A stretch of 64,000 nt of DNA, taken from contig MGKQ01000017.1 of NCBI GenBank assembly GCA_001795735.1, forward strand, positions 3,326 to 67,325, given 5' to 3'. Both the position numbers and the translations under genes were made by a program. Each line of letters starts with the position of its first letter. Within the stretch, counting starts at the first letter, position 1. Below, in pieces: positions 1-64,000 of the stretch. The notes below the pieces were generated by a model. That model ran no database searches. It had not been told where the DNA came from and was given only the letters and a program-made list of their open reading frames with translations. Source of the stretch: Candidatus Yanofskybacteria bacterium RIFCSPLOWO2_02_FULL_41_13. GTDB lineage: Bacteria > Patescibacteriota > Minisyncoccia > 2-02-FULL-40-12 > GWA2-44-9.

Positions 1-17
1 TTTATAATATCTTATTT

Positions 18-755
18 TTAAAATTTTTCCTTATACTCCCATATTCCCTTGAATAACTCCCGCAGATTATGTGCTAAACGTTTATCATAAATCTCAATTA
101 AATAATTCGGTTGTTCTTTATATGAAACCATGACTATATAATTGCCCCTGATCCAGACTGCTGAATTAAAATCGAATTTATCGCCGAAATACATAATTTC
201 TCTTTGTGGTAACTTAGGCATTCCTTTCTCTTCTGAATTAGTAATGACCTTAACTTTGAAATCTTTGGTATGAGGTCTGGTGTAATACCATTTGATCCAC
301 TTCTGGTAGCGGGGAGCGAAAGTAGGATCCTGCATGCCCCAAAGCGTTGAGTCTGTTTCTGCCATGCTCTTGTCCCACCTATCCGCTTCGGAATATAGAT
401 AACTCTCCAAATCCAATTCTGAGACAAATTTAATTTTGGGCACGGAATATTCTGTGTTTTTTGAAATAGTATGAAGTTCTGGTATTAAGCTGTCAACGAT
501 GTTCCGCTGCCTGTTAACATAGGTTTTTAGTTGCTCAGGATCCTGGGCTATCAGCATATTTGGACGACTTCCAAGATCTTGCGATATAAACCCTTTGGAC
601 ACCAACTCACTCGCCACACTATAAACCGTGGTTCGGTTGATGCCGGTTATTTTAGCAACTTCGGGAATATCTACTTTTCCCCTCTGTAAAATAGCCAGAT
701 ACAAAGCTATCTCCTTATCGCTTAAACCCAGTTTTTGTAAGTATTCAGTTATCAT
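18..755 (-). CDS. TrmB-family HTH transcriptional regulator
   Basis: The N-terminus 'LGLSDKEIALYLAILQRGKVDIPEVAKITGINRTTVYSVASELVSKGFI' is a TrmB-type winged HTH. The protein is 245 aa. The divergent promoter region 760-880 carries three GTTGACAA motifs. Confidence 0.65.
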   Translation of the reverse strand: MITEYLQKLGLSDKEIALYLAILQRGKVDIPEVAKITGINRTTVYSVASELVSKGFISQDLGSRPNMLIAQDPEQLKTYVNRQRNIVDSLIPELHTISKNTEYSVPKIKFVSELDLESYLYSEADRWDKSMAETDSTLWGMQDPTFAPRYQKWIKWYYTRPHTKDFKVKVITNSEEKGMPKLPQREIMYFGDKFDFNSAVWIRGNYIVMVSYKEQPNYLIEIYDKRLAHNLRELFKGIWEYKEKF

Positions 756-843
756 ATAGCCATTATATCATAGTTTGTTGAAAATTGTCAACAACATTTA
801 TCCACAATATATCGGCGTTATTTCAATACAATGGTTAAAATCG

Positions 844-872
844 TTGACAATTGCAAACTAACATGATATACT
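844..872 (+). promoter_or_regulatory. sigma70-like promoter: TTGACA, 17 nt spacer, TATACT, reading into the GC-rich genes
   Basis: Read directly from sequence. A palindrome gggcactggtgccc and the SD AAGGAGG lie just downstream. Confidence 0.5.
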
Positions 873-929
873 TGAGGTAGAACGTTGACAAAGGGCACTG
901 GTGCCCAACAGTTCTTTAAGGAGGATACC

Positions 930-1127
930 ATGTTCCAGCTTGGTGATCGTCTCGAACTCATCGGTTCCAGTAAGCGTGGCGGCTACGGAGACACCATTCT
1001 TCATGACGTTGCGGACACGGTCACGGTCGCTGAGGTGGTTTCGAGCCAGTTCGGCGACTGGCAGTTCGTTCGGATCGTCGGCCACGACAGACTTTTCCCC
1101 GCCGACTGGTTCGTCAAGATCAACTGA
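930..1127 (+). CDS. small hypothetical protein, 65 aa, on the high-GC island
   Basis: ORF 885..1127. A strong SD AAGGAGG lies 5 nt upstream of the ATG at 930. GC is well above the rest of the window by eye. Confidence 0.45.
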   Translation: MFQLGDRLELIGSSKRGGYGDTILHDVADTVTVAEVVSSQFGDWQFVRIVGHDRLFPADWFVKIN

Positions 1128-1272
1128 TCAAACGGATTCGTGCTCTTGCTGCAAAAGAGGGCTCCTAATGGTGGTGGTCAACCTGGGCGAAACTAAGTTT
1201 CGCCCCTTTCCTGAGACTACGAAATTATTCGCGGTCTCAGAATTGGGAAGTTCTTTTAATGGAGGGTGTGCT

Positions 1273-1644
1273 ATGAACCAAAATATGGAGGCTTGGCGTC
1301 ATCGAATGATTCAAAATGGTGCCGCGGTCAAGAAGATTTCGAAGGCGCTTGTGATTGCCTACTGGACCGAGAGTCGCGAGTCAGATGAAAGGCCGTGCTT
1401 TGCCTCTTACTTTTCAAGAAAAGACTATATCTGCTTCAATGTTTTCTATCGAGGCGTGGAGCAGACAGAGGAGGTTTGGTCGGCTACCTACGCTCGTTTC
1501 CCCGATGGGTGGGGACTCGTCGACTCAAAGGACGTTGAGCCTGTGAAGTTTGAGATGGGCCAATTTTCCGAATCCATCGTGAAGATTAAGGTCTTGGCGC
1601 GGCATGGTCGACAATATACGTTAACCTTCCGCTTCTCAAATTGA
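1273..1644 (+). CDS. hypothetical protein, 123 aa, on the high-GC island
   Basis: This is the in-frame 3' part of track ORF 901..1644. SD GGAGGG precedes the ATG at 1273. A weak hairpin plus T7 follows at about 1709-1731. Confidence 0.45.
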   Translation: MNQNMEAWRHRMIQNGAAVKKISKALVIAYWTESRESDERPCFASYFSRKDYICFNVFYRGVEQTEEVWSATYARFPDGWGLVDSKDVEPVKFEMGQFSESIVKIKVLARHGRQYTLTFRFSN

Positions 1645-1735
1645 ATCACAACGGATTCCTGTACTTTTCCGAAAAAGAGTACTCCTCGCCCTGGAGGTCA
1701 AGGGTGCCACGCATATTGCGTAGCTTTTTTTATTT

Positions 1736-3943
1736 CTACTTCCTGGTTCTATTATGATACCTTTGATGGACTTCTCTTAATTGTTTGTCCGTTACGTGGG
1801 TGTATATCTGGGTTGTTGTCACTGAGGCATGGCCAAGCATAGACTGGACTGAGCGGATATCAGCACCATTACGGAGAAGGTCTGTGGCATACGAATTATG
1901 AGAGATAAATCCATCTGTAATGAGATTGTGAGTCGAATCAATGCCAAAATCAAAAACTTGTTGTTCGTCAGTTTTTATATTGTTAATTTTTTTAACCTTA
2001 AGCCAGATGAGATTTGAATTATCAGCCAGACTCTCTAAAAGTCGGCCTACACTTGAGAAATTCTCACCTTTTTTAAAGGTTTTTAGGCCGAGGATTATTT
2101 TGGATAGTAGATTTCTTGTCGGTGCCAACCACCTATATCTTCGTAGGTACTTTATATTATATTTTTTTTCAAGATATTGATGGAATCCGCTTTTCTCGGG
2201 TAAAGAATCCAGGATTTGAGATATCAAAGTTTGAGCAGGAATCTTATCAGACTCTATTTTGTCAGCTTTTCCTTGATAGATTATATCTTTTTTCAAAGTT
2301 GGAATAAGTTTTTTAAACTTTTTTTGCCCTTCCCTATCAAGGACATGGAGGGTAAAAATTGTATTGGGAATGATTTTACCTTGAGGCAATTTTACCATAC
2401 GATTTCTTTCTAAAACATGACTATCTATACCGAGCCGTATTAATAGCATTTGCAGATCTTTTAGCAGTTCTTTGCTGGAGGAAAAAATTTTTATGGTGCC
2501 GCTGTTACCTTCGGCATCATATATCCCGGCTAGAAACTGTCTAATTTCTGGTTCCGTCGCTTGTAATAATTGAGGGGGGACTCTCTTGTATGGTCCGGTT
2601 CCAATTGGAATGTAATTTCTTAAAAAACTGACCATCTTTTTTGAATAAAAAATTAGCTTATAGGAATTGCTATCTCTCTTTACTAAAAAGGGTTTCTTAC
2701 CAAAGTTTTTTTCAAAAATATTACTATAAAATTTTAAAAAATCCTTATTCTTATCATATATTTTTACCCCACGAAAACGTTCGTTAATCACTCCATCACC
2801 CAGAATATACCCGATAAGTCTCCAAATCTCTGGTTTAAGAAACTTGCGCCCGATCATTTTGATTTCTTTTACCCCAGCAAGATAAGTTCCTAGTTTAATA
2901 TCCTTAGCTTCTATTTCATCAATACCGCCGGTATTTATTGTAAATAGACGGTGTTTGGGTGTGCAAATAAGTTCGTGGCCATCAGCTCGAATTCTAATCA
3001 ACTTATTTTCCATATGACTAAATTTCTGTACCACTTTTTTATCCCTCAATAGACCCCTTTCAAAATCCATGCTTTTGGCGAAGGTGTTGCGGTTTTTGAA
3101 AAGAGTAAGGGCCGAGCAGATCTCCTTATCTAGAAAAATCCTTGTTTCTCTATGCAGACAATGTCTCAATGTATGAGGACTTATTTTTTTACCCATTATC
3201 CCGGCTTTTATTGAATATTTTTTAATAATTCTCTGGATGCTTCTTGGGGTCAGGCGCAAGTTGTCATCTTTTGAAAATGTCTTGCTCTTTGGGATTCTAA
3301 TGAACAGGGCCTCGTCGACATCAGAACGTTTGGATATATACTCATTTATTCTTTTTTTGGCATCCTCCGAAAGAAAAACAAGCCTTATCTTACCGCCCTT
3401 GCCCCTGATCGATAGCTCTCCCCTCTTAACGTCTATTTCCCCCCGATTAAGCGAGCACAGTTCGGATACACGCATACCGGTACTGAAAAGAGTTACGAGA
3501 ATTGCTCTGTCCCTCATCACATCAAGATTCATTCCTTCTGGGGCATCAAAAAGACGCTGAATTTCATCCAGCTCAAGAAATGTCACTTCCCTATCCTCCT
3601 GCTTGCCTAGCTCTATTCTCTCAGCCGGAACAGTTTTTATCCCGACTTTTACTAAATACTTTAAAAAATTACGCAAAGCAATTACATGATAATTCTGGGT
3701 TATTTTCTTAAGCGGCCGGCCTTTTGAATCGCGCAGACGATTTAAATTTAAACGGTACTGGCGGATTAAGTCTTCGTTTAGCTGGCCTATGGTTTTTATC
3801 TTAGCAAAAGCCAGAAACCTATCTAAATACCGCCCATAGTTCTCAAGGGTCTTTAAAGACTTGTTCTTCTCTATCTCCAGATATTCCAGATATCTTATTT
3901 TTAAATCTTTAATGTCCGACATATTTGGGGCCTGCTCCGTCAC
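1736..3943 (-). CDS. tyrosine site-specific recombinase, XerC/XerD-like, with an in-frame intein
   Basis: The N-terminal core-binding domain and the catalytic motifs are present: '[23 protein letters not shown]', 'HTLRH' and '[34 protein letters not shown]'. The two extein halves total about 313 aa, which is typical Xer size. The intein begins 'HTLRH|C' and ends 'HN|S'. Confidence 0.8.
1895..3160 (-). mobile_element. intein, about 422 aa, with a LAGLIDADG homing-endonuclease domain, inside the recombinase
   Basis: Starts with Cys (codon 3158-3160, minus strand) right after HTLRH. Block B reads 'TPKHRLF'. The LAGLIDADG motifs are '[11 protein letters not shown]' and '[10 protein letters not shown]'. 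It ends 'FISHN' followed by Ser (1892-1894). Confidence 0.75.
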
Positions 3944-4130
3944 TCAACAAGCGCCTCATCAAAGGCGACCCGAATAAGTGTATTTTAAAAAATAATTTGA
4001 GTTGCGAATACCGAACTATAACCCGAGATAGGTGACAAGGAGTCCTGCGCTTGTTGTAGTGCGGGGTCGCATAATAATTATAGCAGGTTCTGTTGTAAAA
4101 GTAAGTAGTTTATGTTACAATTCTGATGTT

Positions 4131-4394
4131 ATGTTAACTCCACAGCAAAAGGCTAAAATACTAAATAACTTCAGGGTTCATGATAAAGATACAGGCTCTC
4201 CCGAAGCCCAGATTGCTTTGTTTACTGAAGAGATCGAAAAACTGACGAAACATCTCAAAAAACATGGCAAAGATAACAGTTCCCGTGTCGGCCTTTTGAA
4301 AATGGTTGCCAAAAGAAAAAGACTGCTCGACTATCTGAAAAGGGGGGACGCCAAAAGATACAGTTCTCTAGTGAAGAAGCTTGGCCTTAAATGA
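4131..4394 (+). CDS. rpsO: 30S ribosomal protein S15
   Basis: The sequence 'MLTPQQKAKILNNFRVHDKDTGSPEAQIALFTEEIEKLTKHLKKHGKDNSSRVGLLKMV' is 88 aa. The track ORF extends upstream, but the S15 N-terminus fixes the start. Confidence 0.9.
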   Translation: MLTPQQKAKILNNFRVHDKDTGSPEAQIALFTEEIEKLTKHLKKHGKDNSSRVGLLKMVAKRKRLLDYLKRGDAKRYSSLVKKLGLK

Positions 4395-4397
4395 AGC

Positions 4398-4790
4398 ATG
4401 AAAAAGGAGTTCTATAGCTGGAATCAATTCGAGAAAGATTGCAATAAACTGGCCAAACTTGTTAAAAAAAGTAAGCAGTCGCTTAAGGCCGTCTATGGCA
4501 TACCTAGAGGAGGGCTTACTTTGGCCGTTAGGCTTTCTCATAAACTGGAGCTGCCCCTTATTGTAGATGGGTCCTTAGTTAACAGAAGCACTCTTATCGT
4601 TGATGATATTGCTGATTCTGGAAAAACCCTAATATTGTTTTGCGGCAAGAATAAATATATTACAGCCACTTTGTTTTACAGTCCGAATAGTGACTGTAAA
4701 CCGACGTATTTTTCAAGAAAAAAAGAAAAATGGGTGGTTTTCCCTTGGGAAGAAGAGAAGACAAGTAAGTATGATAAAACAAAAGTATGA
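4398..4790 (+). CDS. type I phosphoribosyltransferase, purine/xanthine PRT-like
   Basis: PRPP-binding motif 'LIVDDIADSGKT'. 130 aa. Confidence 0.6.
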   Translation: MKKEFYSWNQFEKDCNKLAKLVKKSKQSLKAVYGIPRGGLTLAVRLSHKLELPLIVDGSLVNRSTLIVDDIADSGKTLILFCGKNKYITATLFYSPNSDCKPTYFSRKKEKWVVFPWEEEKTSKYDKTKV

Positions 4791-5338
4791 TGACAAATAA
4801 AAAAATCACAATTCCTCAAAGAAAGAACCATCGAGTCGGAGTTTTCGTTGATGTCCAGAATATGTATCATTCGGCAAAGAACCTCTACGGAGCAAGGGTT
4901 AACTTTAAAGAGCTGCTCAGGATTGCCGTAGCTAACAGGGAGCTCGTGAGAGCCGTGGCCTATGTGGTTAAATCCGACACCGAAGAAGAGAAGGCCTTTT
5001 TTGATGCCCTCGAAAAAGCCGGATTTGAACTAAAAATCAAAGACCTGCAGATATTCCCGGGCGGCATGAAAAAGGGTGATTGGGATGTCGGTCTGGCAAT
5101 TGACGCCATAGGCATGTCCAAACAGTTGGATGTAGTGGTTATAGTGTCAGGAGACGGCGATTTTGAGCCATTAATCAGCTATTTAAAGCATGGCGGATTG
5201 ATAGTCGAGACTGTCGGTTTCAGGAGAAGTACAAGCTCAAAATCAATTGAAGTAGCCAATAACTTTTTTGACTTAGATGAGATTTACGATAAAGTACTAA
5301 TGGTGGGCAAAAAGCATTTTAATAAGTATAGGAAATAA
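4787..5338 (+). CDS. NYN-domain (LabA-like) protein
   Basis: 'VGVFVDVQN' and 'VVVIVSGDGDF' match a NYN/LabA nuclease-like domain. Confidence 0.6.
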   Translation: MMTNKKITIPQRKNHRVGVFVDVQNMYHSAKNLYGARVNFKELLRIAVANRELVRAVAYVVKSDTEEEKAFFDALEKAGFELKIKDLQIFPGGMKKGDWDVGLAIDAIGMSKQLDVVVIVSGDGDFEPLISYLKHGGLIVETVGFRRSTSSKSIEVANNFFDLDEIYDKVLMVGKKHFNKYRK

Positions 5339-5387
5339 TTCATAGATAATTCGGGGCAGATCGAGAAACAAGGTAGTCGGGGTTTTC

Positions 5388-5423
5388 CCCAGCCCTAGTT
5401 TTTTTTAAAAAACTAGGGCTGGG
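5388..5423 (+). promoter_or_regulatory. near-perfect 17-bp-stem hairpin (cccagccctagtttttt / aaaaaactagggctggg) between the NYN gene and pnp
   Basis: The palindrome was read directly. Its position upstream of pnp recalls the RNase III-processed pnp leader, or it may be a bidirectional terminator. Confidence 0.5.
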
Positions 5424-5467
5424 AAGAATCTCGTTACTCGTCTGGCCTGGTTATTTACCTGATCTAA

Positions 5468-7567
5468 ATGCCTATTAAAAGGTATGAGGAAGAGTTCGCG
5501 GGAAAACTGCTGAAAGTTGAAATTGGCCGGTTAGCCAACCTGGCTAACGGCTCGGTCTATGTTCAGTACGGAAATACGGCTGTTCTTGTAACGGCGGTAA
5601 TGTCTTCGTCGACAAAATCGGTAGATTATATGCCTCTTTCGGTTGACTACGAAGAAAGATATTATGCCGCCGGAAAAATTAAAGGTTCAAAATGGATGAA
5701 AAGAGAAGGTCGGCCTTCGGATGAGGCAATTCTAAGCGGACGCCTGATTGATCGGTCTTTGCGTCCTCGATTTGATCATCGAATACGCAATGATATTCAA
5801 ATCGTAGCAACGGTGCTGTCTTTTGACGGACAAAACGATCCAGATATGCCGGCATTATTTGGCGCATCTCTAGCCTTAACGATATCGGATATTCCCTTTA
5901 ACGGCCCGGTGGCAAGTACCCGAATCGGACGGATTGAAGGCAAATTAGTTTTCAATCCCACCTATGAAGAACGGCTAAAAAGCGACTTTGACATTGTCGC
6001 CGCCGGAACTTCCAACCGGATAAATATGATCGAAGCCGGAGCTTCAATAGTGGCTGAAAAAGACATTGCCGAAGCAATTGTTTCTGGCTTTAAAGAATTT
6101 CAAAAACTCATCAAATTTCAGGAGGTTATCTCCGGTGATTTAAAACCCAAAAAACGACAGCTTGCTTTAGCCGAAACGGACAAAGAACTTGCCAAGGCGG
6201 TTAAAGACTTTTCAGCTTCAAGCCTTGAAAAAGCAATTTATACCAAGAATAAGCAGGAGTATGTCGAAAATATGGCCAAAGCGAAGGAAGACCTATCGCA
6301 ACGCATAAAAGACTTGTTTAAAGATACTTCCAATATTGATGCAAAGCTCAAAGAAGCTGTCCACTTGTTCGACGAGGAGATCAATGATGTTGTTCATGAG
6401 AATATTCTGGCGTCCGAAAAAAGACCCGACTTCAGAAAATTAGATGAAGTAAGAGAACTGGCCGTAGACTGCGGCGTTCTCCCCCATTCTCATGGTTCAG
6501 GATTGTTTCAGCGCGGAACAACCCAGGTTCTTTCCACCTTAACCCTGGCTTCTCCGGGTATGGAACAGTGGGTAGAAACAATGGAAATAGAGCTTACTAA
6601 AAAAAGATTTATGCATCATTACATATTCCCACCATTTAGCGTCGGCGAAGTTGGCCGAATCGGAGGTACTGGACGGCGCGATATCGGTCACGGAGCCTTA
6701 GCTGAGAGAGCTCTGTCGCCTGTTATTCCCCCGAAAGATTCTTTTCCCTACACAATTCGTATGGTTTCCGAAACGCTGGCCTCCAATGGGTCATCTTCGA
6801 TGGCTTCGGTCTGCGGTTCATCTCTGGCTTTGATGGACGGTGGCGTACCAGTTTCTTCAGCTGTAGCCGGCATTGCCATGGGGGTTATGTTCGATAAGGA
6901 AGGTCAAAATTATAAAGTTTTAACCGACATTCAGGGTCCCGAAGACCATCATGGCGATATGGATTTCAAAGTTGCCGGAACCAAAGATGGCATCACTGCC
7001 ATGCAGATGGATGTTAAAGTTGAAGGAATCACCGGTGAAGTTCTTGAAAAAGCCCTCCTTCAAGCCCAAAAAGCCCGGCTGGAAATCCTCGGAAAAATGA
7101 ATTCCAAAATTGCCCAGCCCAGACCCGATCTTTCGCCTCTAGCCCCCCGAGTTCAGACCATCAAAATAGATCCCGAAAAAATAGGGGCGGTTATCGGCAA
7201 AGGCGGTGAAATAATCAACAAAATTATCGAAGAAACTGGCGCAGAAATTGATATTGAAGACGATGGGTCAATTTTTATTACCTGCATATCGGCCGAGGGA
7301 ATGAAGAAGGCTATTTCTATGATTGAAGAGCTCACCTATGAGGTAAGGCCGGAAGACGAGTTTGATGGCAGAGTTGTTAGCATTAGGGACTTCGGGGCTT
7401 TTATTGAGATCATGCCGGGAAAGGATGGTATGGTTCACATCTCAGAGATAAGCGATGAGAGAGTAAAAAGCGTTTCGGATGTTCTAAAGATGGGCCAAAA
7501 AGTTCACGTTCGGGTTAAGGGTGTTGATGAGATGGGCAGGATAAGTTTAACTATGAGAAAGAAGTAA
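5468..7567 (+). CDS. pnp: polynucleotide phosphorylase
   Basis: 699 aa. Two RNase PH domains and C-terminal KH plus S1 domains are present ('GEIINKIIEETGAEIDIEDDG', 'GRVVSIRDFGAFIEI'). Confidence 0.95.
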   Translation: MPIKRYEEEFAGKLLKVEIGRLANLANGSVYVQYGNTAVLVTAVMSSSTKSVDYMPLSVDYEERYYAAGKIKGSKWMKREGRPSDEAILSGRLIDRSLRPRFDHRIRNDIQIVATVLSFDGQNDPDMPALFGASLALTISDIPFNGPVASTRIGRIEGKLVFNPTYEERLKSDFDIVAAGTSNRINMIEAGASIVAEKDIAEAIVSGFKEFQKLIKFQEVISGDLKPKKRQLALAETDKELAKAVKDFSASSLEKAIYTKNKQEYVENMAKAKEDLSQRIKDLFKDTSNIDAKLKEAVHLFDEEINDVVHENILASEKRPDFRKLDEVRELAVDCGVLPHSHGSGLFQRGTTQVLSTLTLASPGMEQWVETMEIELTKKRFMHHYIFPPFSVGEVGRIGGTGRRDIGHGALAERALSPVIPPKDSFPYTIRMVSETLASNGSSSMASVCGSSLALMDGGVPVSSAVAGIAMGVMFDKEGQNYKVLTDIQGPEDHHGDMDFKVAGTKDGITAMQMDVKVEGITGEVLEKALLQAQKARLEILGKMNSKIAQPRPDLSPLAPRVQTIKIDPEKIGAVIGKGGEIINKIIEETGAEIDIEDDGSIFITCISAEGMKKAISMIEELTYEVRPEDEFDGRVVSIRDFGAFIEIMPGKDGMVHISEISDERVKSVSDVLKMGQKVHVRVKGVDEMGRISLTMRKK

Positions 7568-7699
7568 TAATTGATAATCTCCATTATATCTAATGATGCA
7601 AATATGGTAGAATTAGTCTGACTATGAAGATGTAACAAGCTAATAGGTCTTAAACATTTTTTTGGTTTATAACCTTAGGTTTGTAAATCCTACCACGGA

Positions 7700-9154
7700 A
7701 TGGATGAGAAAGATCAAAAAACACTCACCATCGCTGATATATTAGAGCAGCTAACAAAACCGTCCGTTATTCAATCTCAAGTACCTTTGGGACCAATTTC
7801 GGTTCCGAAAACTACGTTCTCGCCACTACCAGTTCAGTCAGCTGAATCAGGAATTAGACTTCCGGAATTAGGCAAAAAGCTAGAATCATCAACAGCTGTT
7901 CCCATACCGTCCATTGGTCAGTCGCCGAAAGATATTAGAATGTCCATAAGGACAATGTCGGCTGACTTAGCTAGACTTAAGCAAGGCCAAAAACCTACGG
8001 TTTTTGAGGTTAAAAAAACAGCCCTATCAACCCAAAAAGTCGATGGAATATCTCCCCCGCTATCTGCTGTAGCTAAGACGCCTTTGCAAACAGCAGTACC
8101 ACCACCCATAGCTTCACCCCCTTCTTTACAAACACCAGCTTTCAGACCAAGCCCTGTCGTCAGGTCGGTTCCGTCATTTCAGCCATCGCCTAGGCCAGTT
8201 TCCGGTCCATTGGAACCAAGACCTCTCCCCCCTCTACCATCACTTTCCCAGAAAAAGTCAAAAGAACCGGAGCATCGTCACCCGGAGAGGATAATCTCTC
8301 AAGATTCACTGCCATCTTTTCTTGGCGCCCCAGTTCCTAAAAAAGTAGCAAAGCCGCCGGAAGAAAAAGTCGAGTATGGACTAATTGCCAGAGTAATAGG
8401 CAGTGGCATGACTACGGGTATCATCAGTACTATCGTTGTAGCTCTGGCCATATATATTCTTCTTACGTATTTTGTTTTCAACAAAGAAGATACCACCGTT
8501 ACGACTCCCGTTCCAACTCAAAGCGAAACATTACCGACACCTGTAATTAACGAGCTGGAGACAATTTTTAAGGCTGTTCCGGCCGACAATTTTTCGATAC
8601 CCGATAATAAAGAACAAACAGTCTCGGTACTGATAAGCTTCATGAGGAATAAGGTGCTGGTCAAAAAAGAACTAAGGAGGATTAACTTTATACCGTCATC
8701 GGATCAAGTAAAGATAGACGATTTTCACAAACTTTTAGATACTCTAGAGGTTAAGTATCCAGCGGAGCTTAAAGATAACGTCAATACAAATCGGATAGTC
8801 ATGTTATACGGCCAGGATGAACTATTCAGCCAGGCAGTAGAAGTCCCTAAAAGAATGATTTTTATTACAGAGGTTAAGGATACAGACAAAATTATCAGCT
8901 TAATAAAGCGTTGGGAACTAACTATGCCCAACGATTTTAAGAATATTTTTGAGCTAGATGTAAGCAAGCAAGCAAGCCAGAACTTCTTAGATAACCAGTA
9001 TCGCAATACCTCTATACGTTATAATAACTTTCCTTTTCCGGACAGAAGCATTGATTATGCAGTCGTGGCATCATTAACCGGCAAGCAGTACCTTATTATT
9101 ACTAACTCACGGGAATCTATTTATCTCCCGATTGATAAGATCAAGGGTCTTTAA
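7700..9154 (+). CDS. hypothetical bitopic membrane protein with a Pro-rich N-terminal region
   Basis: 484 aa. One predicted TM segment ('GIISTIVVALAIYILLTYFVF'). No recognisable domain. Confidence 0.5.
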   Translation: MDEKDQKTLTIADILEQLTKPSVIQSQVPLGPISVPKTTFSPLPVQSAESGIRLPELGKKLESSTAVPIPSIGQSPKDIRMSIRTMSADLARLKQGQKPTVFEVKKTALSTQKVDGISPPLSAVAKTPLQTAVPPPIASPPSLQTPAFRPSPVVRSVPSFQPSPRPVSGPLEPRPLPPLPSLSQKKSKEPEHRHPERIISQDSLPSFLGAPVPKKVAKPPEEKVEYGLIARVIGSGMTTGIISTIVVALAIYILLTYFVFNKEDTTVTTPVPTQSETLPTPVINELETIFKAVPADNFSIPDNKEQTVSVLISFMRNKVLVKKELRRINFIPSSDQVKIDDFHKLLDTLEVKYPAELKDNVNTNRIVMLYGQDELFSQAVEVPKRMIFITEVKDTDKIISLIKRWELTMPNDFKNIFELDVSKQASQNFLDNQYRNTSIRYNNFPFPDRSIDYAVVASLTGKQYLIITNSRESIYLPIDKIKGL

Positions 9155-9246
9155 AGCAACTTTAGTCTCAGTAAAGTCAGTCACTATTTGTTATCATTCT
9201 GTTAATAAGTCACTTTCGGTTTATTACAATCCGGCTTCTTTTCTGC

Positions 9247-9372
9247 AAATGTCACCAATTAATGTAGATTTTAAGCTATTTTTTGAAGGTGACATTTATC
9301 GGTGACATAATTTTTATTGGTGACAAATTATCCACAGACTGCCATGTTGACTTTGCATAATGCAGGATGCTA
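9247..9372 (+). promoter_or_regulatory. operator/promoter region upstream of the dksA-like gene
   Basis: It holds a 10-bp inverted repeat aaatgtcacc...ggtgacattt and three direct GGTGACA repeats (9286-9325). A perfect DnaA-box TTATCCACA lies at about 9328-9336. A putative promoter reads TTGACT, 18 nt spacer, TATACT (about 9347-9376). Confidence 0.4.
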
Positions 9373-9639
9373 TACTCAGTATAGATCCTTATTTGCTGGT
9401 GTTTATTAAAAGTTGTAATAAATGCTGGCTCAATTTTCAGATCTCTGGCGGAATAATTTTTTCTATCTAGGAGGACTTATTTCGCCAGGGATCTAAATAG
9501 CCCTGGCTCAAGTTAAAGCACTTAGCTTAATTCATTGAGTATCAGGGCTTTTTATTATAAAAGTTTTGACCGTATCTAGCATTTTGCCTTTTAATTTCCA
9601 TCATGATATGCTGATTTATTCCCAGTTTAATACAGTCCA

Positions 9640-10005
9640 ATGGATAAAGAAGAATTAAAAAAACTTTTAGAGAACCTCAATAACAGGGTTAAAGAAATTG
9701 ATAACGAACTAGCCTCGATAGCTACGGAGAATCCCTTAGTTCGGGGTGATTTTAATGTTCGCGTCGAAGATGTGGGACAATCCCAAGAAGATGCGGCCCA
9801 GGAAGCTGGCGAGCTGGACAGACAGCAAGCATTAGTTAATACTCTTGAAACCGAGAGAAAAGATGTAATTACTACCATTAATAAGATTAAATCAGGTGAA
9901 TACGGTAGGTGTGAAAAGTGCTCCACAGACATTAATCCTGCCAGACTAAGAGCAATGCCAGCTGCTTTGTTCTGTATAGGCTGTGCTAAAAAAACAAGAT
10001 TTTAA
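9640..10005 (+). CDS. DksA/TraR-family C4 zinc-finger protein
   Basis: A coiled-coil is followed by 'CEKCSTDINPARLRAMPAALFCIGCAKK'. Confidence 0.7.
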   Translation: MDKEELKKLLENLNNRVKEIDNELASIATENPLVRGDFNVRVEDVGQSQEDAAQEAGELDRQQALVNTLETERKDVITTINKIKSGEYGRCEKCSTDINPARLRAMPAALFCIGCAKKTRF

Positions 10006-10044
10006 GTTTTTTAAACATTCTCCGGAGGGGAGAAAGATACATTT

Positions 10045-11589
10045 TTGTCTATCAGAATATTTTCGGCTGCTCTAAGTGGCATAGATGCTCAATTAATTGA
10101 AGTCGAGGTGGACTCAAGTTCCGGAATCCACTCTTTTAGTATTGTCGGTCTTCCGGATACGGCCGTAAAAGAATCAAAAGAACGAATCGGATCTGCTATT
10201 AAAAATTCCGGCTTTTCTCCTCCTAAATCAAAGACAAAAAAGGTCATAGTAAACCTAGCTCCGGCTGATATCAAGAAAGAAGGACCATCATACGACCTTC
10301 CTATTGCTATAGGGTATTTGTTTGAGACTAAGCAAATAAAATTTGATCCATCAAAAAAGCTTTTCGCCGGAGAATTATCTCTTGATGGCGAGCTAAAACC
10401 AACTTCCGGGATCTTAGCCATAGCCATGCTTGCTAAAAAGCTAAATTTCAACGAAATAGTCATCCCCTTTCATAATGTACAAGAGGCTTCTGTCGTTAAG
10501 GGTATTACCGTAATTGGGGCTCAAAGTTTAAGTCAAGTAATAAGCCACCTAGACAGAACTTCGCCCATATCCCCCGCTGTTTTAAGCACCGAAGGTGACA
10601 AGAGCTCAAAAGGGGGCGACTCTTTCACGTCAATAAGGGGGCAGGAATCAGCTAAAAGAGCCCTTATTATAGCTGCATCAGGAGCTCATAATATATTCAT
10701 GAGCGGGCCTCCCGGATCTGGTAAAACCCTTCTTGCGAAGGCACTAGTTGATATTCTTCCACCCCTATCTTTTGATGAGGCTATTGAGGTAGCAAAGATA
10801 TATAGTTCAGTAGGTTTAATAGATAATTCTAGTCCCTTATCCCTGAACCGACCTTTCAGGAATCCGCACCATACGACATCGGCCATAGCCGTTGTAGGCG
10901 GTGGGAAGTGGCCAAAACCCGGAGAAATAAGCCTGGCCCACAGAGGTGTACTTTTTCTTGACGAGTTACCGGAATTTCCAAGAAGTGTTCTAGAGAGCTT
11001 AAGACAGCCTCTTGAAGATGGTACAGTTGTTGTTTCCAGAGCTTCCGGCTCTGTAAAACTGCCATCTAAATTTATGCTTGTTGCTGCGATGAATCCATGT
11101 CCTTGCGGTAACTATGGTAACCTTAACAGTGAGTGTACATGCATGCCGTTTAATGTACTAAAATACCGTAAAAAAGTGTCAGGTCCCCTTCTGGACAGAA
11201 TAGACATCCAGGTAAATGTTCCGCGCGAAACAATTAGTGAAAGTGATGATAAAACTGAAGAAAATAGTGAAATTTTGAAGGAAGTAAGAGGCAAGATAAA
11301 CAAAGCAAGGAACATACAACTGGCAAGATTTAAAGAACTTGGCATTTTCAGCAATTCAGAAATGAGTTTTAAAAATGTTGAAAAACTGTGTTTAGCTGAA
11401 AAAAGTGCCAAGTTATTATTGAAAAAAGCTATAAATAAGCAGGGCTTATCCTTAAGGGCCTATCATAAGATACTCAAGGTAGCCCGTACGATAGCTGATC
11501 TTGAGGTCACGGAGATAGTCAAAGATCACCACATAGCTGAAGCTATTGGATTTAGAATGAACGAGAAGACGGTTGGTGAGTTGGGGTAA
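10045..11589 (+). CDS. YifB/ComM-family Mg-chelatase-like AAA+ ATPase
   Basis: TTG start. The Lon-like N-terminal domain, Walker A 'GPPGSGKTLLAKAL' and a C-terminal ChlI-like domain are present. Confidence 0.8.
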   Translation: MSIRIFSAALSGIDAQLIEVEVDSSSGIHSFSIVGLPDTAVKESKERIGSAIKNSGFSPPKSKTKKVIVNLAPADIKKEGPSYDLPIAIGYLFETKQIKFDPSKKLFAGELSLDGELKPTSGILAIAMLAKKLNFNEIVIPFHNVQEASVVKGITVIGAQSLSQVISHLDRTSPISPAVLSTEGDKSSKGGDSFTSIRGQESAKRALIIAASGAHNIFMSGPPGSGKTLLAKALVDILPPLSFDEAIEVAKIYSSVGLIDNSSPLSLNRPFRNPHHTTSAIAVVGGGKWPKPGEISLAHRGVLFLDELPEFPRSVLESLRQPLEDGTVVVSRASGSVKLPSKFMLVAAMNPCPCGNYGNLNSECTCMPFNVLKYRKKVSGPLLDRIDIQVNVPRETISESDDKTEENSEILKEVRGKINKARNIQLARFKELGIFSNSEMSFKNVEKLCLAEKSAKLLLKKAINKQGLSLRAYHKILKVARTIADLEVTEIVKDHHIAEAIGFRMNEKTVGELG

Positions 11590-11603
11590 TGTTCCGCGCG
11601 GAA

Positions 11604-11634
11604 CAAAAACTCGGCTAATTTGCCGAGTTTTTGT
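11604..11634. terminator. bidirectional intrinsic terminator (aaaaactcggc-taattt-gccgagttttt)
   Basis: Perfect hairpin flanked by A and T runs, between convergent genes. Confidence 0.7.
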
Positions 11635-12729
11635 TTACTTTGCTAGCGGATTGCGGGCACCATGTACCTCAAAGTGTAAATGACATCCGGTAGAACGACC
11701 AGTAGAGCCCATTAAAGCTATCATCTGACCTCTTTGGGCGAACTCACTTTGACCGATTAAAAGCTTGGTCGCATGGGCATATAGAGTTTCCGTACCATTT
11801 GCATGGACAAGTTTTATAAACTTACCGAATCCGCCGTTATACCCAACCCCATCAGATACTGCGACAGAACCATCGGCGGCGGCATATATCGGTGTTCCGC
11901 AGGAGTTGGCAATATCAACCCCGTTTCTTCCATGAATTCTTCCCCAGTTGTAACCAGATGTCGGAATCATAAAGTAGTCCCCTAGATTAGGCAGATAAGA
12001 GAAGGACCTGTTGGTTGAGCTTGTTGAAGAGCCACTAGTTGCCACATAGATGCTCTTTACTATTCCATCTGGAACGACGATCTCATCACCTATTTGAAGT
12101 TCTCCGCTCTGAGGAAGAGTATTAAATTCAATTATTTTTGCCGAATCTGCTCCGTACTTCTTTGCAATAGAAGCTATGGTGTCATTCTTGGCAACCAGAT
12201 GGATTACTCCGGAAACCGGAGGAATCTTTAGGACTTGGCCGGGGCTTATACTATCCGCGTCCCTTAGCTTATTGGCCCAGATTATAGAGCTTATACTAAT
12301 TCCGTAGTCTGAGGCTATAAAAGATAGGAGATCTCCAATTTGAACCGTGTATTCTACGATTTCACTGCGTTGTGAGCTGTTAATATCAATATAATCAGTA
12401 CTGACCGGGTTATGAGCGAGAAACGAGTTCTCATTGATAGGAAGAGGGGTTATTGAGGTCTCTGGTCCACCCTGACCCAAACCTCCACTGCCGGCTGCGA
12501 AGGTACTTATCTCAGCTAACTGTATCGGTGGCGGGACATGGCCGATGATCGTAGCTGAGGTTTCCTCAATATACCTTTCTATTACATTGCTGAATAAAGT
12601 CGGCTGGCCTTCCCCAATTGATCCCTTGAAGGTCAAGAGCAAAAAAACGAGGAGCAGAGTTCCCCAGAATCCAAAACGCTCACTCTTAATTAAGCTGATG
12701 ATTTTTTTAATCTTTATTCTTCTGACCAA
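11635..12729 (-). CDS. LysM-domain M23 metallopeptidase
   Basis: Two LysM repeats ('YTVQIGDLLSFIASDYGIS', 'IHLVAKNDTIASIAKKYGAD'). The M23 motifs 'HATK...GSTGRSTGCHLHFEV' are present. Confidence 0.8.
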   Translation of the reverse strand: MVRRIKIKKIISLIKSERFGFWGTLLLVFLLLTFKGSIGEGQPTLFSNVIERYIEETSATIIGHVPPPIQLAEISTFAAGSGGLGQGGPETSITPLPINENSFLAHNPVSTDYIDINSSQRSEIVEYTVQIGDLLSFIASDYGISISSIIWANKLRDADSISPGQVLKIPPVSGVIHLVAKNDTIASIAKKYGADSAKIIEFNTLPQSGELQIGDEIVVPDGIVKSIYVATSGSSTSSTNRSFSYLPNLGDYFMIPTSGYNWGRIHGRNGVDIANSCGTPIYAAADGSVAVSDGVGYNGGFGKFIKLVHANGTETLYAHATKLLIGQSEFAQRGQMIALMGSTGRSTGCHLHFEVHGARNPLAK

Positions 12730-12939
12730 GCTTCTAGAAGGAGACGAAAAAGAATTTTTAAATCGAGTATTGATAGGCTAAAAGGTTAGATTTTACGACA
12801 AAAAATGAGCATTTTTACTTTTAAACACAAAAATTCTCCGAAGAGAATTACAAGGTAAAGAGTAGCATTTTGATCTTATTCGTGTCAATATCGCTTTGTT
12901 GATACTCGGAGCATAAGTCTAAAAAATAAGACTAATTTT

Positions 12940-13311
12940 ATGAATGAAAAAATAATTGAGTTTGGAAAATGGGCCGAAGATTATGTCGCACAATATCTAA
13001 AGGGGCGAGGGTATACTGTTCTGGGCCAAAATTATCAGAAACCTTGGGGCGAAATAGATATAATTGTTGAGAAAGAGGGAGTCCTCATTTTTGTTGAAGT
13101 TAAGGCGAATAAAAGAGAGATGGCCGGCTTTGAACCGGAAAACAGAATAAATCCGGAGAAGTTAAGAAGATTGAACCGGGCGATACAAACATACCTAGCT
13201 TCAAAAAAATATAGTCCGGACCAGGATTGGCAAATTGATGTCATCGCCCTGACGTTTGACAAAGATAGGGGAGTGGCCAAAATCAAACACTTCAAAAATA
13301 TTGATGTTTAA
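12940..13311 (+). CDS. yraN: YraN-family (UPF0102) endonuclease-like protein
   Basis: 'GYTVLGQNYQKPWGEIDIIVEKEGVLIFVEVKA'. Confidence 0.7.
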   Translation: MNEKIIEFGKWAEDYVAQYLKGRGYTVLGQNYQKPWGEIDIIVEKEGVLIFVEVKANKREMAGFEPENRINPEKLRRLNRAIQTYLASKKYSPDQDWQIDVIALTFDKDRGVAKIKHFKNIDV

Positions 13312-13320
13312 TATAGCTAA

Positions 13321-13536
13321 TCTCCTCCCCATTTTTCGACCTGTTGAATTTCTTCGGACAAATAGTTAAATTAACCTCAATTTAGTTAACAAATTTGAGC
13401 CTCGTCGCTCGACATCTTTTTATACTAAAAAGATATCGGACTCCCCACTCAAATTTGTGGAATAACATAAATTATCGGTTAATTTAACTATTGTGTATTC
13501 CTTGAAACCAAACGGTCTGCAAAATGGGGAGGGGAT
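13321..13536. repeat. large imperfect inverted repeat, about 90 bp arms, with a central hairpin, in a 650 bp non-coding region
   Basis: Outer arms tctcctccccatttt / aaaatggggaggg. Inner perfect arms agttaaattaacc / ggttaatttaact. Central hairpin atcttttta-tac-taaaaagat. Confidence 0.6.
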
Positions 13537-13972
13537 CAGCTCAGTTTTATTTATTAAGAGTGGTCCCACCTTTTTGAGTCAGTATTGTAAGCTTCTCCTT
13601 ACTCATAATAAAGAGTGAGCTCATCTCCCGATTTATTCTCCTCGCCTGCGAATTTCCTCTCTGGGTATAGTCTCCTAGCTTACCCCTAGCAGATCATTAA
13701 TTATCTTGCTTATATCTCCCTGAAACCGTTTGAGCAACTTCATAATAAACTCGAGATATTTATGAAAGTTTTTCAGAAGACAAAGAATTGGGAGTGAGTC
13801 TTGTCTAGTATTGGTAATGCTTATTACCAATATGTCTATAAGACTGACGAGCGGGACCCAATTTTATGTCTGGAAAATGAATAAATATCGAAAAGTTTAT
13901 TGATGTTGCGAAGGTGTTGAAGAGGGATATAAGCAAGACAGTAACCCTCATTTTACCTCACTTTCCAAGCCC

Positions 13973-14001
13973 TTTACAAAAAGGTAGAAAGGTGATATAA
14001 T
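13973..14001 (+). promoter_or_regulatory. sigma70-like promoter: TTTACA, 17 nt spacer, TATAAT
   Basis: Read directly. It lies about 70 nt upstream of the GC-rich gene at 14070. Confidence 0.55.
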
Positions 14002-14069
14002 GTATATACACAGTCGAGACAGATCTTCGACAATTTTCGCCCCTTGAACGGGGCAGAGGAGAAGACAAA

Positions 14070-14864
14070 ATGAGGAGCATTCTTTCGTTTTTCGTCGTCG
14101 TCGCAACTCTGGCCACGGCCATTCCGGCTGAGGCTCAACAGAGTCCGCTCGTAACCTTGATGGCCGAAAGGATCATCAACAGTTCCAGCGGCATATACGG
14201 CGGTGGCTACTACGGCCCGCGCCTCGGTCGCAACTATGGGGGTTACTACCAGATCGAGCTGGCCATGGTTGTAGACTTTCTCAAAATGCCTGGAGTGCTG
14301 AACGCATGTACGCTGAGCACGAGCGTCTCCAACCCGGAGAAGCAAGTGGCGATGAACTGCCACATCATCATGAGAAGCTCACCGGAGAGCGTCCAGGCCC
14401 AGCTTGGGAACTTCCCGGAATCGGATCTACTCGGAACGCAGCACCCAGAAGCCGGAGTAATGCACATCCGTGCATATGATCCGACGCACAAGCCGTTCAA
14501 CAGAAACCACAAGGATTGCATACCTGTTGAATCACGCGCAATTCAGCCGGCACCGATGCCGACGGCAGAGGTGGCAACACCACTTCCGACACCACAAACC
14601 GTTCCGGTCAAGAGGATCGATCCAGAGGAGGAGATGTCTTGGAATACGGTCAACACTACCGACTTCACAGCGGTGGTCGTTGATCCGAACACGGGAAGGA
14701 AGGAACTGATCTCAGCAATGAGCTCAGCCAGCCTTTCAACTCCGACCGGTTCGAAACCGTACGTGGTAACGTTGCTTGTGCCGGGACGAGGCAACATCGA
14801 CAAGGTTCCCGGCGAGATTCGTCCCAGCAAAGACCTACAGGGCTGGGAAATCGTAGCCCGATAA
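14070..14864 (+). CDS. secreted hypothetical protein, Gly/Tyr-rich, on high-GC island 2
   Basis: Signal peptide 'MRSILSFFVVVATLATAIPAEA'. Carries 'GGGYYGPRLGRNYGGYY' and a PT-rich linker. SD GAGGAG. Composition is far richer in GC than the flanks. Confidence 0.6.
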   Translation: MRSILSFFVVVATLATAIPAEAQQSPLVTLMAERIINSSSGIYGGGYYGPRLGRNYGGYYQIELAMVVDFLKMPGVLNACTLSTSVSNPEKQVAMNCHIIMRSSPESVQAQLGNFPESDLLGTQHPEAGVMHIRAYDPTHKPFNRNHKDCIPVESRAIQPAPMPTAEVATPLPTPQTVPVKRIDPEEEMSWNTVNTTDFTAVVVDPNTGRKELISAMSSASLSTPTGSKPYVVTLLVPGRGNIDKVPGEIRPSKDLQGWEIVAR

Positions 14865-14875
14865 AGGAGATTGAC

Positions 14876-15517
14876 ATGGAACGAATACTGAGAAGGATCG
14901 GATTCTTCTCCTCGGCGGACCAAAATCCGCCGACGGCAACTTGTAATCAACCTGAGGCACCGGGTCCGAACCCGATGCCTCAGCCGACACCACGCCAGGC
15001 AAGGACGAGAAATCGTCCACCGACACGCCTAGCGTACACACGTCATGCCTCAGCAGGCGACGGCGACGACGTGATTGTCAACCCAGCATGGAATCAGTTC
15101 AAAACAGCCATGGTCTGGATTGGGGGCATCGCCGTTCTTGCCTGGATCTTCGGCGGCGGATACCTAGCTGGCCGACCATCGATGGTTAGCCAGCAAACAC
15201 AACAAGTCGTCACCAATCACGCTCAAGTGCCGACTGCGACTCAGCAGACGGCCTTAGAGCAAGGAGCAGTGATGACAACGGAAACGATCAAGGAGGCATT
15301 GACCGAAGCAGGAGAAATCCTGTCGGCCACCAACGTAGTTCGTGGTCAGGTGAAGGAGATGGCTCAGGCCGAGCTCCCACCGACGCCACCCTCGCCTCCG
15401 CCTTCGGTCGAAAAACCGAATGCGGAACCGCCGCCCGCTCCACCCACCCTCACTGATGCCCAACAGCGCAACGAGGCGTTGAAACAACGCCTTCGAGAAC
15501 GCTACGACATCAAGTAG
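14876..15517 (+). CDS. hypothetical membrane-anchored protein, Pro-rich, on high-GC island 2
   Basis: One TM segment 'MVWIGGIAVLAWIFGGGYLAG'. SD AAGGAG. Translationally coupled to the previous gene. Confidence 0.55.
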   Translation: MERILRRIGFFSSADQNPPTATCNQPEAPGPNPMPQPTPRQARTRNRPPTRLAYTRHASAGDGDDVIVNPAWNQFKTAMVWIGGIAVLAWIFGGGYLAGRPSMVSQQTQQVVTNHAQVPTATQQTALEQGAVMTTETIKEALTEAGEILSATNVVRGQVKEMAQAELPPTPPSPPPSVEKPNAEPPPAPPTLTDAQQRNEALKQRLRERYDIK

Positions 15518-15523
15518 GTTCCA

Positions 15524-15580
15524 AGCTCGTACCTTCCAACCCAGTTCATCTGGGCCATCGGAAGGACGAGCTTTTTTCTT
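15524..15580 (+). terminator. intrinsic terminator closing island 2
   Basis: Stem agctcgtaccttcc / ggaaggacgagct followed by TTTTTTCTT. Confidence 0.55.
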
Positions 15581-15788
15581 TATCTTGAGCCCACCGAAAG
15601 AATTGAAAAAATTCCCACAAACTGTAGACTATAATCAATAGATTTGAGCTAAGTTCGAGGCAGAATCGAGTATTGATTCGAGGCGTAGTAGGACTACGGC
15701 GAGAATCAAGCGGAGATTTTAACGAAGAAATTAGCCAAACCTGAAAGGTGTGCCGCTGGCCTAAAATTCATATTAGGCCCGGCATATA

Positions 15789-16238
15789 TTGATTATGAAA
15801 CATATCACTAAAAGCCCGAAGGAAACTCAAAAACTAGGGCATTTTTTATTAAATAAAATAAGCGTTGGTACCCAAAAGAGCGGTTTGATTATAGCCTTAT
15901 CGGGAGAGCTTGGAGCAGGCAAGACAACCCTTGTTCAGGGATTGGCAAAAATATTAGGCATAAAAACCAAAGTAAAAAGCCCCACTTTTACCCTTATTAA
16001 GAAGTACAAACTTCCAAAAAAGTTTAAAAATTCTAAATATCTATATCACATAGACTGCTACCGCTTGAAAAATCATAAAGATTTATTATCTCTCGGAATA
16101 AAGAATATATTGAAAGACAAAGAAAATATAATTCTGATTGAGTGGCCAGAAAAGATAAGGAAAATATTATCCGACAAAAAAATAGACATTAGAATCGAGC
16201 ATATAGACAAGAACACAAGGAAAATAGCTGTAAGCTAG
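15789..16238 (+). CDS. tsaE: tRNA t6A biosynthesis ATPase TsaE (YjeE)
   Basis: 'GELGAGKTTLVQGLAKILGI' and 'YHIDCYRL'. Confidence 0.8.
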   Translation: MIMKHITKSPKETQKLGHFLLNKISVGTQKSGLIIALSGELGAGKTTLVQGLAKILGIKTKVKSPTFTLIKKYKLPKKFKNSKYLYHIDCYRLKNHKDLLSLGIKNILKDKENIILIEWPEKIRKILSDKKIDIRIEHIDKNTRKIAVS

Positions 16239-16412
16239 GTTTAATAGAATAATCTGTAGATCTCAGAGGCTATAATTCTAGCGAAGAAATACGCAGACCG
16301 ATCGGCTTGGTTCTGCGATCGGTCGAGTACTTAAGATTCGATTTCCGCTGGAGAAATCGAATGTGGTCTGAGTCTGAATTATAGTCTTTGAGATCTAAGC
16401 CACCCAATCAGT

Positions 16413-19055
16413 ATGAAAAAATTAGTCTTAATCGACTCAAACGCCCTAGTCCATCGGGCATTCCATGCTTTGCCCCCAACCCTTACCTCACCTAAGGGTG
16501 TTTTGACCAATGCCGTTTATGGTTTTACGTCAGTTCTCATAAAAATGCTTAAAGATTTAAAACCCGATTATATTGCCGCAACTTATGATTTAGCTGGCCC
16601 TACATTTCGCCATAAGGAATTTGAAGAGTATAAAGCCCACCGGGAGAAAGCCCCTGACGAGCTATACGCCCAGATACCACTAACCAAGGAAGTGCTTAAA
16701 ACATTCGGGATACCCATATATGAGAAACAGGGGTTTGAGGCTGATGACCTAATCGGTGCTTTAGCCGAGAGGGGTAAAAAAGAGAAGAATCTGCAGGTCA
16801 TAATCGTAACCGGCGACTTGGACACTCTTCAGCTGGTTGATAAAGATAAAGTCGTTGTTTTTACATTAAGAAAAGGCTTGACCGACACGGTAACCTACAA
16901 CGAGGGCGAGGTACAAAAAAGATATGGCCTCAAGCCAGAGCAAGTTGTTGATTTTAAGGGATTAAAAGGCGATCCATCCGATAATATCCCAGGAGTACCG
17001 GGGATAGGGGAGAAGACGGCAGCGATGCTTATTCAAAAATTTGGGAGCATGGAGAATCTTTATGACAGTATCGCTGAAATCAAAAATCAAAAATCAAAAA
17101 TCAAAAATCAAGGTTTATCAGAAAAGTTAATACAAAAACTTCAGGAGAATAAAGACCAGGCATTCTTTTCAAAAAAACTGGCCACCATCGTCAGGACGGT
17201 TGATATTGATTTCAGTCTTGAAAAAACAGATTGGCGTAAAAATCTCGATCTCCAAGCAATCGAGAAAACTTTTAAAGACTTCGGCTTTTACAGCTTAGTT
17301 AAAAGATTGTCCGAGATAGATGTACAAAGCTCTATATCAACGCTAGACCTTAACCTAGCGCCAGCCCTACTTCAGGAAAGCACTCATATAAAGTCCTGTG
17401 ACTCAGTGAAAGAAATAAAAAATGCCGTTGATAAAATAAAGCTAAAGAAAGAAGTTGTCCTGGAGCTAGTAGGCGATAGACTGGTATTTACCTCTGATAG
17501 CAAGGAGTTTTTCTCTACAAAAACCGAATTATTGAGCCTCCTAAAAGAAGTTTTCGAGGACGGAAATATATCTAAGACCGGACATGATCTAAAACCTGTA
17601 GCCAAGGAATTTCTTAAAAAAGGTATTCATATTAAGGGCCTGTCTTTTGATACTAAGATAGCGGCCTATCTTGTAAAAGCCGACAGAAAAGACTATGACT
17701 TGCCGATAATGTATCAGAACGAACTAGGCAAAGATCTTGCGGTGGGGGGTGCTAACCGCCTTGATGCGGTCTTAGAACTTAAAAAAATATTTTGGGATAA
17801 GCTAAAGAACGACGGTCTTATTAAAATCTTTGAAGAGATAGAAATGCCGCTGGTTCCGGTTTTGGCCGAAACGGAGCTAAATGGCTTAAAGATAGATATC
17901 AGCTCTCTTAAAAAACTATCGTTATCGGTTAACAAAGAGTTGTCTGGGTTAGAGAAGAAGATACACAAACATGCCGGCACCCAGTTTAATATTAATTCAC
18001 CCAAACAATTAAAGGAGATTCTTTTTGAGAGACTGGGCCTAAAAGGCAAGGTCAGAAAAACAGCTAAGGGCGCCCTTTCAACTGCGGCCGGAGAACTTGA
18101 TAAATTATCAGGCGAACATCCCATTGTTGATCTTATCCTAAAATACAGGGAGCTTCAGAAAATTAAGACTACTTATATTGAACCCTTCCCCCACCTTATT
18201 GACCAAAAGACAGGGAGGCTTCATACGACCCTCAATCAGACGGGTACTGTCACTGGTCGTTTATCAAGCCAAGACCCTAATCTTCAGAATATTCCTATTA
18301 AAACAGAGTTGGGTCAGGAGTTTAGAAAAGCGTTCATCTCATCTCCCGGCTATAAATTAGTGTCTCTTGACTATTCACAGCTTGAACTCAGAATCGCCGC
18401 CCATATTTCCGGTGATAAAAAAATGACCGAAGCGTTTAAAAGAGGGGAGGACATTCATACTCGGACGGCGGTAGAAATTTTTGGAGTCACGCCGGAAAAA
18501 GTCACGGCCAATATGCGCCGGGAGGCAAAAGCTATGAATTTCGGCCTTCTTTATGGAATGGGAATTCTTGGTTTTCAAAGAGCATCGGGTACATCGAGAG
18601 AACAGGCCAAAGAATTCATCAATCGTTATATGGCAGAATTCAGCGGAATTGCCCGATATATGGAGGATATCAAGAAAAAAGCCTGCAAAGACGGTTATGT
18701 TTCGACTATCCTCGGCCGACGCAGATACCTACCGGAGATTAATTCCGGCATACCTCAGCTGATGGCCCAAGCAGAGAGAATGGCTATAAACCACCCTGTT
18801 CAGGGAACCGAGGGGGACTTTCTAAGAATTGCTATGAATAGGATATCCGATTTAATTCACAAAGAGTTCAACGATAACGATGTAAAAATGCTTCTTCAGG
18901 TGCACGATGAGCTTCTGTTTGAGGTTAAAAATAATTTAGTCGAAAAAATATCAAAAGTGATTAAGAGTATCATGGAGTCAGTTTATAGACTCGATGTTCC
19001 GCTTATCGTTGATGCCAGATATGGCAATAACTGGCGGGATATGGAGCCAATTTAG
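16413..19055 (+). CDS. polA: DNA polymerase I
   Basis: N-terminal 5'-3' exonuclease domain. Polymerase motifs A 'DYSQLELRIAAH', B 'RREAKAMNFGLLYG' and C 'VHDELLFEV' are present. Confidence 0.95.
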   Translation: MKKLVLIDSNALVHRAFHALPPTLTSPKGVLTNAVYGFTSVLIKMLKDLKPDYIAATYDLAGPTFRHKEFEEYKAHREKAPDELYAQIPLTKEVLKTFGIPIYEKQGFEADDLIGALAERGKKEKNLQVIIVTGDLDTLQLVDKDKVVVFTLRKGLTDTVTYNEGEVQKRYGLKPEQVVDFKGLKGDPSDNIPGVPGIGEKTAAMLIQKFGSMENLYDSIAEIKNQKSKIKNQGLSEKLIQKLQENKDQAFFSKKLATIVRTVDIDFSLEKTDWRKNLDLQAIEKTFKDFGFYSLVKRLSEIDVQSSISTLDLNLAPALLQESTHIKSCDSVKEIKNAVDKIKLKKEVVLELVGDRLVFTSDSKEFFSTKTELLSLLKEVFEDGNISKTGHDLKPVAKEFLKKGIHIKGLSFDTKIAAYLVKADRKDYDLPIMYQNELGKDLAVGGANRLDAVLELKKIFWDKLKNDGLIKIFEEIEMPLVPVLAETELNGLKIDISSLKKLSLSVNKELSGLEKKIHKHAGTQFNINSPKQLKEILFERLGLKGKVRKTAKGALSTAAGELDKLSGEHPIVDLILKYRELQKIKTTYIEPFPHLIDQKTGRLHTTLNQTGTVTGRLSSQDPNLQNIPIKTELGQEFRKAFISSPGYKLVSLDYSQLELRIAAHISGDKKMTEAFKRGEDIHTRTAVEIFGVTPEKVTANMRREAKAMNFGLLYGMGILGFQRASGTSREQAKEFINRYMAEFSGIARYMEDIKKKACKDGYVSTILGRRRYLPEINSGIPQLMAQAERMAINHPVQGTEGDFLRIAMNRISDLIHKEFNDNDVKMLLQVHDELLFEVKNNLVEKISKVIKSIMESVYRLDVPLIVDARYGNNWRDMEPI

Positions 19056-19056
19056 T

Positions 19057-19974
19057 ATTCCGGAACTTCCAGAGGTAGAAACAATTGTCAGGGAATTGCG
19101 CAAAAAAATAATCGGTTTGAGAATAACCGATTTTTGGTCCGATAAAGAAAAGCCTGTCAAACAAGCTGGGGGAGTGGCTAAGTTTAAGAAAGAAATTACC
19201 GGCAAAGAAATAGTGGGCATTTTCCGTCGAGCTAAATTCATAGTTATTGATATTAAGGGCAATAAGTCAATTTTTATTCATCAGAAAATATCCGGCCACC
19301 TTATGTACGGCCAATGGAAGTTAAAAGTTAAAAGTGAAAAGTTAAAAGTGAAAGAAAAAGATCAAGAAACATGGATCTCGACAATACCGGGTCCTCTAGA
19401 AAATGACCGGCAAAATCAGTATATCCGATACATTTGGACATTAAGTAATGGTTATCAGCTGGCGATGTCAGATTTACGCCGTTTTAGCAGAGTAATCTTA
19501 GTTAAAGACAAGGATGTCTCAAACCTTAAAGAAATACGCAATCTGGGGCCGGAGCCTTTAGATATAAAATTTGATCAGTTTAAGAAATTATTTCAAACAA
19601 AGAGAGGGAGTTTAAAGCCTGCCTTAATGGACCCGTTCTTTATCGTCGGCATAGGCAATATATACAGCGACGAAATACTCTGGGACGCCGGCTACCACCC
19701 CTTGTCCAGAGTCGAAAAGCTCAAAGAATTAGACTTGATAAAAATATTCCGGTCAACTAATAAAATTTTAAAAAAAGCGATAAAATTAAAGGGTGACAGC
19801 ATGGACGATTACCGTCTGCCGTCTGGAGAAAAAGGGGGCTATCAAAACATCCAGAAAGCCTATCAGCAGACTGGTAAAAAATGTGCAAAAAAAGACGGAG
19901 GAACAGTCCAAAGAATCAAAGTCGGCGGACGATCGGCCCATTTCTGTTTTAAACATCAAAAAATAATAAAATGA
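19057..19974 (+). CDS. mutM: formamidopyrimidine-DNA glycosylase (Fpg/Nei family), probably initiating at ATT
   Basis: The catalytic N-terminus 'PELPEVET' must directly follow the initiator. The codon before Pro is ATT (19057-19059), with GGAG 10 nt upstream. Track ORF 18994..19974 would add 21 aa and bury the catalytic Pro. Confidence 0.65.
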   Translation: MPELPEVETIVRELRKKIIGLRITDFWSDKEKPVKQAGGVAKFKKEITGKEIVGIFRRAKFIVIDIKGNKSIFIHQKISGHLMYGQWKLKVKSEKLKVKEKDQETWISTIPGPLENDRQNQYIRYIWTLSNGYQLAMSDLRRFSRVILVKDKDVSNLKEIRNLGPEPLDIKFDQFKKLFQTKRGSLKPALMDPFFIVGIGNIYSDEILWDAGYHPLSRVEKLKELDLIKIFRSTNKILKKAIKLKGDSMDDYRLPSGEKGGYQNIQKAYQQTGKKCAKKDGGTVQRIKVGGRSAHFCFKHQKIIK

Positions 19975-21005
19975 GAGGGATTATAAAAAAGTTATCCGAA
20001 TTGACTATCAATCAAGTGCTAATTATCGGCGGAGCGATAGCTTTTATTTTTATCGTGGCTTTCTTTGTGTGGTGGCAAAAAGGAGGAGGGATTGAGATAA
20101 ATAATAACGGCGATTCCGACACAATAAGCAACCTCCCTAAAAGCCTGATTACCGGTTTGGGCTGCGAGGGAGCCGAAAACAGGCCCATAGCTGTAATGCT
20201 GGCTTCTGATCCGATTACCAGACCGTTGTCGGGTATAAGCCAAGCCGATATTGTCTTTGAAATGCCAGTTACACCAAGCGGGTTAACCAGGATTATGGCT
20301 GTATATCAATGCGAGAGTCCGGATGAGATCGGATCGGTAAGGTCGGCCAGAGAAGATTTTATTCCTTTAGCGGCAAGTTTAGGGACCGTGTTTGCCCACT
20401 GGGGAGGAGAGACAGAAGCCTTAGAAAAATTGGACGGACATATTATAGATAATATTGACGCGATGAGATATGAGACTGTCTACTTTTATAGAAAGTCCGG
20501 AATACCTCAGCCTCATAACGGGTTTACCGACTTTGAGCGCCTAGAGAAAGCGACCAAAGACTTAAAATACGATCAAAAAAATACATTTACGGGTTATCCT
20601 CGCTCTAATCAAGATTCTCCAAAAAATATTTTGAATTTGGCTGATACGATTTCTATCAACTACGAACCGCCTTTTAATATAAGTTGGCTTTACAAGAAAG
20701 ACGAGAATACCTATGCCAGAATTCGCGGAGGCAGTCCGGAAACGGATAAGAATAACGGAGTGCAGGCCCTTGCCAGCGTTGTAATAGTAATGAAAACGAC
20801 ATCTAGGCCCATAAGTAAGGACTATCAGTCCGTTATAGCTATCGGCAAAGGGAATGCCGATATATATCAGAACGGTGTTAGAATCAGCGGACAGTGGTCA
20901 AAAGATCCAAGCCGACTTGATAGTAAACTATTTTTCTATGATACTAACGGCAAGGAGATTGAATTTACCCCAGGCAAGATATGGGTGGAAATAGTTACAG
21001 AGTAA
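19971..21005 (+). CDS. DUF3048-like secreted/lipoprotein-family protein
   Basis: N-terminal TM or signal segment. 'RPIAVMLASDPITRPLSGISQADIVFEMPV' resembles DUF3048 (YerB-like). Confidence 0.5.
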   Translation: MRGIIKKLSELTINQVLIIGGAIAFIFIVAFFVWWQKGGGIEINNNGDSDTISNLPKSLITGLGCEGAENRPIAVMLASDPITRPLSGISQADIVFEMPVTPSGLTRIMAVYQCESPDEIGSVRSAREDFIPLAASLGTVFAHWGGETEALEKLDGHIIDNIDAMRYETVYFYRKSGIPQPHNGFTDFERLEKATKDLKYDQKNTFTGYPRSNQDSPKNILNLADTISINYEPPFNISWLYKKDENTYARIRGGSPETDKNNGVQALASVVIVMKTTSRPISKDYQSVIAIGKGNADIYQNGVRISGQWSKDPSRLDSKLFFYDTNGKEIEFTPGKIWVEIVTE

Positions 21006-21146
21006 AACCCGAAGCACGAAATCAGAAACAACGTATTTCCATATATTTCGCGAAGCATATTTCAATTCATTTCAGAAATACAATAGAAATAAGGTTGAAA
21101 TACGGTAGAAATAAATTGTTTTTGATATTCTAATTTCGAGTTAAAA

Positions 21147-22109
21147 ATGATCATCTTTCTATACGGTTCCGATTCTTATCGTTTAAAGCAGGCTAAAGAC
21201 GATATAATCGGCCGTTACAAAAGTAAGTACAAAAGCGGCTTTAATCTGTTTAATGTTGATTTGTCTGAAATCTCCGGCCCGGATCTTCTGGAAGAAGCTC
21301 TAAAAAGCTCCTCTTTTTTTAGTGAGCACAAACTGATAATCTCTAAAAATATTTTCGCAAAAAAAAATAGCGCCGATTTGATGGCCAGCTGTATTAAAAA
21401 GTATGAGATTGCCGACATATCGGACATCACTCTTCTGGTATTTGAGGATTCCTTGGAAAAGGAAATAATCGTCAAAAATAAAGAGTTATTTAAGCTTCTT
21501 TCAGATAAAACTAATGTTGTGAGGGTATTTGAGCCCTTGGAAGAAACAAAATTACACGGATGGATTAAAAAGGAATTTGAGGTCAGGGGATGCTCTGCGG
21601 GCCTGACAGTGGTCAAAAAACTAATTAACGCCGCAGGTAATGACGGCTGGTCCCTGATAAATGAAATAGAAAAATTGGCTGCTTATAGGCAAAGAGGGGA
21701 GATAGGGGAGGGTGATATATCTATGCTAGTTTCTGCGAAGACCGATCTCAATATATTTAATCTGATTGATGCCATCGGTTCCAGAAATAATAAAAAGGCC
21801 GCTGAACTTCTCTACTGCGAGTTAAAATCCGGCCGTGACCCGTATTATATTTTGACGATGATTACATATCAATTCCGAAACATTTTAATTGTATCCGGTC
21901 TATTTGAAAAAGGTTTTTCTCATGTCGAAATAGCAAAGAAAAGCGGACTCCACCCATTTGTTATAAAAAAAGTATTGGCCAATATTAATCGATTTAAAAC
22001 TGCTGATTTAAAAAGGATCTATACTCAGCTTCTAGGTACAGAAATCGGCTTCAAGAATGGCCAGATGAATATTGAAGACTCTTTATACGGACTTTTCTTT
22101 TCTAGCTAA
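21147..22109 (+). CDS. holA: DNA polymerase III delta subunit
   Basis: 'MIIFLYGSDSYRLKQAKDDII' plus the overall delta-subunit pattern. 320 aa. Confidence 0.65.
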   Translation: MIIFLYGSDSYRLKQAKDDIIGRYKSKYKSGFNLFNVDLSEISGPDLLEEALKSSSFFSEHKLIISKNIFAKKNSADLMASCIKKYEIADISDITLLVFEDSLEKEIIVKNKELFKLLSDKTNVVRVFEPLEETKLHGWIKKEFEVRGCSAGLTVVKKLINAAGNDGWSLINEIEKLAAYRQRGEIGEGDISMLVSAKTDLNIFNLIDAIGSRNNKKAAELLYCELKSGRDPYYILTMITYQFRNILIVSGLFEKGFSHVEIAKKSGLHPFVIKKVLANINRFKTADLKRIYTQLLGTEIGFKNGQMNIEDSLYGLFFSS

Positions 22110-22224
22110 CAACTCCTGAGCTATATACAAAAATTTGATAGGCAACGTAAGGATGTTGACTCTCCCATACTTTTGAATTATTCTTTCTACAACAGGGTCT
22201 TTAAAAACAAAAAAGGAAGGATCT

Positions 22225-24294
22225 ATGTCGCAAAAAGCTACACCGATTTCTGGTCATGAAAACCTGCTATTCCATCTAAAAGAAGTGACTGAGGGTAAGA
22301 GGAAATTTGAAACGGCTGCCAGGGGCATATCCAGAATGATTCTTGAAAAAAGAATTGAGAAAAAAACCAGAGCTGGAAAGACCGTGTATGATTATGAATT
22401 TTTCCGTCAGGGGTCAAAACATATTATTGGATGGTATGATGAGATTAACGATTTTGTTCACTTCGTAAAAGATGCGGCTGAAGGCGGATCTGCCAAAGAG
22501 AACGCTTTTGTTCTGGTAGGAGAGCCTGGAAATGGCAAGACTTTTTTCGTAGATTTCATTTGCGCAAAATATAGACAATTTTTGTCTAGATCAGAAAATC
22601 ATAAATACACTTTTAAATTTACAGGATTAGATAAAACGCTTAACTACCATAAAAATGTTGCGGAGCTTCATTCTCTAACGTTTGAGGATCCGATGATTCT
22701 GGCCATGAATCTTTACGGCGGCAACGATAAATCAAAAGGTTTTATTGCCGAACAAGGTTTCGGAGATAATCAGATAGATCTTCTATACAATGACTATCGT
22801 TCGCTAGGTGCATCCACAGAATACTTATGGCACAAACTTCTTGCATACTTTAACGGGGATACCCTAAAAGCACTCGAGCAAGTACAGGTTATTCCGGTTC
22901 CAGTTCAAGAAAGTCTGGGTACTATAACCGGTAAATACTCCGCTAAAGATAAAATTACATCTTCGTCTGTTGATCTTCTTGGAGAGGAATCTCTTCAGCT
23001 TATTTTGTTGCTTCCGCCGGGAGATCCAAATAAGTTTGATCTGCGTCGAGGAGCCTTGGCTCGCGTTGCCGGTTCAGGAATACACTTTGCCGATGAAATG
23101 TTTAAAAACAAAACGGATCTTGTTAAAATTTATCTTCAGGTTATTCAGAATAGAAATATAGAACTGGATGGGTTTATTTGGCCCATCGACACCATGATTA
23201 TCGCAACTTCAAACAACTGGGAGTATAACCGCTTTGTTTCCGAGAAGGAAGAATCTCCGATAAAAGACAGGTGCCGAATTTGCTATGTGGGTCATAATAC
23301 CGACTACAAGCTTCAGCAAGAGCTTACAAGATATTCTCTGGGCAGTCAGAAAAAAACAACCGTTCTTGGAAAAAACATGCATGAGGATCCCAATCTTAAT
23401 TACGCTATTTCCGTAGGAATGGCCCTAACTCGCCTTCCTTACTCGGAGAAGCTTACCCCGATTGAAACCATGAAGCTTGAAGCCGGTGAAACGGCTGGCG
23501 AGAAAGGAATTAAAACCTTATCAGAAGTTAAAGATGTCGCAAATGCTAACTCGGATGTTACCAAAAGATGGGGCCAAAAAGGTTTAGGTCATCGTGATGA
23601 GGGCCGAGTTTTGCAGATATTGGCGACTATGTCTGAAAGCAATGAAGGGGAGTGCCTCTTTGCTAAAGATGTTTTTCGGGCCATGGAAAGAGTGATCTTG
23701 GATTACGTTACCGAATCCGCAGACAGGGATAAGTACCTCAAGGATATAAAAATTGCCAAACAATTATACCGTGAACAGGTGAAAAAAACCATCTTTAACG
23801 CTTATCGAGATGATGAAAATGCTATCCGTAAGGACGTTATGTCTTACATTAACATGATTATTGCCGTGGGTGCCGAGAATCTAGGCCCGGACATGATCTG
23901 GACATATATAGATCGCCAAACTCTTAAAACTACATCAATCAAGATTGATACAAGTTTTGTTAACAGCGTAGAAGCGAGACTGGGTCTTTCTAATAATGAA
24001 AGACAAGAGTCGTATCGAAATATGATTAGAAAAATCTTTGGGCAAAAAGCAGTATCAGATCCCAATTATGATTTTATGGATAACCACGAACTGGTAAATG
24101 CAGTAACTCAGGTTAGGTTAGAGTCAGATGTCGCTGGGGCAGGTAGTCTGGTCGGAGCTTTAGCGAATAGAACCAACGAAGAGAATGTTAAGATTTATAA
24201 CAGAATGATAGAAACTATGAAGAAGCTGGGATATTGCACTACATGTGCTCATAAAACAATTGAGTACTTCTGCGAGAAAGATGATGAAAGCTAG
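22225..24294 (+). CDS. prkA: PrkA-family AAA+ serine protein kinase-like protein (YeaG-like)
   Basis: Walker A 'VLVGEPGNGKTFFVDF' lies at about residue 100. Size (689 aa) and architecture fit PrkA. Confidence 0.7.
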   Translation: MSQKATPISGHENLLFHLKEVTEGKRKFETAARGISRMILEKRIEKKTRAGKTVYDYEFFRQGSKHIIGWYDEINDFVHFVKDAAEGGSAKENAFVLVGEPGNGKTFFVDFICAKYRQFLSRSENHKYTFKFTGLDKTLNYHKNVAELHSLTFEDPMILAMNLYGGNDKSKGFIAEQGFGDNQIDLLYNDYRSLGASTEYLWHKLLAYFNGDTLKALEQVQVIPVPVQESLGTITGKYSAKDKITSSSVDLLGEESLQLILLLPPGDPNKFDLRRGALARVAGSGIHFADEMFKNKTDLVKIYLQVIQNRNIELDGFIWPIDTMIIATSNNWEYNRFVSEKEESPIKDRCRICYVGHNTDYKLQQELTRYSLGSQKKTTVLGKNMHEDPNLNYAISVGMALTRLPYSEKLTPIETMKLEAGETAGEKGIKTLSEVKDVANANSDVTKRWGQKGLGHRDEGRVLQILATMSESNEGECLFAKDVFRAMERVILDYVTESADRDKYLKDIKIAKQLYREQVKKTIFNAYRDDENAIRKDVMSYINMIIAVGAENLGPDMIWTYIDRQTLKTTSIKIDTSFVNSVEARLGLSNNERQESYRNMIRKIFGQKAVSDPNYDFMDNHELVNAVTQVRLESDVAGAGSLVGALANRTNEENVKIYNRMIETMKKLGYCTTCAHKTIEYFCEKDDES

Positions 24295-24317
24295 GGTGAG
24301 TAGAATGAGGCCTTTTT

Positions 24318-25475
24318 ATGCCCTCTGAATCTTTTGATGAACTTTTAAAAAGAGATGCCTTAAGAGAAAAAGATGGGTTTGAAAAAAGAATAAAAATAAG
24401 ACGTATTCTCGCTGGACCGGGGAAAATAATAGCTATTCCGTATGTTGTTGAAGAAAAGCTTATTCATGGCGATTTTGAGCCAACAGGCGAGCATGGACAA
24501 GATGAAGCAGGGCGCGGTGAAGGTGAGGTTGGAAGCGTGGTAGCTGAAATACCCATCTGGGGTGATGAAGGAGAGGGTGACATAGATTCAGAAAGTGATT
24601 CCAATGCCGGAGACGGTGAGGGGAGTCATGGTATTGAAACGGAAGCCTACCAACTAGGTAAAGAGCTCTCGGAGAAACTAAAGCTGCCCAATCTCAAGGA
24701 TAAGGTAAAAAAGGTGCCGACCGATGAATATATTTACGATTTAACCGACAGACATAAAGGATCCGGCCAGCTTCTTGATAAAAAGGAAACTCTAAAAAGT
24801 ATAATTAAGAGCAATAAGATCCTCGACCGTTTAGATGAGAATAATCCCGATATGACAAATCTTGTGGTTGGTCCGCAAGATAAGGTTTACCGGGTTCTTT
24901 CCAGGGAAAGAATTTGGAAATCACAAGCGGTAGTATTCTTCTTACGAGATTATTCCGGTTCAATGATTGGTTATCCAACCCGGGCAATAATAAGTCAGCA
25001 TCTCATGCTATATTCTTGGCTATTGTTCCAATATGAAAAACTTGTAATCCCGAGATTTATCGTTCACGACACGGTTGCTAAAGAAGTTTCAGTAGATAAT
25101 TACTTCAAAGTAGCTTCAGGCGGGGGAACTCTTATCCCATCTGCGTATAAGCTGATCAACCAGATAGTCGAAGAAGAAAATCTTACTCGTGACTATAATA
25201 TTTATGTTTTTCAAGGAACGGATGGCGATGATTCAGACGAAGGAGAGCTGGCGGTACCGGAGATAGAAATAATATTAAGTTATGTTAACTTGATGGGCGT
25301 AAGTCTTTTAGGAACGCCTTATAATGAGGGCAGAGAAACTGAGTTTGAGAAATATATAAAAATAGGGAGGTTTATTGAAAGAAATAACATTTTTAGAATG
25401 CACAAAATGTCTTATCGCAACCCGAGTGATAAAGAAAATGAGGAGGCAATCAAGGCACTTGTCACCAGCGGGTAG
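24318..25475 (+). CDS. DUF444 (YeaH/YhbH) vWA-like protein
   Basis: Acidic N-terminal region. The vWA MIDAS-like motif 'FFLRDYSGSM' is present. Confidence 0.7.
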   Translation: MPSESFDELLKRDALREKDGFEKRIKIRRILAGPGKIIAIPYVVEEKLIHGDFEPTGEHGQDEAGRGEGEVGSVVAEIPIWGDEGEGDIDSESDSNAGDGEGSHGIETEAYQLGKELSEKLKLPNLKDKVKKVPTDEYIYDLTDRHKGSGQLLDKKETLKSIIKSNKILDRLDENNPDMTNLVVGPQDKVYRVLSRERIWKSQAVVFFLRDYSGSMIGYPTRAIISQHLMLYSWLLFQYEKLVIPRFIVHDTVAKEVSVDNYFKVASGGGTLIPSAYKLINQIVEEENLTRDYNIYVFQGTDGDDSDEGELAVPEIEIILSYVNLMGVSLLGTPYNEGRETEFEKYIKIGRFIERNNIFRMHKMSYRNPSDKENEEAIKALVTSG

Positions 25476-25599
25476 AGCTATAAAATTAAAGGACGAATGT
25501 ATCGTCCTTTTTTATTTTGTGAAGAATACTTGTATTTATCCTATAATTTTATAGATTAGGAGAAGTACATTTAAAATATTACCTAGGTCAGGAGAGATA

Positions 25600-27309
25600 A
25601 TGGAGCTAATAAGTCAAAAAACCAAGGAAATAATGGAAGAATGCAAGAAGCGAGCTTTATCTGCCGGATTGAGTTTTAAAGGAGAAAGCCTGGAGTATAT
25701 AGTAACTAATCAAGGCTTCCTTGAGCTTAGTCCAAAAGTAATGATTCCGACACTGTATGATTTCTGGGCTGATGACGTAGAAATTGTAAGAAATAAGTGG
25801 CTTTACAACGTTTATCCGCACAACCCCTATGAAACGGTTATCAATACAAGGCCTCCCATGTCATTTTACAATGATAATAATCCAGACTGGCTTAATGTAA
25901 TGATATTTTACCATGTTCTAGGCCACATAGATTTCTTTCAGAATAATGTTTTTTTTAGAAATACATGGAATGATGATTTTTGCGGCCAAGCCTTAGCTGA
26001 TAAGCGCCTGATCAACCGAATTCGCGAAGAGATGGGTGACAAAAAAAGATGGGTGGATTATGTAATTGAATTTGCCAGAGGTATCGATAACCTAGTTGGT
26101 TACTACGGTGAACTTGGAGAAGATGACAAGTCTGTATCAGGGAATGTGCTAGGGACACTTTCGGAGAGAATAAGATTTTACTTCGGGGAATTTCTTAAAA
26201 ATCATTATGAGAGCAAGACAGTTCCGATTAAATTCTACTACGACGAAATAAGCCGTCTCAATTTGTCTCAAGAACAGTTTGGTCAAAAGGTCGGAGAAGA
26301 GGTTTTTTTTGATGACCCGTTTCTAAAAAGCAAGTTCCCGGAGTTTAAGAACGCTTTTGAAAAAAAAGACAAGAAAAATAAATTAAAACCGAAAGATATA
26401 CTTCAGTATCTTGTAGAAAATTCAGACTTCATAAATAAGGACGAAAATAAGTGGATGAAGGATATCCTTGGAATAGTAAGAAGGACGTCGTTATATTTCC
26501 AGCCCCAGATAAGAACTAAAAATTCACATGAAGGCTGGGCAAGTCTTTGGCACGAAAGATTGTTTGTAGCTGACCCCAGGATTAAATCTCACGAGGTTGG
26601 TTTTGCCCTGACTAATTCCAAGGTTGTAGTTGATCCGCCTGGCGGAATCGGACTTAATCCGTATATAGGATTCAAGCGTCTTTACGAATTTATCGAAGGG
26701 ATGGCTATGAAAGGAAAACTTTCTGCCGAATATCAATTGCTGGAAGATGCGGAAGCCAGAAAAAACTTTGATAAAAAGCTTGGAGAAGACGCCGGGAAAA
26801 ATACTCTGCTAGAGATAAGAAAGAACCTCAACGACTCCATGTTGGTTAATTTTCTTTCCGACGATGACTTTCAGGATTTTGTTGATAAACACAATCTTTT
26901 TGTGGCCGGACGCCGACTTAACCCGGACAAATTGGTTATCGAAATATATATTAAGTCGCGTAGCGGAAGGGAATATAGAAAAATGCTTAATGACAGCTTA
27001 TACCACCCGCCAAGTATATTAATCAATGAGGATAAGTCCAGGGAAGGAGAGCTTTATCTCGATCATGTATTCGAAGGCAGAACTTTAGTTACAGAATATA
27101 TTCCTGCCGTGTTAATGGGCTTGTCGTATCTTGCCGGAAATACAATTAGCCTAGAAACAACTGAATTTGATATCGAAAGAGAAGAGAGAGAAAATTTACT
27201 TTTTGATCCGGAGTATACGCCTTATTATAAAAGATTTCGAGTTCGTTACACCTGCAAAGATAAGGTCATAGAAAAAACCATGCTTTCCGCAGATGAGATA
27301 GGGGGGTAA
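25600..27309 (+). CDS. spoVR: SpoVR-family protein (YcgB-like)
   Basis: 'YHVLGHIDFFQNNVFF' and 'HEGWASLWHERL' are conserved SpoVR-type signatures. Confidence 0.7.
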   Translation: MELISQKTKEIMEECKKRALSAGLSFKGESLEYIVTNQGFLELSPKVMIPTLYDFWADDVEIVRNKWLYNVYPHNPYETVINTRPPMSFYNDNNPDWLNVMIFYHVLGHIDFFQNNVFFRNTWNDDFCGQALADKRLINRIREEMGDKKRWVDYVIEFARGIDNLVGYYGELGEDDKSVSGNVLGTLSERIRFYFGEFLKNHYESKTVPIKFYYDEISRLNLSQEQFGQKVGEEVFFDDPFLKSKFPEFKNAFEKKDKKNKLKPKDILQYLVENSDFINKDENKWMKDILGIVRRTSLYFQPQIRTKNSHEGWASLWHERLFVADPRIKSHEVGFALTNSKVVVDPPGGIGLNPYIGFKRLYEFIEGMAMKGKLSAEYQLLEDAEARKNFDKKLGEDAGKNTLLEIRKNLNDSMLVNFLSDDDFQDFVDKHNLFVAGRRLNPDKLVIEIYIKSRSGREYRKMLNDSLYHPPSILINEDKSREGELYLDHVFEGRTLVTEYIPAVLMGLSYLAGNTISLETTEFDIEREERENLLFDPEYTPYYKRFRVRYTCKDKVIEKTMLSADEIGG

Positions 27310-27312
27310 TCT

Positions 27313-29538
27313 ATGGGCAAACACGAAACTTTAAAAAGTTTTTATTCCGAAGATACGGCCGAACAAAGGAACAAGACAAAGCTTGCCTTAGAATCTCTTA
27401 AAAGTAGTGTCGAGGGTAAGGAAAAAAGATTAATCCTTGATTTCGAAGATTATCTTGAAATAGCGCGAAAAGAGCCTCGCAGGGTTTTTAGAAATATTTT
27501 CCAACTGTTTTCTGACATGGTAACTAGTTATGTCGGTGAGGGAGAAGATGAATACCCGAATGACCCTGAGAGTATCGGTTTCGTAAAATATAATTGTTCA
27601 AAAATTTTTGAGCAAAGATCCGACAACCCGTTCTTTGCCGATAGATTGTTTGCAAATAGATTTATAGGGCAAATGCGTCTGTTAAAACAGGGGTCTCAAC
27701 AAAATCGGATATACATATACGAAGGTCCACAAGGATGCGGTAAGAGTACGTTCTTAAATAACCTTCTCCGTACATTCGAAGAATACACTGACACCGAAGA
27801 GGGAAGGACCTTTGAAATTTTTTGGGACATTAAGCTGGACGGAAAAGAAGTAAAAGTTTCTTGTCCAAGCCATGACAATCCGATACTCCTCATCCCTAAG
27901 AGCTATCGAATCTCTTTTCTTGACAACCTGCTTTCACCGGAGAAATTAACAGAATTAGATTACCAGCTTACTCATGAAAAAGAATATGAGTGGTTATTTA
28001 AAAATGAGGCTTGCACTATTTGCAAATCTCTTTTCAGGGCGTTGATTGATAAGGTCGGTTCTCTAGATGCAGTCTTAAAAATGGTTAAGGTGCGTTATTA
28101 CAAGTTTGACCGGAGGTTAGGAGAGGGGATTAGTGTTTTTAATCCCGGCGATAAACCGATGAAGGAAGCTTACTTAACTGACAAACAAATTCAGGAAAAA
28201 CTCGATGAAACTTTCGGAGCTAATCTTGTAAAATACGTATTTTCGCGTTACGCCAAAACGAATAATGGCATCTATGTTTTAACCGATATAAAATCACACA
28301 ATAAAGACCGGCTTTTAGAACTTCATAATGTTATTTCTGAGGGCGTGCACAAGGTCAATGGAATAATAGAAGAAAGTATAAGTTCCCTTTTTATTGCTCT
28401 AATGAACCCGGAGGACAAAAAGAGTATAGAAGATGAGAAGGTCGGATCACTGCAGGGGAGAATAAGATATACAAAAATATCCTATGTGCTGGATGTACCA
28501 ACTGAGGTTAAAATATATCATAGTATATTCGGGGACCAAATCAATTCTTATTTTCTTCCCGGGGTGTTAGAAAACTTTGCAAGAATAATAATTTCTTCGA
28601 GAATGAACTCAGAGTCTAAGCCACTTCAAGAATGGATTCCCGATGTTAAAAAATATAAAAAGTACTGTGATGAATCCGGCTTGCTTTTAAGGATGGAGAT
28701 TTACAGCGGAGTAATTCCAGCGTGGTTGTCCGAAGAAGATAAAAAGGGATTAACAGCTAAATTCCGACGCAGACTTATTGCTCAAGGCGAACAAGAAGGA
28801 GAAGGCGGTTTTTCGGTCAGAGATTCAATAAGATTTTTTGGCGAATTCGTTAACCGTTATTGCGGTAAAACAAGTTTGGCAAACATGCGCAATGTTTCCG
28901 ACTATTTTAAAAAGGTTTTAAGCAGAGAGCAGAGAAATCAGAATATACCGCCGAAATTTATTGATTCAGTTGTAGATTGGTACAACTATACGGTTCTCAG
29001 CCAGATAAAAGAATCCCTTTATCTCTATGATAAAAAGCAGATATCGGAGAATATTCTAAATTATCTTTATGCGATTAATTATGATGTCGGCAACAAAGTG
29101 AGATGTAATTGGACTCAGCAAGATTTCGAAGTGACCCTGGAATTGTTAAAAACAACAGGCTCTTACTTTGTGGGTAAAGAGCTGGACGATAGAAACACTC
29201 TTAATTTAGCAAGAAGCCTTCAGCTAAAGTATGTTGAAGTTATTGCTCAAGGAAAAGAAAGTAAAATAGTAGAAACGGAACTGTATTGTAATTTGTTCGA
29301 TTCCTATATCAGACATCTTAAAGAAAGGACTTTCGAGCCGTTCTTAAAGAATAATAACTTCAAAGACATCGTATCATCTTTCGGAACCAAAGAGTTTGAG
29401 ACATTTGATACTCGCCTGAAGCTGCATGTTTCCCACATGATTAAAAACTTGATAGAGAAATTTAACTATACCGAGAGGGGTGCCAAAGAAATTTGTTTGT
29501 ATGCAGTAGATCAAAGTTTGGTTGAAAAGTTCTCTTAA
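27313..29538 (+). CDS. second PrkA-like AAA+ protein (paralog)
   Basis: Walker A 'YIYEGPQGCGKSTFLNNLL' lies at about residue 130. 741 aa with PrkA-like organisation. Confidence 0.55.
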   Translation: MGKHETLKSFYSEDTAEQRNKTKLALESLKSSVEGKEKRLILDFEDYLEIARKEPRRVFRNIFQLFSDMVTSYVGEGEDEYPNDPESIGFVKYNCSKIFEQRSDNPFFADRLFANRFIGQMRLLKQGSQQNRIYIYEGPQGCGKSTFLNNLLRTFEEYTDTEEGRTFEIFWDIKLDGKEVKVSCPSHDNPILLIPKSYRISFLDNLLSPEKLTELDYQLTHEKEYEWLFKNEACTICKSLFRALIDKVGSLDAVLKMVKVRYYKFDRRLGEGISVFNPGDKPMKEAYLTDKQIQEKLDETFGANLVKYVFSRYAKTNNGIYVLTDIKSHNKDRLLELHNVISEGVHKVNGIIEESISSLFIALMNPEDKKSIEDEKVGSLQGRIRYTKISYVLDVPTEVKIYHSIFGDQINSYFLPGVLENFARIIISSRMNSESKPLQEWIPDVKKYKKYCDESGLLLRMEIYSGVIPAWLSEEDKKGLTAKFRRRLIAQGEQEGEGGFSVRDSIRFFGEFVNRYCGKTSLANMRNVSDYFKKVLSREQRNQNIPPKFIDSVVDWYNYTVLSQIKESLYLYDKKQISENILNYLYAINYDVGNKVRCNWTQQDFEVTLELLKTTGSYFVGKELDDRNTLNLARSLQLKYVEVIAQGKESKIVETELYCNLFDSYIRHLKERTFEPFLKNNNFKDIVSSFGTKEFETFDTRLKLHVSHMIKNLIEKFNYTERGAKEICLYAVDQSLVEKFS

Positions 29539-29543
29539 TTAAT

Positions 29544-29565
29544 CCCGCATCTGCGGGGTTTTTTA
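29544..29565 (+). terminator. intrinsic terminator (cccgca-tct-gcgggg, then T6)
   Basis: Read directly. Confidence 0.6.
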
Positions 29566-29649
29566 TATCACCGCAGAACCAACCGGTTAATTGTTGCTTT
29601 TATTGTTTATTTCATTATACTTCCGATAACGTTGGTTCTTTAAAAAGGA

Positions 29650-32181
29650 TTGGTCATGGGATCAAACGCAAGAAAAGAGATGATAATTCCGGGCGAATTT
29701 CCAGTAATTGACCTTATTTCAGAAGTAATGACCTTTCCCGGGTCGACTTCCAGAGTCCGCTTAAGAAGAGATTACTACTTCGAGCTTGTTCATAATGCCT
29801 TAAACGGACAGTGCCCTTTTGTTTTTAGTGTCATGTCCCAACCGGGTGCATATCAAGCCCCTGAAAGATTTTATAGGATCGGGGTCGTATCTCAGCTTAA
29901 GGTTGAAGATCAGGAAATACCGATAGTTAGCCTACAAGGCCGTTACCGAGCCGAAGTAATAAGTTACACCAGGAACAGAAAAGACATTAAAAGCTACTGG
30001 CTGGCTAAAGTATCTCCGATAGCTGACATTGAAGAGGATATATTTGAAAAAATTGGTACTGATCATGCCGTTATTAAAGAATACGCAGACCCTATCTACG
30101 GATACATGCTTAGAATAAAGAAAATGCTTGTCATAATGATTAACGAGATTGCAAAAAGCAGGCACTCCGAAGATGACTTCACGAGCGATCCAGATCTGAT
30201 ACATATTCACGATATCGTGGATAACTTTGAAAATTACGACTTCAGATTAAAGTCCGGAATAGATTCTTTTACTTGGAATATCATCGCAATATTGCCCGAT
30301 ATTGCTATTGATCAAAAACAAACAGTACTAAGTCTGCGACACCCCATGGAACGCCTTGGCGTACTAAGCGATACTCTTATCAGGAGCATAAATCAGCTAA
30401 AGGCGGGAAATGAATTTGAAAGACTTAGCAGGGAGAGAGTTGAATATGAAGAGGAAAAAGAGAATAGTGATCAGAGTGCTTCTTCTCGGCCAAGAAAAAG
30501 TATAGAACCAAACCAGAAGGAAAAAGACGCTTCTTTCGTCCAGAACGCTCATCCGGAGCTAGTTGAAAAATACAAAAAATTCATAGAGATCAGAGAATAC
30601 ATGAATGAGGATGCAATCAAATCAACAATGGAGAGCTTCAAGAGACTTAAATCTCTCGGTAAATTAAAAGGTGAGGGGTCGGAATGGACTGTATTTATAA
30701 ACCACATTGATTTTATGCTTGATATACCATGGAATAAAGAAAGCAAACAAGAAGAAAATATAGCCGAAGTAGAAGAAACGTTAAATAGCGACCATTTCGG
30801 TCTAGATTTCGCCAAAATTCACATTCTCAGGTATCTTGCCGGAAAACTATTAAATCCTACCGGCAAGGGAGCCAATCTTTGCTTTATCGGCCCTCCGGGA
30901 GTCGGTAAAACTTCTTTGGCAAATTCAATTGCCAGAGCTCTCGGAAGAAAGCTGGTTCGCTTGTCTCTCGGTGGAGTCAGGGACGAAGCCGAAGTCAGGG
31001 GACATAGAAAAACATACATCGGAGCCTTAGCTGGCCAGATCATGAGGGAAATAAGGCGGGGCGGGGTCAAAAATCCTGTTTTTGTTCTCGATGAGATAGA
31101 TAAAATTACAGCGGATTTCAGAGGCGATCCATCAGCCGCACTTCTGGAAGTTCTTGATCCGGAGCAGAATAATTCTTTCAGGGATCATTACCTGGATGCG
31201 CCATTTGATCTTTCCCAGGTATTATTCATAGCAACGGCAAACGATACTACGCCGATTAGGCCGGCTTTATTGGACAGACTGGAACCGGTTTTCTTGCCCG
31301 GCTACACAAGATATGAGAAGGTACAGATTGCTAAAAGATTCTTAATCCCTAAAGCTACTACTGAAGTTGGTCTTTCGAAGCATAAAATAGATTTTAAATG
31401 GCCGAATAACAGTCCAGACGAAGTTTTATACAGTATTATAAAAGGCTACACGAAAGAGTCTGGAGTCAGAAATCTTGAACGCAGAATAGTAACCCTTGGG
31501 AGAAGTTTGGCTCAGGAATACTTAAAAAATCCCAAGAATTTCTCTTCTCCTGAGATTAATGAAGGATGGCTGAGAAAAATCTTAGGTCAGCCTAAGTATT
31601 ATGAAGAACGGGCTTCTAAAACTCAGGTCGGGGAAACTATTGGCCTAGCCTGGACTCAATTCGGCGGAGATATCTTGTATGTCCAATCGGCTATACTGCC
31701 GGAATTTAAAAGCAAGGAGCTTTCCCAGACCGGTTCGCTCGGAAAAGTTATGCAAGAATCGGGCAAATTAGCCCTTTCTCTGCTTAGACTAGAGCTTGAG
31801 AAAAGTAACAACCCGGAATTACTGAAAAATAGGTCGGTTCATATCCATGTTCCCGAGGGTGCTATAGAGAAAGACGGTCCTTCTGCCGGAGTAACTATCT
31901 ACTGCTCGCTTTATTCGATTGCTTTCAAAAAGATTGCCAAACCTTATGTGGCTATGACCGGTGAGATAACCCTTGCAGGTAAAGTTACCGGAGTGGGTGG
32001 CATTAAAGAAAAAGTTATAGCTGCGGAAACGTCAGGCATTAAAGAAGTTATTTTACCGAAGACAAACGAAAGAGATCTTGACGAAGTTCCTCAATCGGCA
32101 AAAGATAATCTTAAATTTCACTTCATTGAGAATGTCGATGAGGCTCTAAAAATAATGTTTGACGAAAATCAACCTGCCTAA
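29650..32181 (+). CDS. lon: ATP-dependent Lon protease (LonA)
   Basis: LON N-terminal domain. AAA+ 'GPPGVGKTSLANSIARALGRK'. Protease domain with 'DGPSAGVT' (Ser) and 'KEKVIAA' (Lys). Confidence 0.9.
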   Translation: MVMGSNARKEMIIPGEFPVIDLISEVMTFPGSTSRVRLRRDYYFELVHNALNGQCPFVFSVMSQPGAYQAPERFYRIGVVSQLKVEDQEIPIVSLQGRYRAEVISYTRNRKDIKSYWLAKVSPIADIEEDIFEKIGTDHAVIKEYADPIYGYMLRIKKMLVIMINEIAKSRHSEDDFTSDPDLIHIHDIVDNFENYDFRLKSGIDSFTWNIIAILPDIAIDQKQTVLSLRHPMERLGVLSDTLIRSINQLKAGNEFERLSRERVEYEEEKENSDQSASSRPRKSIEPNQKEKDASFVQNAHPELVEKYKKFIEIREYMNEDAIKSTMESFKRLKSLGKLKGEGSEWTVFINHIDFMLDIPWNKESKQEENIAEVEETLNSDHFGLDFAKIHILRYLAGKLLNPTGKGANLCFIGPPGVGKTSLANSIARALGRKLVRLSLGGVRDEAEVRGHRKTYIGALAGQIMREIRRGGVKNPVFVLDEIDKITADFRGDPSAALLEVLDPEQNNSFRDHYLDAPFDLSQVLFIATANDTTPIRPALLDRLEPVFLPGYTRYEKVQIAKRFLIPKATTEVGLSKHKIDFKWPNNSPDEVLYSIIKGYTKESGVRNLERRIVTLGRSLAQEYLKNPKNFSSPEINEGWLRKILGQPKYYEERASKTQVGETIGLAWTQFGGDILYVQSAILPEFKSKELSQTGSLGKVMQESGKLALSLLRLELEKSNNPELLKNRSVHIHVPEGAIEKDGPSAGVTIYCSLYSIAFKKIAKPYVAMTGEITLAGKVTGVGGIKEKVIAAETSGIKEVILPKTNERDLDEVPQSAKDNLKFHFIENVDEALKIMFDENQPA

Positions 32182-32269
32182 GATTCCTAATTTACCATAA
32201 ATCCCTAAGCGAAATGCCAGGGATTTTTTATTTGTTTTTATGACGAATTTGTGGTTAATTTAATAGACA

Positions 32270-33829
32270 ATGCCTGATTATCTCCATATCGGACGAGCAA
32301 GCGATTTAGCTGAAAAAAGAGATAGAAGAGTCTATCGAGCTTTTGAAATAATGCCCGGTCTTTTAGCCTGGACAACCATATTATTAATAATTCTCCTTTC
32401 ATTCTTTGTACCAGTTTTTATCGCTGTTTTTATTATAATTTTCGACGTTTATTGGTTTATAAAGACGCTTTATCTCTCGCTTCACCTCCGAGTTTCTTAT
32501 AATAAGCTCCGTGAAAATTTAAAGATCAACTGGCTCGAAGAACTTAACAACCTACAACCTACAACCTACAACCTACAACTAAAATCCTGGCGGGATATTT
32601 ATCATGTAATTTTTCTGCCTCTGTATAAAGAAGATTTTTCTTTAGTCTCTGCTTCAATGGAGGGATTATTAAAAAGCAACTATCCCAAAGAAAAAATGAT
32701 TGTTGTTCTATGCTGGGAAGAGAGGGGAGGGGAAGCAACCAGACAGACGACTGAAGAAATAGAAAAGACATATGGCAACAAATTTTATAAATTTCTATCT
32801 ACTATGCATCCCGCTGGCCTTCAGGGAGAAATGCCCGGCAAAGGATCAAATACCGCTTATGGCGCCCGAGTAGCTAAGGAACAGATCATTGATAGACTAG
32901 AAATACCCTATAGCCATATTTTGGTTTCCAACCTCGATATAGATACCGTTGTTTTTCCTGAATATTTTGGAGTTCTTACCTACACATTTTTAATGACCGA
33001 TAGGCCGCTCAGGGCCTCTTACCAGCCTGTGCCGCTGTATATAAATAATATCTGGGAGGCTCCTTCGTTTGCCAGAGTCGTAGCTTTTTCGGCAACTTTT
33101 TGGCACACCATCAAACAGGAGAAGCACGAAACGGCAACGACTTTTTCTTCCCACTCAATGCCTTGGCAGGCTTTGGTTGATGTTGATTTTTGGCAGAAGA
33201 ATATGGTTTCAGAAGATTCAAGAATATTTTGGCAGTGCTTTCTCCGCTACAATGGTGACTACCGGGTAGTACCGATGTATTATCCGGTATCGATGGATGC
33301 CAATGTGGCTTACACGTCATGGCAAACATTTAAAAATGTGTATAAGCAACAGCGGCGCTGGGGCTATGGCGTAGAAAACGTCCCTTATTTTCTTTTCGGA
33401 TTTGTTAAAAATAAGGCTATTCCTAAACTTAAAAAATGGAAGTACGGTTTTATGATAGTTGAGGGGTTCCATTCATGGGCAACCAATGCCCTAATAATAT
33501 TTCTTCTTGGCTGGTTGCCGGTCATTGTCGGGGGTTCAGAGTTCAATAAAAGTATCCTATCTTTTAACCTGCCGTTTATAACCAGGACTATTATGACAAT
33601 CTCCATGATAGGTCTTGTCTCAACGGCTGTTCTATCAATTGTCCTTCTTCCGCCTCGTCCGCCCAAATTCGGCAAGTTCAAGTACCTCTGGATGGTTCTT
33701 CAGTGGCTTTTATTCCCCATTACCACTATCGGCTTAGGCCTGTTACCGGGCCTAGAAGCACAGACTCGGCTAATGCTCGGAAAATATATGGGATTTTGGG
33801 TAACGCCAAAAATTCGAATTGTAAAATAA
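32270..33829 (+). CDS. integral-membrane family-2 glycosyltransferase, cellulose/chitin-synthase-like
   Basis: Multiple TM segments. 'DxD'-type 'NLDIDT'. Q(Q/R)xRW motif 'YKQQRRWGYG'. Confidence 0.65.
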   Translation: MPDYLHIGRASDLAEKRDRRVYRAFEIMPGLLAWTTILLIILLSFFVPVFIAVFIIIFDVYWFIKTLYLSLHLRVSYNKLRENLKINWLEELNNLQPTTYNLQLKSWRDIYHVIFLPLYKEDFSLVSASMEGLLKSNYPKEKMIVVLCWEERGGEATRQTTEEIEKTYGNKFYKFLSTMHPAGLQGEMPGKGSNTAYGARVAKEQIIDRLEIPYSHILVSNLDIDTVVFPEYFGVLTYTFLMTDRPLRASYQPVPLYINNIWEAPSFARVVAFSATFWHTIKQEKHETATTFSSHSMPWQALVDVDFWQKNMVSEDSRIFWQCFLRYNGDYRVVPMYYPVSMDANVAYTSWQTFKNVYKQQRRWGYGVENVPYFLFGFVKNKAIPKLKKWKYGFMIVEGFHSWATNALIIFLLGWLPVIVGGSEFNKSILSFNLPFITRTIMTISMIGLVSTAVLSIVLLPPRPPKFGKFKYLWMVLQWLLFPITTIGLGLLPGLEAQTRLMLGKYMGFWVTPKIRIVK

Positions 33830-33831
33830 CG

Positions 33832-34581
33832 ATGAAAGAACGAAATTTTATAGAAAAATATGAGGCAGTTTTTTCTCCGACTAAAGCTGTCGAGGGCTTA
33901 ACTCACGAACAATGGCTGGAAAAAATTCCGGAAGTTGATGCTGCAATTGTTCTTGGCTCCGGCTTGAAATTTTTACCGGATGAAAAAGACAAGCTTAATC
34001 TTCACGGCAAAATGAGAACTATCGCCGCCTACGAGTTATACAGACTCGGCAAAGCCAAGCAGATTATAGTTACCGGCGGAGTGCCGATCGGAGAGGGTTA
34101 TGACCGTTCTATGGCTGATGCAGAGGAAGAGTATTTGATTGAAAATTTGGATGCAAAACCAGAAGATGTCATCAAAGAGATTGGCGAGTCGTCTGAAAGT
34201 ACAATTGAAAACTTTGAAAACATATTAGATATACTTAAGAGCAAGGGTATAAAGACAGCCATTATTGTTTCTAACGGGTATCATATTCCCCGAGCCGAAG
34301 CCTTATTTAAAAAGATCTCCATCCAACACAATCTCAGTATTGAGGTTATGGGTATTCCCGCTGAAGAAATATTGTTAGAACGATCCACACATTATAAAAA
34401 ATTAGTGGAGCATTACGATATTGCAAAAAAAGCTCTTGAGCATCCCGGGAAAATTAGGAAATATATTGAGAAAGAGGGGATCGGTCTATTCCTAGCTCAC
34501 GTAGACAGGAACGATACAATTGCCCGCAATCGATCAGCAAAAAGAAAGAAGGAGAATAAACCCGACGCTCACGCAGAATAG
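33832..34581 (+). CDS. DUF218 (YdcF/ElyC-like) domain protein
   Basis: 'IIVTGGVPIGEGYDRSMADAEEEYL' and 'AIIVSNGYHIPRA'. The track ORF 33703 start overlaps the upstream gene, so the ATG at 33832 was chosen. Confidence 0.5.
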   Translation: MKERNFIEKYEAVFSPTKAVEGLTHEQWLEKIPEVDAAIVLGSGLKFLPDEKDKLNLHGKMRTIAAYELYRLGKAKQIIVTGGVPIGEGYDRSMADAEEEYLIENLDAKPEDVIKEIGESSESTIENFENILDILKSKGIKTAIIVSNGYHIPRAEALFKKISIQHNLSIEVMGIPAEEILLERSTHYKKLVEHYDIAKKALEHPGKIRKYIEKEGIGLFLAHVDRNDTIARNRSAKRKKENKPDAHAE

Positions 34582-34893
34582 CTATCTTAATATCCCTTAA
34601 GTCTCGGTTGATTTACTAAGAGAACAAGTGGATAAAATCTTTCCTTATCGTTTTTGATAACCGTTGCAAGAGGGTTAGGTATAAATAATAGCTTACCTAA
34701 AACCGACCCGCTTCGCCGGAGCTTCAGCGAGGCGAGCAGGAAAGCTTAAGGCGAAGGTTCACTGGAGGAACTTCCAGGGAATCGCCTCCGAAACTGACTG
34801 AAAGGAATTTCGGAAGGCCTTCCGGAGGTTTTAAGCCATTATTTGTCTAACCCGAAGCTCAGGTTGAGAAAATAATGAGGAAAGATTTTATAA

Positions 34894-37347
34894 CTACTCA
34901 AAGTGGGTCAGCTTCTGGAATGACTCTAGTTTATCCCTAAGGAGAGGATAGTTATTAAGCGATGGATCTTTTTTGAGAAGTAGGCGAGCCTCGGCGCGGG
35001 CTTTTTTAATTAAATCTATATTGGCAAGCGAAGCCATACCGAGGTCAGGCATTCCAGATTGTTTAACCCCGAAGAATTCTCCCGGCCCTCGTATTTTCAT
35101 ATCTTTCTCGGCCAGTTCAAAACCATCATCACACTCAACTAAGGCTTTCAGTCTTTGATTTATTGATTTATCTCCCGAAGAAGAGAAAAGAATACAGTGA
35201 GATTGGTGCTCTCCTCGTCCTACTCGCCCCCTGAACTGATGAAGCTGGGCCAAGCCGAACCTTTCGGCGCTTTCGATCGCCATAATAGTTGCATTTGGGA
35301 TATCTATGCCGACTTCAATTACTGACGTAGAGACAAGAATATCAAATTCTTTATTTTTAAATTTACCCATTATTTCATTCTTAACTTTTGGTTTTAATTT
35401 ACCGTGAAGCATAGCAACTCTCAGATCCGGAAATACAAGTTCCGATAATTTTTTATATTCTTCCTCAACGGCCTTAACTTCCTGCCAAAGAATATTCATC
35501 TTGCTTTGCGGAGAACCGGTTTTTATCTCTTTCTTGGGATCGCTTAGTTCTATCCTGGGGCAGACGACAAATACCTGCCGGCCGTCTCTAACTTCATCTC
35601 TTATGAACTGATATGTTTCTTTCTTCTGGGTGGGCGTGATCACTTTAGTAATTATTTTTTGTCTGTTTTTTGGTTTTTCTTTTATCAGGGATATATCTAA
35701 ATCTCCGTATATAGTAAGGGCCAGGGTACGGGGGATAGGGGTGGCAGTCATACTCAGCAAGTGAGGTACCACTTGCTGAGAATTTCCAATTTCTCCCGAT
35801 TCGCTTTCGCGAATCGCGGATCCTCGATTGCGAAGCAATCGGGACAATTTCCAATTTCCAATATTTGAGATTTCTGATTTTGAATTTGTAATTTGCTTAG
35901 GATTTGGTTTTTGTAGTTCGGAGTTTTTAAGCAGTGCCTTGCGCTGATTAATTCCAAAGCGATGCTGTTCATCAATTACCACCATCGCCAATTTATCAAA
36001 TGAAACATCTTTCTGGATAATGGCATGAGTACCGATTATAATTTGAACCTGCCCCGAAGCAATCTTTTCCTTGATAATTTTTTTAGATACCGACTGTCCG
36101 TTTAACTTAGCTTCCGAGCCTATCAGTAATCCGATATTTATTTCGTTTTCTAAACTTTGAGAGCTTTGATGTTTGATTTGATTGGAAATTGGAAATTGTC
36201 CCGATTGCTTCGCAATCGAGGATCCGCGATTCGCGAAAGCGAATCGGGAGAAATTGGAAATTAACGATGTAATCGTTCGATAATGCTGTTGAGCCAGAAC
36301 TTCAGTTGGTACCATAAAAACAGTCTGGTAACCCCCCTTGGCAATCTGATAGGAGGCAGTTAGGGCAACCACAGTTTTACCGCTTCCGACGTCTCCTTCC
36401 ATTAACCTGTTCATCGGATAACTTTTTTGAAGGTCTTTGAGAATCTCCCATAAGGAAACCTTCTGATCAATGGTCAGCTCAAATGGCAGACGGCCTATGA
36501 AATCCTGAATCAGTGCCTGATCGAAAGGTACTGAAATTGATTTAAGCTGATTTATTTTCCTTCTCTCAAGAAGAGCTTTTATCTGAAAGAGTAGGAGGTC
36601 TTCAAAAGCAAATCTTTCTCTGGCCGAATCGGCATCTTTTAAATTTTTCGGATAATGGATATCTGAAAGAGCCTCAGATATTCTCGGGAAGCTGTACTTA
36701 TCCAAAATCGTCTGAGGTAGCGGCTCGTCGGCTTTTATGTTCTTGAGAAGCGGCTTGATTAAAAATCTGAGATATTTTGAAGTTATTCCTTCGGTCTCAG
36801 GATAAACTGGCACGAGACCGGAGGTGTGTTTCAAGCTAGAATTTTGAATTTTGAATTTTGAATTTTGAATTTCACCTTCTTGATTCAGAACCCTTAATTC
36901 ATTACCCATCATTCTCTCATATGTTGGACTGGAGAGGTATAGGCCGTGTTTATTCAAGTTAGCCTTTCCAGCAAGGCTAACCATAGCACCCTCAACTAGC
37001 TGATTTTCAATATATGGCTGATTAAACCAGACAACTTTGATCGCTCCGCTGGAATCACCGACAATGGCGTTAGTAACGGTCAGTCGGCGGGGGAATATCC
37101 TTTTACTTGAGATCTTTAAAACTTCCCCCTGAACATTTACTTTTTGACCAGGTTCTACCTGATTTATAGGCATTACTTCGCTATAATCTTCATAGCGAAC
37201 TGGGAAATGCCAGAGAAGATCTCTTATGGTTTTAATTCCTAATCTATTGAGACGCGAAAGATTCCGCGAACCGACATTTTTAAGTTTTTCGATCGGAAAC
37301 AATAGGTTATCCATAGAGATAATAACGAAGTCCTGTATCTGGGGCAT
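34894..37347 (-). CDS. recG: ATP-dependent DNA helicase RecG, carrying two in-frame repeat-element insertions
   Basis: Wedge/OB N-terminus. Helicase motifs 'GDVGSGKTVVAL', 'DEQHRFG', 'LSMTATPIPRTLA', 'MLHGKL' and 'QFRGRVGRG'. Extra peptides are encoded by elements at 35781-35863 and 36181-36262. Confidence 0.9.
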   Translation of the reverse strand: MPQIQDFVIISMDNLLFPIEKLKNVGSRNLSRLNRLGIKTIRDLLWHFPVRYEDYSEVMPINQVEPGQKVNVQGEVLKISSKRIFPRRLTVTNAIVGDSSGAIKVVWFNQPYIENQLVEGAMVSLAGKANLNKHGLYLSSPTYERMMGNELRVLNQEGEIQNSKFKIQNSSLKHTSGLVPVYPETEGITSKYLRFLIKPLLKNIKADEPLPQTILDKYSFPRISEALSDIHYPKNLKDADSARERFAFEDLLLFQIKALLERRKINQLKSISVPFDQALIQDFIGRLPFELTIDQKVSLWEILKDLQKSYPMNRLMEGDVGSGKTVVALTASYQIAKGGYQTVFMVPTEVLAQQHYRTITSLISNFSRFAFANRGSSIAKQSGQFPISNQIKHQSSQSLENEINIGLLIGSEAKLNGQSVSKKIIKEKIASGQVQIIIGTHAIIQKDVSFDKLAMVVIDEQHRFGINQRKALLKNSELQKPNPKQITNSKSEISNIGNWKLSRLLRNRGSAIRESESGEIGNSQQVVPHLLSMTATPIPRTLALTIYGDLDISLIKEKPKNRQKIITKVITPTQKKETYQFIRDEVRDGRQVFVVCPRIELSDPKKEIKTGSPQSKMNILWQEVKAVEEEYKKLSELVFPDLRVAMLHGKLKPKVKNEIMGKFKNKEFDILVSTSVIEVGIDIPNATIMAIESAERFGLAQLHQFRGRVGRGEHQSHCILFSSSGDKSINQRLKALVECDDGFELAEKDMKIRGPGEFFGVKQSGMPDLGMASLANIDLIKKARAEARLLLKKDPSLNNYPLLRDKLESFQKLTHFE
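35781..35863. repeat. palindromic MITE/RPE-like element, copy A, inside recG
   Basis: 'aatttccaatttctcccgattcgctttcgcgaatcgcggatcctcgattgcgaagcaatcgggacaatttccaatttccaat'. It has terminal inverted repeats and the internal hairpin cgattcgc-tttc-gcgaatcg. Confidence 0.75.
36181..36262. repeat. palindromic MITE/RPE-like element, copy B, inside recG
   Basis: Near-exact reverse complement of copy A, about 320 bp away. recG stays open through both copies. Confidence 0.75.
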
Positions 37348-37473
37348 ATTTTAACACTTTTAGTTAAATACACAAAACCCCCGCCAACTGAAGGTAAGCA
37401 TTGACATTTAAAGAAATTAAGCGTATTCTAGAGATAGGGTTTGACACAAGAGCAAGAAGGAGAAAGAGAGAAA

Positions 37474-37836
37474 ATGAAAGAAAAAAAAGCGTATGTGCTA
37501 GTTTATTGTGCAACAATCGTACTTGTTGTCTGTATCACTTCGGCCGCGTCTGCACAAACCAGGAAAAATACAGGACGAGTTATTTTTATGGAGCGGTGTG
37601 CTGCATGCCATGCACCGAACGGAAAAGGCAATCTCAATGTCATAGCTATGGTTAATGGCGATATCTCGAGGATCGATCTTACCGACGAGACAACAGCCAA
37701 GAAGCAAGACGTTGATCTTCGCTCTACTATTCTCGACGGTCGGGGATTAATGCCCGCGCATAAGGACAAACTTACTGCCGTTGAAGTAGATCACGTGCTG
37801 AAGTTTATCCGCCAATTGGGGAAAAAGAGAAAGTAG
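37474..37836 (+). CDS. monoheme c-type cytochrome with a signal peptide
   Basis: SD AGGAG. Signal/TM segment 'VLVYCATIVLVVCITSAASA'. Heme-binding 'CAACHAPNG'. A distal Met candidate lies in 'GRGLMPAH'. Confidence 0.65.
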   Translation: MKEKKAYVLVYCATIVLVVCITSAASAQTRKNTGRVIFMERCAACHAPNGKGNLNVIAMVNGDISRIDLTDETTAKKQDVDLRSTILDGRGLMPAHKDKLTAVEVDHVLKFIRQLGKKRK

Positions 37837-37854
37837 CAACAATCTTTTTCCAGC

Positions 37855-37876
37855 CGCAGCATCTGCCTGCGGTTTT
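37855..37876 (+). terminator. intrinsic terminator (ccgcag...ctgcgg, then TTTT)
   Basis: Read directly. Confidence 0.55.
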
Positions 37877-37950
37877 AAATTACAAAAATTAAACACCGTG
37901 TGAAGAATTGCACAGTGAGGTTCAGTGTCTTTATTATACCAAGCTCGACC

Positions 37951-38268
37951 TTATTTACTACGCTTCCTAGTTTTTGTATCTGCGGTCGATTTTATGTTCA
38001 CATAATCCAGCCACGAGAAATCTTCTTTGTTAACGAAAGGGGAATACTCTTTTAGTATGTCTAAAGCCTCTTGCCCCGATATAAAACCTAGTTTGTCCTG
38101 CGTCTTAAGGTCAAAAACTCCAAAACCATTTTCCGGAAAATTATGCTGAGACTCCTTTCCGTCTTTCCATCTGATATCAACCGCATAGTGATGGTTTATA
38201 ATCTTATGATTCAGCACCCCTAATTGTTGGTTTTCTAGCCTTTCCATTTTTTTTAGATTATCTGCCAA
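37951..38268 (-). CDS. hypothetical protein, 105 aa
   Basis: ORF only. No recognisable motif. Confidence 0.35.
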   Translation of the reverse strand: MADNLKKMERLENQQLGVLNHKIINHHYAVDIRWKDGKESQHNFPENGFGVFDLKTQDKLGFISGQEALDILKEYSPFVNKEDFSWLDYVNIKSTADTKTRKRSK

Positions 38269-38296
38269 AAATAATTAGTTAACCAATTTTTGATAT

Positions 38297-38383
38297 TGGT
38301 GCCCGGAGCCGGACTCGAACCGGCAAGGCCTTGCGGCCAACTGATCTTAAGTCAGTCGAGGTTACCAATTTCTCCACCCGGGC
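38297..38383 (-). tRNA. tRNA-Leu (UAA)
   Basis: The minus-strand sequence folds as a cloverleaf with a long variable arm. Anticodon loop cuUAAga. CCA is encoded. Confidence 0.8.
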
Positions 38384-38411
38384 AATTTTATAGATTATAC
38401 CACAGTTTTAG

Positions 38412-39146
38412 TTATTTTCCACGCCTCATGGCCTGTCCTGAGTCTTGTCGAAGGGCCCATTGAGTTGCCTTAGCCAGAGAGTCAAATGTCCCGGCATCTA
38501 TCCATAGACCTTTTACAATATCAACCTTTAGTTCACCTTTATTTAGATACCAATTATGTAAATCTGTAATTTCTAGCTCTCCACGAAGAGATGGCTTTAA
38601 TTTTTTGGCAACTTCAACAACTCGGTTGTCGTATATGTATAATCCGGTAATCGCGTAATCCGATAGAAACTTTTTAGGCTTTTCTTCTATCTGGATGGCT
38701 CTTCCTTTCTTACCAAACTTTACTACCCCAAATCTTTCCGGATCGGAAACTTTTTTAGCAAATATGTGGCCTCCTTTTTTGAACTTTTTGATAACTTTTG
38801 AGAAATCATCTTCAAAAATATTATCACCTAGTATCATGGCAACATTATCATCACCGATGAAGTCTTTAGCGATAATAAAGGCTTGAGCCAATCCTTCAGG
38901 CTTATCCTGTATCTCGTAGGTGAACTTGGCACCAAACTCCTTACCTGAACCGAGAAGTTTCAAAAAGTCACCGGGATGTTCCGGAGAAACAATTATTAAG
39001 ATGTCTTTTATCCCAGCCCGAAGAAGAGTGTTGAGCGGATAAAAAACCATCGGCTTGTCATAAACCGGCAATAATTGCTTTGAGGTTATTTTTGTAAGAG
39101 GGGAGAGGCGGGTACCCGAACCTCCCGCTAAAACAATTCCGCGCAT
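38412..39146 (-). CDS. rfbA: sugar-phosphate nucleotidyltransferase, RmlA-like glucose-1-phosphate thymidylyltransferase
   Basis: 'MRGIVLAGGSGTRLSPLTKITSKQLLPVYDKPMVFYPL'. Confidence 0.75.
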   Translation of the reverse strand: MRGIVLAGGSGTRLSPLTKITSKQLLPVYDKPMVFYPLNTLLRAGIKDILIIVSPEHPGDFLKLLGSGKEFGAKFTYEIQDKPEGLAQAFIIAKDFIGDDNVAMILGDNIFEDDFSKVIKKFKKGGHIFAKKVSDPERFGVVKFGKKGRAIQIEEKPKKFLSDYAITGLYIYDNRVVEVAKKLKPSLRGELEITDLHNWYLNKGELKVDIVKGLWIDAGTFDSLAKATQWALRQDSGQAMRRGK

Positions 39147-39150
39147 TTTA

Positions 39151-40149
39151 TTATTTCCAAGAATTAGACCTGCTTAGAAGAGGCTGCCACCATTTGGGGT
39201 TATTCTTATACCAATTTAATGTTTCCTCGAGTCCTTCGTGCCATTTTATTTTTGGTTTCCAGCCAAGTTTTTTCATTTTGGAAGAATCGAGTAAGTATCT
39301 TGAATCGTGGCCGGGCCGATCAGGAACAATCTTTTTTAAGGTTTTAGGCTTTTTTAGGATAGCCAACACATCATCGGCTATATTAGTTACTGTTTTCTCA
39401 AGCCCCGTACCGACATTATAAGTTTCGCCCGCTCTTCCTTTTTCTAAAACTAAATCAATTGCTGAGCAGTGGTCGGAAACATGAATCCATTCTCTTTTAT
39501 TTCCCGAAGACTTAAATACGGGCAGGGGATCGTTCTGTATTGCCCTGATAGCAAAAACTGGAATTACTTTTTCCGGAAACTGATGAGTGCCGTAATTATT
39601 AGCGCAATAGCTTATTGTGACAGGCAAACCAAAGGTGTGATGATATGCCTTGGCTATTAAGTCACCCGAGGCCTTGGCGGCGTTATACGGAGTTCTAGGA
39701 TTATACGGTGACTTCTCAGAAAATTTTGATTTACTTTTAAGCGGTAGCTGGCCAAACACTTCACAAGTTGAGATATGATGAAATCTTTTTACCCCCGCCT
39801 GCCGTGCCGCCTCGAGAAGCACTGCGGTTCCCAACGCATTTGTTCTGGCAAAATCTACTGGAGAACTGACAGCTTTATTATTGTCAGATTCAGCCGCAAA
39901 ATTAACAATACAATCAATCTGATGCTTTTTAAGAACACTACTCATTGCATTATAGTCACCTATATCAGCTTTATAAAAATTATATCTTGAATCATCGGCA
40001 ATATCTCTGACATTTTCAGGATTACCACAATAAGTGAGTAGATCAACATTAACTAGGTTAATGTCTTTATATTTTTTTAGCAGATGGTGAATAAAGTGGC
40101 TACCGATAAATCCGCATCCACCGGTAACTAAAATGTTTTTATAGCTCAT
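39151..40149 (-). CDS. rfbB: dTDP-glucose 4,6-dehydratase-like NAD-dependent SDR
   Basis: 'ILVTGGCGFIGSHF' Rossmann motif. A catalytic YxxxK lies in 'YNAAKASGDLIAKAY'. Confidence 0.75.
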   Translation of the reverse strand: MSYKNILVTGGCGFIGSHFIHHLLKKYKDINLVNVDLLTYCGNPENVRDIADDSRYNFYKADIGDYNAMSSVLKKHQIDCIVNFAAESDNNKAVSSPVDFARTNALGTAVLLEAARQAGVKRFHHISTCEVFGQLPLKSKSKFSEKSPYNPRTPYNAAKASGDLIAKAYHHTFGLPVTISYCANNYGTHQFPEKVIPVFAIRAIQNDPLPVFKSSGNKREWIHVSDHCSAIDLVLEKGRAGETYNVGTGLEKTVTNIADDVLAILKKPKTLKKIVPDRPGHDSRYLLDSSKMKKLGWKPKIKWHEGLEETLNWYKNNPKWWQPLLSRSNSWK

Positions 40150-40341
40150 TGTTTTTTAATAAATTATCAATAAAATTTTCGAGCGGTGTTCGCCAATCAG
40201 TCTCAAGTTGACTATACATAAGTTTCAACGACTTTTCATCAGAAAAACCACTTTCTGCAAGCTTATTTAGCTTCTTTAGTATTCTCTTGTCTTGGTCACT
40301 GTCCAGAATATAAGGTGTTTTTGGATTAGGTGGTATTTTCA
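40139..40341 (-). CDS. small hypothetical protein, about 67 aa
   Basis: This is the 3' part of track ORF 40139..40495. The upstream part of that ORF overlaps tRNA-Cys, so the internal ATG was chosen. Confidence 0.25.
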
Positions 40342-40405
40342 TTGTGAGGTGCAGGCGGGGATTGCACCCGCGAATCGCGGTTTTGTCCCGATTGATAAAA
40401 AATCC

Positions 40406-40480
40406 TGGAGGCGGCAGGGAGAATCGAACTCCCGTATAGTTCTTTTGCAGAGAACTGCCTTGCCACTTGGCTATGCCGCC
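40406..40480 (-). tRNA. tRNA-Cys (GCA)
   Basis: Cloverleaf with anticodon GCA. CCA is encoded. Flanked on both sides by partial copies of the palindromic element. Confidence 0.8.
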
Positions 40481-40490
40481 AAGATTTTTT

Positions 40491-40549
40491 ATCAATCGCG
40501 GATCCTCGATTTCTATTTAAATCTTAATATATCTACAGAAATCGGGACA
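40491..40549. repeat. palindromic element copy beside tRNA-Cys; a partial copy also lies at 40365-40396
   Basis: 'atcaatcgcggatcctcgatttc...gaaatcgggacag' shares the core with the recG and leuS copies. Confidence 0.6.
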
Positions 40550-40649
40550 GATGGTCGCGTTACTACTTCGCCACTGCACCATATTTTATATTACCACTTG
40601 CCTGCCCGCCGAAGCTTTAGCGAAGGCGGGGCTATGCCGCCATGAACTT

Positions 40650-42197
40650 CTAAACATTCCTTAATATCTTCTCCTCGTCATAAATCTCCAGCGTGTCGCC
40701 CTCTTTTATATCCCAATCAGACTGACCGGGTAATTTTTCGAATTTAAGACCGCATTCTGAGCCTTCCTTAACCTCACCCACGTCTTCTTTATTGTACTGA
40801 AGCTGAGTTATTCTACCGCTTAACAGCTTAGCGTTATTGCGCATAACATCGGCCAGTGCTCCTCTTCTAACTTTGCCGGAAGTGACTTTACCACCCACGA
40901 TTTGAAATCTGTTCTCAGTTTTAAAAACCGCCAGAATCTTAATTCTGCCCAACGTTACTCTTTTTATTTCAGGTTCAAGGAGATTAGACAGTTCTTTTCT
41001 TATGTACTCGACCAAGTCATAGATAATATCAAATGTAGAAATTTTAACATTTTCTTTTTCGGCTAACTTTGTAACGGAACTATCGGCTATAACTCTGAAT
41101 CCGACAATCTGGGCAGATGAGCCTATCGCCATTTTTACATCGCCCTCCGATATGTTGCCAATATCGTAATTAACCACCCGACAGACAACTTCTTTAGCAT
41201 TAATTACTCCCAAGGTAGATTCGATTGCTTCTAGAGAGCTTGAAACATCCGATTTAAAAATAATATTAAGATATTTTTTAGTACCATCTTCGGGCAGAGC
41301 GTCTTTAGATGCTCCCTTAAAGAGTTGAAACAGGGGAGCTGAGTCGGTATTGCTTCCTGCAATAATATCAGCTTCTTCTCTGGATGTTGATGCTTTAAAT
41401 TCTTTGCCGATACCGGGAGATGTCGGCCAGCCTAATATCTGGATCGGTTGAGACGGCGTTGCCTCATCAACCTGCTTGGCCAGAAAGTCTTCCATCATTT
41501 TGATTTTACCGACAATCGTGCCGACGACTATCCAATCGCCGGTTTTTAATATGCCTTTTTGAACAAGAGCTGTAGCGACATGACCTTTTCTCTTATCAAG
41601 ATGTGATTCAATAATTATTCCTGTCGCCGGCACGGAAATATCCTCTTCAAAATTCTCAAGCTCAGCTACAAGAAGAACCATCTCGAGTAATTCGTCTATA
41701 TTTTTATTTTGTTTAGCTGATATTTCAACTAAGGGAACTTTTCCTCCCCACTCCTCAACTAAAATATTTTCCGAGGCAAGATCTTGTTTTACTTTTTGAA
41801 CGTTTGCCCCGTCTTTATCTATTTTATTAACCGCAACAACAACCGGAATTTTTTCTTCATTAATAATACGGATAGCTTCCTTAGTCTGGGGTTTCACGCT
41901 TTCATCAGCGGCTACAACAAGGATAGCGATGTCGGCAACTTTAACTCCCCGAGATCTAATTGCGGCAAACGCCTCGTGCCCGGGCGTATCCAAAAAAGTA
42001 ATTGTTTTGCCCTTTATTTCCGTTTGATAAGCACCGATATGCTGAGTAATGCCGCCCGACTCTTTTTCTGCAATTTTAGTTTTTCTAATAGTGTCAAGCA
42101 GGCTGGTTTTGCCATGATCGACGTGACCTAAAACAACCACCACCGGCGGCCTGGTCTTTGGAACACTGCTTTTAGTATGGTTTTCATTCTCGGGCAT
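40650..42197 (-). CDS. infB: translation initiation factor IF-2, short form
   Basis: G domain 'VVVVLGHVDHGKTSLLD', 'DTPGHEAF' and 'NKIDK', followed by C-terminal beta-barrel domains. Confidence 0.9.
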   Translation of the reverse strand: MPENENHTKSSVPKTRPPVVVVLGHVDHGKTSLLDTIRKTKIAEKESGGITQHIGAYQTEIKGKTITFLDTPGHEAFAAIRSRGVKVADIAILVVAADESVKPQTKEAIRIINEEKIPVVVAVNKIDKDGANVQKVKQDLASENILVEEWGGKVPLVEISAKQNKNIDELLEMVLLVAELENFEEDISVPATGIIIESHLDKRKGHVATALVQKGILKTGDWIVVGTIVGKIKMMEDFLAKQVDEATPSQPIQILGWPTSPGIGKEFKASTSREEADIIAGSNTDSAPLFQLFKGASKDALPEDGTKKYLNIIFKSDVSSSLEAIESTLGVINAKEVVCRVVNYDIGNISEGDVKMAIGSSAQIVGFRVIADSSVTKLAEKENVKISTFDIIYDLVEYIRKELSNLLEPEIKRVTLGRIKILAVFKTENRFQIVGGKVTSGKVRRGALADVMRNNAKLLSGRITQLQYNKEDVGEVKEGSECGLKFEKLPGQSDWDIKEGDTLEIYDEEKILRNV

Positions 42198-42408
42198 CTC
42201 AGTAAGATTACTTCGAATTACGCCTTAAATAATTTTTAGAAAAGACAAAATTATTCGAAATAACCACTAACCATAGATCAAGCCCAAAATTACCTTGAGG
42301 CATCATAAAAATCTATTCAAACGTAGCTCCACTGGGCATGCCAAAAGTCTAGCATTTTTCTAGCTTTTTTACAAACTAAGAACACCCTTTCGCGGCAGGT
42401 CTAATTGC

Positions 42409-42570
42409 CTATTTTATGATGAGTCTCACTATCACCATTCCCACATATATGCTAACCACACCGAGAACTCCGCCTAAAACCGACGGTGCCGGTATGGGCA
42501 GTCTAAATAAAGAGAATATTATCCCAACCGTTAGGCCGACCGCGATTGATTTAAGTATTTCTGCCATCAT
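42409..42570 (-). CDS. small membrane protein, XapX-like, 53 aa, absent from the ORF track
   Basis: 'MMAEILKSIAVGLTVGIIFSLFRLPIPAPSVLGGVLGVVSIYVG' resembles XapX-domain peptides. Confidence 0.4.
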   Translation of the reverse strand: MMAEILKSIAVGLTVGIIFSLFRLPIPAPSVLGGVLGVVSIYVGMVIVRLIIK

Positions 42571-42902
42571 TATTTAATATACCACTTTTTGTTTAATACT
42601 TCTTTAGGTCTAAGACTATTTTTGCAAAAGTATCTGGCCGTCATTGACTGCCGTTCCGTAGCTTAAGAGAATATTTTTGGGCAATATCCAGGTTCTTTTC
42701 GGCATTTGGTTCATTTTTTACTTCCTCGTTCCGGCCGGTTAGGGCTGAGTACAAAGAGTTGATTAAATTCCATGTTTAATTATAAATTCAAAAAGCTATT
42801 TAATATAATGAGATTATCAACAGATGGTCAGTTTTTTTATTGCAATAATTTACGATTCGAGTAGTTTAGTGATAAGGACAGGAACATTAAAAAGGATTTA
42901 AT

Positions 42903-44057
42903 ATGAAAGAAGAGAGAGACGATCCGATAGAAAGTTACCTTAAACCCAGATTAGCTAAGTTCGGGATAGCTCTTGGCAGGGGATTTCTTCCGCCAACAGA
43001 TCCTTTAACCTTGATGCCGGGCGAGTTCGGCTACTTAGATGTTTTTGGTAAGCAGATTCCTGATTTGCTTGAATCGGGAAACATTATCCAAGCGGCCAAA
43101 TCTCTACCCCTGCCTTCACAAAATGCCTTAGCCGTTCTTAGTCGGGCTGAAAAAGACAGGGCGATGATGATTTACGGTTTCGGGGCAAGTGCAGTTGTTC
43201 ACTCAACTAATCCGCCCCAGACCGTGATACCAAGACAAATTGCTGAACCTCTCTGCCGGCTTTCAAATGACTTTGGCAAAAAACCGATTCTTTCCTACTA
43301 TTCATACTCTTCGTCTAACTGGAGAAGGATTAATCCGGCAAATGACATAGCGCTCGGCAATATTGAACTTCTTCAGAATTTTGTGAAGGCCTATGACGAG
43401 GATTGGTTTATTTTAGTCCATGCGGCCATTGAGAAAAAAGCGGCTCTTGTGGTTGAAGGGGGGATTTTAGCCGCCGATATTGCTAAAGCAAGCAATACTC
43501 ATCTTCTTTGGCATGCATTATCAGATGTGAGTTCGGCCATTTGGGGAATGACGGTAGTCTTAAAGAGAATGCCCGAGCATTGCTCTCCGGATGTTTACTA
43601 TAAAACAGTTCGTCCGTGGATAATGCCTTTTAGCGATGTCGTTTTTGAAGGCGTCAGAGATGATCCGATAAAAGTATTGAGAGGTGAAACCGGCGCTCAA
43701 AGCCTGATCATCCCCTTTCTCGTTGCGTTACTGGGCATAAAACACGGGCAAACAGGACTGACTAACCATCTTATGGATATGCGTGATTACATGCCCCCCG
43801 GACACAGGATATTAGTTGAAGAAATGGAAAAAATCTCGATTATACGAAACTTGATAATCAAAACAGGCTTCAGGAATTTAGTAGAAATTTATAATGAATG
43901 TCTTGAAATGCTTTATGAATTCAGAGCTTTACATTACGAATACGCCATAACTTACATTCATAAGAAAACTGATAATCCTGAAGGAACCGGTAAAACTCCG
44001 TTCATGGAATGGTTAAAACAGCTGATGAACGAGACGCTGGAGCATAAAATAACTTAA
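42903..44057 (+). CDS. indoleamine 2,3-dioxygenase (IDO)-like heme dioxygenase
   Basis: 'GETGAQSLIIPFLVALLGI' matches IDO1 'GGSAGQSSVFQCFDVLLGI'. 'RDYMPPGHR' matches 'RRYMPPAHR'. A proximal His lies in 'ALHYEY'. 'EGTGKTPFMEWLK' matches 'KGTGGTDLMNFLK'. Confidence 0.7.
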   Translation: MKEERDDPIESYLKPRLAKFGIALGRGFLPPTDPLTLMPGEFGYLDVFGKQIPDLLESGNIIQAAKSLPLPSQNALAVLSRAEKDRAMMIYGFGASAVVHSTNPPQTVIPRQIAEPLCRLSNDFGKKPILSYYSYSSSNWRRINPANDIALGNIELLQNFVKAYDEDWFILVHAAIEKKAALVVEGGILAADIAKASNTHLLWHALSDVSSAIWGMTVVLKRMPEHCSPDVYYKTVRPWIMPFSDVVFEGVRDDPIKVLRGETGAQSLIIPFLVALLGIKHGQTGLTNHLMDMRDYMPPGHRILVEEMEKISIIRNLIIKTGFRNLVEIYNECLEMLYEFRALHYEYAITYIHKKTDNPEGTGKTPFMEWLKQLMNETLEHKIT

Positions 44058-44124
44058 ACGGCTAAAGCCGTTTTTTGGTTGAAAAAACCCAATTATGTGT
44101 TAAAATTAATTATCTAATTATTTT

Positions 44125-44199
44125 GTCGGTGTAGCTCAGTGGTAGAGCACTTCCCTCATAAAGAAGTTGTCGCAGGTTCGATCCCTGCCACCGACACCA
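44125..44199 (+). tRNA. tRNA-Met/Ile2 (CAU), elongator type
   Basis: Cloverleaf. Anticodon loop cuCAUaa. CCA is encoded. The 1-72 pair is paired, so this is not initiator-like. Confidence 0.75.
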
Positions 44200-44210
44200 C
44201 ATCTGATGCA

Positions 44211-45491
44211 ATGAAAACAACTTTTAACCACAATTTTCACAAATTTGATTCAGGTTTACGCCTGATTACTATTCCCATGCCGTCGACAAAAACGGCGACG
44301 GTTTTTGTTTTAGTTGGAACTGGTTCCAAGTATGAAGCTAAAAATATAAACGGCATTTCGCATTTTCTTGAGCATATGATGTTTAAGGGAACGGAAAAAA
44401 GGCCGGGAACGATGGATATTGCCAGAGAGCTCGATTCTATCGGTGCCGAATATAATGCTTTCACTGGCAAGGAGTATACCGGCTACTATGCTAAAGCCAG
44501 CGCTGAGAAGTTGGATACGGTAATGGACGTCGTATTTGATATTTTTCTTAACTCAAAGTTATCAGAAGAGGAGATAGCTATTGAAAAGGGAGTTATTGTT
44601 GAGGAAATAAACATGTATCGAGATTTACCTCAGCGCCATGTCGGAGATCTGATCGAGGAGCTTTTATATGGCAATCAGCCGGCCGGATGGACTATTACCG
44701 GCGAAAAAGAAATTGTCATCGGTCTCAAGCGTGACGACTTTGTTAATTATTTTAATTCTCACTATGTTGCCGAGAACACAATCGTTGCCATAGCTGGCAG
44801 TGTTGATCCAGAAGAGGTTAAGAATAAGGTTGAAAAATATTTTAAGAACATTCGTCACGGTAAATTAATCGGCAAGCCGGCGGTAAAAGAGGAACAAAAT
44901 GAGCTAAAACTGCTTCTTAACTTCAAAGAAACCGACCAGTCTCATTTTATTTTAGCATTTAGATCTTTCGATATATTTGATGAGAGAAAATATGCCTTAG
45001 CCGTTTTAGCTAAAGTGTTGGGCGGAGGAATGGCTTCAAGGTTGTTCTATGAAGTCAGAGAGAGAAGAGGGTTGGCTTACTATGTCAGGGCAGAGGCGAA
45101 TCCTTATACTGACAGCGGTTATCTTGCCATTAGTGCTGGAGTGAATAACGAAAAAGCTCCGGAGGCGATAAAGGTTATTTTAGCTGAGGCAAACAAAATA
45201 AAGGAGAGTGGTATTACCGATAAAGAGCTTCAAGGGGCCAAAGACAATGCTGAGGGAGGGATGGCTTTGAGCTTAGAACATTCTGATGGAGTAGCGATGA
45301 ATTATGCCGATTCAATTTTATTCCATAAGAAGGTTTTGACCCCGGAGGAAGAACTCGGTAAAATAAAGAGAGTAACCATTGAGGATGTTCATGGGGTGGC
45401 CAAGGATATCTTTAGCAATAAGGGATTAAATCTAGCCCTTATCGGACCGTTTAAAGACGAGGACAAATTTAAAGAAATTTTAAAACTTTAA
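44211..45491 (+). CDS. M16-family (pitrilysin/insulinase-like) zinc peptidase
   Basis: Inverted zinc motif 'HFLEHMMFKGT'. The track ORF start lies inside the tRNA, so the ATG at 44211 was chosen. Confidence 0.75.
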   Translation: MKTTFNHNFHKFDSGLRLITIPMPSTKTATVFVLVGTGSKYEAKNINGISHFLEHMMFKGTEKRPGTMDIARELDSIGAEYNAFTGKEYTGYYAKASAEKLDTVMDVVFDIFLNSKLSEEEIAIEKGVIVEEINMYRDLPQRHVGDLIEELLYGNQPAGWTITGEKEIVIGLKRDDFVNYFNSHYVAENTIVAIAGSVDPEEVKNKVEKYFKNIRHGKLIGKPAVKEEQNELKLLLNFKETDQSHFILAFRSFDIFDERKYALAVLAKVLGGGMASRLFYEVRERRGLAYYVRAEANPYTDSGYLAISAGVNNEKAPEAIKVILAEANKIKESGITDKELQGAKDNAEGGMALSLEHSDGVAMNYADSILFHKKVLTPEEELGKIKRVTIEDVHGVAKDIFSNKGLNLALIGPFKDEDKFKEILKL

Positions 45492-45513
45492 TTTATCGGA
45501 ACTTACGACTGAC

Positions 45514-46578
45514 GTGCCAAACGAACACATTCACGTACAACTAAATACCAACACCATTTTAAGAGGAATACTCTGGATTGTTTTCTTTATACTGCTGTAT
45601 GTTCTGAAGGACGTAATAATTATATTTCTTTTTGCAATTATTATAGCTTCATCAATATCGCCGTTTGCCAACTGGCTGGATTCAAAAGGGCTTCCTCGTT
45701 TGTTCGGAGTCTTGGGCCTCTATCTGTTGGTTTTAGGATCAATTGTTTTCGTACTTTCTCTAGTGGTGCCGTATATTGCTGAAGAAGTTTCTCAATTATC
45801 AACTACGCTCCCCAACATTGTTCAAAGGCTATCAAGCTCGCTTGAGGATGTTCAACAGGGATCGCCTCAGTATTTTGATTTTGTCAGCGAGATACAGAAC
45901 ATGCTTGATACTTTTTCTGTCTATCTTCAGCAATCATCGCAGTCTGTTCTAAGCTTAGTTGTCAGTATTTTTGGAGGAGTGTTATCGTTTATCGCAATAA
46001 TCATAATTTCTTTTTATCTTGCAGTGATGAAGCGGGGGATAGAAAGTTTTATAGAATCGGTAGTTCCGGCGCGTCAGGAAGCTTATGTTATGGATCTATG
46101 GAAAAGGTCAGAAGCCAAAGTCGGACGCTGGATTCAGGGCCAATTGCTCCTAGCTCTCATAGTCGGCTTAACCGTATATATCGGCCTCTCTTTGATGGGT
46201 ATTAAGTTTGCTCTTGTTCTGGGTATTCTGGCTATGGCTTTTGAAATAGTTCCGATTGTCGGTCCGGTATTGGCGGCTATTCCGGCGGTTTTCTTTGCTT
46301 TTTTACAGGATCCGGGACTGGGCTTATGGGTTATAATTTTTTACATACTTGTTCAGCAGTTGGAAAATCACCTGTTAGTTCCGGTAGTATTAGGCAAAAC
46401 AACCGGGCTAAATCCCGTAGTTGTCATTATGGCGTTGTTAATCGGCAACCAGATTGCCGGGATTTCTGGAATGGTGCTGTCTGTTCCAATCGCAACTGTA
46501 ATCGTTGAGATGCTGGAAGATTTGGCAAAACATAAGGAAGAGGCGAAACATAATGGCACCACACCGGTGGTGCAATGA
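45514..46578 (+). CDS. AI-2E family transporter (PerM/YhhT-like)
   Basis: Eight TM-segment pattern. Conserved C-terminal 'LVPVVLGKTTGLNPVVVIMALLIG'. Confidence 0.7.
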   Translation: MPNEHIHVQLNTNTILRGILWIVFFILLYVLKDVIIIFLFAIIIASSISPFANWLDSKGLPRLFGVLGLYLLVLGSIVFVLSLVVPYIAEEVSQLSTTLPNIVQRLSSSLEDVQQGSPQYFDFVSEIQNMLDTFSVYLQQSSQSVLSLVVSIFGGVLSFIAIIIISFYLAVMKRGIESFIESVVPARQEAYVMDLWKRSEAKVGRWIQGQLLLALIVGLTVYIGLSLMGIKFALVLGILAMAFEIVPIVGPVLAAIPAVFFAFLQDPGLGLWVIIFYILVQQLENHLLVPVVLGKTTGLNPVVVIMALLIGNQIAGISGMVLSVPIATVIVEMLEDLAKHKEEAKHNGTTPVVQ

Positions 46579-46683
46579 CCAATTTCCAATTTCCAATTTC
46601 CAATGAATTTTCAATAGTTCAATGTTCTAAACAATTAAAGCATTGGTAAATTGATATATTCAATGAAAATTGAGAATTGGTAA

Positions 46684-47397
46684 TTGAAAATTACGATGTT
46701 ATACATCGTAGCTACTCCGATAGGAAATCTAGAAGACATTACTCTGCGGGCTATCAGCGTACTGGGGTCCGCTGATTTTATTTTGGCCGAAGACACGAGG
46801 GTTACCCGAGTATTATTAGATAGGTATAATATAAGGGTGCCTGTTATTTCTTATCACCAGCATAGCAAAATACAGAAAGTCGATCACATTATTGACCTGT
46901 TAAGAGAAGACAAGAAGCTTGCCCTTGTAACTGATGCCGGAACGCCGGGGATAAATGATCCGGGTAATTTCCTGGTCAGCAAGGTATTGGAGGCATTGTC
47001 AGATTGCAAAGTTGTTCCTATTCCCGGACCCAATGCGGCGATAACCGCTTTGAGTGTAAGCGGGTTTCCGATGGATAAGTTTGTGTATCTTGGATTTCCC
47101 CCTCATAAAAAAGGTCGGCAGACATTTTTTAAAAGAATTGGCCAGATTGAAGAAACTGTGGTATTCTATGAATCCAAATACAGGGTGATGAAAGCCTTAG
47201 AAGAATTAAGGGGGGTGTCTAAAATAGAGAGTAGGTCAGTAATGATTGCCCGTGAGCTGACTAAGCAATTTGAAACAATATATCGTGGAACACTTGATCA
47301 GATTGAGATGGAGATGAAAGCCAACAAAAACAGCACGCTAGGCGAGTTTGTGGTGGTGATTAGTCCGAGAGGAAAAAATAATAGGGAAGAATCTTAG
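46684..47397 (+). CDS. rsmI: 16S rRNA (cytidine1402-2'-O)-methyltransferase
   Basis: 'LYIVATPIGNLEDITLRAISVLGSADFILAEDTRVT'. Confidence 0.8.
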   Translation: MKITMLYIVATPIGNLEDITLRAISVLGSADFILAEDTRVTRVLLDRYNIRVPVISYHQHSKIQKVDHIIDLLREDKKLALVTDAGTPGINDPGNFLVSKVLEALSDCKVVPIPGPNAAITALSVSGFPMDKFVYLGFPPHKKGRQTFFKRIGQIEETVVFYESKYRVMKALEELRGVSKIESRSVMIARELTKQFETIYRGTLDQIEMEMKANKNSTLGEFVVVISPRGKNNREES

Positions 47398-47583
47398 TTT
47401 AGAATGCAGCTGGCTTAGTCAAATTCAAGGCAAAATTGAGCAAGAGAAGATTTTAACGAAGATGTTGGCTAAGAGTGTACTGCCGTAATCGAGCCTGGCT
47501 CGATGGCAAAGCGATTAGCAAGTTATAATGAATAAATATTTTATCTCAACTGCGATACCTTGCCAAGTCTGGTAAATTAAAAA

Positions 47584-48486
47584 ATGATAATCTCTGCTCC
47601 TGAAAATATATCAGATTTTTTAAAATCACGAGACTCATTTCTAATTGTCAAAGATAAAAAAACAGAGTTTCGGGTACTGGATAAAGATCCCAGGCATATT
47701 AGCTTCGATGGTAGTTTCAAGTTGATGACTATTTCTGCAAAAGGAATTGCCAATCTCAGCAATTACTATAATCAGATCGGCCTTTTGCAGGTATATTATA
47801 GATTTTTAGGAACGCAATCTATTGAGGATGATATATTCTTGCTTCATGGTTCAGCAGCGATATCTAATAATGGCAGAACTGTTTTATTCGGAGATAGCGG
47901 ACGTTCAATAGGCAAAACATTGTCTTCAATGGAGCTGGCTCGTCTAAGCAGTCAATACATCGCTGACGAGTTTGTGTTTTTTGACATCAACTCTTTTGAG
48001 ATTTTTTCAGATGACAATATTCCGATACATGCCCGACAAAAAACAGTGGACCATTTTGCCAAAGAACACGGTATGGTTATAACCAATGAGTTTTTTGATA
48101 AGCAAGAGTTGGGCTGGAAATTTATAAAAAAAGCAGGATTGGATTTAATTGTGTACGTTAACTTTTCCGAAGGCAAGGAGGGCCTAGAAGAATTGTCCAC
48201 TGATATTGCCGCAAAATACGCCATGGTTACACTATCCGCCCATTTAGAGAAGATGCTTAATCCAAGCCTCGATCGATTTCAGTTCGACTCCCAAAAGGAC
48301 ATGGTCAATATGGATAATAGTCAGTTTGAGAAAGCTAGACAAAAAGTAATCTTTGATAGGCTGAGCTCGCGGCTTAAAGATGCTTCTTTAAAAATTGGGC
48401 ATAATATTCCTAGTTTTGAGTTGTCCGTAAAGACCCCTTGCAGTGTCCCGCTTTATATTGATACTATTACTAGCAAGAATAGATAA
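47584..48486 (+). CDS. HprK-C-like P-loop kinase-domain protein
   Basis: 'LLHGSAAISNNGRTVLFGDSGRSIGKTLSSMELARL' resembles the HPr kinase/phosphorylase C-domain P-loop (GDSGxGKS). Confidence 0.45.
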   Translation: MIISAPENISDFLKSRDSFLIVKDKKTEFRVLDKDPRHISFDGSFKLMTISAKGIANLSNYYNQIGLLQVYYRFLGTQSIEDDIFLLHGSAAISNNGRTVLFGDSGRSIGKTLSSMELARLSSQYIADEFVFFDINSFEIFSDDNIPIHARQKTVDHFAKEHGMVITNEFFDKQELGWKFIKKAGLDLIVYVNFSEGKEGLEELSTDIAAKYAMVTLSAHLEKMLNPSLDRFQFDSQKDMVNMDNSQFEKARQKVIFDRLSSRLKDASLKIGHNIPSFELSVKTPCSVPLYIDTITSKNR

Positions 48487-48507
48487 ATTAATTAATTTAC
48501 ATATACA

Positions 48508-48921
48508 ATGAGCAGCAAAAATAGGGCAGTAATTATTATAATAAATGACGATAAAATCCTTCTCTTGTATCGTCTTAAAAATGGGGAAGAATATTATGTA
48601 TTTCCTGGCGGTGGAGTTGAGGATGGAGAGTCAGTCCTGGATGCAGTTGTCAGGGAGGCAAAGGAAGAAACTGGTCTCGATGTAACGATAAAACTAAAGC
48701 TGTGGGAATATGAGAATAAAGATAGGGTAGAGCATTTCTTTCTGGCTGATAAGTTTAGCGGGGAATTAAAGATTGGTGGCCCTGAAGAAACAAGGCAGTC
48801 GGCAGATAATGTCTATCGACTCGAATGGGTGGCGCTTGATAAGGTTAGTGACTTAAAGTTAGTTCCGGAAGAGATGAAAACCAAAGTATTAAAGGAGCTT
48901 CTTGCTCAAGAATCTTCTTAA
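48508..48921 (+). CDS. NUDIX hydrolase
   Basis: NUDIX box 'GGGVEDGESVLDAVVREAKEETGL'. Confidence 0.75.
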   Translation: MSSKNRAVIIIINDDKILLLYRLKNGEEYYVFPGGGVEDGESVLDAVVREAKEETGLDVTIKLKLWEYENKDRVEHFFLADKFSGELKIGGPEETRQSADNVYRLEWVALDKVSDLKLVPEEMKTKVLKELLAQESS

Positions 48922-48944
48922 TAAAAATTTCTTAGAGAAGGATC

Positions 48945-49505
48945 ATGAATATATTTGAAGAAAAAATAAAATTTGAGAAACTCTTGCTTGCTTATAAAGT
49001 TCCGGTTCTTACGGTGGCATATCACGGCAGTTTGCTCGGTCATGTTACACCCAAGAGTGACCTGGATGTAGTCTTAATAATAGAGGATATCACACCGGAT
49101 CTTTTTAGAAAGATAAACTCTATTACCAAAAAAATAAATGCCCATCTGGGTATTAGCATAGTTCCAGTTAGAGAAGCCGGAACAATCTTCGGTGGATTAA
49201 AATATTTGGATGCCCTATGTCGACACTACGGATCTGAAGATAAATATCCTTATGCATATTATAAAATTGCTACTCTCAATGAACAGTTCAGGCGCAGTGC
49301 CATAGAGATGAATCTTAAGAAGTGTGAGAATGTAGCTAAAATAATAACGAAAACCATAAATAATTTTTTAGGAACAAACTTTAAAATAAGCGTTAAAACA
49401 TTTGATTCTCTGGTCAACTCATTAGAAAAGAACTTGGGACTCTTTTATCGTCATGAAAAAATTAAGGTCGGCCGATATTCGGAAAGGGTAGAGACAGTTC
49501 GGTAG
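48945..49505 (+). CDS. minimal pol-beta-superfamily nucleotidyltransferase
   Basis: 'HGSLLGHVTPKSDLDVVLII' matches the GS-x(n)-DxD nucleotidyltransferase motif. Confidence 0.55.
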   Translation: MNIFEEKIKFEKLLLAYKVPVLTVAYHGSLLGHVTPKSDLDVVLIIEDITPDLFRKINSITKKINAHLGISIVPVREAGTIFGGLKYLDALCRHYGSEDKYPYAYYKIATLNEQFRRSAIEMNLKKCENVAKIITKTINNFLGTNFKISVKTFDSLVNSLEKNLGLFYRHEKIKVGRYSERVETVR

Positions 49506-49527
49506 ATACTATTTATAATAAATTAAT

Positions 49528-50118
49528 ATGGATAGTTCTTCTTATAGCATTGCAATAATAAAACCGGATGCTCATAGAGATATGATGGCAGAGATGATTG
49601 GCCGGGATCTTGAAGAAGGTGGTCTGGATGTAATATTTAGGAAAGATATAGTTTTTTCTGAAGTGCAGGCAAAAATAATTTACCTAAAGGAACTAGAGGG
49701 CCATCCTAATTTATCCGGGGCAATTAAGAGTATTTTAGGGACAGAGAAGAATAACCTTAGTACCATTTTAATTCTAAAATCTAAAGAGGGCCAAAATGGG
49801 TTGGCTAAAGCAGTAAATATTAAGGGCAAAGTAGGCAAGGGAGGTATTAGGGCGAAATACAATCTTTATTCTCGTGAGGAGCTAGAGTCAGGGGGTTTTA
49901 CGGGTGATGAGTTGAGTAGTGAGTTAGCGAAGAACCGTCTTCATGTGCCTGATACTGATTCGGAGGCATTTGAAATCATGAGTATGTTGTTAACGGAAAA
50001 AGATAAAAATGAACTTAAATATAGGGAGCCTGAGTTATATAACGAGTTGGAGAGGATGATTAAAAGCAGGGAAGTAACACTTGAGCCTGAAAGGCCCAGA
50101 GAGTTGAAATCAAGATGA
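49528..50118 (+). CDS. nucleoside-diphosphate-kinase-like domain protein, possibly inactive, with a C-terminal extension
   Basis: 'YSIAIIKPDAHRDMMAEMIGRDLEEGGLDVIF' aligns with the NDK N-terminus. The canonical NxxHGSD histidine was not found. Confidence 0.4.
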   Translation: MDSSSYSIAIIKPDAHRDMMAEMIGRDLEEGGLDVIFRKDIVFSEVQAKIIYLKELEGHPNLSGAIKSILGTEKNNLSTILILKSKEGQNGLAKAVNIKGKVGKGGIRAKYNLYSREELESGGFTGDELSSELAKNRLHVPDTDSEAFEIMSMLLTEKDKNELKYREPELYNELERMIKSREVTLEPERPRELKSR

Positions 50119-50189
50119 AAAATAAATATTTTATTTCGACCACTCCGTATCTAGAGCGCGTTGGAAATTGTCAAAATTTGTGATAGAAT

Positions 50190-51188
50190 TTGGCAATGAG
50201 AAGGGTTGATATACAGGAGAATATCCTGAGAAATTTATATATAAATCAGCATCTCACCACTTATCAAATAGCTGAAAAGCTTGGTTTTTGCCAGGGAACA
50301 ATTTGGAAACGACTTCATGAATATAAAATAAAACCCAGGCTTTCTTATGTGCCCGTCGGTTTTACCGAGGAACAACTTAAAAAATGGTATGTAAGTCAGA
50401 AGCTTTCAACGTGGGAAATTGAGAAAAAGTTTGGATATCCTCGGGGTACTATATATAGGAAACTAAAAGAATTCGGTTTAAATACAAGGAATATAGCCTC
50501 ATCTCATATAAGGTTTTCTCGCCAAGATTTTAGCGGTGATATTCTGGAGAAGGCATATTTGGTAGGTTTTAGGATAGGCGACCTAAATATTACTAAGTGC
50601 GGTCCACAAAGCGAAACCATTGTGACCAAATGTGGGAGTACTAAAAAGGGACAGATAAGATTATTTAGAGATTTATTTTCACATTATGGTCATATTTTAC
50701 AAGGCAAGCTCACCAAAGAAGGAAAAATAAATATTCAAGTAAATCTCAATCTGACATTCTCTTTCTTACTTGCCAAAAACCCAAATAGCTATCAGTGGGT
50801 TTTTAATAATAAGGATACATTTTTTTCTTTTTTGGCTGGCTTTTCTGATGCAGAAGGATCGTTTTTTATATCTGAAGATAAAGCAGTTTTTGCTCTAGGC
50901 AACTATAACAAGATATTGCTCGCAAAAATTAGAAAGAAATTGTTTGAGTTAGGAATAGAGACTCCAGAGTTAAGCATTTACCACTCAAAAGGATTAAGAA
51001 GTAGCAATGGCTATATTAATAACGGCGATTATTTTACTCTCCATTGTAGTAGAAAGAAGTATTTGCTAAGGATTTTAGAGGAATTTAAGCAGTATTTGAA
51101 ACACCCCGATAAGTTAAAAACGATGGAAAAGTCACTTCAAAATATAATAGATCGTAATAAAAAGTACGGAGATTTAAGGATGGCATAA
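50190..51188 (+). CDS. free-standing LAGLIDADG homing endonuclease with N-terminal tandem HTH repeats
   Basis: 'YLVGFRIGDLNI' and 'FLAGFSDAEGSF' are the two LAGLIDADG motifs. The N-terminus duplicates 'TYQIAEKLGFCQGTIWKRL' / 'TWEIEKKFGYPRGTIYRKL'. Confidence 0.7.
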   Translation: MAMRRVDIQENILRNLYINQHLTTYQIAEKLGFCQGTIWKRLHEYKIKPRLSYVPVGFTEEQLKKWYVSQKLSTWEIEKKFGYPRGTIYRKLKEFGLNTRNIASSHIRFSRQDFSGDILEKAYLVGFRIGDLNITKCGPQSETIVTKCGSTKKGQIRLFRDLFSHYGHILQGKLTKEGKINIQVNLNLTFSFLLAKNPNSYQWVFNNKDTFFSFLAGFSDAEGSFFISEDKAVFALGNYNKILLAKIRKKLFELGIETPELSIYHSKGLRSSNGYINNGDYFTLHCSRKKYLLRILEEFKQYLKHPDKLKTMEKSLQNIIDRNKKYGDLRMA

Positions 51189-51190
51189 TT

Positions 51191-52681
51191 ATGAGTAAAT
51201 TCTATATAACAACTGCGATTATTTATACTAATGGTCCACCACATTCAGGATTTGCTTTTGAATTGATTCAGGCCGATGTTTTGGCTAGATATCGTCGCTT
51301 ACTTGGTGATGACACCTTTTTCTTAACTGGTACAGATGAGCATGGCTCTACCGTGGTAAAGGCGGCTGAAAAAGCCGGCGTTGAGCCACAAATTTTTGTT
51401 GACAAAATCGCAAAACAAGTCCAAGAACTTATACGGATCCTTAATATTTCTAATGATGATTTTATTCGTACTTCTGATCAAAAACGACATTGGCCAACAG
51501 CTATGAAAATCTGGCAGTTAATTGAACAAAATGGTGACTTGTCTAAGAAAAAATATAAAGGATTATATTGTGTGGGCCATGAATCGTTTATTAAAAAAAC
51601 AGATTTGGTTAATGGTGTATGTCCATTGCACCAAACCGAACCGGAAGAGATTGAAGAAGAAAATTATTTTTTTAAGCTAAGTAAATACAAAAAAGAAATA
51701 AAGAGAAAAATTGAGAGTGATGAACTAAAAATTGTTCCAGAAACAAGAAAAACTGAGATTTTAAATTTAATTGAAGATGCAGAAGACGTTAGTTTCTCTA
51801 GGTCTAGATCAGTTTTAAAATGGGGGATTCCAGTTCCCAACGATCCGGAACAGACACAGTACGTATGGACAGATGCTTTGACAAACTATCTTTCCGCTCT
51901 TGGTTATGCCGATAATGACGCTCGCTTCAAGAAATATTGGCCTGCTGATGTGCATTTAATTGGCAAAGATATTTTAAGATTCCATGCATTATATTTTCCG
52001 GCCATGTTAATGTCCACGGGGCTAGAACTTCCCAAAGCTATATATGTTCACGGATTTATTACCATAGAAGGACAAAAAATGTCCAAGACAGTTGGCAACG
52101 TAATTGACCCCTTGGAATTAATAAAAAAATACGGAACCGATGTTGTGCGGTACTTCCTTTTGCGGGAAATTCCGTCGGGAGAAGACGGAGATTTTTCTTA
52201 TAAAAAACTAGAGGAAAGATACAATGGCGACTTGGCCAATGGACTTGGTAACTTAACTCAAAGAGTAGTAACTCTTATTGATACTAAGCTGAACGGTGAG
52301 CTAATATATAAATACTCTCTTGTTGAGAAAGAAGTTAAGAAAAAAACTGAGTATATTTTCAAAGAATATATCAAAAATATAGATAACTTTGCTCTGCATG
52401 AAGCCCTAGGCAGAGTTTGGGAGTTAATAGGCTACGGAGATAAATATATGGATGAGAAAGCTCCATGGAAGGCTATTAAGCACGACGAGGCCGAGTTTCT
52501 AAAAATAATGAACAATGCCCTCTACATTCTATACAACGTTGCATGGATGCTAGTCCCGTTTCTACCGGAGACAGCCGACAATATATTCAATGCCATGGGG
52601 GCAGACAGAGATGTAAAGTCTCTTGACGATTACAAATTCAAGGTACAAAAAACTGCAGGTTTATTTCCGAGGCTTCAATGA
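51191..52681 (+). CDS. metG: methionyl-tRNA synthetase, short form
   Basis: 'PHSGFAFELIQADVLARY' (HxGH-like) and 'KMSKTVGN' (KMSKS). Confidence 0.9.
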   Translation: MSKFYITTAIIYTNGPPHSGFAFELIQADVLARYRRLLGDDTFFLTGTDEHGSTVVKAAEKAGVEPQIFVDKIAKQVQELIRILNISNDDFIRTSDQKRHWPTAMKIWQLIEQNGDLSKKKYKGLYCVGHESFIKKTDLVNGVCPLHQTEPEEIEEENYFFKLSKYKKEIKRKIESDELKIVPETRKTEILNLIEDAEDVSFSRSRSVLKWGIPVPNDPEQTQYVWTDALTNYLSALGYADNDARFKKYWPADVHLIGKDILRFHALYFPAMLMSTGLELPKAIYVHGFITIEGQKMSKTVGNVIDPLELIKKYGTDVVRYFLLREIPSGEDGDFSYKKLEERYNGDLANGLGNLTQRVVTLIDTKLNGELIYKYSLVEKEVKKKTEYIFKEYIKNIDNFALHEALGRVWELIGYGDKYMDEKAPWKAIKHDEAEFLKIMNNALYILYNVAWMLVPFLPETADNIFNAMGADRDVKSLDDYKFKVQKTAGLFPRLQ

Positions 52682-53469
52682 TTTTTGACTCTCACTGCCA
52701 TCCGCAGATGGAACAATATGATAAAGACCGAGAAGAAATGTTAAAACGCGCCCGCGAAGCGGGCGTTCTTATGATTTGCGTAGGGACAGATTTGGAGACC
52801 TCAAAGAAGGGGATTGAACTGGCTCAGAAAAATGATGGAATGTGGGCGACAGTCGGTCTACATCCGAACGATATCACCGATGGGTTTGATGTTATGGCGT
52901 ATCATAACATGTTGCTAGACTCAAAAGTCGTGGCGATAGGGGAGGTGGGGCTGGATTATTACCGTACTCCTGAACCGGGAAAACAGAAAAAACAAAAAGA
53001 ATTTTTTGAGCAATTCATAGATTTAGCCCAGAAAACAAAAAAACCATTGATACTTCATTTTCGCGATAGTTCCAAGGGAAGTTCAGGTAGGGTTCATAAA
53101 GATGCCATCAAGATTCTAGATTCTAGATTCAAAATTCAAAATTCTGGTCTTTGCGGCGTAGCCCATTCTTTTACGGGGAACATGGATGACGCAAAAAAAT
53201 ATCTGGATCTAGGTTTTTGTTTAGGATTTAATGGAATTTTAACTTTCACTAAACAATACGATGATGTAGTTAAATATATTCCGCTTGACCGGATACTTCT
53301 TGAAACCGACGCACCATTTCTTTCGCCTGAACCGTATCGTGGCAAAAGAAATGAACCGGCATATGTTGTCGAGGTTGCTAAAAAAATTGCGGAACTAAAA
53401 AATGAATCATTGGAAAAGGTAATTGAACAGACGACGAATAATTGTAAAAAACTATTTAAACTGGTATAA
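52678..53469 (+). CDS. tatD: TatD-family metal-dependent DNase/hydrolase
   Basis: 'MIFDSHCHPQ', 'GEVGLDY' and 'ETDAPFL'. Confidence 0.85.
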   Translation: MIFDSHCHPQMEQYDKDREEMLKRAREAGVLMICVGTDLETSKKGIELAQKNDGMWATVGLHPNDITDGFDVMAYHNMLLDSKVVAIGEVGLDYYRTPEPGKQKKQKEFFEQFIDLAQKTKKPLILHFRDSSKGSSGRVHKDAIKILDSRFKIQNSGLCGVAHSFTGNMDDAKKYLDLGFCLGFNGILTFTKQYDDVVKYIPLDRILLETDAPFLSPEPYRGKRNEPAYVVEVAKKIAELKNESLEKVIEQTTNNCKKLFKLV

Positions 53470-53501
53470 AAACCAGAAGCTCTTTTATTTGAAGAGGGGA
53501 A

Positions 53502-54107
53502 ATGAGATTAGTACTAGGAAGCGATTTGCATGGTAATTTACCGAAGGTGCCTAAGTGCGATGTATTAATTCTGGCAGGAGATATACTTTCTGAGACAGAC
53601 CAGGAATTATTTATAGAAAATAGTTTAGCGCCGTGGCTTGATCGGGCATCTGCCAAATATATTGTTGCTACCTGGGGTAATCATGATCATAAGCCATTCA
53701 AGCATTGGGAGCATCAATATAATCTGCGCTGGAATTTATTAATAGATAGGGGGATTATTATTCAGGGGCTGAAGTTTTATGGGACTCCCTGGTGTCTTCC
53801 GATTGGGCGTTGGGCGTGGCAGGCGCCTGAATATGTTCTTAAGAACATATATGCGATGATTCCTGACGATGTAGACATTCTTATTAGTCACTGTCCGCCA
53901 TATGGCATATGCGACTTAGCTAAAGATAGTAGTAAGTGCGGAAGCAAAGAACTGGTTTCACGGATGGAAAGTTTAGGGAATCTTAAATTCTTGGTTTGCG
54001 GCCATATCCATGAAGCACGTGGCAGTATGGGAAAAGTCTTAAATGTAGCCTGTCTCGACGAAAAGTATCTACTACGTCCCGACCCTTGGACTATAATTGA
54101 TGTTTAA
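53502..54107 (+). CDS. calcineurin-like metallophosphoesterase
   Basis: 'GSDLHGN', 'LAGDI' and 'WGNHDH'. Confidence 0.65.
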   Translation: MRLVLGSDLHGNLPKVPKCDVLILAGDILSETDQELFIENSLAPWLDRASAKYIVATWGNHDHKPFKHWEHQYNLRWNLLIDRGIIIQGLKFYGTPWCLPIGRWAWQAPEYVLKNIYAMIPDDVDILISHCPPYGICDLAKDSSKCGSKELVSRMESLGNLKFLVCGHIHEARGSMGKVLNVACLDEKYLLRPDPWTIIDV

Positions 54108-54128
54108 TCCCGCTATGGCGGGATTTTT
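54106..54128 (+). terminator. intrinsic terminator (aatcccgc-tatg-gcgggatt, then TTT)
   Basis: Read directly. Confidence 0.6.
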
Positions 54129-54185
54129 GATTTTTGGGAGATTTTGAAGTATGCTTCCGGAAGTTCTCATGAATGGAGAGATATC

Positions 54186-54614
54186 ATGAAAGTGCTGATT
54201 CAGAGCTTTAGCTATAAAAGAACTGGTTACCCCAAAGACGAAACTGGTAAGGGTGGAGGTTTTGTATTTGATTGCCGGGCGATAGATGCTTATGATTATT
54301 CTAATCACGTTCCCGGCGCTCGCTATTCTCATATGCATCTTACTGGATTGGACGATAAGGTTGCAGACGCCCTTAATAGAGACACTGAAACTCAAGAATT
54401 TTTTCTAGCCGCTTGGACCATGGTTAGAATAGATATAGCCAAGAGTCTTAGACGTAATATACCCGTTATAACCGTTAACTTCGGATGCACTGCCGGTCAG
54501 CACCGTAGTGTTTACTTAGCTGAGGCTATGGCTAGATTGATAAAGCAGAATTATCTGGAAGTAGAGGCAGAGTTAGTTCATCTGGAAAAATCACATTGGC
54601 CGAAGGGAGCCTAA
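54186..54614 (+). CDS. stand-alone RapZ/YvcJ C-terminal-like domain protein
   Basis: 'VNFGCTAGQHRSVYLAEAMARLI' matches the RapZ C-domain signature GCTGGxHRSV. No N-terminal P-loop domain is present. Confidence 0.5.
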   Translation: MKVLIQSFSYKRTGYPKDETGKGGGFVFDCRAIDAYDYSNHVPGARYSHMHLTGLDDKVADALNRDTETQEFFLAAWTMVRIDIAKSLRRNIPVITVNFGCTAGQHRSVYLAEAMARLIKQNYLEVEAELVHLEKSHWPKGA

Positions 54615-54668
54615 GTCGAGGTAACTCGGCTTTTTGATTTTTAGGCTAAATTTGGTTATAGTCTTTAT

Positions 54669-55049
54669 ATGAAAAAAGAACAACTCCAAGAATCGGAAAG
54701 ACAGAATTTGGCTGAATATTTAGAAAAAAATTCTAATGTTGTGATTGATAAAGATAAGCTTAATGAAGAAATAATCCGCATAGCTATGTCCATGAAGGGC
54801 ATGCTTGGTTATTATGATAGTCGCGATGTTAAATTTTCGGTTGATGGGTATGACTTTGTATATTTTAATAATGAAGGGGATCTTTTGCACGTGAAAATAA
54901 AACCGGAAGAGGTGTTAGATTTAGAAAAAGCGGGTAAGATTCACGAGAGTGATGAATTGGAGGAAAAATTAAAGGAGTTGGGTTTTGAACTTGATCAATC
55001 AGAAAAATTCAGGTCAGCTCTTTGGCGACAACTGAATCCACCTAAGTAA
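54669..55049 (+). CDS. hypothetical protein, 126 aa
   Basis: ORF only. Confidence 0.35.
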   Translation: MKKEQLQESERQNLAEYLEKNSNVVIDKDKLNEEIIRIAMSMKGMLGYYDSRDVKFSVDGYDFVYFNNEGDLLHVKIKPEEVLDLEKAGKIHESDELEEKLKELGFELDQSEKFRSALWRQLNPPK

Positions 55050-55084
55050 TTGAAGTATAATCCAAATAAAATTGAGAGAAAATG

Positions 55085-55154
55085 GTCCCGATTTTGTTCA
55101 AGCATAGCTTGATTACAAAATCGAGGATCCGCGATTCGCGAAGCGAATCGGGAC
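55085..55154. repeat. palindromic element copy in the leuS 5' region
   Basis: 'ggtcccgatt...aatcgaggatccgcgattcgcgaagcgaatcgggac'. TIRs are gtcccgatt / aatcgggac. Internal hairpin cgattcgc-gaa-gcgaatcg. Confidence 0.7.
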
Positions 55155-55160
55155 AGAAAT

Positions 55161-57851
55161 ATGAAGTATCAACCATCTAAAATCGAAAAGAAGTGGCAAA
55201 AATATTGGGAGACCAAGAAGATTTATCGCGCAAATGATAAGTCAAGAAAACCACACTATTATCAACTGGAAACCTTTCCATATCCATCTGCGGCTGGGCT
55301 TCACGTCGGACACCCCAAGGGCTATATTGCCGAAGATATTCATGCTCGTTTTATGCGAATGAACGGAAATGAGGTTCTGTATACAATGGGCTGGGATGCC
55401 TTTGGTTTGCCCACAGAAAACTACGCAATAAAAATTAATAAAAGTCCTCAAGAAGTAGCAACGTCTAGCATAAAGAATTTTAAACGACAGGTTAAAATGT
55501 TCGGTCTCTCATATGACTGGGACAGGGAAATTAATACCTCCTCGCCCGGATATTATAAGTGGACACAGTGGTTGTTTGTTCAGATGTTTAAAAGGGGGTT
55601 AGCCTATCAGAAATCTGCAAAAGTAAATTGGTGTCCGAAAGACCAGACGGTTTTAGCGAATGAGCAGGTTGTAGATGGAAAGTGTGAGCGTTGCGGCGAA
55701 GTTACAACTCAAAAAGAAATGAAGCAATGGTTTTTTAAGATAACTAATTATGCGGATAGATTACTCAAGGATTTAGAGGGGCTGGACTGGCCGGAAGCAA
55801 CAATTAAGAAGCAAAAAGACTGGGTAGGTAAATCTGAAGGAGCAAAATTAAAATTTAAGCTGATAAACATTCCCGGCCAGCCAGATAAAAAACATTTTGT
55901 GAAAGTATTTACGACTAGACCCGATACTTTATTTGGGGCGACTTTTGCTGTGGTGTCGCCTGAGCTTGCTAAAAAATGGCTTGATGCTGGATGGCAAGTT
56001 AATGACAGCGTAAAAAAATATATTAATGATAGCTTAAATAAAAAAGAGTTAGATAGGCTGGCTGAAGCTGGAGATAAGACGGGAATTGATTCTGGGATTA
56101 GGGCAGTAAACCCTGCCAACAAAGAAGAGATTCCTGTCTGGGTTGCCGATTATGTTTTGGGCGGTTACGGCACCGGAGCAATCATGGCCGTTCCTGCGCA
56201 TGATGAAAGGGATTTTAAATTTGCAGAAAAATTTAATTTGCCAGTTAAAACAGTAATTTCCCCTAACTCTGGGGCGTTAGTTAAATTCTTAAATAGAAGT
56301 CTTGTTTCCGACTGGAAAGATAAAGTACTAAATAATTATCCGTATTCATCAACTAGTGAATTTATTGAATTTTCAGTTTCTCCTGAAGGATTAGACAAAT
56401 TTATCTCTATTGGACAATCTTTGCTTAGAGAGGGTCCCTACTATTTCAGTATTCGTGGTAAGTCAAAGCTCATTGCATATAAAGATGCAGTATTTGATAT
56501 TTTTCAGAGCGAAGAAAATGTGAAAGCAAAAACTTACGGCAGAGAAAAAAGAATTCCAGAGAATGAATTGAGTTGGAGTACGGCATACGAAGAAAAGGGC
56601 ATACTTATTAATTCAGGTAAGTTCGATGGCCTTGACTCAGAAAAAGCCAAATGGGAAATTACAAAATTTGTTGGAGGAGAGAGACAAGTCCAATATAAGA
56701 TAAGAGATTGGTCTGTATCACGGCAAAGATATTGGGGAGTTCCAATTCCTGTCATCTATTGCGATAAATGTGGCGTTGTTCCGGTTCCCGATAAGGATCT
56801 TCCGGTTAAATTGCCAATATTGAAGGGTTATAGACCCAAAGGCGTTCCGCCATTAGCCAGCTCAAAAAAGTTTTTGGAAGTTAAGTGTCCAAACTGTAAT
56901 TCTTTAGCTCGGAGAGACGCTGAAACTTTGGATACTTTCGTAGATTCTTCTTGGTACTATCTTCGCTATACTGATTCAAAAAATAAAAACAAATTTGCTG
57001 ACGAACTGAAGCTAAAAACATGGTTGCCAGTTAAACTATACGTGATTGGTGCCGAACACTCAGTCTTGCATTTGCTCTATGCCAGATTTATAGCAAAAGT
57101 TCTTAACGATCAGGGCTATTTGAACTTTAATGAACCATTCTTGAAATTGAGGCATCTGGGTCTTATTCTCGGTACTGATGGACAGAAAATGTCCAAGTCA
57201 AAGGGTAATGTTATCAATCCAGATGGGATAGTCAAAGAATTCGGTGCGGATGCTTTTAGAATGTATGAAATGTTTATGGGTCCGTTTGAAGATGGTCAGC
57301 CTTGGGATACTAAGGGTGTGGTTGGAGTTTATAGGTTTTTAAATAGAATCTGGAATTATGTCGGCCGATATGATGGTAATATTAAACCTAATCTAGAAGC
57401 CCAAAGAATATTAAACAAATTTATAAAAGAGGTGGGAGAAGATATAGGTAGAATGAGTTTTAATACCGGTGTCAGTGGTTTGATGAAGCTTTTGAACGAG
57501 CTTGAATCACATGAAATCTCGAAAGAAGAATATGAAACACTACTCAAGCTATTGGCGCCTTTTGCTCCGCATTTGGCGGAAGAATTGTGGATGGGAGTAT
57601 TAAAAAATAAAAAATCTGTTCATCTTGAAAAGTGGCCGGAATATGACGAAAAATTACTAGCTGAAGAAAAAACAAAGCTAGTAATTCAGGTAAATGGCCG
57701 GGTTAGAGATACTTTTGAAGTTAAAAAAGGTCTTTCCGAAAGTGAGGCAAAAGATTTAGCCCTAAAGAGTGAGAACGTGAGAAGACATATATCCGGAGAA
57801 ATTAAAAAAATTATATATATAAAAGACAGAATAATTAATATTGTTATCTAG
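55161..57851 (+). CDS. leuS: leucyl-tRNA synthetase
   Basis: 'PYPSAAGLHVGHP' (HIGH) and 'KMSKSKGN' (KMSKS). 896 aa. Confidence 0.95.
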   Translation: MKYQPSKIEKKWQKYWETKKIYRANDKSRKPHYYQLETFPYPSAAGLHVGHPKGYIAEDIHARFMRMNGNEVLYTMGWDAFGLPTENYAIKINKSPQEVATSSIKNFKRQVKMFGLSYDWDREINTSSPGYYKWTQWLFVQMFKRGLAYQKSAKVNWCPKDQTVLANEQVVDGKCERCGEVTTQKEMKQWFFKITNYADRLLKDLEGLDWPEATIKKQKDWVGKSEGAKLKFKLINIPGQPDKKHFVKVFTTRPDTLFGATFAVVSPELAKKWLDAGWQVNDSVKKYINDSLNKKELDRLAEAGDKTGIDSGIRAVNPANKEEIPVWVADYVLGGYGTGAIMAVPAHDERDFKFAEKFNLPVKTVISPNSGALVKFLNRSLVSDWKDKVLNNYPYSSTSEFIEFSVSPEGLDKFISIGQSLLREGPYYFSIRGKSKLIAYKDAVFDIFQSEENVKAKTYGREKRIPENELSWSTAYEEKGILINSGKFDGLDSEKAKWEITKFVGGERQVQYKIRDWSVSRQRYWGVPIPVIYCDKCGVVPVPDKDLPVKLPILKGYRPKGVPPLASSKKFLEVKCPNCNSLARRDAETLDTFVDSSWYYLRYTDSKNKNKFADELKLKTWLPVKLYVIGAEHSVLHLLYARFIAKVLNDQGYLNFNEPFLKLRHLGLILGTDGQKMSKSKGNVINPDGIVKEFGADAFRMYEMFMGPFEDGQPWDTKGVVGVYRFLNRIWNYVGRYDGNIKPNLEAQRILNKFIKEVGEDIGRMSFNTGVSGLMKLLNELESHEISKEEYETLLKLLAPFAPHLAEELWMGVLKNKKSVHLEKWPEYDEKLLAEEKTKLVIQVNGRVRDTFEVKKGLSESEAKDLALKSENVRRHISGEIKKIIYIKDRIINIVI

Positions 57852-57883
57852 CAGTTTATCGGGAGTATCTTCTAACTGGTATA

Positions 57884-60070
57884 ATGAGTACAATGAATAT
57901 CAACCTATCTCCATATAAATTAGTTAGTTTAGTCACAGTAATAATCGTGGTTTGTCTTTTTACATCTCTGGGAAGTGCCCAAACCACCTCGTCCTACACC
58001 CTTGACCTCTCTTCATATATTAGTATCGGTGTCCGTGATATTGCCGCTGACTCTCAGGGAAACTTCTATGTCACCGGTGGCGGCGATGTTACCTCATTAC
58101 CGATAACCTACACTTTTAAGAATAGCGGTACCCCGGAATCCGTTATTGCCGGCCCTTCTGATGTCTTGGTGGCTAAGTTCAATAGTTTCGGCCAGCTACT
58201 CTGGAGTACCCGTATCGGAGGTCCTAGCCATGACCGAGCCTATGCTGTGGAAGTTGATAATCAGGGATATGTATATCTTGCCGGAAGAGCTGCTGCTAAC
58301 TTCCCTGTGACTAATGGATCTCTACAAACATCTTTTCAAGGAGGTTTCAGCTCAGCCTATGGTAATCAGGATGGATTTATTCTCAAGCTTCAACCTAACG
58401 GATCGGGTATCGTTTGGGCTACCTACTTCGGTACATCTGATATTCATATTGTCCGTGATATTGCCCTTGATTCAGGCGGAAATGTATATCTCGCAGCCGG
58501 TTATGAATCAGGAAACTATCCTTCCCCCCTACCTTCTTCCTTTGTTAATACTCCCAGAGGCGGCCAGGACACAATAATTGCTAAAATTAACTCAACCGGC
58601 TCTGCTCTCTTATGGGCCAGATATGTCGGCGGTTCAGGCAATGAAGCTGGCACTCCCTCTGTAAGGACTGACAGCCTGGGCAACCCTCATCTTCTTTCTG
58701 ATACTGATTCAACCGGTATCGCCACTACGGGAGCTTATGACACTACCTATAACGGCGGTGGCGACTATCTAATCTCCAAACTTAACCCAAGCACCGGTGC
58801 TATCGTCTGGAGTACTTACCTTGGAGGTTCCGGAAACGAATCAATAGAAACTCACGAATTCGCCGGTATTGATAATGCGGGCAATGTCTATGTTACCGGA
58901 CCCACCTCATCAACCACTAATTTCCCAACCACTAACGGCGCTTATGACACAACTTACAATGGAGGCGGTAATGACACGTTTATTTCCAAGATATCTTTCA
59001 ACGGGTCAACCCTCCTGGCCTCCACTCTATTAGGCGGTAATCAAAACGATCGTCCTGAGGGCACAGCCGTTGATAGTGCCGGCAACGTATATCTGACTGG
59101 CGTTACGGCTTCACCTAACTTCCCCGTAACCTCCGGTGCTTTTCAATCAACAATTAGAAACTCAAGTTCGGGTGATGCCGTTGTCGTTAAACTTTCTCCC
59201 GATTTGAGTCAGCTTCTATATGGTTCATATATCGGAGGCACTAACCAAGACAACGGTCGAGGCTTAGCTATAGATTCAAATGGTAATATATTTGGCGGTG
59301 GACAGACTAGTTCTACTGACTTTCCAATTTTAAATACTTCTCAGGGAAGTAGTACTGACGGCGGAGTAATTTACAAGTTTAAAATTGCCGGTACATCATC
59401 TTCTCCAACTCCGACACCGACTAACGATATAATTTTTCCGACAGTCAGCATCACTTCTCTGTTCTCTGGCCTTACTGTTTTGGGAACAATGACTATAAAT
59501 ATTACGGCAACTGACAATATCGGGGTTACCAGAACTGAATTCTATGTTGACGGAGCATTAAAAGGTACTGACTCTACTTGGCCGTATACTCTAACTTGGG
59601 ATACTACTAATGCCGGCACTCATCCTTGTAATGGTACTCATACCCATGCTCTGACAGCCAAGGCTTATGATAATGCGGGTAATATCGGTACAAGCCCCGT
59701 GATTACAGTTAATATGAATAACCCTTCATATTGTACTTCTCCATCTCCTACTCCCACCCCCACTCCCACCCCCACTCCCACTGACTACACTGCTCCATAT
59801 ATCTCCTCCGTTACCGTCACTAATATCACTCCCTTTGTAGCTTCAGTTAACTGGATTACTAACGAACCGGCTGACGGCCAGATCGCTTTCTGCACCACCT
59901 ATCTAATCGACTGTGCCAACAGCACTCCTTTAGTTTCTCAACTGACCACTCAACACACCGTTAACCTCTCCGGTCTCAATCCTAACACCTATTACTACAT
60001 GTGGATCAAGTCCAAAGACGCTGCCGGGAATTTAAGAATATATTACAGGAGTTTTAGGACGGCGTTTTGA
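57884..60070 (+). CDS. secreted beta-propeller (SBBP-repeat) surface protein with PT-rich linkers and Ig/FN3-like C-terminal domains
   Basis: Signal peptide. Repeated 'D..VAKFN'-type SBBP blades. 'SPSPTPTPTPTPTPT' linkers. Confidence 0.6.
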   Translation: MSTMNINLSPYKLVSLVTVIIVVCLFTSLGSAQTTSSYTLDLSSYISIGVRDIAADSQGNFYVTGGGDVTSLPITYTFKNSGTPESVIAGPSDVLVAKFNSFGQLLWSTRIGGPSHDRAYAVEVDNQGYVYLAGRAAANFPVTNGSLQTSFQGGFSSAYGNQDGFILKLQPNGSGIVWATYFGTSDIHIVRDIALDSGGNVYLAAGYESGNYPSPLPSSFVNTPRGGQDTIIAKINSTGSALLWARYVGGSGNEAGTPSVRTDSLGNPHLLSDTDSTGIATTGAYDTTYNGGGDYLISKLNPSTGAIVWSTYLGGSGNESIETHEFAGIDNAGNVYVTGPTSSTTNFPTTNGAYDTTYNGGGNDTFISKISFNGSTLLASTLLGGNQNDRPEGTAVDSAGNVYLTGVTASPNFPVTSGAFQSTIRNSSSGDAVVVKLSPDLSQLLYGSYIGGTNQDNGRGLAIDSNGNIFGGGQTSSTDFPILNTSQGSSTDGGVIYKFKIAGTSSSPTPTPTNDIIFPTVSITSLFSGLTVLGTMTINITATDNIGVTRTEFYVDGALKGTDSTWPYTLTWDTTNAGTHPCNGTHTHALTAKAYDNAGNIGTSPVITVNMNNPSYCTSPSPTPTPTPTPTPTDYTAPYISSVTVTNITPFVASVNWITNEPADGQIAFCTTYLIDCANSTPLVSQLTTQHTVNLSGLNPNTYYYMWIKSKDAAGNLRIYYRSFRTAF

Positions 60071-60112
60071 GCACGGCCATAACTTTATTTTATAAATAAC
60101 GAAACCGACAGG

Positions 60113-60616
60113 ATGAACTTATTAGCTAGGGAATTAAAAAAGTTAAAAATAGTTAAGAGGGGCAGGGTTGTATTAAAAAGCGGGGAAGTCTCAGATTTTT
60201 ATGTTGATATGAAAAAGGCCTTCGGTGATCCGAGGGCTTTTAGTTTAATCTGCTCCGAACTTTGCAAGATAATAGACAAGAGGGCGACATGTGTCGCCGG
60301 TTCCGGCCATGGTGGGTTGCCGTTAGCGACGGCGGTCTCTTTAAGATTAAAATTGCCGCTAGTCTTGGTTAGGGATAGTGATAAAAAGCACGGTCTTAGT
60401 AAATTAATTGACGGCTATGTGCCCGGTAAAAAAGATAAAGTTGTTGTCATTGATGATGTTTTTTCTTCCGGAACAAGCATTTCTAATACGGTCAGAGCTT
60501 TAAATAAAACAAAATCAAAAATTGTAGCAGGCTATGTAGTAGTGAGCAGGGGAGATGCATCAAATTTCAAGATTAGTATCAACAGTCTGCTTGACCACCG
60601 AAAATTATTAAATTAA
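60113..60616 (+). CDS. type I phosphoribosyltransferase, orotate-PRT-like
   Basis: 'KVVVIDDVFSSGTSI' PRPP motif. Confidence 0.55.
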   Translation: MNLLARELKKLKIVKRGRVVLKSGEVSDFYVDMKKAFGDPRAFSLICSELCKIIDKRATCVAGSGHGGLPLATAVSLRLKLPLVLVRDSDKKHGLSKLIDGYVPGKKDKVVVIDDVFSSGTSISNTVRALNKTKSKIVAGYVVVSRGDASNFKISINSLLDHRKLLN

Positions 60617-60633
60617 TATTTAAATACAATTAA

Positions 60634-60741
60634 ATATTATCAAGAGTGCGGCGAGAGTAACGGCTCAATGACCCGCTAGCAACGTGTCCTCTGATATTGT
60701 AGAGGATAACGTGCCCCATCCGTCCCGCACGGGAAGATAAT
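60634..60741 (+). promoter_or_regulatory. SAM-I-like riboswitch aptamer upstream of metK
   Basis: 'UAUCAAGAGUGCGGCGAGAGUAACGGCUCAAUGACCCGCUAGCAACG...GUGCC...' follows the SAM-I consensus 'UAUCaAGAGaGGcGGAGGGAcuGGCCCgauGAaaCCCgGCAACC'. P1 pairs attatc with gataat. P3 and P4 hairpins are identifiable. Confidence 0.6.
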
Positions 60742-60755
60742 TATGCTCATCATAA

Positions 60756-60790
60756 TAAAAATTCCACCGTGGGTGGAATTTTTATTATGA
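60756..60790 (+). terminator. riboswitch expression-platform terminator (aaaaattccacc-gtg-ggtggaattttt)
   Basis: Perfect 12-bp hairpin followed by a T run. Confidence 0.7.
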
Positions 60791-60970
60791 GCGGTGATTT
60801 AGGGGCTATTACCGGATACTGTTTCTACTGCAATTTTTAGATTTTGGCTACGGCTTTGCAAAAATTGTTCGACAGATACTCAATGTATATGCCTCACAAT
60901 TTTTACTTCGCCTCGCTCTAAATCTTAAAATTTCGTTACGAAAGTGTATTCGGCAATAGCCCCCCACATT

Positions 60971-62017
60971 ATGTTTTTTGCCCAAAAAACATTTACAGTC
61001 GAGAGTGTAACTTCAGGACATCCGGATAAGGTCTGTGACCAAATCTCTGATGCCATATTAGACGAGTGTCTAAAGCAGGATCCACAAAGTCGTGTTGCAG
61101 TTGAGGTATTTGGCAGTCACGGAACTTTAGTTATCGGTGGGGAAGTAACGACTAGGGCTGTAGCCGACTACCAAAAGGTTGCCAGAGATTTGTATAAATC
61201 AATAGGCTACGAAGACGAACTGGAAATTATTAGTCGTGTTGTTCAACAGTCGCCGGATATTGCCAAGGGTGTTGATAACGGGGGAGCCGGGGATCAAGGC
61301 ATAATGTATGGCTATGCAACTTCAGAAACTCCTGAGTTTCTTCCACGTCCCGTCGTATTAGTTCATCAGCTGGCTAAAAAACTGGAGACGCTCAGGCGTG
61401 AAAACCCCAAATTTTCGTGGCTTGGGCCAGATGGGAAAACTCAGATTACATGTCATAACAACAGTATTGATACAGTTCTTGTCAGTTGTCAGCATGACCC
61501 ATCTATAGATAATAAGACAATAAGTTCATCAATCCGTGACTCTGTAATAATACCAGTAATAGGCGATATTTCTGGTATAAAAATACTTGTTAATCCTTCA
61601 GGCTTGTTTACTATCGGCGGATTTACGGCCGACACTGGTCTTACGGGGAGAAAAATAATGGTGGATACCTATTGCGGGCTTGTGCCTCATGGCGGCGGAT
61701 GTTTTTCAGGAAAAGATTCAACCAAAGTTGATCGGTCCGGTGCCTATATGGCGCGATATGTTGCCAAACAAATAGTTGCAAGGGGAATTGCTGATGAATG
61801 TCTGGTCTCGGTGGCCTATGCTATTGGTAAAGCCGAGCCGCTAATGGTTGAAGCTCATGATGGTAGGGGAAATGATCTGAGCGCCTATGCTCAAAAGAGT
61901 TTTGATTTTCGTCCGTTGGCAATCATTGAACATCTCGGCTTAAGAAATCCCATTTTTTTGAACACTGCTTCTTACGGCCATTTTGGACGAAAAGAATTTC
62001 CATGGGAGAAGGCATAG
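60971..62017 (+). CDS. metK: S-adenosylmethionine synthetase
   Basis: 'ESVTSGHPDKVCDQISDAILDE' and 'GAGDQGIMYGYA'. The track ORF has a GTG at 60944. The internal ATG gives a typical MetK N-terminus. Numbering here may be off by 1 nt. Confidence 0.9.
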   Translation: MFFAQKTFTVESVTSGHPDKVCDQISDAILDECLKQDPQSRVAVEVFGSHGTLVIGGEVTTRAVADYQKVARDLYKSIGYEDELEIISRVVQQSPDIAKGVDNGGAGDQGIMYGYATSETPEFLPRPVVLVHQLAKKLETLRRENPKFSWLGPDGKTQITCHNNSIDTVLVSCQHDPSIDNKTISSSIRDSVIIPVIGDISGIKILVNPSGLFTIGGFTADTGLTGRKIMVDTYCGLVPHGGGCFSGKDSTKVDRSGAYMARYVAKQIVARGIADECLVSVAYAIGKAEPLMVEAHDGRGNDLSAYAQKSFDFRPLAIIEHLGLRNPIFLNTASYGHFGRKEFPWEKA

Positions 62018-62048
62018 CCATATTTTCTCCAAACAAAAATCGAAAAAT

Positions 62049-62077
62049 TTGACATTTTAGGCGTTTTCTGCTAATAT
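62049..62077 (+). promoter_or_regulatory. sigma70-like promoter: TTGACA, 17 nt spacer, TAATAT, with a 150 nt structured leader
   Basis: Read directly. The leader contains the GC-rich motif ctcgccgaagctttggcgaagg. Confidence 0.5.
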
Positions 62078-62236
62078 ATAGGGTATAAAGCCTAAGGGTT
62101 GATTATTTCATCTCGCCGAAGCTTTGGCGAAGGTGGATCCGAAGGCCCGGTCGAAATAGTATAAGAATTAGGCTGATATTTGACCATTTCCTACAGCTTT
62201 GCTGTGGGAGGGGATGAGTAGGCAGTCATTAATGAA

Positions 62237-62575
62237 GTGGCTAAAGAAAAAGCAGTATCACAGGACAGAGATCGAGATTTCGTAGAGATAATCATCAAGG
62301 AAATTGTTAACAATCCCGATGCCGTTAAGGTTGTCAGGACTGTCGATGAACTCGGTGTTCTGCTTACCGTAAAAGTTGACCCGACAGATATGGGTCTTCT
62401 GATCGGACGAAGCGGCTCTACAGCTAAGGCAATCAGGACTTTGGCAAGGATCGTAGGAATGCGAAACAATGCCAGAGTCAACCTCAAGATCGAGGAGCCG
62501 GAGGGTGGACGAGCTCCAAGCGCTACCGGCAAGACCAGAAACGTCGAAGACGTTATGGGAGATCTAGATATGTAA
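62237..62575 (+). CDS. khpA: KH-domain RNA-binding protein (KhpA/YlqC-like)
   Basis: 'GLLIGRSGSTAKAIRTLARIVG' is the GxxG KH core. 112 aa. Confidence 0.65.
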   Translation: MAKEKAVSQDRDRDFVEIIIKEIVNNPDAVKVVRTVDELGVLLTVKVDPTDMGLLIGRSGSTAKAIRTLARIVGMRNNARVNLKIEEPEGGRAPSATGKTRNVEDVMGDLDM

Positions 62576-62586
62576 GTTTTTGTCTA

Positions 62587-62627
62587 AAAAACAAAACCGA
62601 CCTTAATGGGTCGGTTTTGTTTTTTTA
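62587..62627 (+). terminator. intrinsic terminator (aaaacaaaaccgacc-ttaatg-ggtcggttttgttttttt)
   Basis: Read directly. Confidence 0.75.
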
Positions 62628-62890
62628 GTTACAAAAAGTTATCCCGCCTCATCTAGGTAAGAAACGTTTGCTAAGGTTAAGAAAAGCCGAAGGCGAGTTT
62701 GCAATATAATTAAAGTATAAATAAAATACTTGACTCTAGATGGGGCGTGGATTCGTGGGTTAAGGAAGCTCTAGGTTGTGCCAGGGTTCGTGTGATAAGT
62801 AAAATTGGTAGATTAGCTAAAACCAGTTTTCAGTTTGCCTTTTTATATAAAAATTATATAATAACACCCAGTTCTTAATAGGGAGTATCA

Positions 62891-63355
62891 ATGATAGCCT
62901 CGACTCATCTTGTAGCTGGAGCTTTCAGCGGTTTGTTGGTACAAAAACTTCTACTGGAAAATCCAAACGTGATTAAAGGGATTGGGGCAGGATTTTGTGC
63001 CGGCTTTGCTTCTCACCTGATTCTCGATGCTATTCCTCATCAGGATTACGGCATTGAGGGTTATGCGCTTGGAGGTATTTTGTTTGTTGAGGTATTGGCT
63101 GTGTTTTATCTAGCCTTTTATTCCGTCCACAAGGCTTTTACCAATTGGATTATTTTTTTCGGTATGGTTGGTGCCGCATTCCCAGATCTCCTTGGTATGG
63201 TTTATGAACATGGATTTAGATTGGGATGGTTATATAATGTCGATCGGCTGTTGCATGTTTTTCACAGCAATCCGAATGCAGTCTACAAGATAGGTATTTT
63301 GAGCCAATTGATTCTAGCTATATTTATGTCTCTCGGGGCAAGAGTAAGAAAATAG
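62891..63355 (+). CDS. membrane protein, DUF457/YdjM-like putative metal-dependent hydrolase
   Basis: Four TM segments. 'HLILDAIPHQDYG' is a His-rich motif. Confidence 0.4.
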   Translation: MIASTHLVAGAFSGLLVQKLLLENPNVIKGIGAGFCAGFASHLILDAIPHQDYGIEGYALGGILFVEVLAVFYLAFYSVHKAFTNWIIFFGMVGAAFPDLLGMVYEHGFRLGWLYNVDRLLHVFHSNPNAVYKIGILSQLILAIFMSLGARVRK

Positions 63356-63366
63356 CGGCCCTACGG

Positions 63367-63474
63367 TTGACTTAAGCATTAAATTATAGTAATATCTCTG
63401 TGGCGTAGGATCTTCAAACGGCCAGCAAAACATGCCAAGTCCTACCTGGCCACATGGTCCGCTTCGGCGGACCA
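63367..63474 (+). promoter_or_regulatory. promoter (TTGACT, 17 nt spacer, TAATAT) plus two stable hairpins upstream of trmD
   Basis: Hairpin 1 is ggccag...cctggcc. Hairpin 2 is ggtccgc-UUCG-gcggacc. Confidence 0.4.
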
Positions 63475-63495
63475 CTTTCTTTATTATGATAAAAT

Positions 63496-64000
63496 ATGAA
63501 GATAGATATAATTACAATCTTTCCAAATTTATTTTCAGGGTTCTTATCCGAATCTCTTTTAGCGCGGGCGCAGAAGAAGAAGTTAATAACAATTAAAACT
63601 CATGACTTAAGAAAATGGACAACCGATAATCACAAAACAGTTGATGATCGGCCGTATGGCGGGGGAGCGGGAATGCTTCTGAAAATAGAACCTATTTTCA
63701 GAGCAGTGGAAAGTTTAAAGTTTAAAGTTAAAAGTAAAAAGACAAGGACTATTTTACTTTCGGCTAAGGGAAAAACATTTACCCAGAAAGATGCACGAAG
63801 ATTATCAAAATGTGACCAGCTGATTTTTATATGCGGAAGATATGAGGGGGTTGATGAAAGAGTGGCTGAATATGTTGCCGATGAGGAAGTATCAATCGGG
63901 AATTATGTTTTGTTCGGAGGGGAAGTGGCCTCGATGGTTGTGATTGAGGCCGTGTCCCGGCTTATTCCGAGAGTTGTTCAAAAAGAAGAATCGATAAAAA
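63496..64000 (+). CDS. trmD: tRNA (guanine37-N1)-methyltransferase, 5' partial, running off the window
   Basis: '[17 protein letters not shown]' and '[16 protein letters not shown]'. Confidence 0.85.

Follow-up and report, generated by a model that had tools for sequence, protein, structure and literature searches.

Short palindromic DNA elements that fold as two abutting, bulged hairpins were found at four places in a 64,000-nt stretch of a Candidatus Yanofskybacteria genome (the window). We interpret these copies as ORF-less derivatives of a mobile DNA element that is spread across the Patescibacteria, is associated with GIY-YIG nucleases and leaves no target-site duplication, and we put the probability of this reading at roughly 0.6. 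Although their genomes are very small, Patescibacteria are known for unexplained insertions in the genes for rRNAs, tRNAs and proteins. The element would give one class of these CPR gene insertions a cause that is concrete and can be searched for, and it would account for oversized housekeeping proteins, such as the 817-aa RecG of the window, and for tRNA pseudogenes that are misread by annotation tools.

The core GCGAATCGCGGATCCTCGATT occurred four times in the window at up to 3 mismatches and never in 100 shuffles, and AATCGGGAC occurred 6 times against 0.45 expected. A covariance model of the element (CM, model R1) was built, and with filters off it found the same four places and no others in the 64 kb (Table 1). 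These counts, and the presence or absence of copies between relatives, bear out the dispersed palindromic family of the original prediction. Its five window copies become four, as the segments at 40365-40396 and 40491-40549 turned out to be opposite ends of a single 162-nt element. The aatttccaat run proposed as a further relative was rejected as a family member, being a heptamer array alone without an element. All four copies lack a GIY-YIG ORF, and no GIY-YIG gene of the element-linked subfamily was present within the window.

Table 1. Coordinates of the elements and associated features in the window
Feature	Position	Strand	Basis or remark
recG, 817 aa, host of two in-frame copies	34894..37347	-	ORF and Pfam
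Element copy 1, 51 nt, core C..T on the - strand	36199..36249	-	sequence, CM
Element copy 2, also 51 nt, reverse complement of copy 1 at every base	35794..35844	+	sequence, CM
Left arm of 82-nt inverted repeat	35781..35862	.	element with 13 nt and 18 nt of flanking heptamer array
Right arm of 82-nt inverted repeat	36181..36262	.	perfect complement of left arm
Resident tRNA-Cys 3' half, from C35	40348..40385	-	pseudogene
Element copy 3, 162 nt, tRNA gene in hairpin A	40386..40547	+	sequence; partial CM match 40471-40550
Cargo tRNA-Cys(GCA), intact	40406..40480	-	ARAGORN; Rfam tRNA, 65 bits
Resident tRNA-Cys 5' half, up to anticodon G34	40548..40580	-	alignment to relative
Heptamer array CCAATTT x3.7, no element	46579..46604	.	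TRF; no CM match; unit as in recG flanks
Duplicate leuS 5' end (TTG-KYNPNKIERKW)	55050..55112	+	read from sequence
Element copy 4, 68 nt	55086..55153	-	CM, 62 bits; ends 7 nt upstream of leuS ATG
leuS, starts MKYQPSKIEKKWQ...	55161..57851	+	ORF; homologues are leucine-tRNA ligases

The 51-nt element in recG has the layout TCCCGATT-(hairpin A)-AATCGNGGATCCNCGATT-(hairpin B)-AATCGGGA, and the tandem bulged hairpins of the family read TCC-CGATT(tip A)AATCG-N-GGA and then TCC-N-CGATT(tip B)AATCGGGA. The palindrome is 50-70 bp long, and terminal inverted repeats of 8-9 bp, (G)TCCCGATT / AATCGGGA(C), are found on essentially all copies. Both strands fold as two abutting hairpins with one bulged base each (z = -4.5 to -7.6). 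The stem bases near the foot are conserved, and the hairpin tips are variable in sequence yet self-complementary, the first 4-mer of the hairpin A tip occurring in 35 different versions. The identity of the bulged base and the terminal loop also vary among copies. The conserved scaffold amounts to 34 nt and is free of stop codons in all six frames. Across 39 aligned copies, 98.2% of cells were paired, and changes on both sides were seen in 100 cells compared with 26 ± 5 after shuffling, a value reached by 0 of 500 shuffles; as a control, slid pairing registers reached at most 59%. Tip pairing extended over about 4 consecutive bp compared with 0.7 in shuffles. The wobble-pair counts for a strand-specific structure were 18 versus 10.

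Strong covariation of two stems, with copies at tRNA intron positions and just upstream of leuS, would also be expected of a functional RNA structure, whether intron-like, an RNase III processing site, a terminator or a regulator. However, the copies lie in both orientations, even within one gene (7 run in the direction of the host gene and 9 against it, and all three frames are used), they are present or absent between relatives, and the element matched no Rfam family. At gathering thresholds Rfam returned three tRNAs only, and matches at E up to 10 were at chance level. In-frame genic copies and replacement tRNAs would be needless if the element were spliced out, and the resident tRNA-Cys is degenerate even when healed. 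We therefore consider a functional RNA highly improbable. An intron of group I, group II or tRNA type was likewise rejected: there was no Rfam intron match, a catalytic core would not fit into 51 nt, and frame conservation and the replacement tRNAs further oppose it.

The claim that two inverted copies lie in frame in recG was confirmed. The arms of 82 nt are 100% complementary and 318 nt apart, the peptides quoted for them are present in the RecG translation, and they stand between conserved helicase motifs; the product carries the Pfam domains RecG_wedge, DEAD, Helicase_C and RecG_dom3_C. Copy 1 encodes SRFAFANRGSSIAKQSG (RecG residues 367-383), and in the alignment to T. maritima RecG (1GM5) this insert falls after residue 445 and before residue 446. 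Copy 2 encodes SRLLRNRGSAIRESESG (residues 501-517), which lies between helicase motifs II and III and takes the place of the 515-518 loop of the same structure. The inserts are predicted to be unstructured in an AlphaFold model of RecG that was itself poor (pLDDT 60.7, pTM 0.34), and their position was taken from the 1GM5 alignment instead.

RecG orthologues are 696-764 aa long compared with 817 aa here. When they were compared, other Yanofskybacteria RecGs were found to lack the segments, the closest of them having a clean empty site at one position, and a search for further copies found many beyond the window. Since there are insert-free orthologues and many further copies, the objections that the segments are ancestral and that the family has no other members both fail. 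In the closest relative, L073, the empty site reads ...AATTTC^CAATTT..., where exactly the 51 nt of copy 1 is missing without a duplication. The closest relative lacks copy 2 and has only AATCAGGA where the window has AATCGGGA; this is possibly a remnant of the element. The 817-aa RecG is 100% identical to one Candidatus Yanofskybacteria RecG record, and the insert-bearing protein recurs unchanged in at least 5 MAG records that were assembled independently, so the inserts are no assembly artefact. Population polymorphism of the inserts was considered and rejected, as the 806-aa member of the cluster merely uses an alternative start.

The perfectly identical 82-nt arms bracket DEQHRFG, and we considered whether the 318-bp segment with motif II inverts between the two copies and switches RecG on and off. 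We regard this as extremely improbable: only the functional orientation was seen in the records (at least 5 MAGs), the surroundings showed no obvious recombinase gene, the family's other copies do not occur in pairs, and the identity of the arms is equally explained by recent copying or gene conversion.

TRF reported a period of 7 at 35845-35862 and 36181-36198, and the closest relative has the heptamer array at this site without the element. The aatttccaat flanks of recG are therefore an independent array and not the conserved extended flanks that had been proposed, and the element proper is confined to 51 nt within the predicted boundaries of 35781-35863 and 36181-36262. Such arrays do not flank the tRNA-Cys and leuS copies. 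Direct repeats of 7 nt beside some copies (window recG, L020, L029 and L041), together with terminal inverted repeats, small size, many copies and nesting, would suit an ordinary MITE, that is, an internally deleted DDE transposon whose parent transposase acts on the 8-9 bp termini. However, a 7-nt target-site duplication was rejected because the repeats are pre-existing heptamer arrays, as indicated by TRF and by the relative's empty site. That site has an equal number of heptamer units, so there is no duplication at recG, and none was present at the tRNA-Cys, tRNA-Glu, tRNA-Ala or LeuRS insertions. Among the loci examined, full-length copies bearing a transposase were not encountered. A MITE origin is thus very unlikely in our judgement; of the MITE label originally given, the terminal inverted repeats hold, whereas a target-site duplication of fixed length is absent at the clean empty site.

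The copies said to flank tRNA-Cys proved to be a single element that disrupts a resident tRNA-Cys and bears a replacement. Copy 3, with a hairpin stem of gataaaaaatc/gattttttatc, splits the resident anticodon at G34^C35 with no target duplication, and its removal gives back CTGCAAAAC exactly. With the element removed, the resident 5' half aligns gap-free to the relative's tRNA-Cys, which lies in the same IF-2/epimerase spacer. In the cargo tRNA-Cys the T-loop (TTCGATT) is canonical and the CCA is encoded, and this tRNA differs from the resident tRNA-Cys type. ARAGORN found no gene in the healed resident sequence, and the 3' strand of its anticodon stem is degenerate, indicating that the resident tRNA-Cys is a pseudogene. 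The outer tRNA-Cys was also considered as a functional intron-containing tRNA, and this was rejected because ARAGORN detected no gene over an excision grid or after exact healing and because the anticodon stem is broken.

The copy placed before leuS was confirmed by the covariance model, although it does not simply precede the gene: the 5' end of leuS is duplicated, and the element stands between this duplicate and the true start codon. The duplicate enters copy 4 and terminates there, forming a 20-codon upstream ORF. The same arrangement was found in L009, L016, L047, L063 and the relative L155, giving 6 genomes in all. In L155, the duplicate and the real leuS N-terminus differ almost only at synonymous sites.

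The family is not confined to this one genome: the exact 18-nt core was found in about 65 copies in about 40 Patescibacteria MAGs, and the terminal motifs of the element were present at 65 of 71 exact-core loci. The lineages include Saccharibacteria, many Parcubacteria lineages and Magasanikbacteria-like MAGs. A spread outside CPR was rejected, as the MAGs that bear the label 'uncultured Gammaproteobacteria' belong to the Patescibacteria, judging from the similarity of their MurF, and so was a phage origin, the exact core being absent from viral contigs. Host genes encode RecG, LeuRS, GpsA, Alr, ScpA, ABC-F, NusA, Fmt, TruB and TsaE. We removed genic elements in silico and retained those whose junction lay in an ORF that stayed open for 60 codons or more in both directions (n = 14); in 12 of these 14 the element length was a multiple of 3.

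Longer elements carry in a hairpin tip the gene for a stand-alone GIY-YIG nuclease of about 80 aa (PF01541), and sometimes a tRNA gene. The ORF was located within the hairpins in L023, L027 and L050, within hairpin A in L084, L085, L087, L112, L125, L132 and L139, and adjoining the element in L043, L046 and L060. The nuclease consists of the catalytic domain alone, and no DNA-binding domain could be recognised in it. GIY-YIG was also the only protein gene found inside or abutting the elements examined, where an unsystematic inspection showed no transposase. Replacement tRNAs are tRNA-Glu (L023, L043 and L046), tRNA-Ala (L076) and the tRNA-Cys of the window. A four-sequence alignment gave an independent sample of the GIY-YIG subfamily, comprising 80 loci, in which the association was also examined. 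A core-like motif was present in 16 of the 80, in 15 cases within 150 nt of the ORF. TCCCGA/TCGGGA stood beside the ORF in 60 of the 80, at a density of 4.85 per kb compared with 0.58 further away. A tRNA lay within 200 nt of the ORF in 57 of the 80 loci, nearly always on the same strand.

Insertions favour hairpin loops, namely the anticodon loop, the D-loop and the tips of other elements (in L018 and L057, one element is nested in the tip of another), and the sites have no obvious sequence in common. Mimicry of a tRNA anticodon arm by the termini was rejected, as CCCGA..TCGGG was found in only 1 of 144 tRNAs of the loci, a disrupted duplicate. The lack of target duplication and the preference for hairpin loops would also agree with movement in trans by another hairpin-recognising enzyme, either a Y1/HUH transposase or a tyrosine recombinase acting on folded strands, with the GIY-YIG and tRNA genes as passengers in the tips. 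IS200/IS605 PATEs and REP/REPIN-RAYT are precedents for the former and integron attC for the latter, and the conserved stem bases, varying bulged base and variable terminal loop recall attC and the ends of IS608. However, no gene for such an enzyme was seen next to the copies in the same unsystematic inspection, and a terminal motif at 75% of the independent GIY-YIG sample is difficult to reconcile with a passenger acquired at random. We consider this alternative unlikely.

Under our preferred reading of a GIY-YIG-associated element, we infer that the nuclease acts in trans to start movement. It probably makes a break or nick, after which an element-bearing template would be copied by recombination in a homing-like manner. 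Insertion is precise and leaves no target-site duplication. Such copying would bring donor flanks along, which would explain why the tRNA-Cys is of a foreign type and why the leuS 5' fragment departs from the real gene mostly at synonymous sites. Classic sequence-specific homing is not a natural fit, given the missing DNA-binding domain and the lack of a common site sequence, and the GIY-YIG nuclease itself could be cargo. In compact genomes, elements would persist where harm is small. Genic copies would be kept if their length is a multiple of 3 and be translated as loop insertions of 17-30 residues, as in recG; those in tRNA genes would persist when they carry an intact replacement tRNA, as at tRNA-Cys; and at leuS, the duplicated gene end would keep the gene whole. 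More tentatively, and at somewhat less than even odds, we suggest that the ~80-aa GIY-YIG protein recognises and mobilises the bulged double hairpin by its structure and not by its sequence, with no target duplication, and that an undescribed class of element can carry replacement tRNAs, has in-frame ORF-less derivatives in essential protein genes throughout the Patescibacteria and makes up part of the unexplained CPR gene insertions. The proposed partnership between a minimal GIY-YIG nuclease and one defined DNA structure is testable and, if true, would represent a new selfish-element lifestyle in essential genes, either in frame or with a spare copy.

RPEs are short palindromic repeats of Rickettsia, about 100-150 bp long, that lie in frame in housekeeping genes. 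The parallel drawn with them holds in that the recG copies are translated in frame, and both are dispersed palindromes of reduced genomes that encode loop peptides and also occupy intergenic and RNA-gene sites. This likeness is one of behaviour alone: the lineages are unrelated, and the Patescibacteria element is half the size (51-70 bp) and has a double bulged-hairpin scaffold, covarying tips and relatives that bear GIY-YIG or tRNA genes. As with REP/REPIN-RAYT, where a Y1 transposase gene (RAYT) is flanked by palindromes of 20-40 nt, and with IS200/IS605 PATEs, the Patescibacteria element is hairpin-based and without target duplication, with paired hairpins and compensatory changes. However, it lacks the GTAG/CGTC heads that define REP superfamilies (PMC3733652) and ends in TCCC...GGGA; it is often intragenic and the gene noticed with it is GIY-YIG, not a Y1 transposase. 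It shares with integron attC conserved foot bases, extrahelical bases and a variable terminal structure, with structure kept over sequence, but has another consensus, no integron integrase or cassette array context, and a tandem pair in an intragenic setting. A full-text literature search of incomplete coverage found no account of such an element, in line with the original prediction. In CPR rRNA genes, all GIY-YIG proteins were in insertions unlike group I or II introns (Tsurumaki et al. 2024, PMC11270868), and many short (<200 bp), uncharacterised, ORF-less insertions were found, mostly at stem-loop tops or bases; the terms 'palindrom' and 'inverted repeat' are absent from that paper. A motif scan found no element inside rRNA genes in the loci examined.

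A further comparison is offered by free-standing GIY-YIG homing endonucleases such as SegB of phage T4, which lies in a tRNA gene cluster (PMC2330249; PMC13096335). Both have their gene among or inside tRNA genes and local duplications, and the element would likewise transfer donor flanks. The element differs in that its nuclease is only the ~80-aa catalytic domain and sits at the tip of a palindromic scaffold; this conserved scaffold is also found without an ORF, in many copies inside protein genes. The exact core is in no phage copy. As in homing elements, the endonuclease gene is carried within the element, both occupied and empty recG alleles exist, and the same sites are filled across genomes, although orthologous positions in distant lineages could stem partly from old vertical inheritance. 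The LeuRS insertion after ..EELW was at the same site in 4 MAGs, the tRNA-Glu D-loop site was common to 3 loci (L023, L043 and L046), and one GpsA site was filled in 2 genomes in opposite orientations (L026 and L068).

The original prediction placed a family of palindromic elements in the window. In this study, we found that the 21-nt core recurs near leuS and, with 3 mismatches, at the tRNA-Cys locus; shuffled sequences contained none, and the 9-nt ends occurred 6 times against 0.45 expected. A covariance-model scan, a check of the kind proposed with the prediction, was run with filters off and matched four places in the 64 kb (both recG arms, tRNA-Cys and leuS) and none other. These results bear out the family, with four places instead of the five copies claimed. 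All copies share the layout TCCCGATT-[A]-AATCG-N-GGATCC-N-CGATT-[B]-AATCGGGA, in which A and B are self-complementary stem-loops of varying sequence and length. When folded as single strands, both strands form two adjoining hairpins (z = -4.5 to -7.6), and every hairpin has a single bulged base at a distance of three pairs from its foot. Each element thus contains one unit, TCC(N)CGATT-tip-AATCG(N)GGA, twice in tandem. The bulge is constant among copies and the identity of the bulged base is variable (C/T, A/T, T/T, A/A). Across 39 aligned copies, pairing held in 98.2% of cells and reached at most 59% in slid registers; both-sided changes at eight tip pairs numbered 100 cells versus 26 in shuffles, a level that none of 500 shuffles attained. 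Tip pairing extended over about 4 consecutive bp versus 0.7 in shuffles, hairpin A showed 35 different first 4-mers, and direct reading found no stop codon in the conserved blocks in any of the six frames. These results demonstrate that the element is structured palindromic DNA.

Positions of element copies and associated features in the window
Feature	Position	Strand	Remark
RecG ORF	34894..37347	minus	817 aa
Perfect inverted repeat, arms	35781-35862; 36181-36262		82 nt each, 318 nt between
51 nt missing from relative	36199-36249		first recG site
Core at tRNA-Cys	40491-40511		3 mismatches
Core at leuS	55119-55139		21 nt
Resident tRNA-Cys, two parts	40348-40385; 40548-40580	minus	relative: L073 4361-4433
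Element in resident tRNA-Cys	40386-40547		162 nt
tRNA-Cys borne by element	40406-40480		hairpin tip
Decayed cargo-type tRNA-Cys fragment	40591-40641	minus	just past IF-2 stop
GC-rich hairpin repeat	40606-40629; 62114-62136; 34714-34736		three copies
Duplicate of first 12 leuS codons	55050-55085		TTG-KYNPNKIERKW
Element at leuS	55086-55153		68 nt
LeuRS	55161-57851		896 aa; real start 55161
7-nt tandem arrays	17077-17111; 19318-19353; 32547-32579; 36839-36872; 46579-46604; 53111-53145; 63710-63741		perfect or near-perfect

The inverted repeat lies in an ORF identified as RecG by Pfam and 100% identical to a Candidatus Yanofskybacteria record. At least five MAG records contain the identical RecG sequence, repeat included, which rules out an assembly artefact. 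The two inverted copies are in frame as predicted, and the peptides quoted for them were found in the translation. Rather than being shared by orthologues, both segments are missing from 14 other Yanofskybacteria RecGs. The closest relative (L072-L074) is syntenic at about 79% DNA identity, and its first site, ...TTAATTTCCAATTTC^CAATTTCCAATTTCCAATCAAATC..., equals the window sequence minus 51 nt exactly, with no duplication. This exact empty site indicates that the aatttccaat flanks, previously assigned to the element, are a pre-existing heptamer array outside it. The relative's second site is without the element and without about 18 nt of the array; it retains AATCAGGA in place of the window's AATCGGGA, and this AATCAGGA may be an element remnant. 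Insertion is thus precise and without duplication, and presence differs between relatives. A classical MITE is unlikely, because no target duplication accompanies the element and no transposase-bearing relative was seen among the copies examined. An inversion switch in recG, to which the inverted repeat itself points, found no further support.

Alignment to the T. maritima RecG structure 1GM5 placed the inserted regions, which comprise element and array-derived low-complexity sequence, at two positions, one between residues 445 and 446 and the other replacing the 515-518 loop. One falls between helicase motifs Ia and II and the other between II and III, in agreement with the predicted location between conserved motifs. 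An AlphaFold model of low confidence showed both inserts as unstructured, along with a third one that derives from an array and lies in the wedge domain. Arrays of 7-nt units (3.7-5 copies, units differing) are the main tandem repeats of the window. Several lie within ORFs and encode peptides of low complexity, for example EIQNSKFKIQNS in the wedge domain of RecG, and Yanofskybacteria RecG orthologues have three array-type hypervariable insertion hot spots. Elements at five other loci (L017, L020, L029, L041, L052) likewise lie within 7-nt arrays.

The relative carries an ordinary tRNA-Cys(GCA) in a 67-nt IF-2/epimerase spacer, and in the window this resident gene is interrupted between G34 and C35. 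Deleting the element restored CTGCAAAAC, and the healed gene aligned gap-free with the relative's; the 3' strand of its anticodon stem is decayed and ARAGORN made no call. The element bears a different tRNA-Cys at one hairpin tip, with a canonical T-loop and encoded CCA. Given the split gene and the tRNA-Cys in the tip, the two copies originally described as flanking tRNA-Cys are one element, which destroyed the resident gene and brought in a replacement. The resident acceptor stem, unlike the broken anticodon stem, is perfectly paired, with four compensatory pair changes from the relative (GGTGCAG/CTGCACC versus GGCGGCT/AGCCGCC); both genes have the unusual T-loop TGCAATC. One copy of a second, GC-rich hairpin repeat (CCGCCTTCGCTAAAGCTTCGGCGG and relatives) splits a decayed 5' fragment of a cargo-type tRNA-Cys (GGCGGCATAGCC...AAGTGG), which suggests an earlier insertion event at this locus.

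A copy precedes leuS, as predicted, between a duplicate of the gene's first codons and the real start (MKYQPSKIEKKW). The same arrangement was found in L009, L016, L047, and L063. In the relative (L155) the duplicate forms an upstream ORF of 19 codons, with a stop codon overlapping the leuS ATG, the element is reduced to a degenerate right half, and differences between the duplicate and the real N-terminus are almost all synonymous. This pattern would be expected if the duplicate had evolved elsewhere as functional coding DNA and been brought in with the element; it would also be expected of an upstream ORF under selection. LeuRS of the window is longer than many close homologues (roughly 790-830 aa) and its best local alignments span only about 41-47% of the protein, so further insertions are probable.

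The exact 18-mer core was found at 71 loci of the species-representative genome set, and 65 of these have the full architecture, so further copies do exist. The remainder (Nocardia, Pirellulaceae, and others) were rejected as chance matches lacking it. Diverged cores within the same loci indicate that the family is larger than this sample. It is not confined to this genome: copies were found in about 40 MAGs of Saccharibacteria, Magasanik-, Buchanan-, Giovannoni-, Azam-, Taylor-, Nomura-, Jorgensen-, Brenner-, and Tagabacteria, together with MAGs titled 'uncultured Gammaproteobacteria' that share the element and similar AT-rich flanks. In the one such MAG tested (L026), MurF is 83% identical to proteins of the Parcubacteria group and related Patescibacteria; the public label therefore looks wrong and these MAGs appear to be Patescibacteria. 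Copies per genome are highest in them (up to 8 exact-core contigs; CAYIHE01, CAYIJG01, CAZXML01, CAZMYO01, and others among L002-L071). The core was not found in phage contigs.

Elements were removed in silico, and a junction was counted if the ORF ran on for 60 codons or more to either side of it. At such junctions, 12 of 14 elements had a length that is a multiple of 3 (binomial estimate about 1e-4 if the chance for each is 1/3). Element and gene had the same orientation in 7 cases and opposite orientations in 9, and all three frames were used. The hosts are housekeeping genes (RecG, LeuRS, GpsA, alanine racemase, ScpA, ABC-F ATPase, NusA, Fmt, TruB, TsaE). LeuRS copies follow ..EELW in four MAGs of two lineages, TruB hosts a nested pair, one GpsA position is occupied in opposite orientations in L026 and L068, and one element lies inside another's tip in L018 and L057. 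The element is thus widespread in Patescibacteria and kept in frame within genes. A role at the RNA level is unlikely because of the two orientations, the frame constraint, and the replacement tRNAs.

In some copies the tip is long, and an ORF of about 80 aa lies inside it (L027, L050, L023) or alongside the element (L043, L046, L060). This ORF encodes a GIY-YIG catalytic domain (PF01541, E about 1e-16). In L023, L043, and L046 a tRNA-Glu(CTC) is split by the element at its D-loop, and an intact tRNA-Glu(CTC) is carried beside the nuclease gene. As an independent sample, 80 metagenome loci were fetched by GIY-YIG protein alone. A motif resembling the core was present in 16 of these, and in 15 of the 16 it lay no more than 150 nt from the ORF. 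Seven loci (L084, L085, L087, L112, L125, L132, L139) have the complete arrangement TCCCGATT-stem-ORF-stem-AATCGNGGATCCNCGATT-[B]-AATCGGGA, and L098 and L124 have part of it. TCCCGA/TCGGGA stood immediately beside the ORF in 60 of the 80 (4.85 per kb versus 0.58 per kb at >500 nt), and a tRNA lay within 200 nt in 57, nearly always on the same strand. By the same logic as at the window's tRNA-Cys locus, in L076 element and nuclease interrupt the anticodon loop of a tRNA-Ala (TTTG^CAAG), and hairpin B holds an intact tRNA-Ala of identical sequence. Partial duplicates of the host gene's end occur on both element sides in L085 and L139, and 9 of 70 short elements lie within 100 nt of a tRNA versus a 2.3% background. 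These results associate the element with tRNA genes and with a family of GIY-YIG genes. Downstream of the GIY-YIG ORF in L131, L133, L137, L088, L113, and L144, single-hairpin versions (TCCCGATT-N2-3-AATCGGGA and similar) replace the anticodon arm of a 5'-truncated duplicate tRNA, adjoining an intact tRNA whose 3' part matches that of the duplicate or closely resembles it; these versions may represent footprints left by the element or its minimal forms.

We infer that the GIY-YIG nuclease drives the spread, probably with a break or nick as the first step and recombinational copying, which introduces flanking donor sequence, as the second. This mechanism would explain why conserved genes are the sites, why the replacement tRNA is of foreign type, and why the differences in duplicated gene ends are mostly synonymous, with heptamer arrays acting as internal homology. 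However, the nuclease has no evident DNA-binding domain, insertion targets have no common motif, and no nuclease gene was found in the 64-kb window. The main alternative is a hairpin-specific transposase or recombinase acting in trans.

Full-text literature searches found no description of the element, consistent with the earlier view that it is undescribed for such genomes; a study of group I introns in tRNA genes of Patescibacteria lacks the terms 'GIY-YIG', 'palindrom', 'hairpin', 'duplicat', 'pseudogene', and 'repeat'. The proposed parallel with in-frame Rickettsia palindromic elements (RPEs) holds for behaviour, in which these are closest; free-standing GIY-YIG homing endonucleases, e.g. 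T4 SegB, are closest in behaviour to full-length forms. The element is assigned to neither. GIY-YIG ORFs in CPR rRNA genes lie in non-intron insertions, and many short ORF-less rRNA insertions are uncharacterised (Tsurumaki et al. 2024, PMC11270868); these may belong to the same family. No copy was found inside an rRNA gene in the loci examined. In L042 (1345-3996 and 4122-4236), a 16S rRNA gene is preceded, at a distance of about 130 nt, by an element whose tip is 71 nt long. The gene spans about 2.65 kb between 8F-like and 1492-like motifs and thus has insertions of its own.

What the first reader, a model, noticed from the sequence alone, without database searches (positions are those of the whole stretch)
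47584..50118. A tight four-gene operon of nucleotide-handling enzymes: HprK-like P-loop kinase, NUDIX, minimal nucleotidyltransferase and an NDK-like protein
Four co-directional genes are separated by only 21-23 nt. Together they combine an HPr-kinase-C-like P-loop protein, a NUDIX pyrophosphohydrolase, a polβ-type minimal nucleotidyltransferase and a degenerate NDK-fold protein. That amounts to a kinase, a nucleotidyl transferase, a nucleotide pyrophosphatase and an NTP-handling fold. The combination is reminiscent of nucleotide-second-messenger or nucleotidylation-based toxin/defence logic. It does not match any described system that I recognise. A free-standing homing endonuclease follows it.
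Basis: inference. Interest (0 to 1): 0.55.

Follow-up and report, generated by a model that had tools for sequence, protein, structure and literature searches.

The report
Conserved four-enzyme nucleotide-handling operon
Four tightly packed genes in an ultra-small (CPR) bacterium form a real, evolutionarily conserved unit that most likely phosphorylates an unknown sugar-like compound and attaches a nucleotide to it, rather than acting as an immune system; its product is still unknown.

Summary
Four co-directional ORFs (47584-50118) are separated by 21, 23 and 22 nt in a Candidatus Yanofskybacteria genome.

- ORF1 founds a rare family (108 clusters in 1.84 billion) with a PEPCK/HprK-type P-loop fold.
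- ORF2 is an intact NUDIX hydrolase.
- ORF3 is an AadA/ANT(9)-like pol-beta nucleotidyltransferase.
- ORF4 is a divergent but catalytically intact NDK, not a degenerate one.

The set is co-conserved. In 17 non-redundant loci ORF1 is adjacent to a NUDIX or fused to one in 16. An NTase accompanies it in 13 of 13 loci long enough to judge, and an NDK in 12 of 14. Three independent ORF1::NUDIX fusions exist, and one copy lies on a phage contig. Most relatives also carry a DHQ-synthase-like cyclase whose DAHP-binding residues are substituted, and some carry a GT2 glycosyltransferase. The window has lost the cyclase from a syntenic site.

No defence-system model matches, and the locus sits among housekeeping genes. 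My best reading (confidence about 0.35) is a kinase, then nucleotidyltransferase, activation pathway for a sugar or cyclitol phosphate, with NUDIX editing and NDK supplying NTPs. The main rivals are nucleotide-pool conversion and peptide or protein phospho-modification. I found no published description.

The parts
47398..47583 (+). 186-nt upstream intergenic region (presumed promoter/leader of the operon)
   Evidence: This is the only long gap near the block. It has no Rfam match and no riboswitch. Promoter-like hexamers are at chance level. It contains one copy of the short repeat GAATAAATATTTTAT (47530-47544); the second copy lies just after ORF4.
47584..48486 (+). ORF1: founding member of a rare PEPCK/HprK-clan P-loop phosphotransferase-like family ('mini-PEPCK/HprK-like'), predicted active
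   Evidence: No hit in Pfam, NCBIfam, PADLOC, PHROGs or by PDB sequence search. AF2 model pLDDT 86.6, pTM 0.86. Foldseek: ATP-PEPCK 1oen E = 1.1e-5 with query-normalised TM 0.49, HprK/P 1knx E = 2.7e-3, Catovirus PEPCK 5.4e-5. hhalign to an HprK-related kinase gives E = 2.8e-5. The alignment to E. coli PckA places H88, K111/T112 and D128/E129 on H232, K254/T255 and D268/D269. Invariant residues are R73, H88, D104, K111, D128, E129, K223, P227 and D230. The family has 108 representatives in 1.84e9 proteins.
48508..48921 (+). ORF2: NUDIX pyrophosphohydrolase with an intact Nudix box (GGGVEDGESVLDAVVREAKEETGL)
   Evidence: Pfam NUDIX 1.7e-19, 70.6 bits against a cut-off of 21.1. Nudix-box glutamates are present. 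The closest solved relatives are uncharacterised MutT/NUDIX proteins. In relatives the gene is adjacent to ORF1 or fused to it.
48945..49505 (+). ORF3: two-domain pol-beta-superfamily nucleotidyltransferase (N-terminal NTase core with G28-S29, D39, D41, E77, plus a helical C-terminal domain), ANT/AadA-like
   Evidence: No curated family hit; MntA 0.099. The invariant motif is YHGS...D-x-D...RE. AF2 pLDDT 75.5. Foldseek top hits are AAD(9) 6xz0 E = 2.3e-4 and AadA 5luh E = 9e-3, followed by MntA-type NTases. The core aligns with the 244-261-aa NTP_transf_2 proteins of the Saccharibacteria and fusion loci, E = 4.5e-5.
49528..50118 (+). ORF4: divergent nucleoside-diphosphate kinase with intact catalytic residues, an ~18-residue insertion before the catalytic His, and a ~55-aa helical tail
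   Evidence: The single sequence scores below the Pfam cut-off (20.5 against 27 bits). Homologs carry PF00334. The family profile matches PDB NDKs at E = 3e-18, with 'KNrlHvPd' aligned to 'KNVIHASD'. K12, Y52, R108, N136 and H139 are invariant.
50190..51188 (+). Adjacent, not part of the module: HTH + LAGLIDADG endonuclease-like gene inserted between the NDK gene and metG
   Evidence: Pfam HTH_50 4e-6 and LAGLIDADG_3 2.5e-4, just below its cut-off. I-OnuI E = 0.002 with a LAGFSDAEGSF motif. The gene is absent from the same junction in syntenic L001.

Best explanation
The four genes are the core of a conserved small pathway, found in CPR bacteria and on one phage contig, that adds a phosphate and then a nucleotide to a hydroxyl-bearing substrate. 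Inferred steps follow. ORF1, a PEPCK/HprK-clan P-loop phosphotransferase, phosphorylates a hydroxyl of substrate X using ATP. ORF3, an ANT/AadA-like NTase, uses an NTP to convert X-phosphate or X-OH into a nucleotide-linked form (NDP-X or NMP-X). ORF2, the NUDIX hydrolase, cleaves the resulting pyrophosphate linkage, either to edit or recycle the intermediate or to release X-phosphate plus NMP. ORF4, the NDK, regenerates the NTP donors. In the fuller and probably ancestral versions, X is made on site by a DHQ-synthase-like sugar-phosphate cyclase that cannot bind DAHP in the canonical way. The activated product is then passed on by a GT2 glycosyltransferase, sometimes with a SAM methyltransferase, probably to a cell-surface glycoconjugate. 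The window's lineage has lost the cyclase, so here X must come from elsewhere, for example from a host or from another locus. What is shown: the folds, the intact catalytic residues, the co-conservation, the fusions and the accessory genes. What is inferred: the order of reactions, the identity of X and the fate of the product.
For: (1) All four proteins look catalytically competent. ORF1 keeps an invariant His / P-loop Lys-Thr / Asp-Glu set that maps onto PEPCK and HprK catalytic residues. ORF2 has an intact Nudix box. ORF3 keeps GS, DxD and E77 with AadA-like spacing. ORF4 keeps the NDK K/Y/R/N/H set. (2) The genes are functionally coupled. ORF1 is adjacent to or fused with a NUDIX in 16 of 17 non-redundant loci. 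An NTase is present in 13 of 13 loci long enough to judge, and an NDK in 12 of 14. Gene orders vary. Three independent ORF1::NUDIX fusion proteins exist, and NUDIX::GT2 fusions occur in Saccharibacteria. (3) The accessory genes are biosynthetic. A DHQS-like gene is present in 10 of 14 loci. It keeps the NAD and metal-binding residues but replaces the Arg, Asn and His of AroB's GLRALLNLGHTFGHAIE motif with Q/H, S/G and D/N, and it scores below the aroB equivalog cut-off. GT2 occurs in L005, L012 and L023. ORF4-type NDKs sit in GT4/GT2/NUDIX/HprK-related or NTase clusters. (4) There is a documented precedent for the kinase plus NTase-fold pairing. The HprK-family kinase PsmK phosphorylates a hydroxyl, and the aminoglycoside-NTase-like PsmN is then required to add hexose onto that phosphate (PMC6993621). 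The same pairing appears at the edge of the ORF1 family. (5) ORF3's best structural matches are enzymes that nucleotidylate hydroxyls of aminocyclitol antibiotics, which fits a cyclitol-type substrate. (6) The NJ tree nests the window among cyclase-containing loci, so the window's four-gene form is a reduced version of the five-gene form.
Against: There is no biochemical evidence, and the substrate is unknown. Known sugar and cyclitol activating NTases have the RmlA/GlmU/GlgC fold, not the pol-beta fold. The window, L010/L021 and the phage copy lack both the cyclase and GT2, so the four-gene core must have a function that does not need them. The characterised HprK-type members of ORF1's clan are protein or peptide kinases, and an outer family member sits in a RiPP-like cluster. 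The module NUDIX domains are of two sequence types, and one is Ap4A-hydrolase-like, which fits a pure nucleotide substrate equally well. Structural matches have modest TM-scores (0.34-0.49). The tree is a simple NJ tree without support values.
Confidence: 0.35

Rival explanations
1. The module converts or cleans up the nucleotide pool. The NUDIX turns (d)NTPs, NpnN or damaged nucleotides into NMPs. ORF1 acts as a non-canonical NMP or nucleoside kinase. The NDK completes the path back to NTPs. The NTase uses or marks a particular nucleotide. This resembles the dCTPase, dNMP kinase, NDK logic that phage T4 uses to build modified dNTP pools (my own knowledge, not tested here).
For: All four core proteins handle nucleotides. 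The core occurs without cyclase or GT2 in the window, in L010/L021 and on a phage contig. In L010 it sits beside Ham1/ITPase, NTPase_I-T, inorganic pyrophosphatase and a second NUDIX. L028 adds a protein with two nucleotide-kinase-like P-loops, and L012 fuses NDK to a P-loop domain. The PKGH-type module NUDIX is closest to Ap4A and Ap6A hydrolases. CPR bacteria depend on nucleotide salvage (established knowledge).
Against: No known N(M)P kinase has a PEPCK/HprK fold. This reading gives no role to the DHQS-like cyclase (10 of 14 loci), GT2 or the methyltransferase, and no clear role to the ANT-like NTase.
Confidence: 0.25
2. The module phospho-modifies a protein or peptide. ORF1 phosphorylates a Ser or Thr of a protein or peptide target, as HprK/P, PadeK and PsmK do. 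ORF3 then adds a nucleotide or sugar to that phosphate, as PsmN does. The NUDIX removes the modification, and the NDK supplies NTPs.
For: ORF1's sequence bridges to the HprK-related kinases (hhalign E = 2.8e-5; outer members hit HprK_rel_A down to 1.5e-11 and Pfam Hpr_kinase_C). PsmK and PsmN provide experimental precedent. An outer family member lies in a PqqD / radical-SAM / NTP_transf_5 RiPP-like cluster.
Against: None of the core loci has a PqqD/RRE gene, a lasso cyclase, a precursor-peptide gene or an HPr gene. ORF1 matches PEPCK over its full length, including the N-terminal subdomain, better than it matches HprK/P. Fusion to NUDIX and linkage to a cyclase and GT2 are typical of small-molecule metabolism.
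Confidence: 0.2
3. The module is an anti-phage defence or toxin system, or a phage counter-defence system, based on a nucleotide signal or on nucleotidylation.
For: The enzyme types (NTase, NUDIX, kinase) recur in nucleotide-based conflict systems. One copy is phage-borne. ORF2 hits the PADLOC candidate model PDC-S07. L027 lies next to a SocA_Panacea gene and L006 next to an RM system.
Against: ORF1, ORF3 and ORF4 hit no PADLOC model. There is no effector, HEPN or sensor partner. The locus is syntenic among housekeeping genes and appears vertically inherited across CPR lineages. The accessory genes are biosynthetic. The family is absent from 50,697 isolated phage genomes, from IMG/VR pattern scans and from PHROGs.
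Confidence: 0.08
4. The four are unrelated housekeeping genes (a MutT, an NDK and two orphans) that happen to be adjacent in a compact genome.
For: CPR genomes are gene-dense and largely co-directional. GenBank lists all four as hypothetical proteins.
Against: Adjacency is kept across 17 loci at 28-63% ORF1 identity, with rearranged orders and gene fusions.
Confidence: 0.02

Closest known systems
PsmK/PadeK (HprK-family kinase) plus PsmN (aminoglycoside-NTase-like protein), the tailoring pair of lasso peptides (PMC6993621)
   Same: An HprK-clan P-loop kinase with an essential acidic pair is paired with a pol-beta/ANT-like NTase-fold enzyme. The kinase phosphorylates a hydroxyl, and the NTase-fold enzyme elaborates the phosphate. 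A glycosyltransferase can accompany the pair.
   Different: Here there is no lasso cyclase, B1/B2 protease, PqqD/RRE or precursor peptide. The CPR module adds a NUDIX (sometimes fused to the kinase), an NDK and often a DHQS-like cyclase. ORF1 and ORF3 reach no curated family threshold.
HprK-related kinase A/B (TIGR04352, TIGR04355) with NTP_transf_5 in PqqD / radical-SAM clusters
   Same: Outer members of the ORF1 profile's hit list match these models, and one lies in exactly such a cluster. The kinase plus NTase pairing is shared.
   Different: Scores are far below the cut-offs (at most 44 bits against 200). ORF1 itself has no hit. ORF1's P-loop has a 2-residue insertion (GDSGRSIGKT against GxSGxGKS). 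The gene context is different.
ATP-dependent PEP carboxykinase (PckA)
   Same: It is the best structural match to the ORF1 model in two libraries. The His, P-loop Lys-Thr and acidic-pair motifs align.
   Different: ORF1 has 300 aa against about 540. There is no Pfam PEPCK_ATP hit, and hhalign probability is only 10%. Whether the oxaloacetate-binding residues exist in ORF1 could not be established.
C7-cyclitol and pseudosugar pathways such as validamycin and acarbose: sugar-phosphate cyclase, then kinase, then NTase, then (pseudo)glycosyltransferase (recalled from memory)
   Same: The full CPR versions combine a DHQS-superfamily cyclase lacking DAHP-type substrate residues with a kinase-like protein, an NTase and a glycosyltransferase.
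   Different: The kinase and NTase have entirely different folds (PEPCK/HprK and pol-beta, rather than ROK/glucokinase and GlgC-like). There are no tailoring oxidoreductases. NUDIX and NDK are extra. The window lacks the cyclase and GT.
AadA / ANT(9) aminoglycoside (aminocyclitol) O-adenylyltransferases
   Same: They are the top structural matches of ORF3. Both have two domains (NTase core plus helical domain), and the D, D, E spacing is similar.
   Different: ORF3 has 186 aa against about 250-260. The TM-score is only about 0.35. ORF3 hits no ANT sequence model. The context is not a resistance context.
MntA/HepT (MNT-HEPN) type VII toxin-antitoxin systems
   Same: Both have the pol-beta minimal NTase core with GS...DxD. 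There are weak structural and NCBIfam similarities.
   Different: No HEPN partner is present. ORF3 carries an extra helical domain. The MntA score is 12.5 bits against a cut-off of 60.
Ap4A/Ap6A NUDIX hydrolases (A. aeolicus 3i7u, Ndx1, NUDT2)
   Same: The PKGH-type NUDIX of the fusion, Saccharibacteria and L010 versions is closest to these enzymes.
   Different: The window's own NUDIX is of the PGGGVE type. Its closest relatives are uncharacterised MutT/NUDIX proteins.

Membership tests
HPr kinase/phosphorylase (Pfam PF07475, TIGR00679) | Significant match of the protein to the family HMM above its curated cut-off | tested here: not met
   ORF1 has no hit at E <= 1 in Pfam or NCBIfam. Only a distant family member reaches Hpr_kinase_C, at 3.3e-4 and 20.7 bits against a cut-off of 33.3.
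HPr kinase/phosphorylase (Pfam PF07475, TIGR00679) | Walker-A motif GxSGxGKS followed by the acidic pair (..ADD..) | tested here: inconclusive
   ORF1 has GDSGRSIGKT, a 2-residue insertion, and the Gly before Lys is not conserved in the family. The K111-T112 and D128-E129 pairs are invariant or nearly so and align with the HprK-related motif.
HPr kinase/phosphorylase (Pfam PF07475, TIGR00679) | PEPCK/HprK-type P-loop fold | tested here: met
   Foldseek: HprK/P 1knx E = 2.7e-3, 2qmh E = 1.6e-2, PEPCK 1oen E = 1.1e-5. hhalign against an HprK-related kinase gives E = 2.8e-5.
HPr kinase/phosphorylase (Pfam PF07475, TIGR00679) | HPr (ptsH) substrate and a PTS context | not tested
   No PTS gene was seen among the gene families identified near the module. 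The rest of the genome is not available.
ATP-dependent PEP carboxykinase | Full-length two-domain enzyme of about 530 aa matching PF01293, with oxaloacetate/PEP-binding residues | tested here: not met
   ORF1 has 300 aa and no Pfam hit. hhalign probability is 10% over 60 columns. The query-normalised TM-score is 0.49 and the target-normalised score 0.31.
NUDIX hydrolase | Nudix box GX5EX7REUXEEXGU and a Pfam PF00293 match above the gathering score | tested here: met
   70.6 bits against 21.1. The box GGGVEDGESVLDAVVREAKEETGL is intact.
MutT (8-oxo-dGTPase) equivalog | Score above the TIGR00586 or PRK10776 cut-off | tested here: not met
   36.2 bits against 97.9, and 34.3 bits against 148.
Nucleoside-diphosphate kinase | Catalytic His plus the Lys, Tyr, Arg and Asn nucleotide-binding residues | tested here: met
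   K12, Y52, R108, N136 and H139 are invariant in 31 sequences. The profile matches PDB NDKs at E = 3e-18 through the His motif.
Nucleoside-diphosphate kinase | Single-sequence Pfam PF00334 or NCBIfam score above the cut-off, and the canonical length of about 140-150 aa | tested here: not met
   20.5 bits against 27, and 16.6 bits against 155. The protein has 196 aa, with an ~18-aa insertion and a C-terminal tail.
MntA-type minimal NTase antitoxin (type VII TA) | Adjacent HEPN toxin partner, NTase of about 100-135 aa, and a match to the NF047752 model | tested here: not met
   The neighbours are a NUDIX and an NDK. NF047752 scores 12.5 bits against 60. ORF3 has 186 aa and a helical domain whose conserved residues show no Rx4-6H motif.
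Aminoglycoside nucleotidyltransferase ANT(3'')(9)/ANT(9) | Match to the ANT family models, and a two-domain fold with a D, D, E catalytic set | tested here: inconclusive
   These are the top fold matches (6xz0 at 2.3e-4, 5luh at 9e-3), but TM is about 0.35. D39, D41 and E77 are conserved. ORF3 hits no NCBIfam ANT model.
Known anti-phage defence systems (PADLOC-DB v2) | Component proteins match models of a described or candidate system | tested here: not met
   ORF1, ORF3 and ORF4 have no hits. ORF2 hits only the candidate NUDIX model PDC-S07.
3-dehydroquinate synthase (AroB), for the accessory gene in related loci | Score above the TIGR01357 cut-off, and conserved DAHP carboxylate and phosphate contacts (the Arg, Asn and His of ..GxRxxLNxGHTxGHAxE..; the roles of these residues are from memory of the A. 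nidulans DHQS structure) | tested here: not met
   236-268 bits against 305. The Arg is replaced by Q/H, the Asn by S/G and the His by D/N in all eight CPR sequences, while the metal and NAD residues are kept. The window has no such gene.
Lasso-peptide or RiPP tailoring cluster (PsmK/PsmN type) | Precursor peptide, lasso cyclase (Asn-synthase-like), B1/B2 or PqqD-like RRE in the cluster | tested here: not met
   None appears among the Pfam-annotated neighbours of the core loci. No plus-strand peptide ORF lies upstream.

The most novel reading that the evidence does not exclude
The module is a previously undescribed pathway of CPR bacteria and at least one of their phages. In it, a new family of small 'mini-PEPCK/HprK-like' kinases acts on a small molecule rather than a protein. 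Together with an ANT-like NTase it builds a new class of nucleotide-linked metabolite. In the full versions this would be a nucleotide-activated carbocyclic sugar (cyclitol) phosphate, made by a non-DAHP DHQS-like cyclase and transferred by a GT2. That would be a route to activated sugars with no fold in common with the classical ROK-kinase and RmlA/GlgC-type routes.
Probability: 0.25. Interest if true: 0.75.

Novelty: new variant of a known kind. Interest (0 to 1): 0.55.

Why it matters
CPR/Patescibacteria have tiny genomes in which most conserved multi-gene units should be important, yet all four of these proteins are labelled 'hypothetical' in GenBank. If the proposed logic holds, three things follow:
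- It would define a new enzyme family in the PEPCK/HprK clan and give that clan a second small-molecule branch.
- It would assign a role to DHQ-synthase-like genes in organisms that, as far as I recall, generally lack the shikimate pathway.
- It would reveal how these episymbionts make or police an activated sugar-like donor, possibly for their cell surface.

The natural ORF1::NUDIX and NUDIX::GT2 fusions, and the existence of four-, five- and six-gene versions, give a ready-made set of constructs for biochemical testing.

Tried and rejected
**Searches that returned nothing useful**
- Direct family assignment of ORF1 and ORF3 by Pfam, NCBIfam, PADLOC, PHROGs and PDB sequence or profile search gave nothing significant.
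- Rfam scans of the window and the operon region found no riboswitch or leader RNA, only three tRNAs elsewhere.
- A tblastn and HMM search for a DHQS-like gene elsewhere in the 64-kb window found none.
- The GTDB representative-genome scan found only one relative, a Saccharibacteria MAG.
- IMG/VR pattern scans with P0110 and A1 found nothing, and the divergent alignments A3 and A7 could not be turned into search patterns.
- tblastn against 50,697 GenBank phage genomes found no ORF1 domain, only NUDIX matches.
- Literature searches for the gene combination found nothing. The papers with sugar-phosphate-cyclase active-site fingerprints (Kean et al. 2014, cited in PMC4426668; Wu et al. 2007, PMC3127856) were not available, so residue roles rest on my memory of the A. 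nidulans DHQS structure.

**Ideas considered and rejected**
- The weak ETV6/SAM-domain hits to ORF4's tail are inflated by triple-repeat fusion constructs.
- The MAD2, myosin and Mlh1_C hits to ORF1 all have E > 0.05.
- A CBASS/CD-NTase reading of the NTases rests only on a 33-residue match to the GS motif.
- A HEPN reading of ORF3's C-terminal domain fails because no Rx4-6H motif is conserved.

Full report
**Observation.** The window comes from a Candidatus Yanofskybacteria (CPR/Patescibacteria) metagenome-assembled genome. The gaps are 21, 23 and 22 nt. A 186-nt gap precedes ORF1 and a 71-nt gap follows ORF4. No intrinsic terminator lies on the + strand within the block, and promoter-like hexamers occur at the chance rate. 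So 'operon' rests on spacing, shared orientation and conservation. No Rfam family, riboswitches included, matches the region. GenBank lists all four proteins as 'hypothetical protein' (OGN12180-OGN12183).

**ORF2 and ORF4.** ORF2 is a bona fide NUDIX: Pfam 1.7e-19, 70.6 bits against a cut-off of 21.1, with an intact Nudix box. It reaches no equivalog cut-off (MutT 36 bits against 98). Its closest solved relatives are uncharacterised MutT/NUDIX proteins. ORF4 on its own is sub-threshold for NDK (20.5 against 27 bits). However, 36 of its 38 homolog clusters carry PF00334. A profile of 31 family members hits PDB NDKs at E = 3e-18, with the catalytic His motif aligned. K12, Y52, R108, N136 and H139, the NDK catalytic and nucleotide-binding set, are invariant. 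ORF4 is therefore a divergent but intact NDK with an ~18-residue insertion and a ~55-residue helical tail. It is not a degenerate NDK fold.

**ORF3.** ORF3 has no curated family hit. It does carry the invariant pol-beta NTase signature YHGS-x9-D-x-D and a conserved R76-E77. Its AF2 model (pLDDT 75.5) best matches the two-domain aminocyclitol and aminoglycoside adenylyltransferases AAD(9) (E = 2.3e-4) and AadA, followed by MntA-type minimal NTases. TM-scores are only about 0.35.

**ORF1.** ORF1 has no hit in Pfam, NCBIfam, PADLOC, PHROGs or by PDB sequence search. Its AF2 model is confident (pLDDT 86.6, pTM 0.86). The model matches ATP-dependent PEPCKs (1oen, E = 1.1e-5, query-normalised TM 0.49), then HprK/P (1knx, E = 2.7e-3). 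A giant-virus PEPCK is the only viral match. Profile comparison aligns the ORF1 core with an HprK-related kinase (E = 2.8e-5). It also aligns, with low probability but precisely, on PEPCK's catalytic segment. That places H88, K111-T112 and D128-E129 on PckA H232, K254-T255 and D268-D269. These residues, together with R73, D104, K223 and D230, are invariant in 41 family members. ORF1's P-loop carries a 2-residue insertion relative to GxSGxGKS. The family is rare: 10 clusters at 90% identity, 108 clusters at 50% identity among 1.84 billion, and one hit among 185,579 species-representative genomes. Its outermost members grade into the HprK-related kinase A/B models, far below their cut-offs.

**Co-conservation.** I fetched related loci by exact-protein look-ups and by genome and metagenome scans, then annotated them with local HMMs and Pfam. 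Seventeen non-redundant loci carry an ORF1-family gene.
- **NUDIX:** adjacent to ORF1 or fused to it in 16 of 17 loci.
- **Pol-beta NTase:** present in all 13 loci that extend far enough.
- **NDK:** present in 12 of 14 loci.
- **DHQ-synthase-like gene:** present in 10 of 14 loci.

**Architectures.**
- ORF1-NUDIX-DHQS-ORF3-NDK occurs in five lineages.
- NUDIX-ORF1-DHQS-ORF3-NDK occurs in L020.
- NDK-NUDIX-ORF3 facing a convergent ORF1 occurs in L010 and L021, with a canonical 143-aa NDK.
- ORF1 facing DHQS-NTase-NUDIX::GT2-NDK occurs in Saccharibacteria (L005, L012).
- MTase-NDK-ORF1::NUDIX-GT2-NTase-DHQS occurs in L023.
- DHQS-NUDIX-(double P-loop kinase)-...-ORF1::NUDIX-NTase occurs in L028.
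- ORF1::NUDIX-Polbeta NTase-NDK occurs on L025, a contig that is clearly phage-derived (Erf 2e-44, large terminase 4e-24, RNA ligase 1e-76).

**Fusions and looser clusters.** Three distinct ORF1::NUDIX fusion proteins (P0094, P0099, P0110) are Rosetta-stone evidence that the two activities are coupled. ORF4-type NDKs also sit in looser clusters with GT4 and GT2 glycosyltransferases, NUDIX genes, and either an HprK-related kinase or NTase-fold proteins.

**The missing cyclase.** In L001 the module occupies the same rsmI...metG slot as in the window. The window has only 23 nt where L001 has a 369-aa DHQS-like gene, and no such gene lies anywhere in the 64 kb. An NJ tree of ORF1 domains nests the window beside L001, within a clade whose other members all have the cyclase. 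L010 and L021 sit beside the cyclase-containing Saccharibacteria forms. This suggests repeated loss, though the tree has no support values. The cyclase is closest to bacterial DHQS (3okf, 5e-40), ahead of DOIS, EEVS and DDGS, but it scores below the aroB equivalog cut-off. Aligned to E. coli AroB, it keeps the NAD, metal and core catalytic residues. In the motif GLRALLNLGHTFGHAIE, however, it replaces the Arg, the Asn and the second His with Q/H, S/G and D/N. From the A. nidulans DHQS structure (my own knowledge), these positions contact the carboxylate and phosphate of DAHP. It is therefore probably an active cyclase or phospho-lyase acting on a substrate other than DAHP.

**Mechanism.** What is shown: four apparently active enzymes, one kinase-like, one pyrophosphohydrolase, one NTase and one NDK. 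They are tightly and anciently linked, the kinase-like and NUDIX parts are sometimes one polypeptide, and biosynthetic accessories (cyclase, GT2, SAM-MTase) are frequent. The closest experimentally documented analogue of the kinase plus NTase pairing is PsmK/PsmN in a lasso-peptide cluster. There an HprK-family kinase phosphorylates a hydroxyl once, twice or three times, and an aminoglycoside-NTase-like protein is then required to attach hexose to the phosphate (PMC6993621).

My preferred inference (confidence about 0.35) runs as follows. ORF1 phosphorylates a hydroxyl of substrate X. ORF3 nucleotidylates it. The NUDIX cleaves or edits the pyrophosphate-linked intermediate. The NDK regenerates NTPs. 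In full versions X is the cyclase product, and GT2 transfers the activated moiety.

**Rivals.**
- **Nucleotide-pool conversion or house-cleaning (0.25).** This is supported by the cyclase-less core in the window, in L010/L021 and on the phage. It is also supported by L010's Ham1, NTPase and PPase neighbours, by the extra nucleotide-kinase-like P-loops, and by the Ap4A-hydrolase-like PKGH-type NUDIX.
- **Protein or peptide phospho-modification (0.2).** This is supported by the clan's known biology and by an outer family member that sits in a PqqD / radical-SAM / NTP_transf_5 cluster.
- **Defence or counter-defence (0.08).**
- **Chance adjacency (0.02).**

**Defence reading.** ORF1, ORF3 and ORF4 match no PADLOC model. 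There is no effector or HEPN partner. The locus is syntenic among housekeeping genes. The family is absent from isolated phage genomes, from IMG/VR pattern scans and from PHROGs. The single phage-borne copy shows that the core can move between genomes. A nucleotide-metabolic auxiliary role explains it as well as a conflict role does.

**Novelty.** Literature searches for this gene combination returned nothing relevant, and the proteins are unannotated. Every fold is known. The combination is not, nor is the ORF1 family or the cyclase variant. I rate it a new variant of a known kind (kinase plus nucleotidyltransferase activation or tailoring modules) and of moderate interest. The substrate and product remain unidentified, and the decisive experiments are simple.

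Noticed in passing
window 42903-44057 (+): There is a clear indoleamine 2,3-dioxygenase homolog (Pfam IDO 1.1e-65). It is conserved at the same position in the related genome L001. A heme dioxygenase of tryptophan catabolism is unexpected in a minimal CPR genome.
   Followed up: no
window 50190-51188 (+): This is an HTH + LAGLIDADG endonuclease-like gene (LAGFSDAEGSF motif, I-OnuI E = 0.002). It is inserted between the NDK gene and metG and is absent from that junction in syntenic L001. This exact protein is not in the 15-billion-protein collection.
   Followed up: partly
window 47530-47544 and 50120-50134 (+): A short direct repeat (G/A)AATAAATATTTTAT brackets the operon. One copy lies about 40 nt upstream of ORF1 and the other about 56 nt upstream of the endonuclease-like gene. 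Two of 100 shuffles reach two matches. It may be a shared promoter element or chance in AT-rich DNA.
   Followed up: partly
window 44125-44196 (+) against ORF 44139-45491: A tRNA gene (69 bits) overlaps the mechanically called GTG start of the M16 peptidase ORF. The peptidase must start further downstream.
   Followed up: no
window 14001-16000: This GC-rich block (52.6% against about 40% elsewhere) holds two ORFs (14070-14864 and 14876-15517). It was not examined.
   Followed up: no
L012 12205-13182 (-); L028 1789-2961 (+): The Saccharibacteria NDK has 325 aa, with an extra C-terminal P-loop (GMSECGKST) domain. L028 encodes a 390-aa protein with two nucleotide-kinase-like P-loops (GLDHSGKS and GLSECGKSS). 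So extra nucleotide kinases join the module in some lineages.
   Followed up: partly
L006 7001-12458; L008 5060-9895: These are looser CPR clusters. L006 has ORF4-type NDK, GT4, HprK-related kinase, GT2, NUDIX, GT2, NUDIX, next to a restriction-modification system. L008 has NTase, GT4, NDK, NUDIX, PolyA_pol-like NTase, GT2.
   Followed up: partly
L030 8001-13427 (GCA_001797275.1): An outer ORF1-profile hit (P0165, HprK_rel_A 1.5e-11) lies in a RiPP-like cluster: HprK-like, peptidase S24, PqqD, radical SAM, PP-binding, unknown, NTP_transf_5.
   Followed up: partly
L010 3307-4065; L023 129-914; L028 3221-3433: A class-I SAM methyltransferase lies directly upstream of the NDK gene in L010 and L023, and a short methyltransferase-like ORF lies within the L028 module. 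It may be another accessory component.
   Followed up: no
L027 467-1186 (-) and 2168-2542 (+): This is the one ORF1-family locus (short form) without an adjacent NUDIX. It is flanked by a SocA_Panacea-domain gene and a hexapeptide-repeat transferase on a 2.5-kb contig.
   Followed up: no
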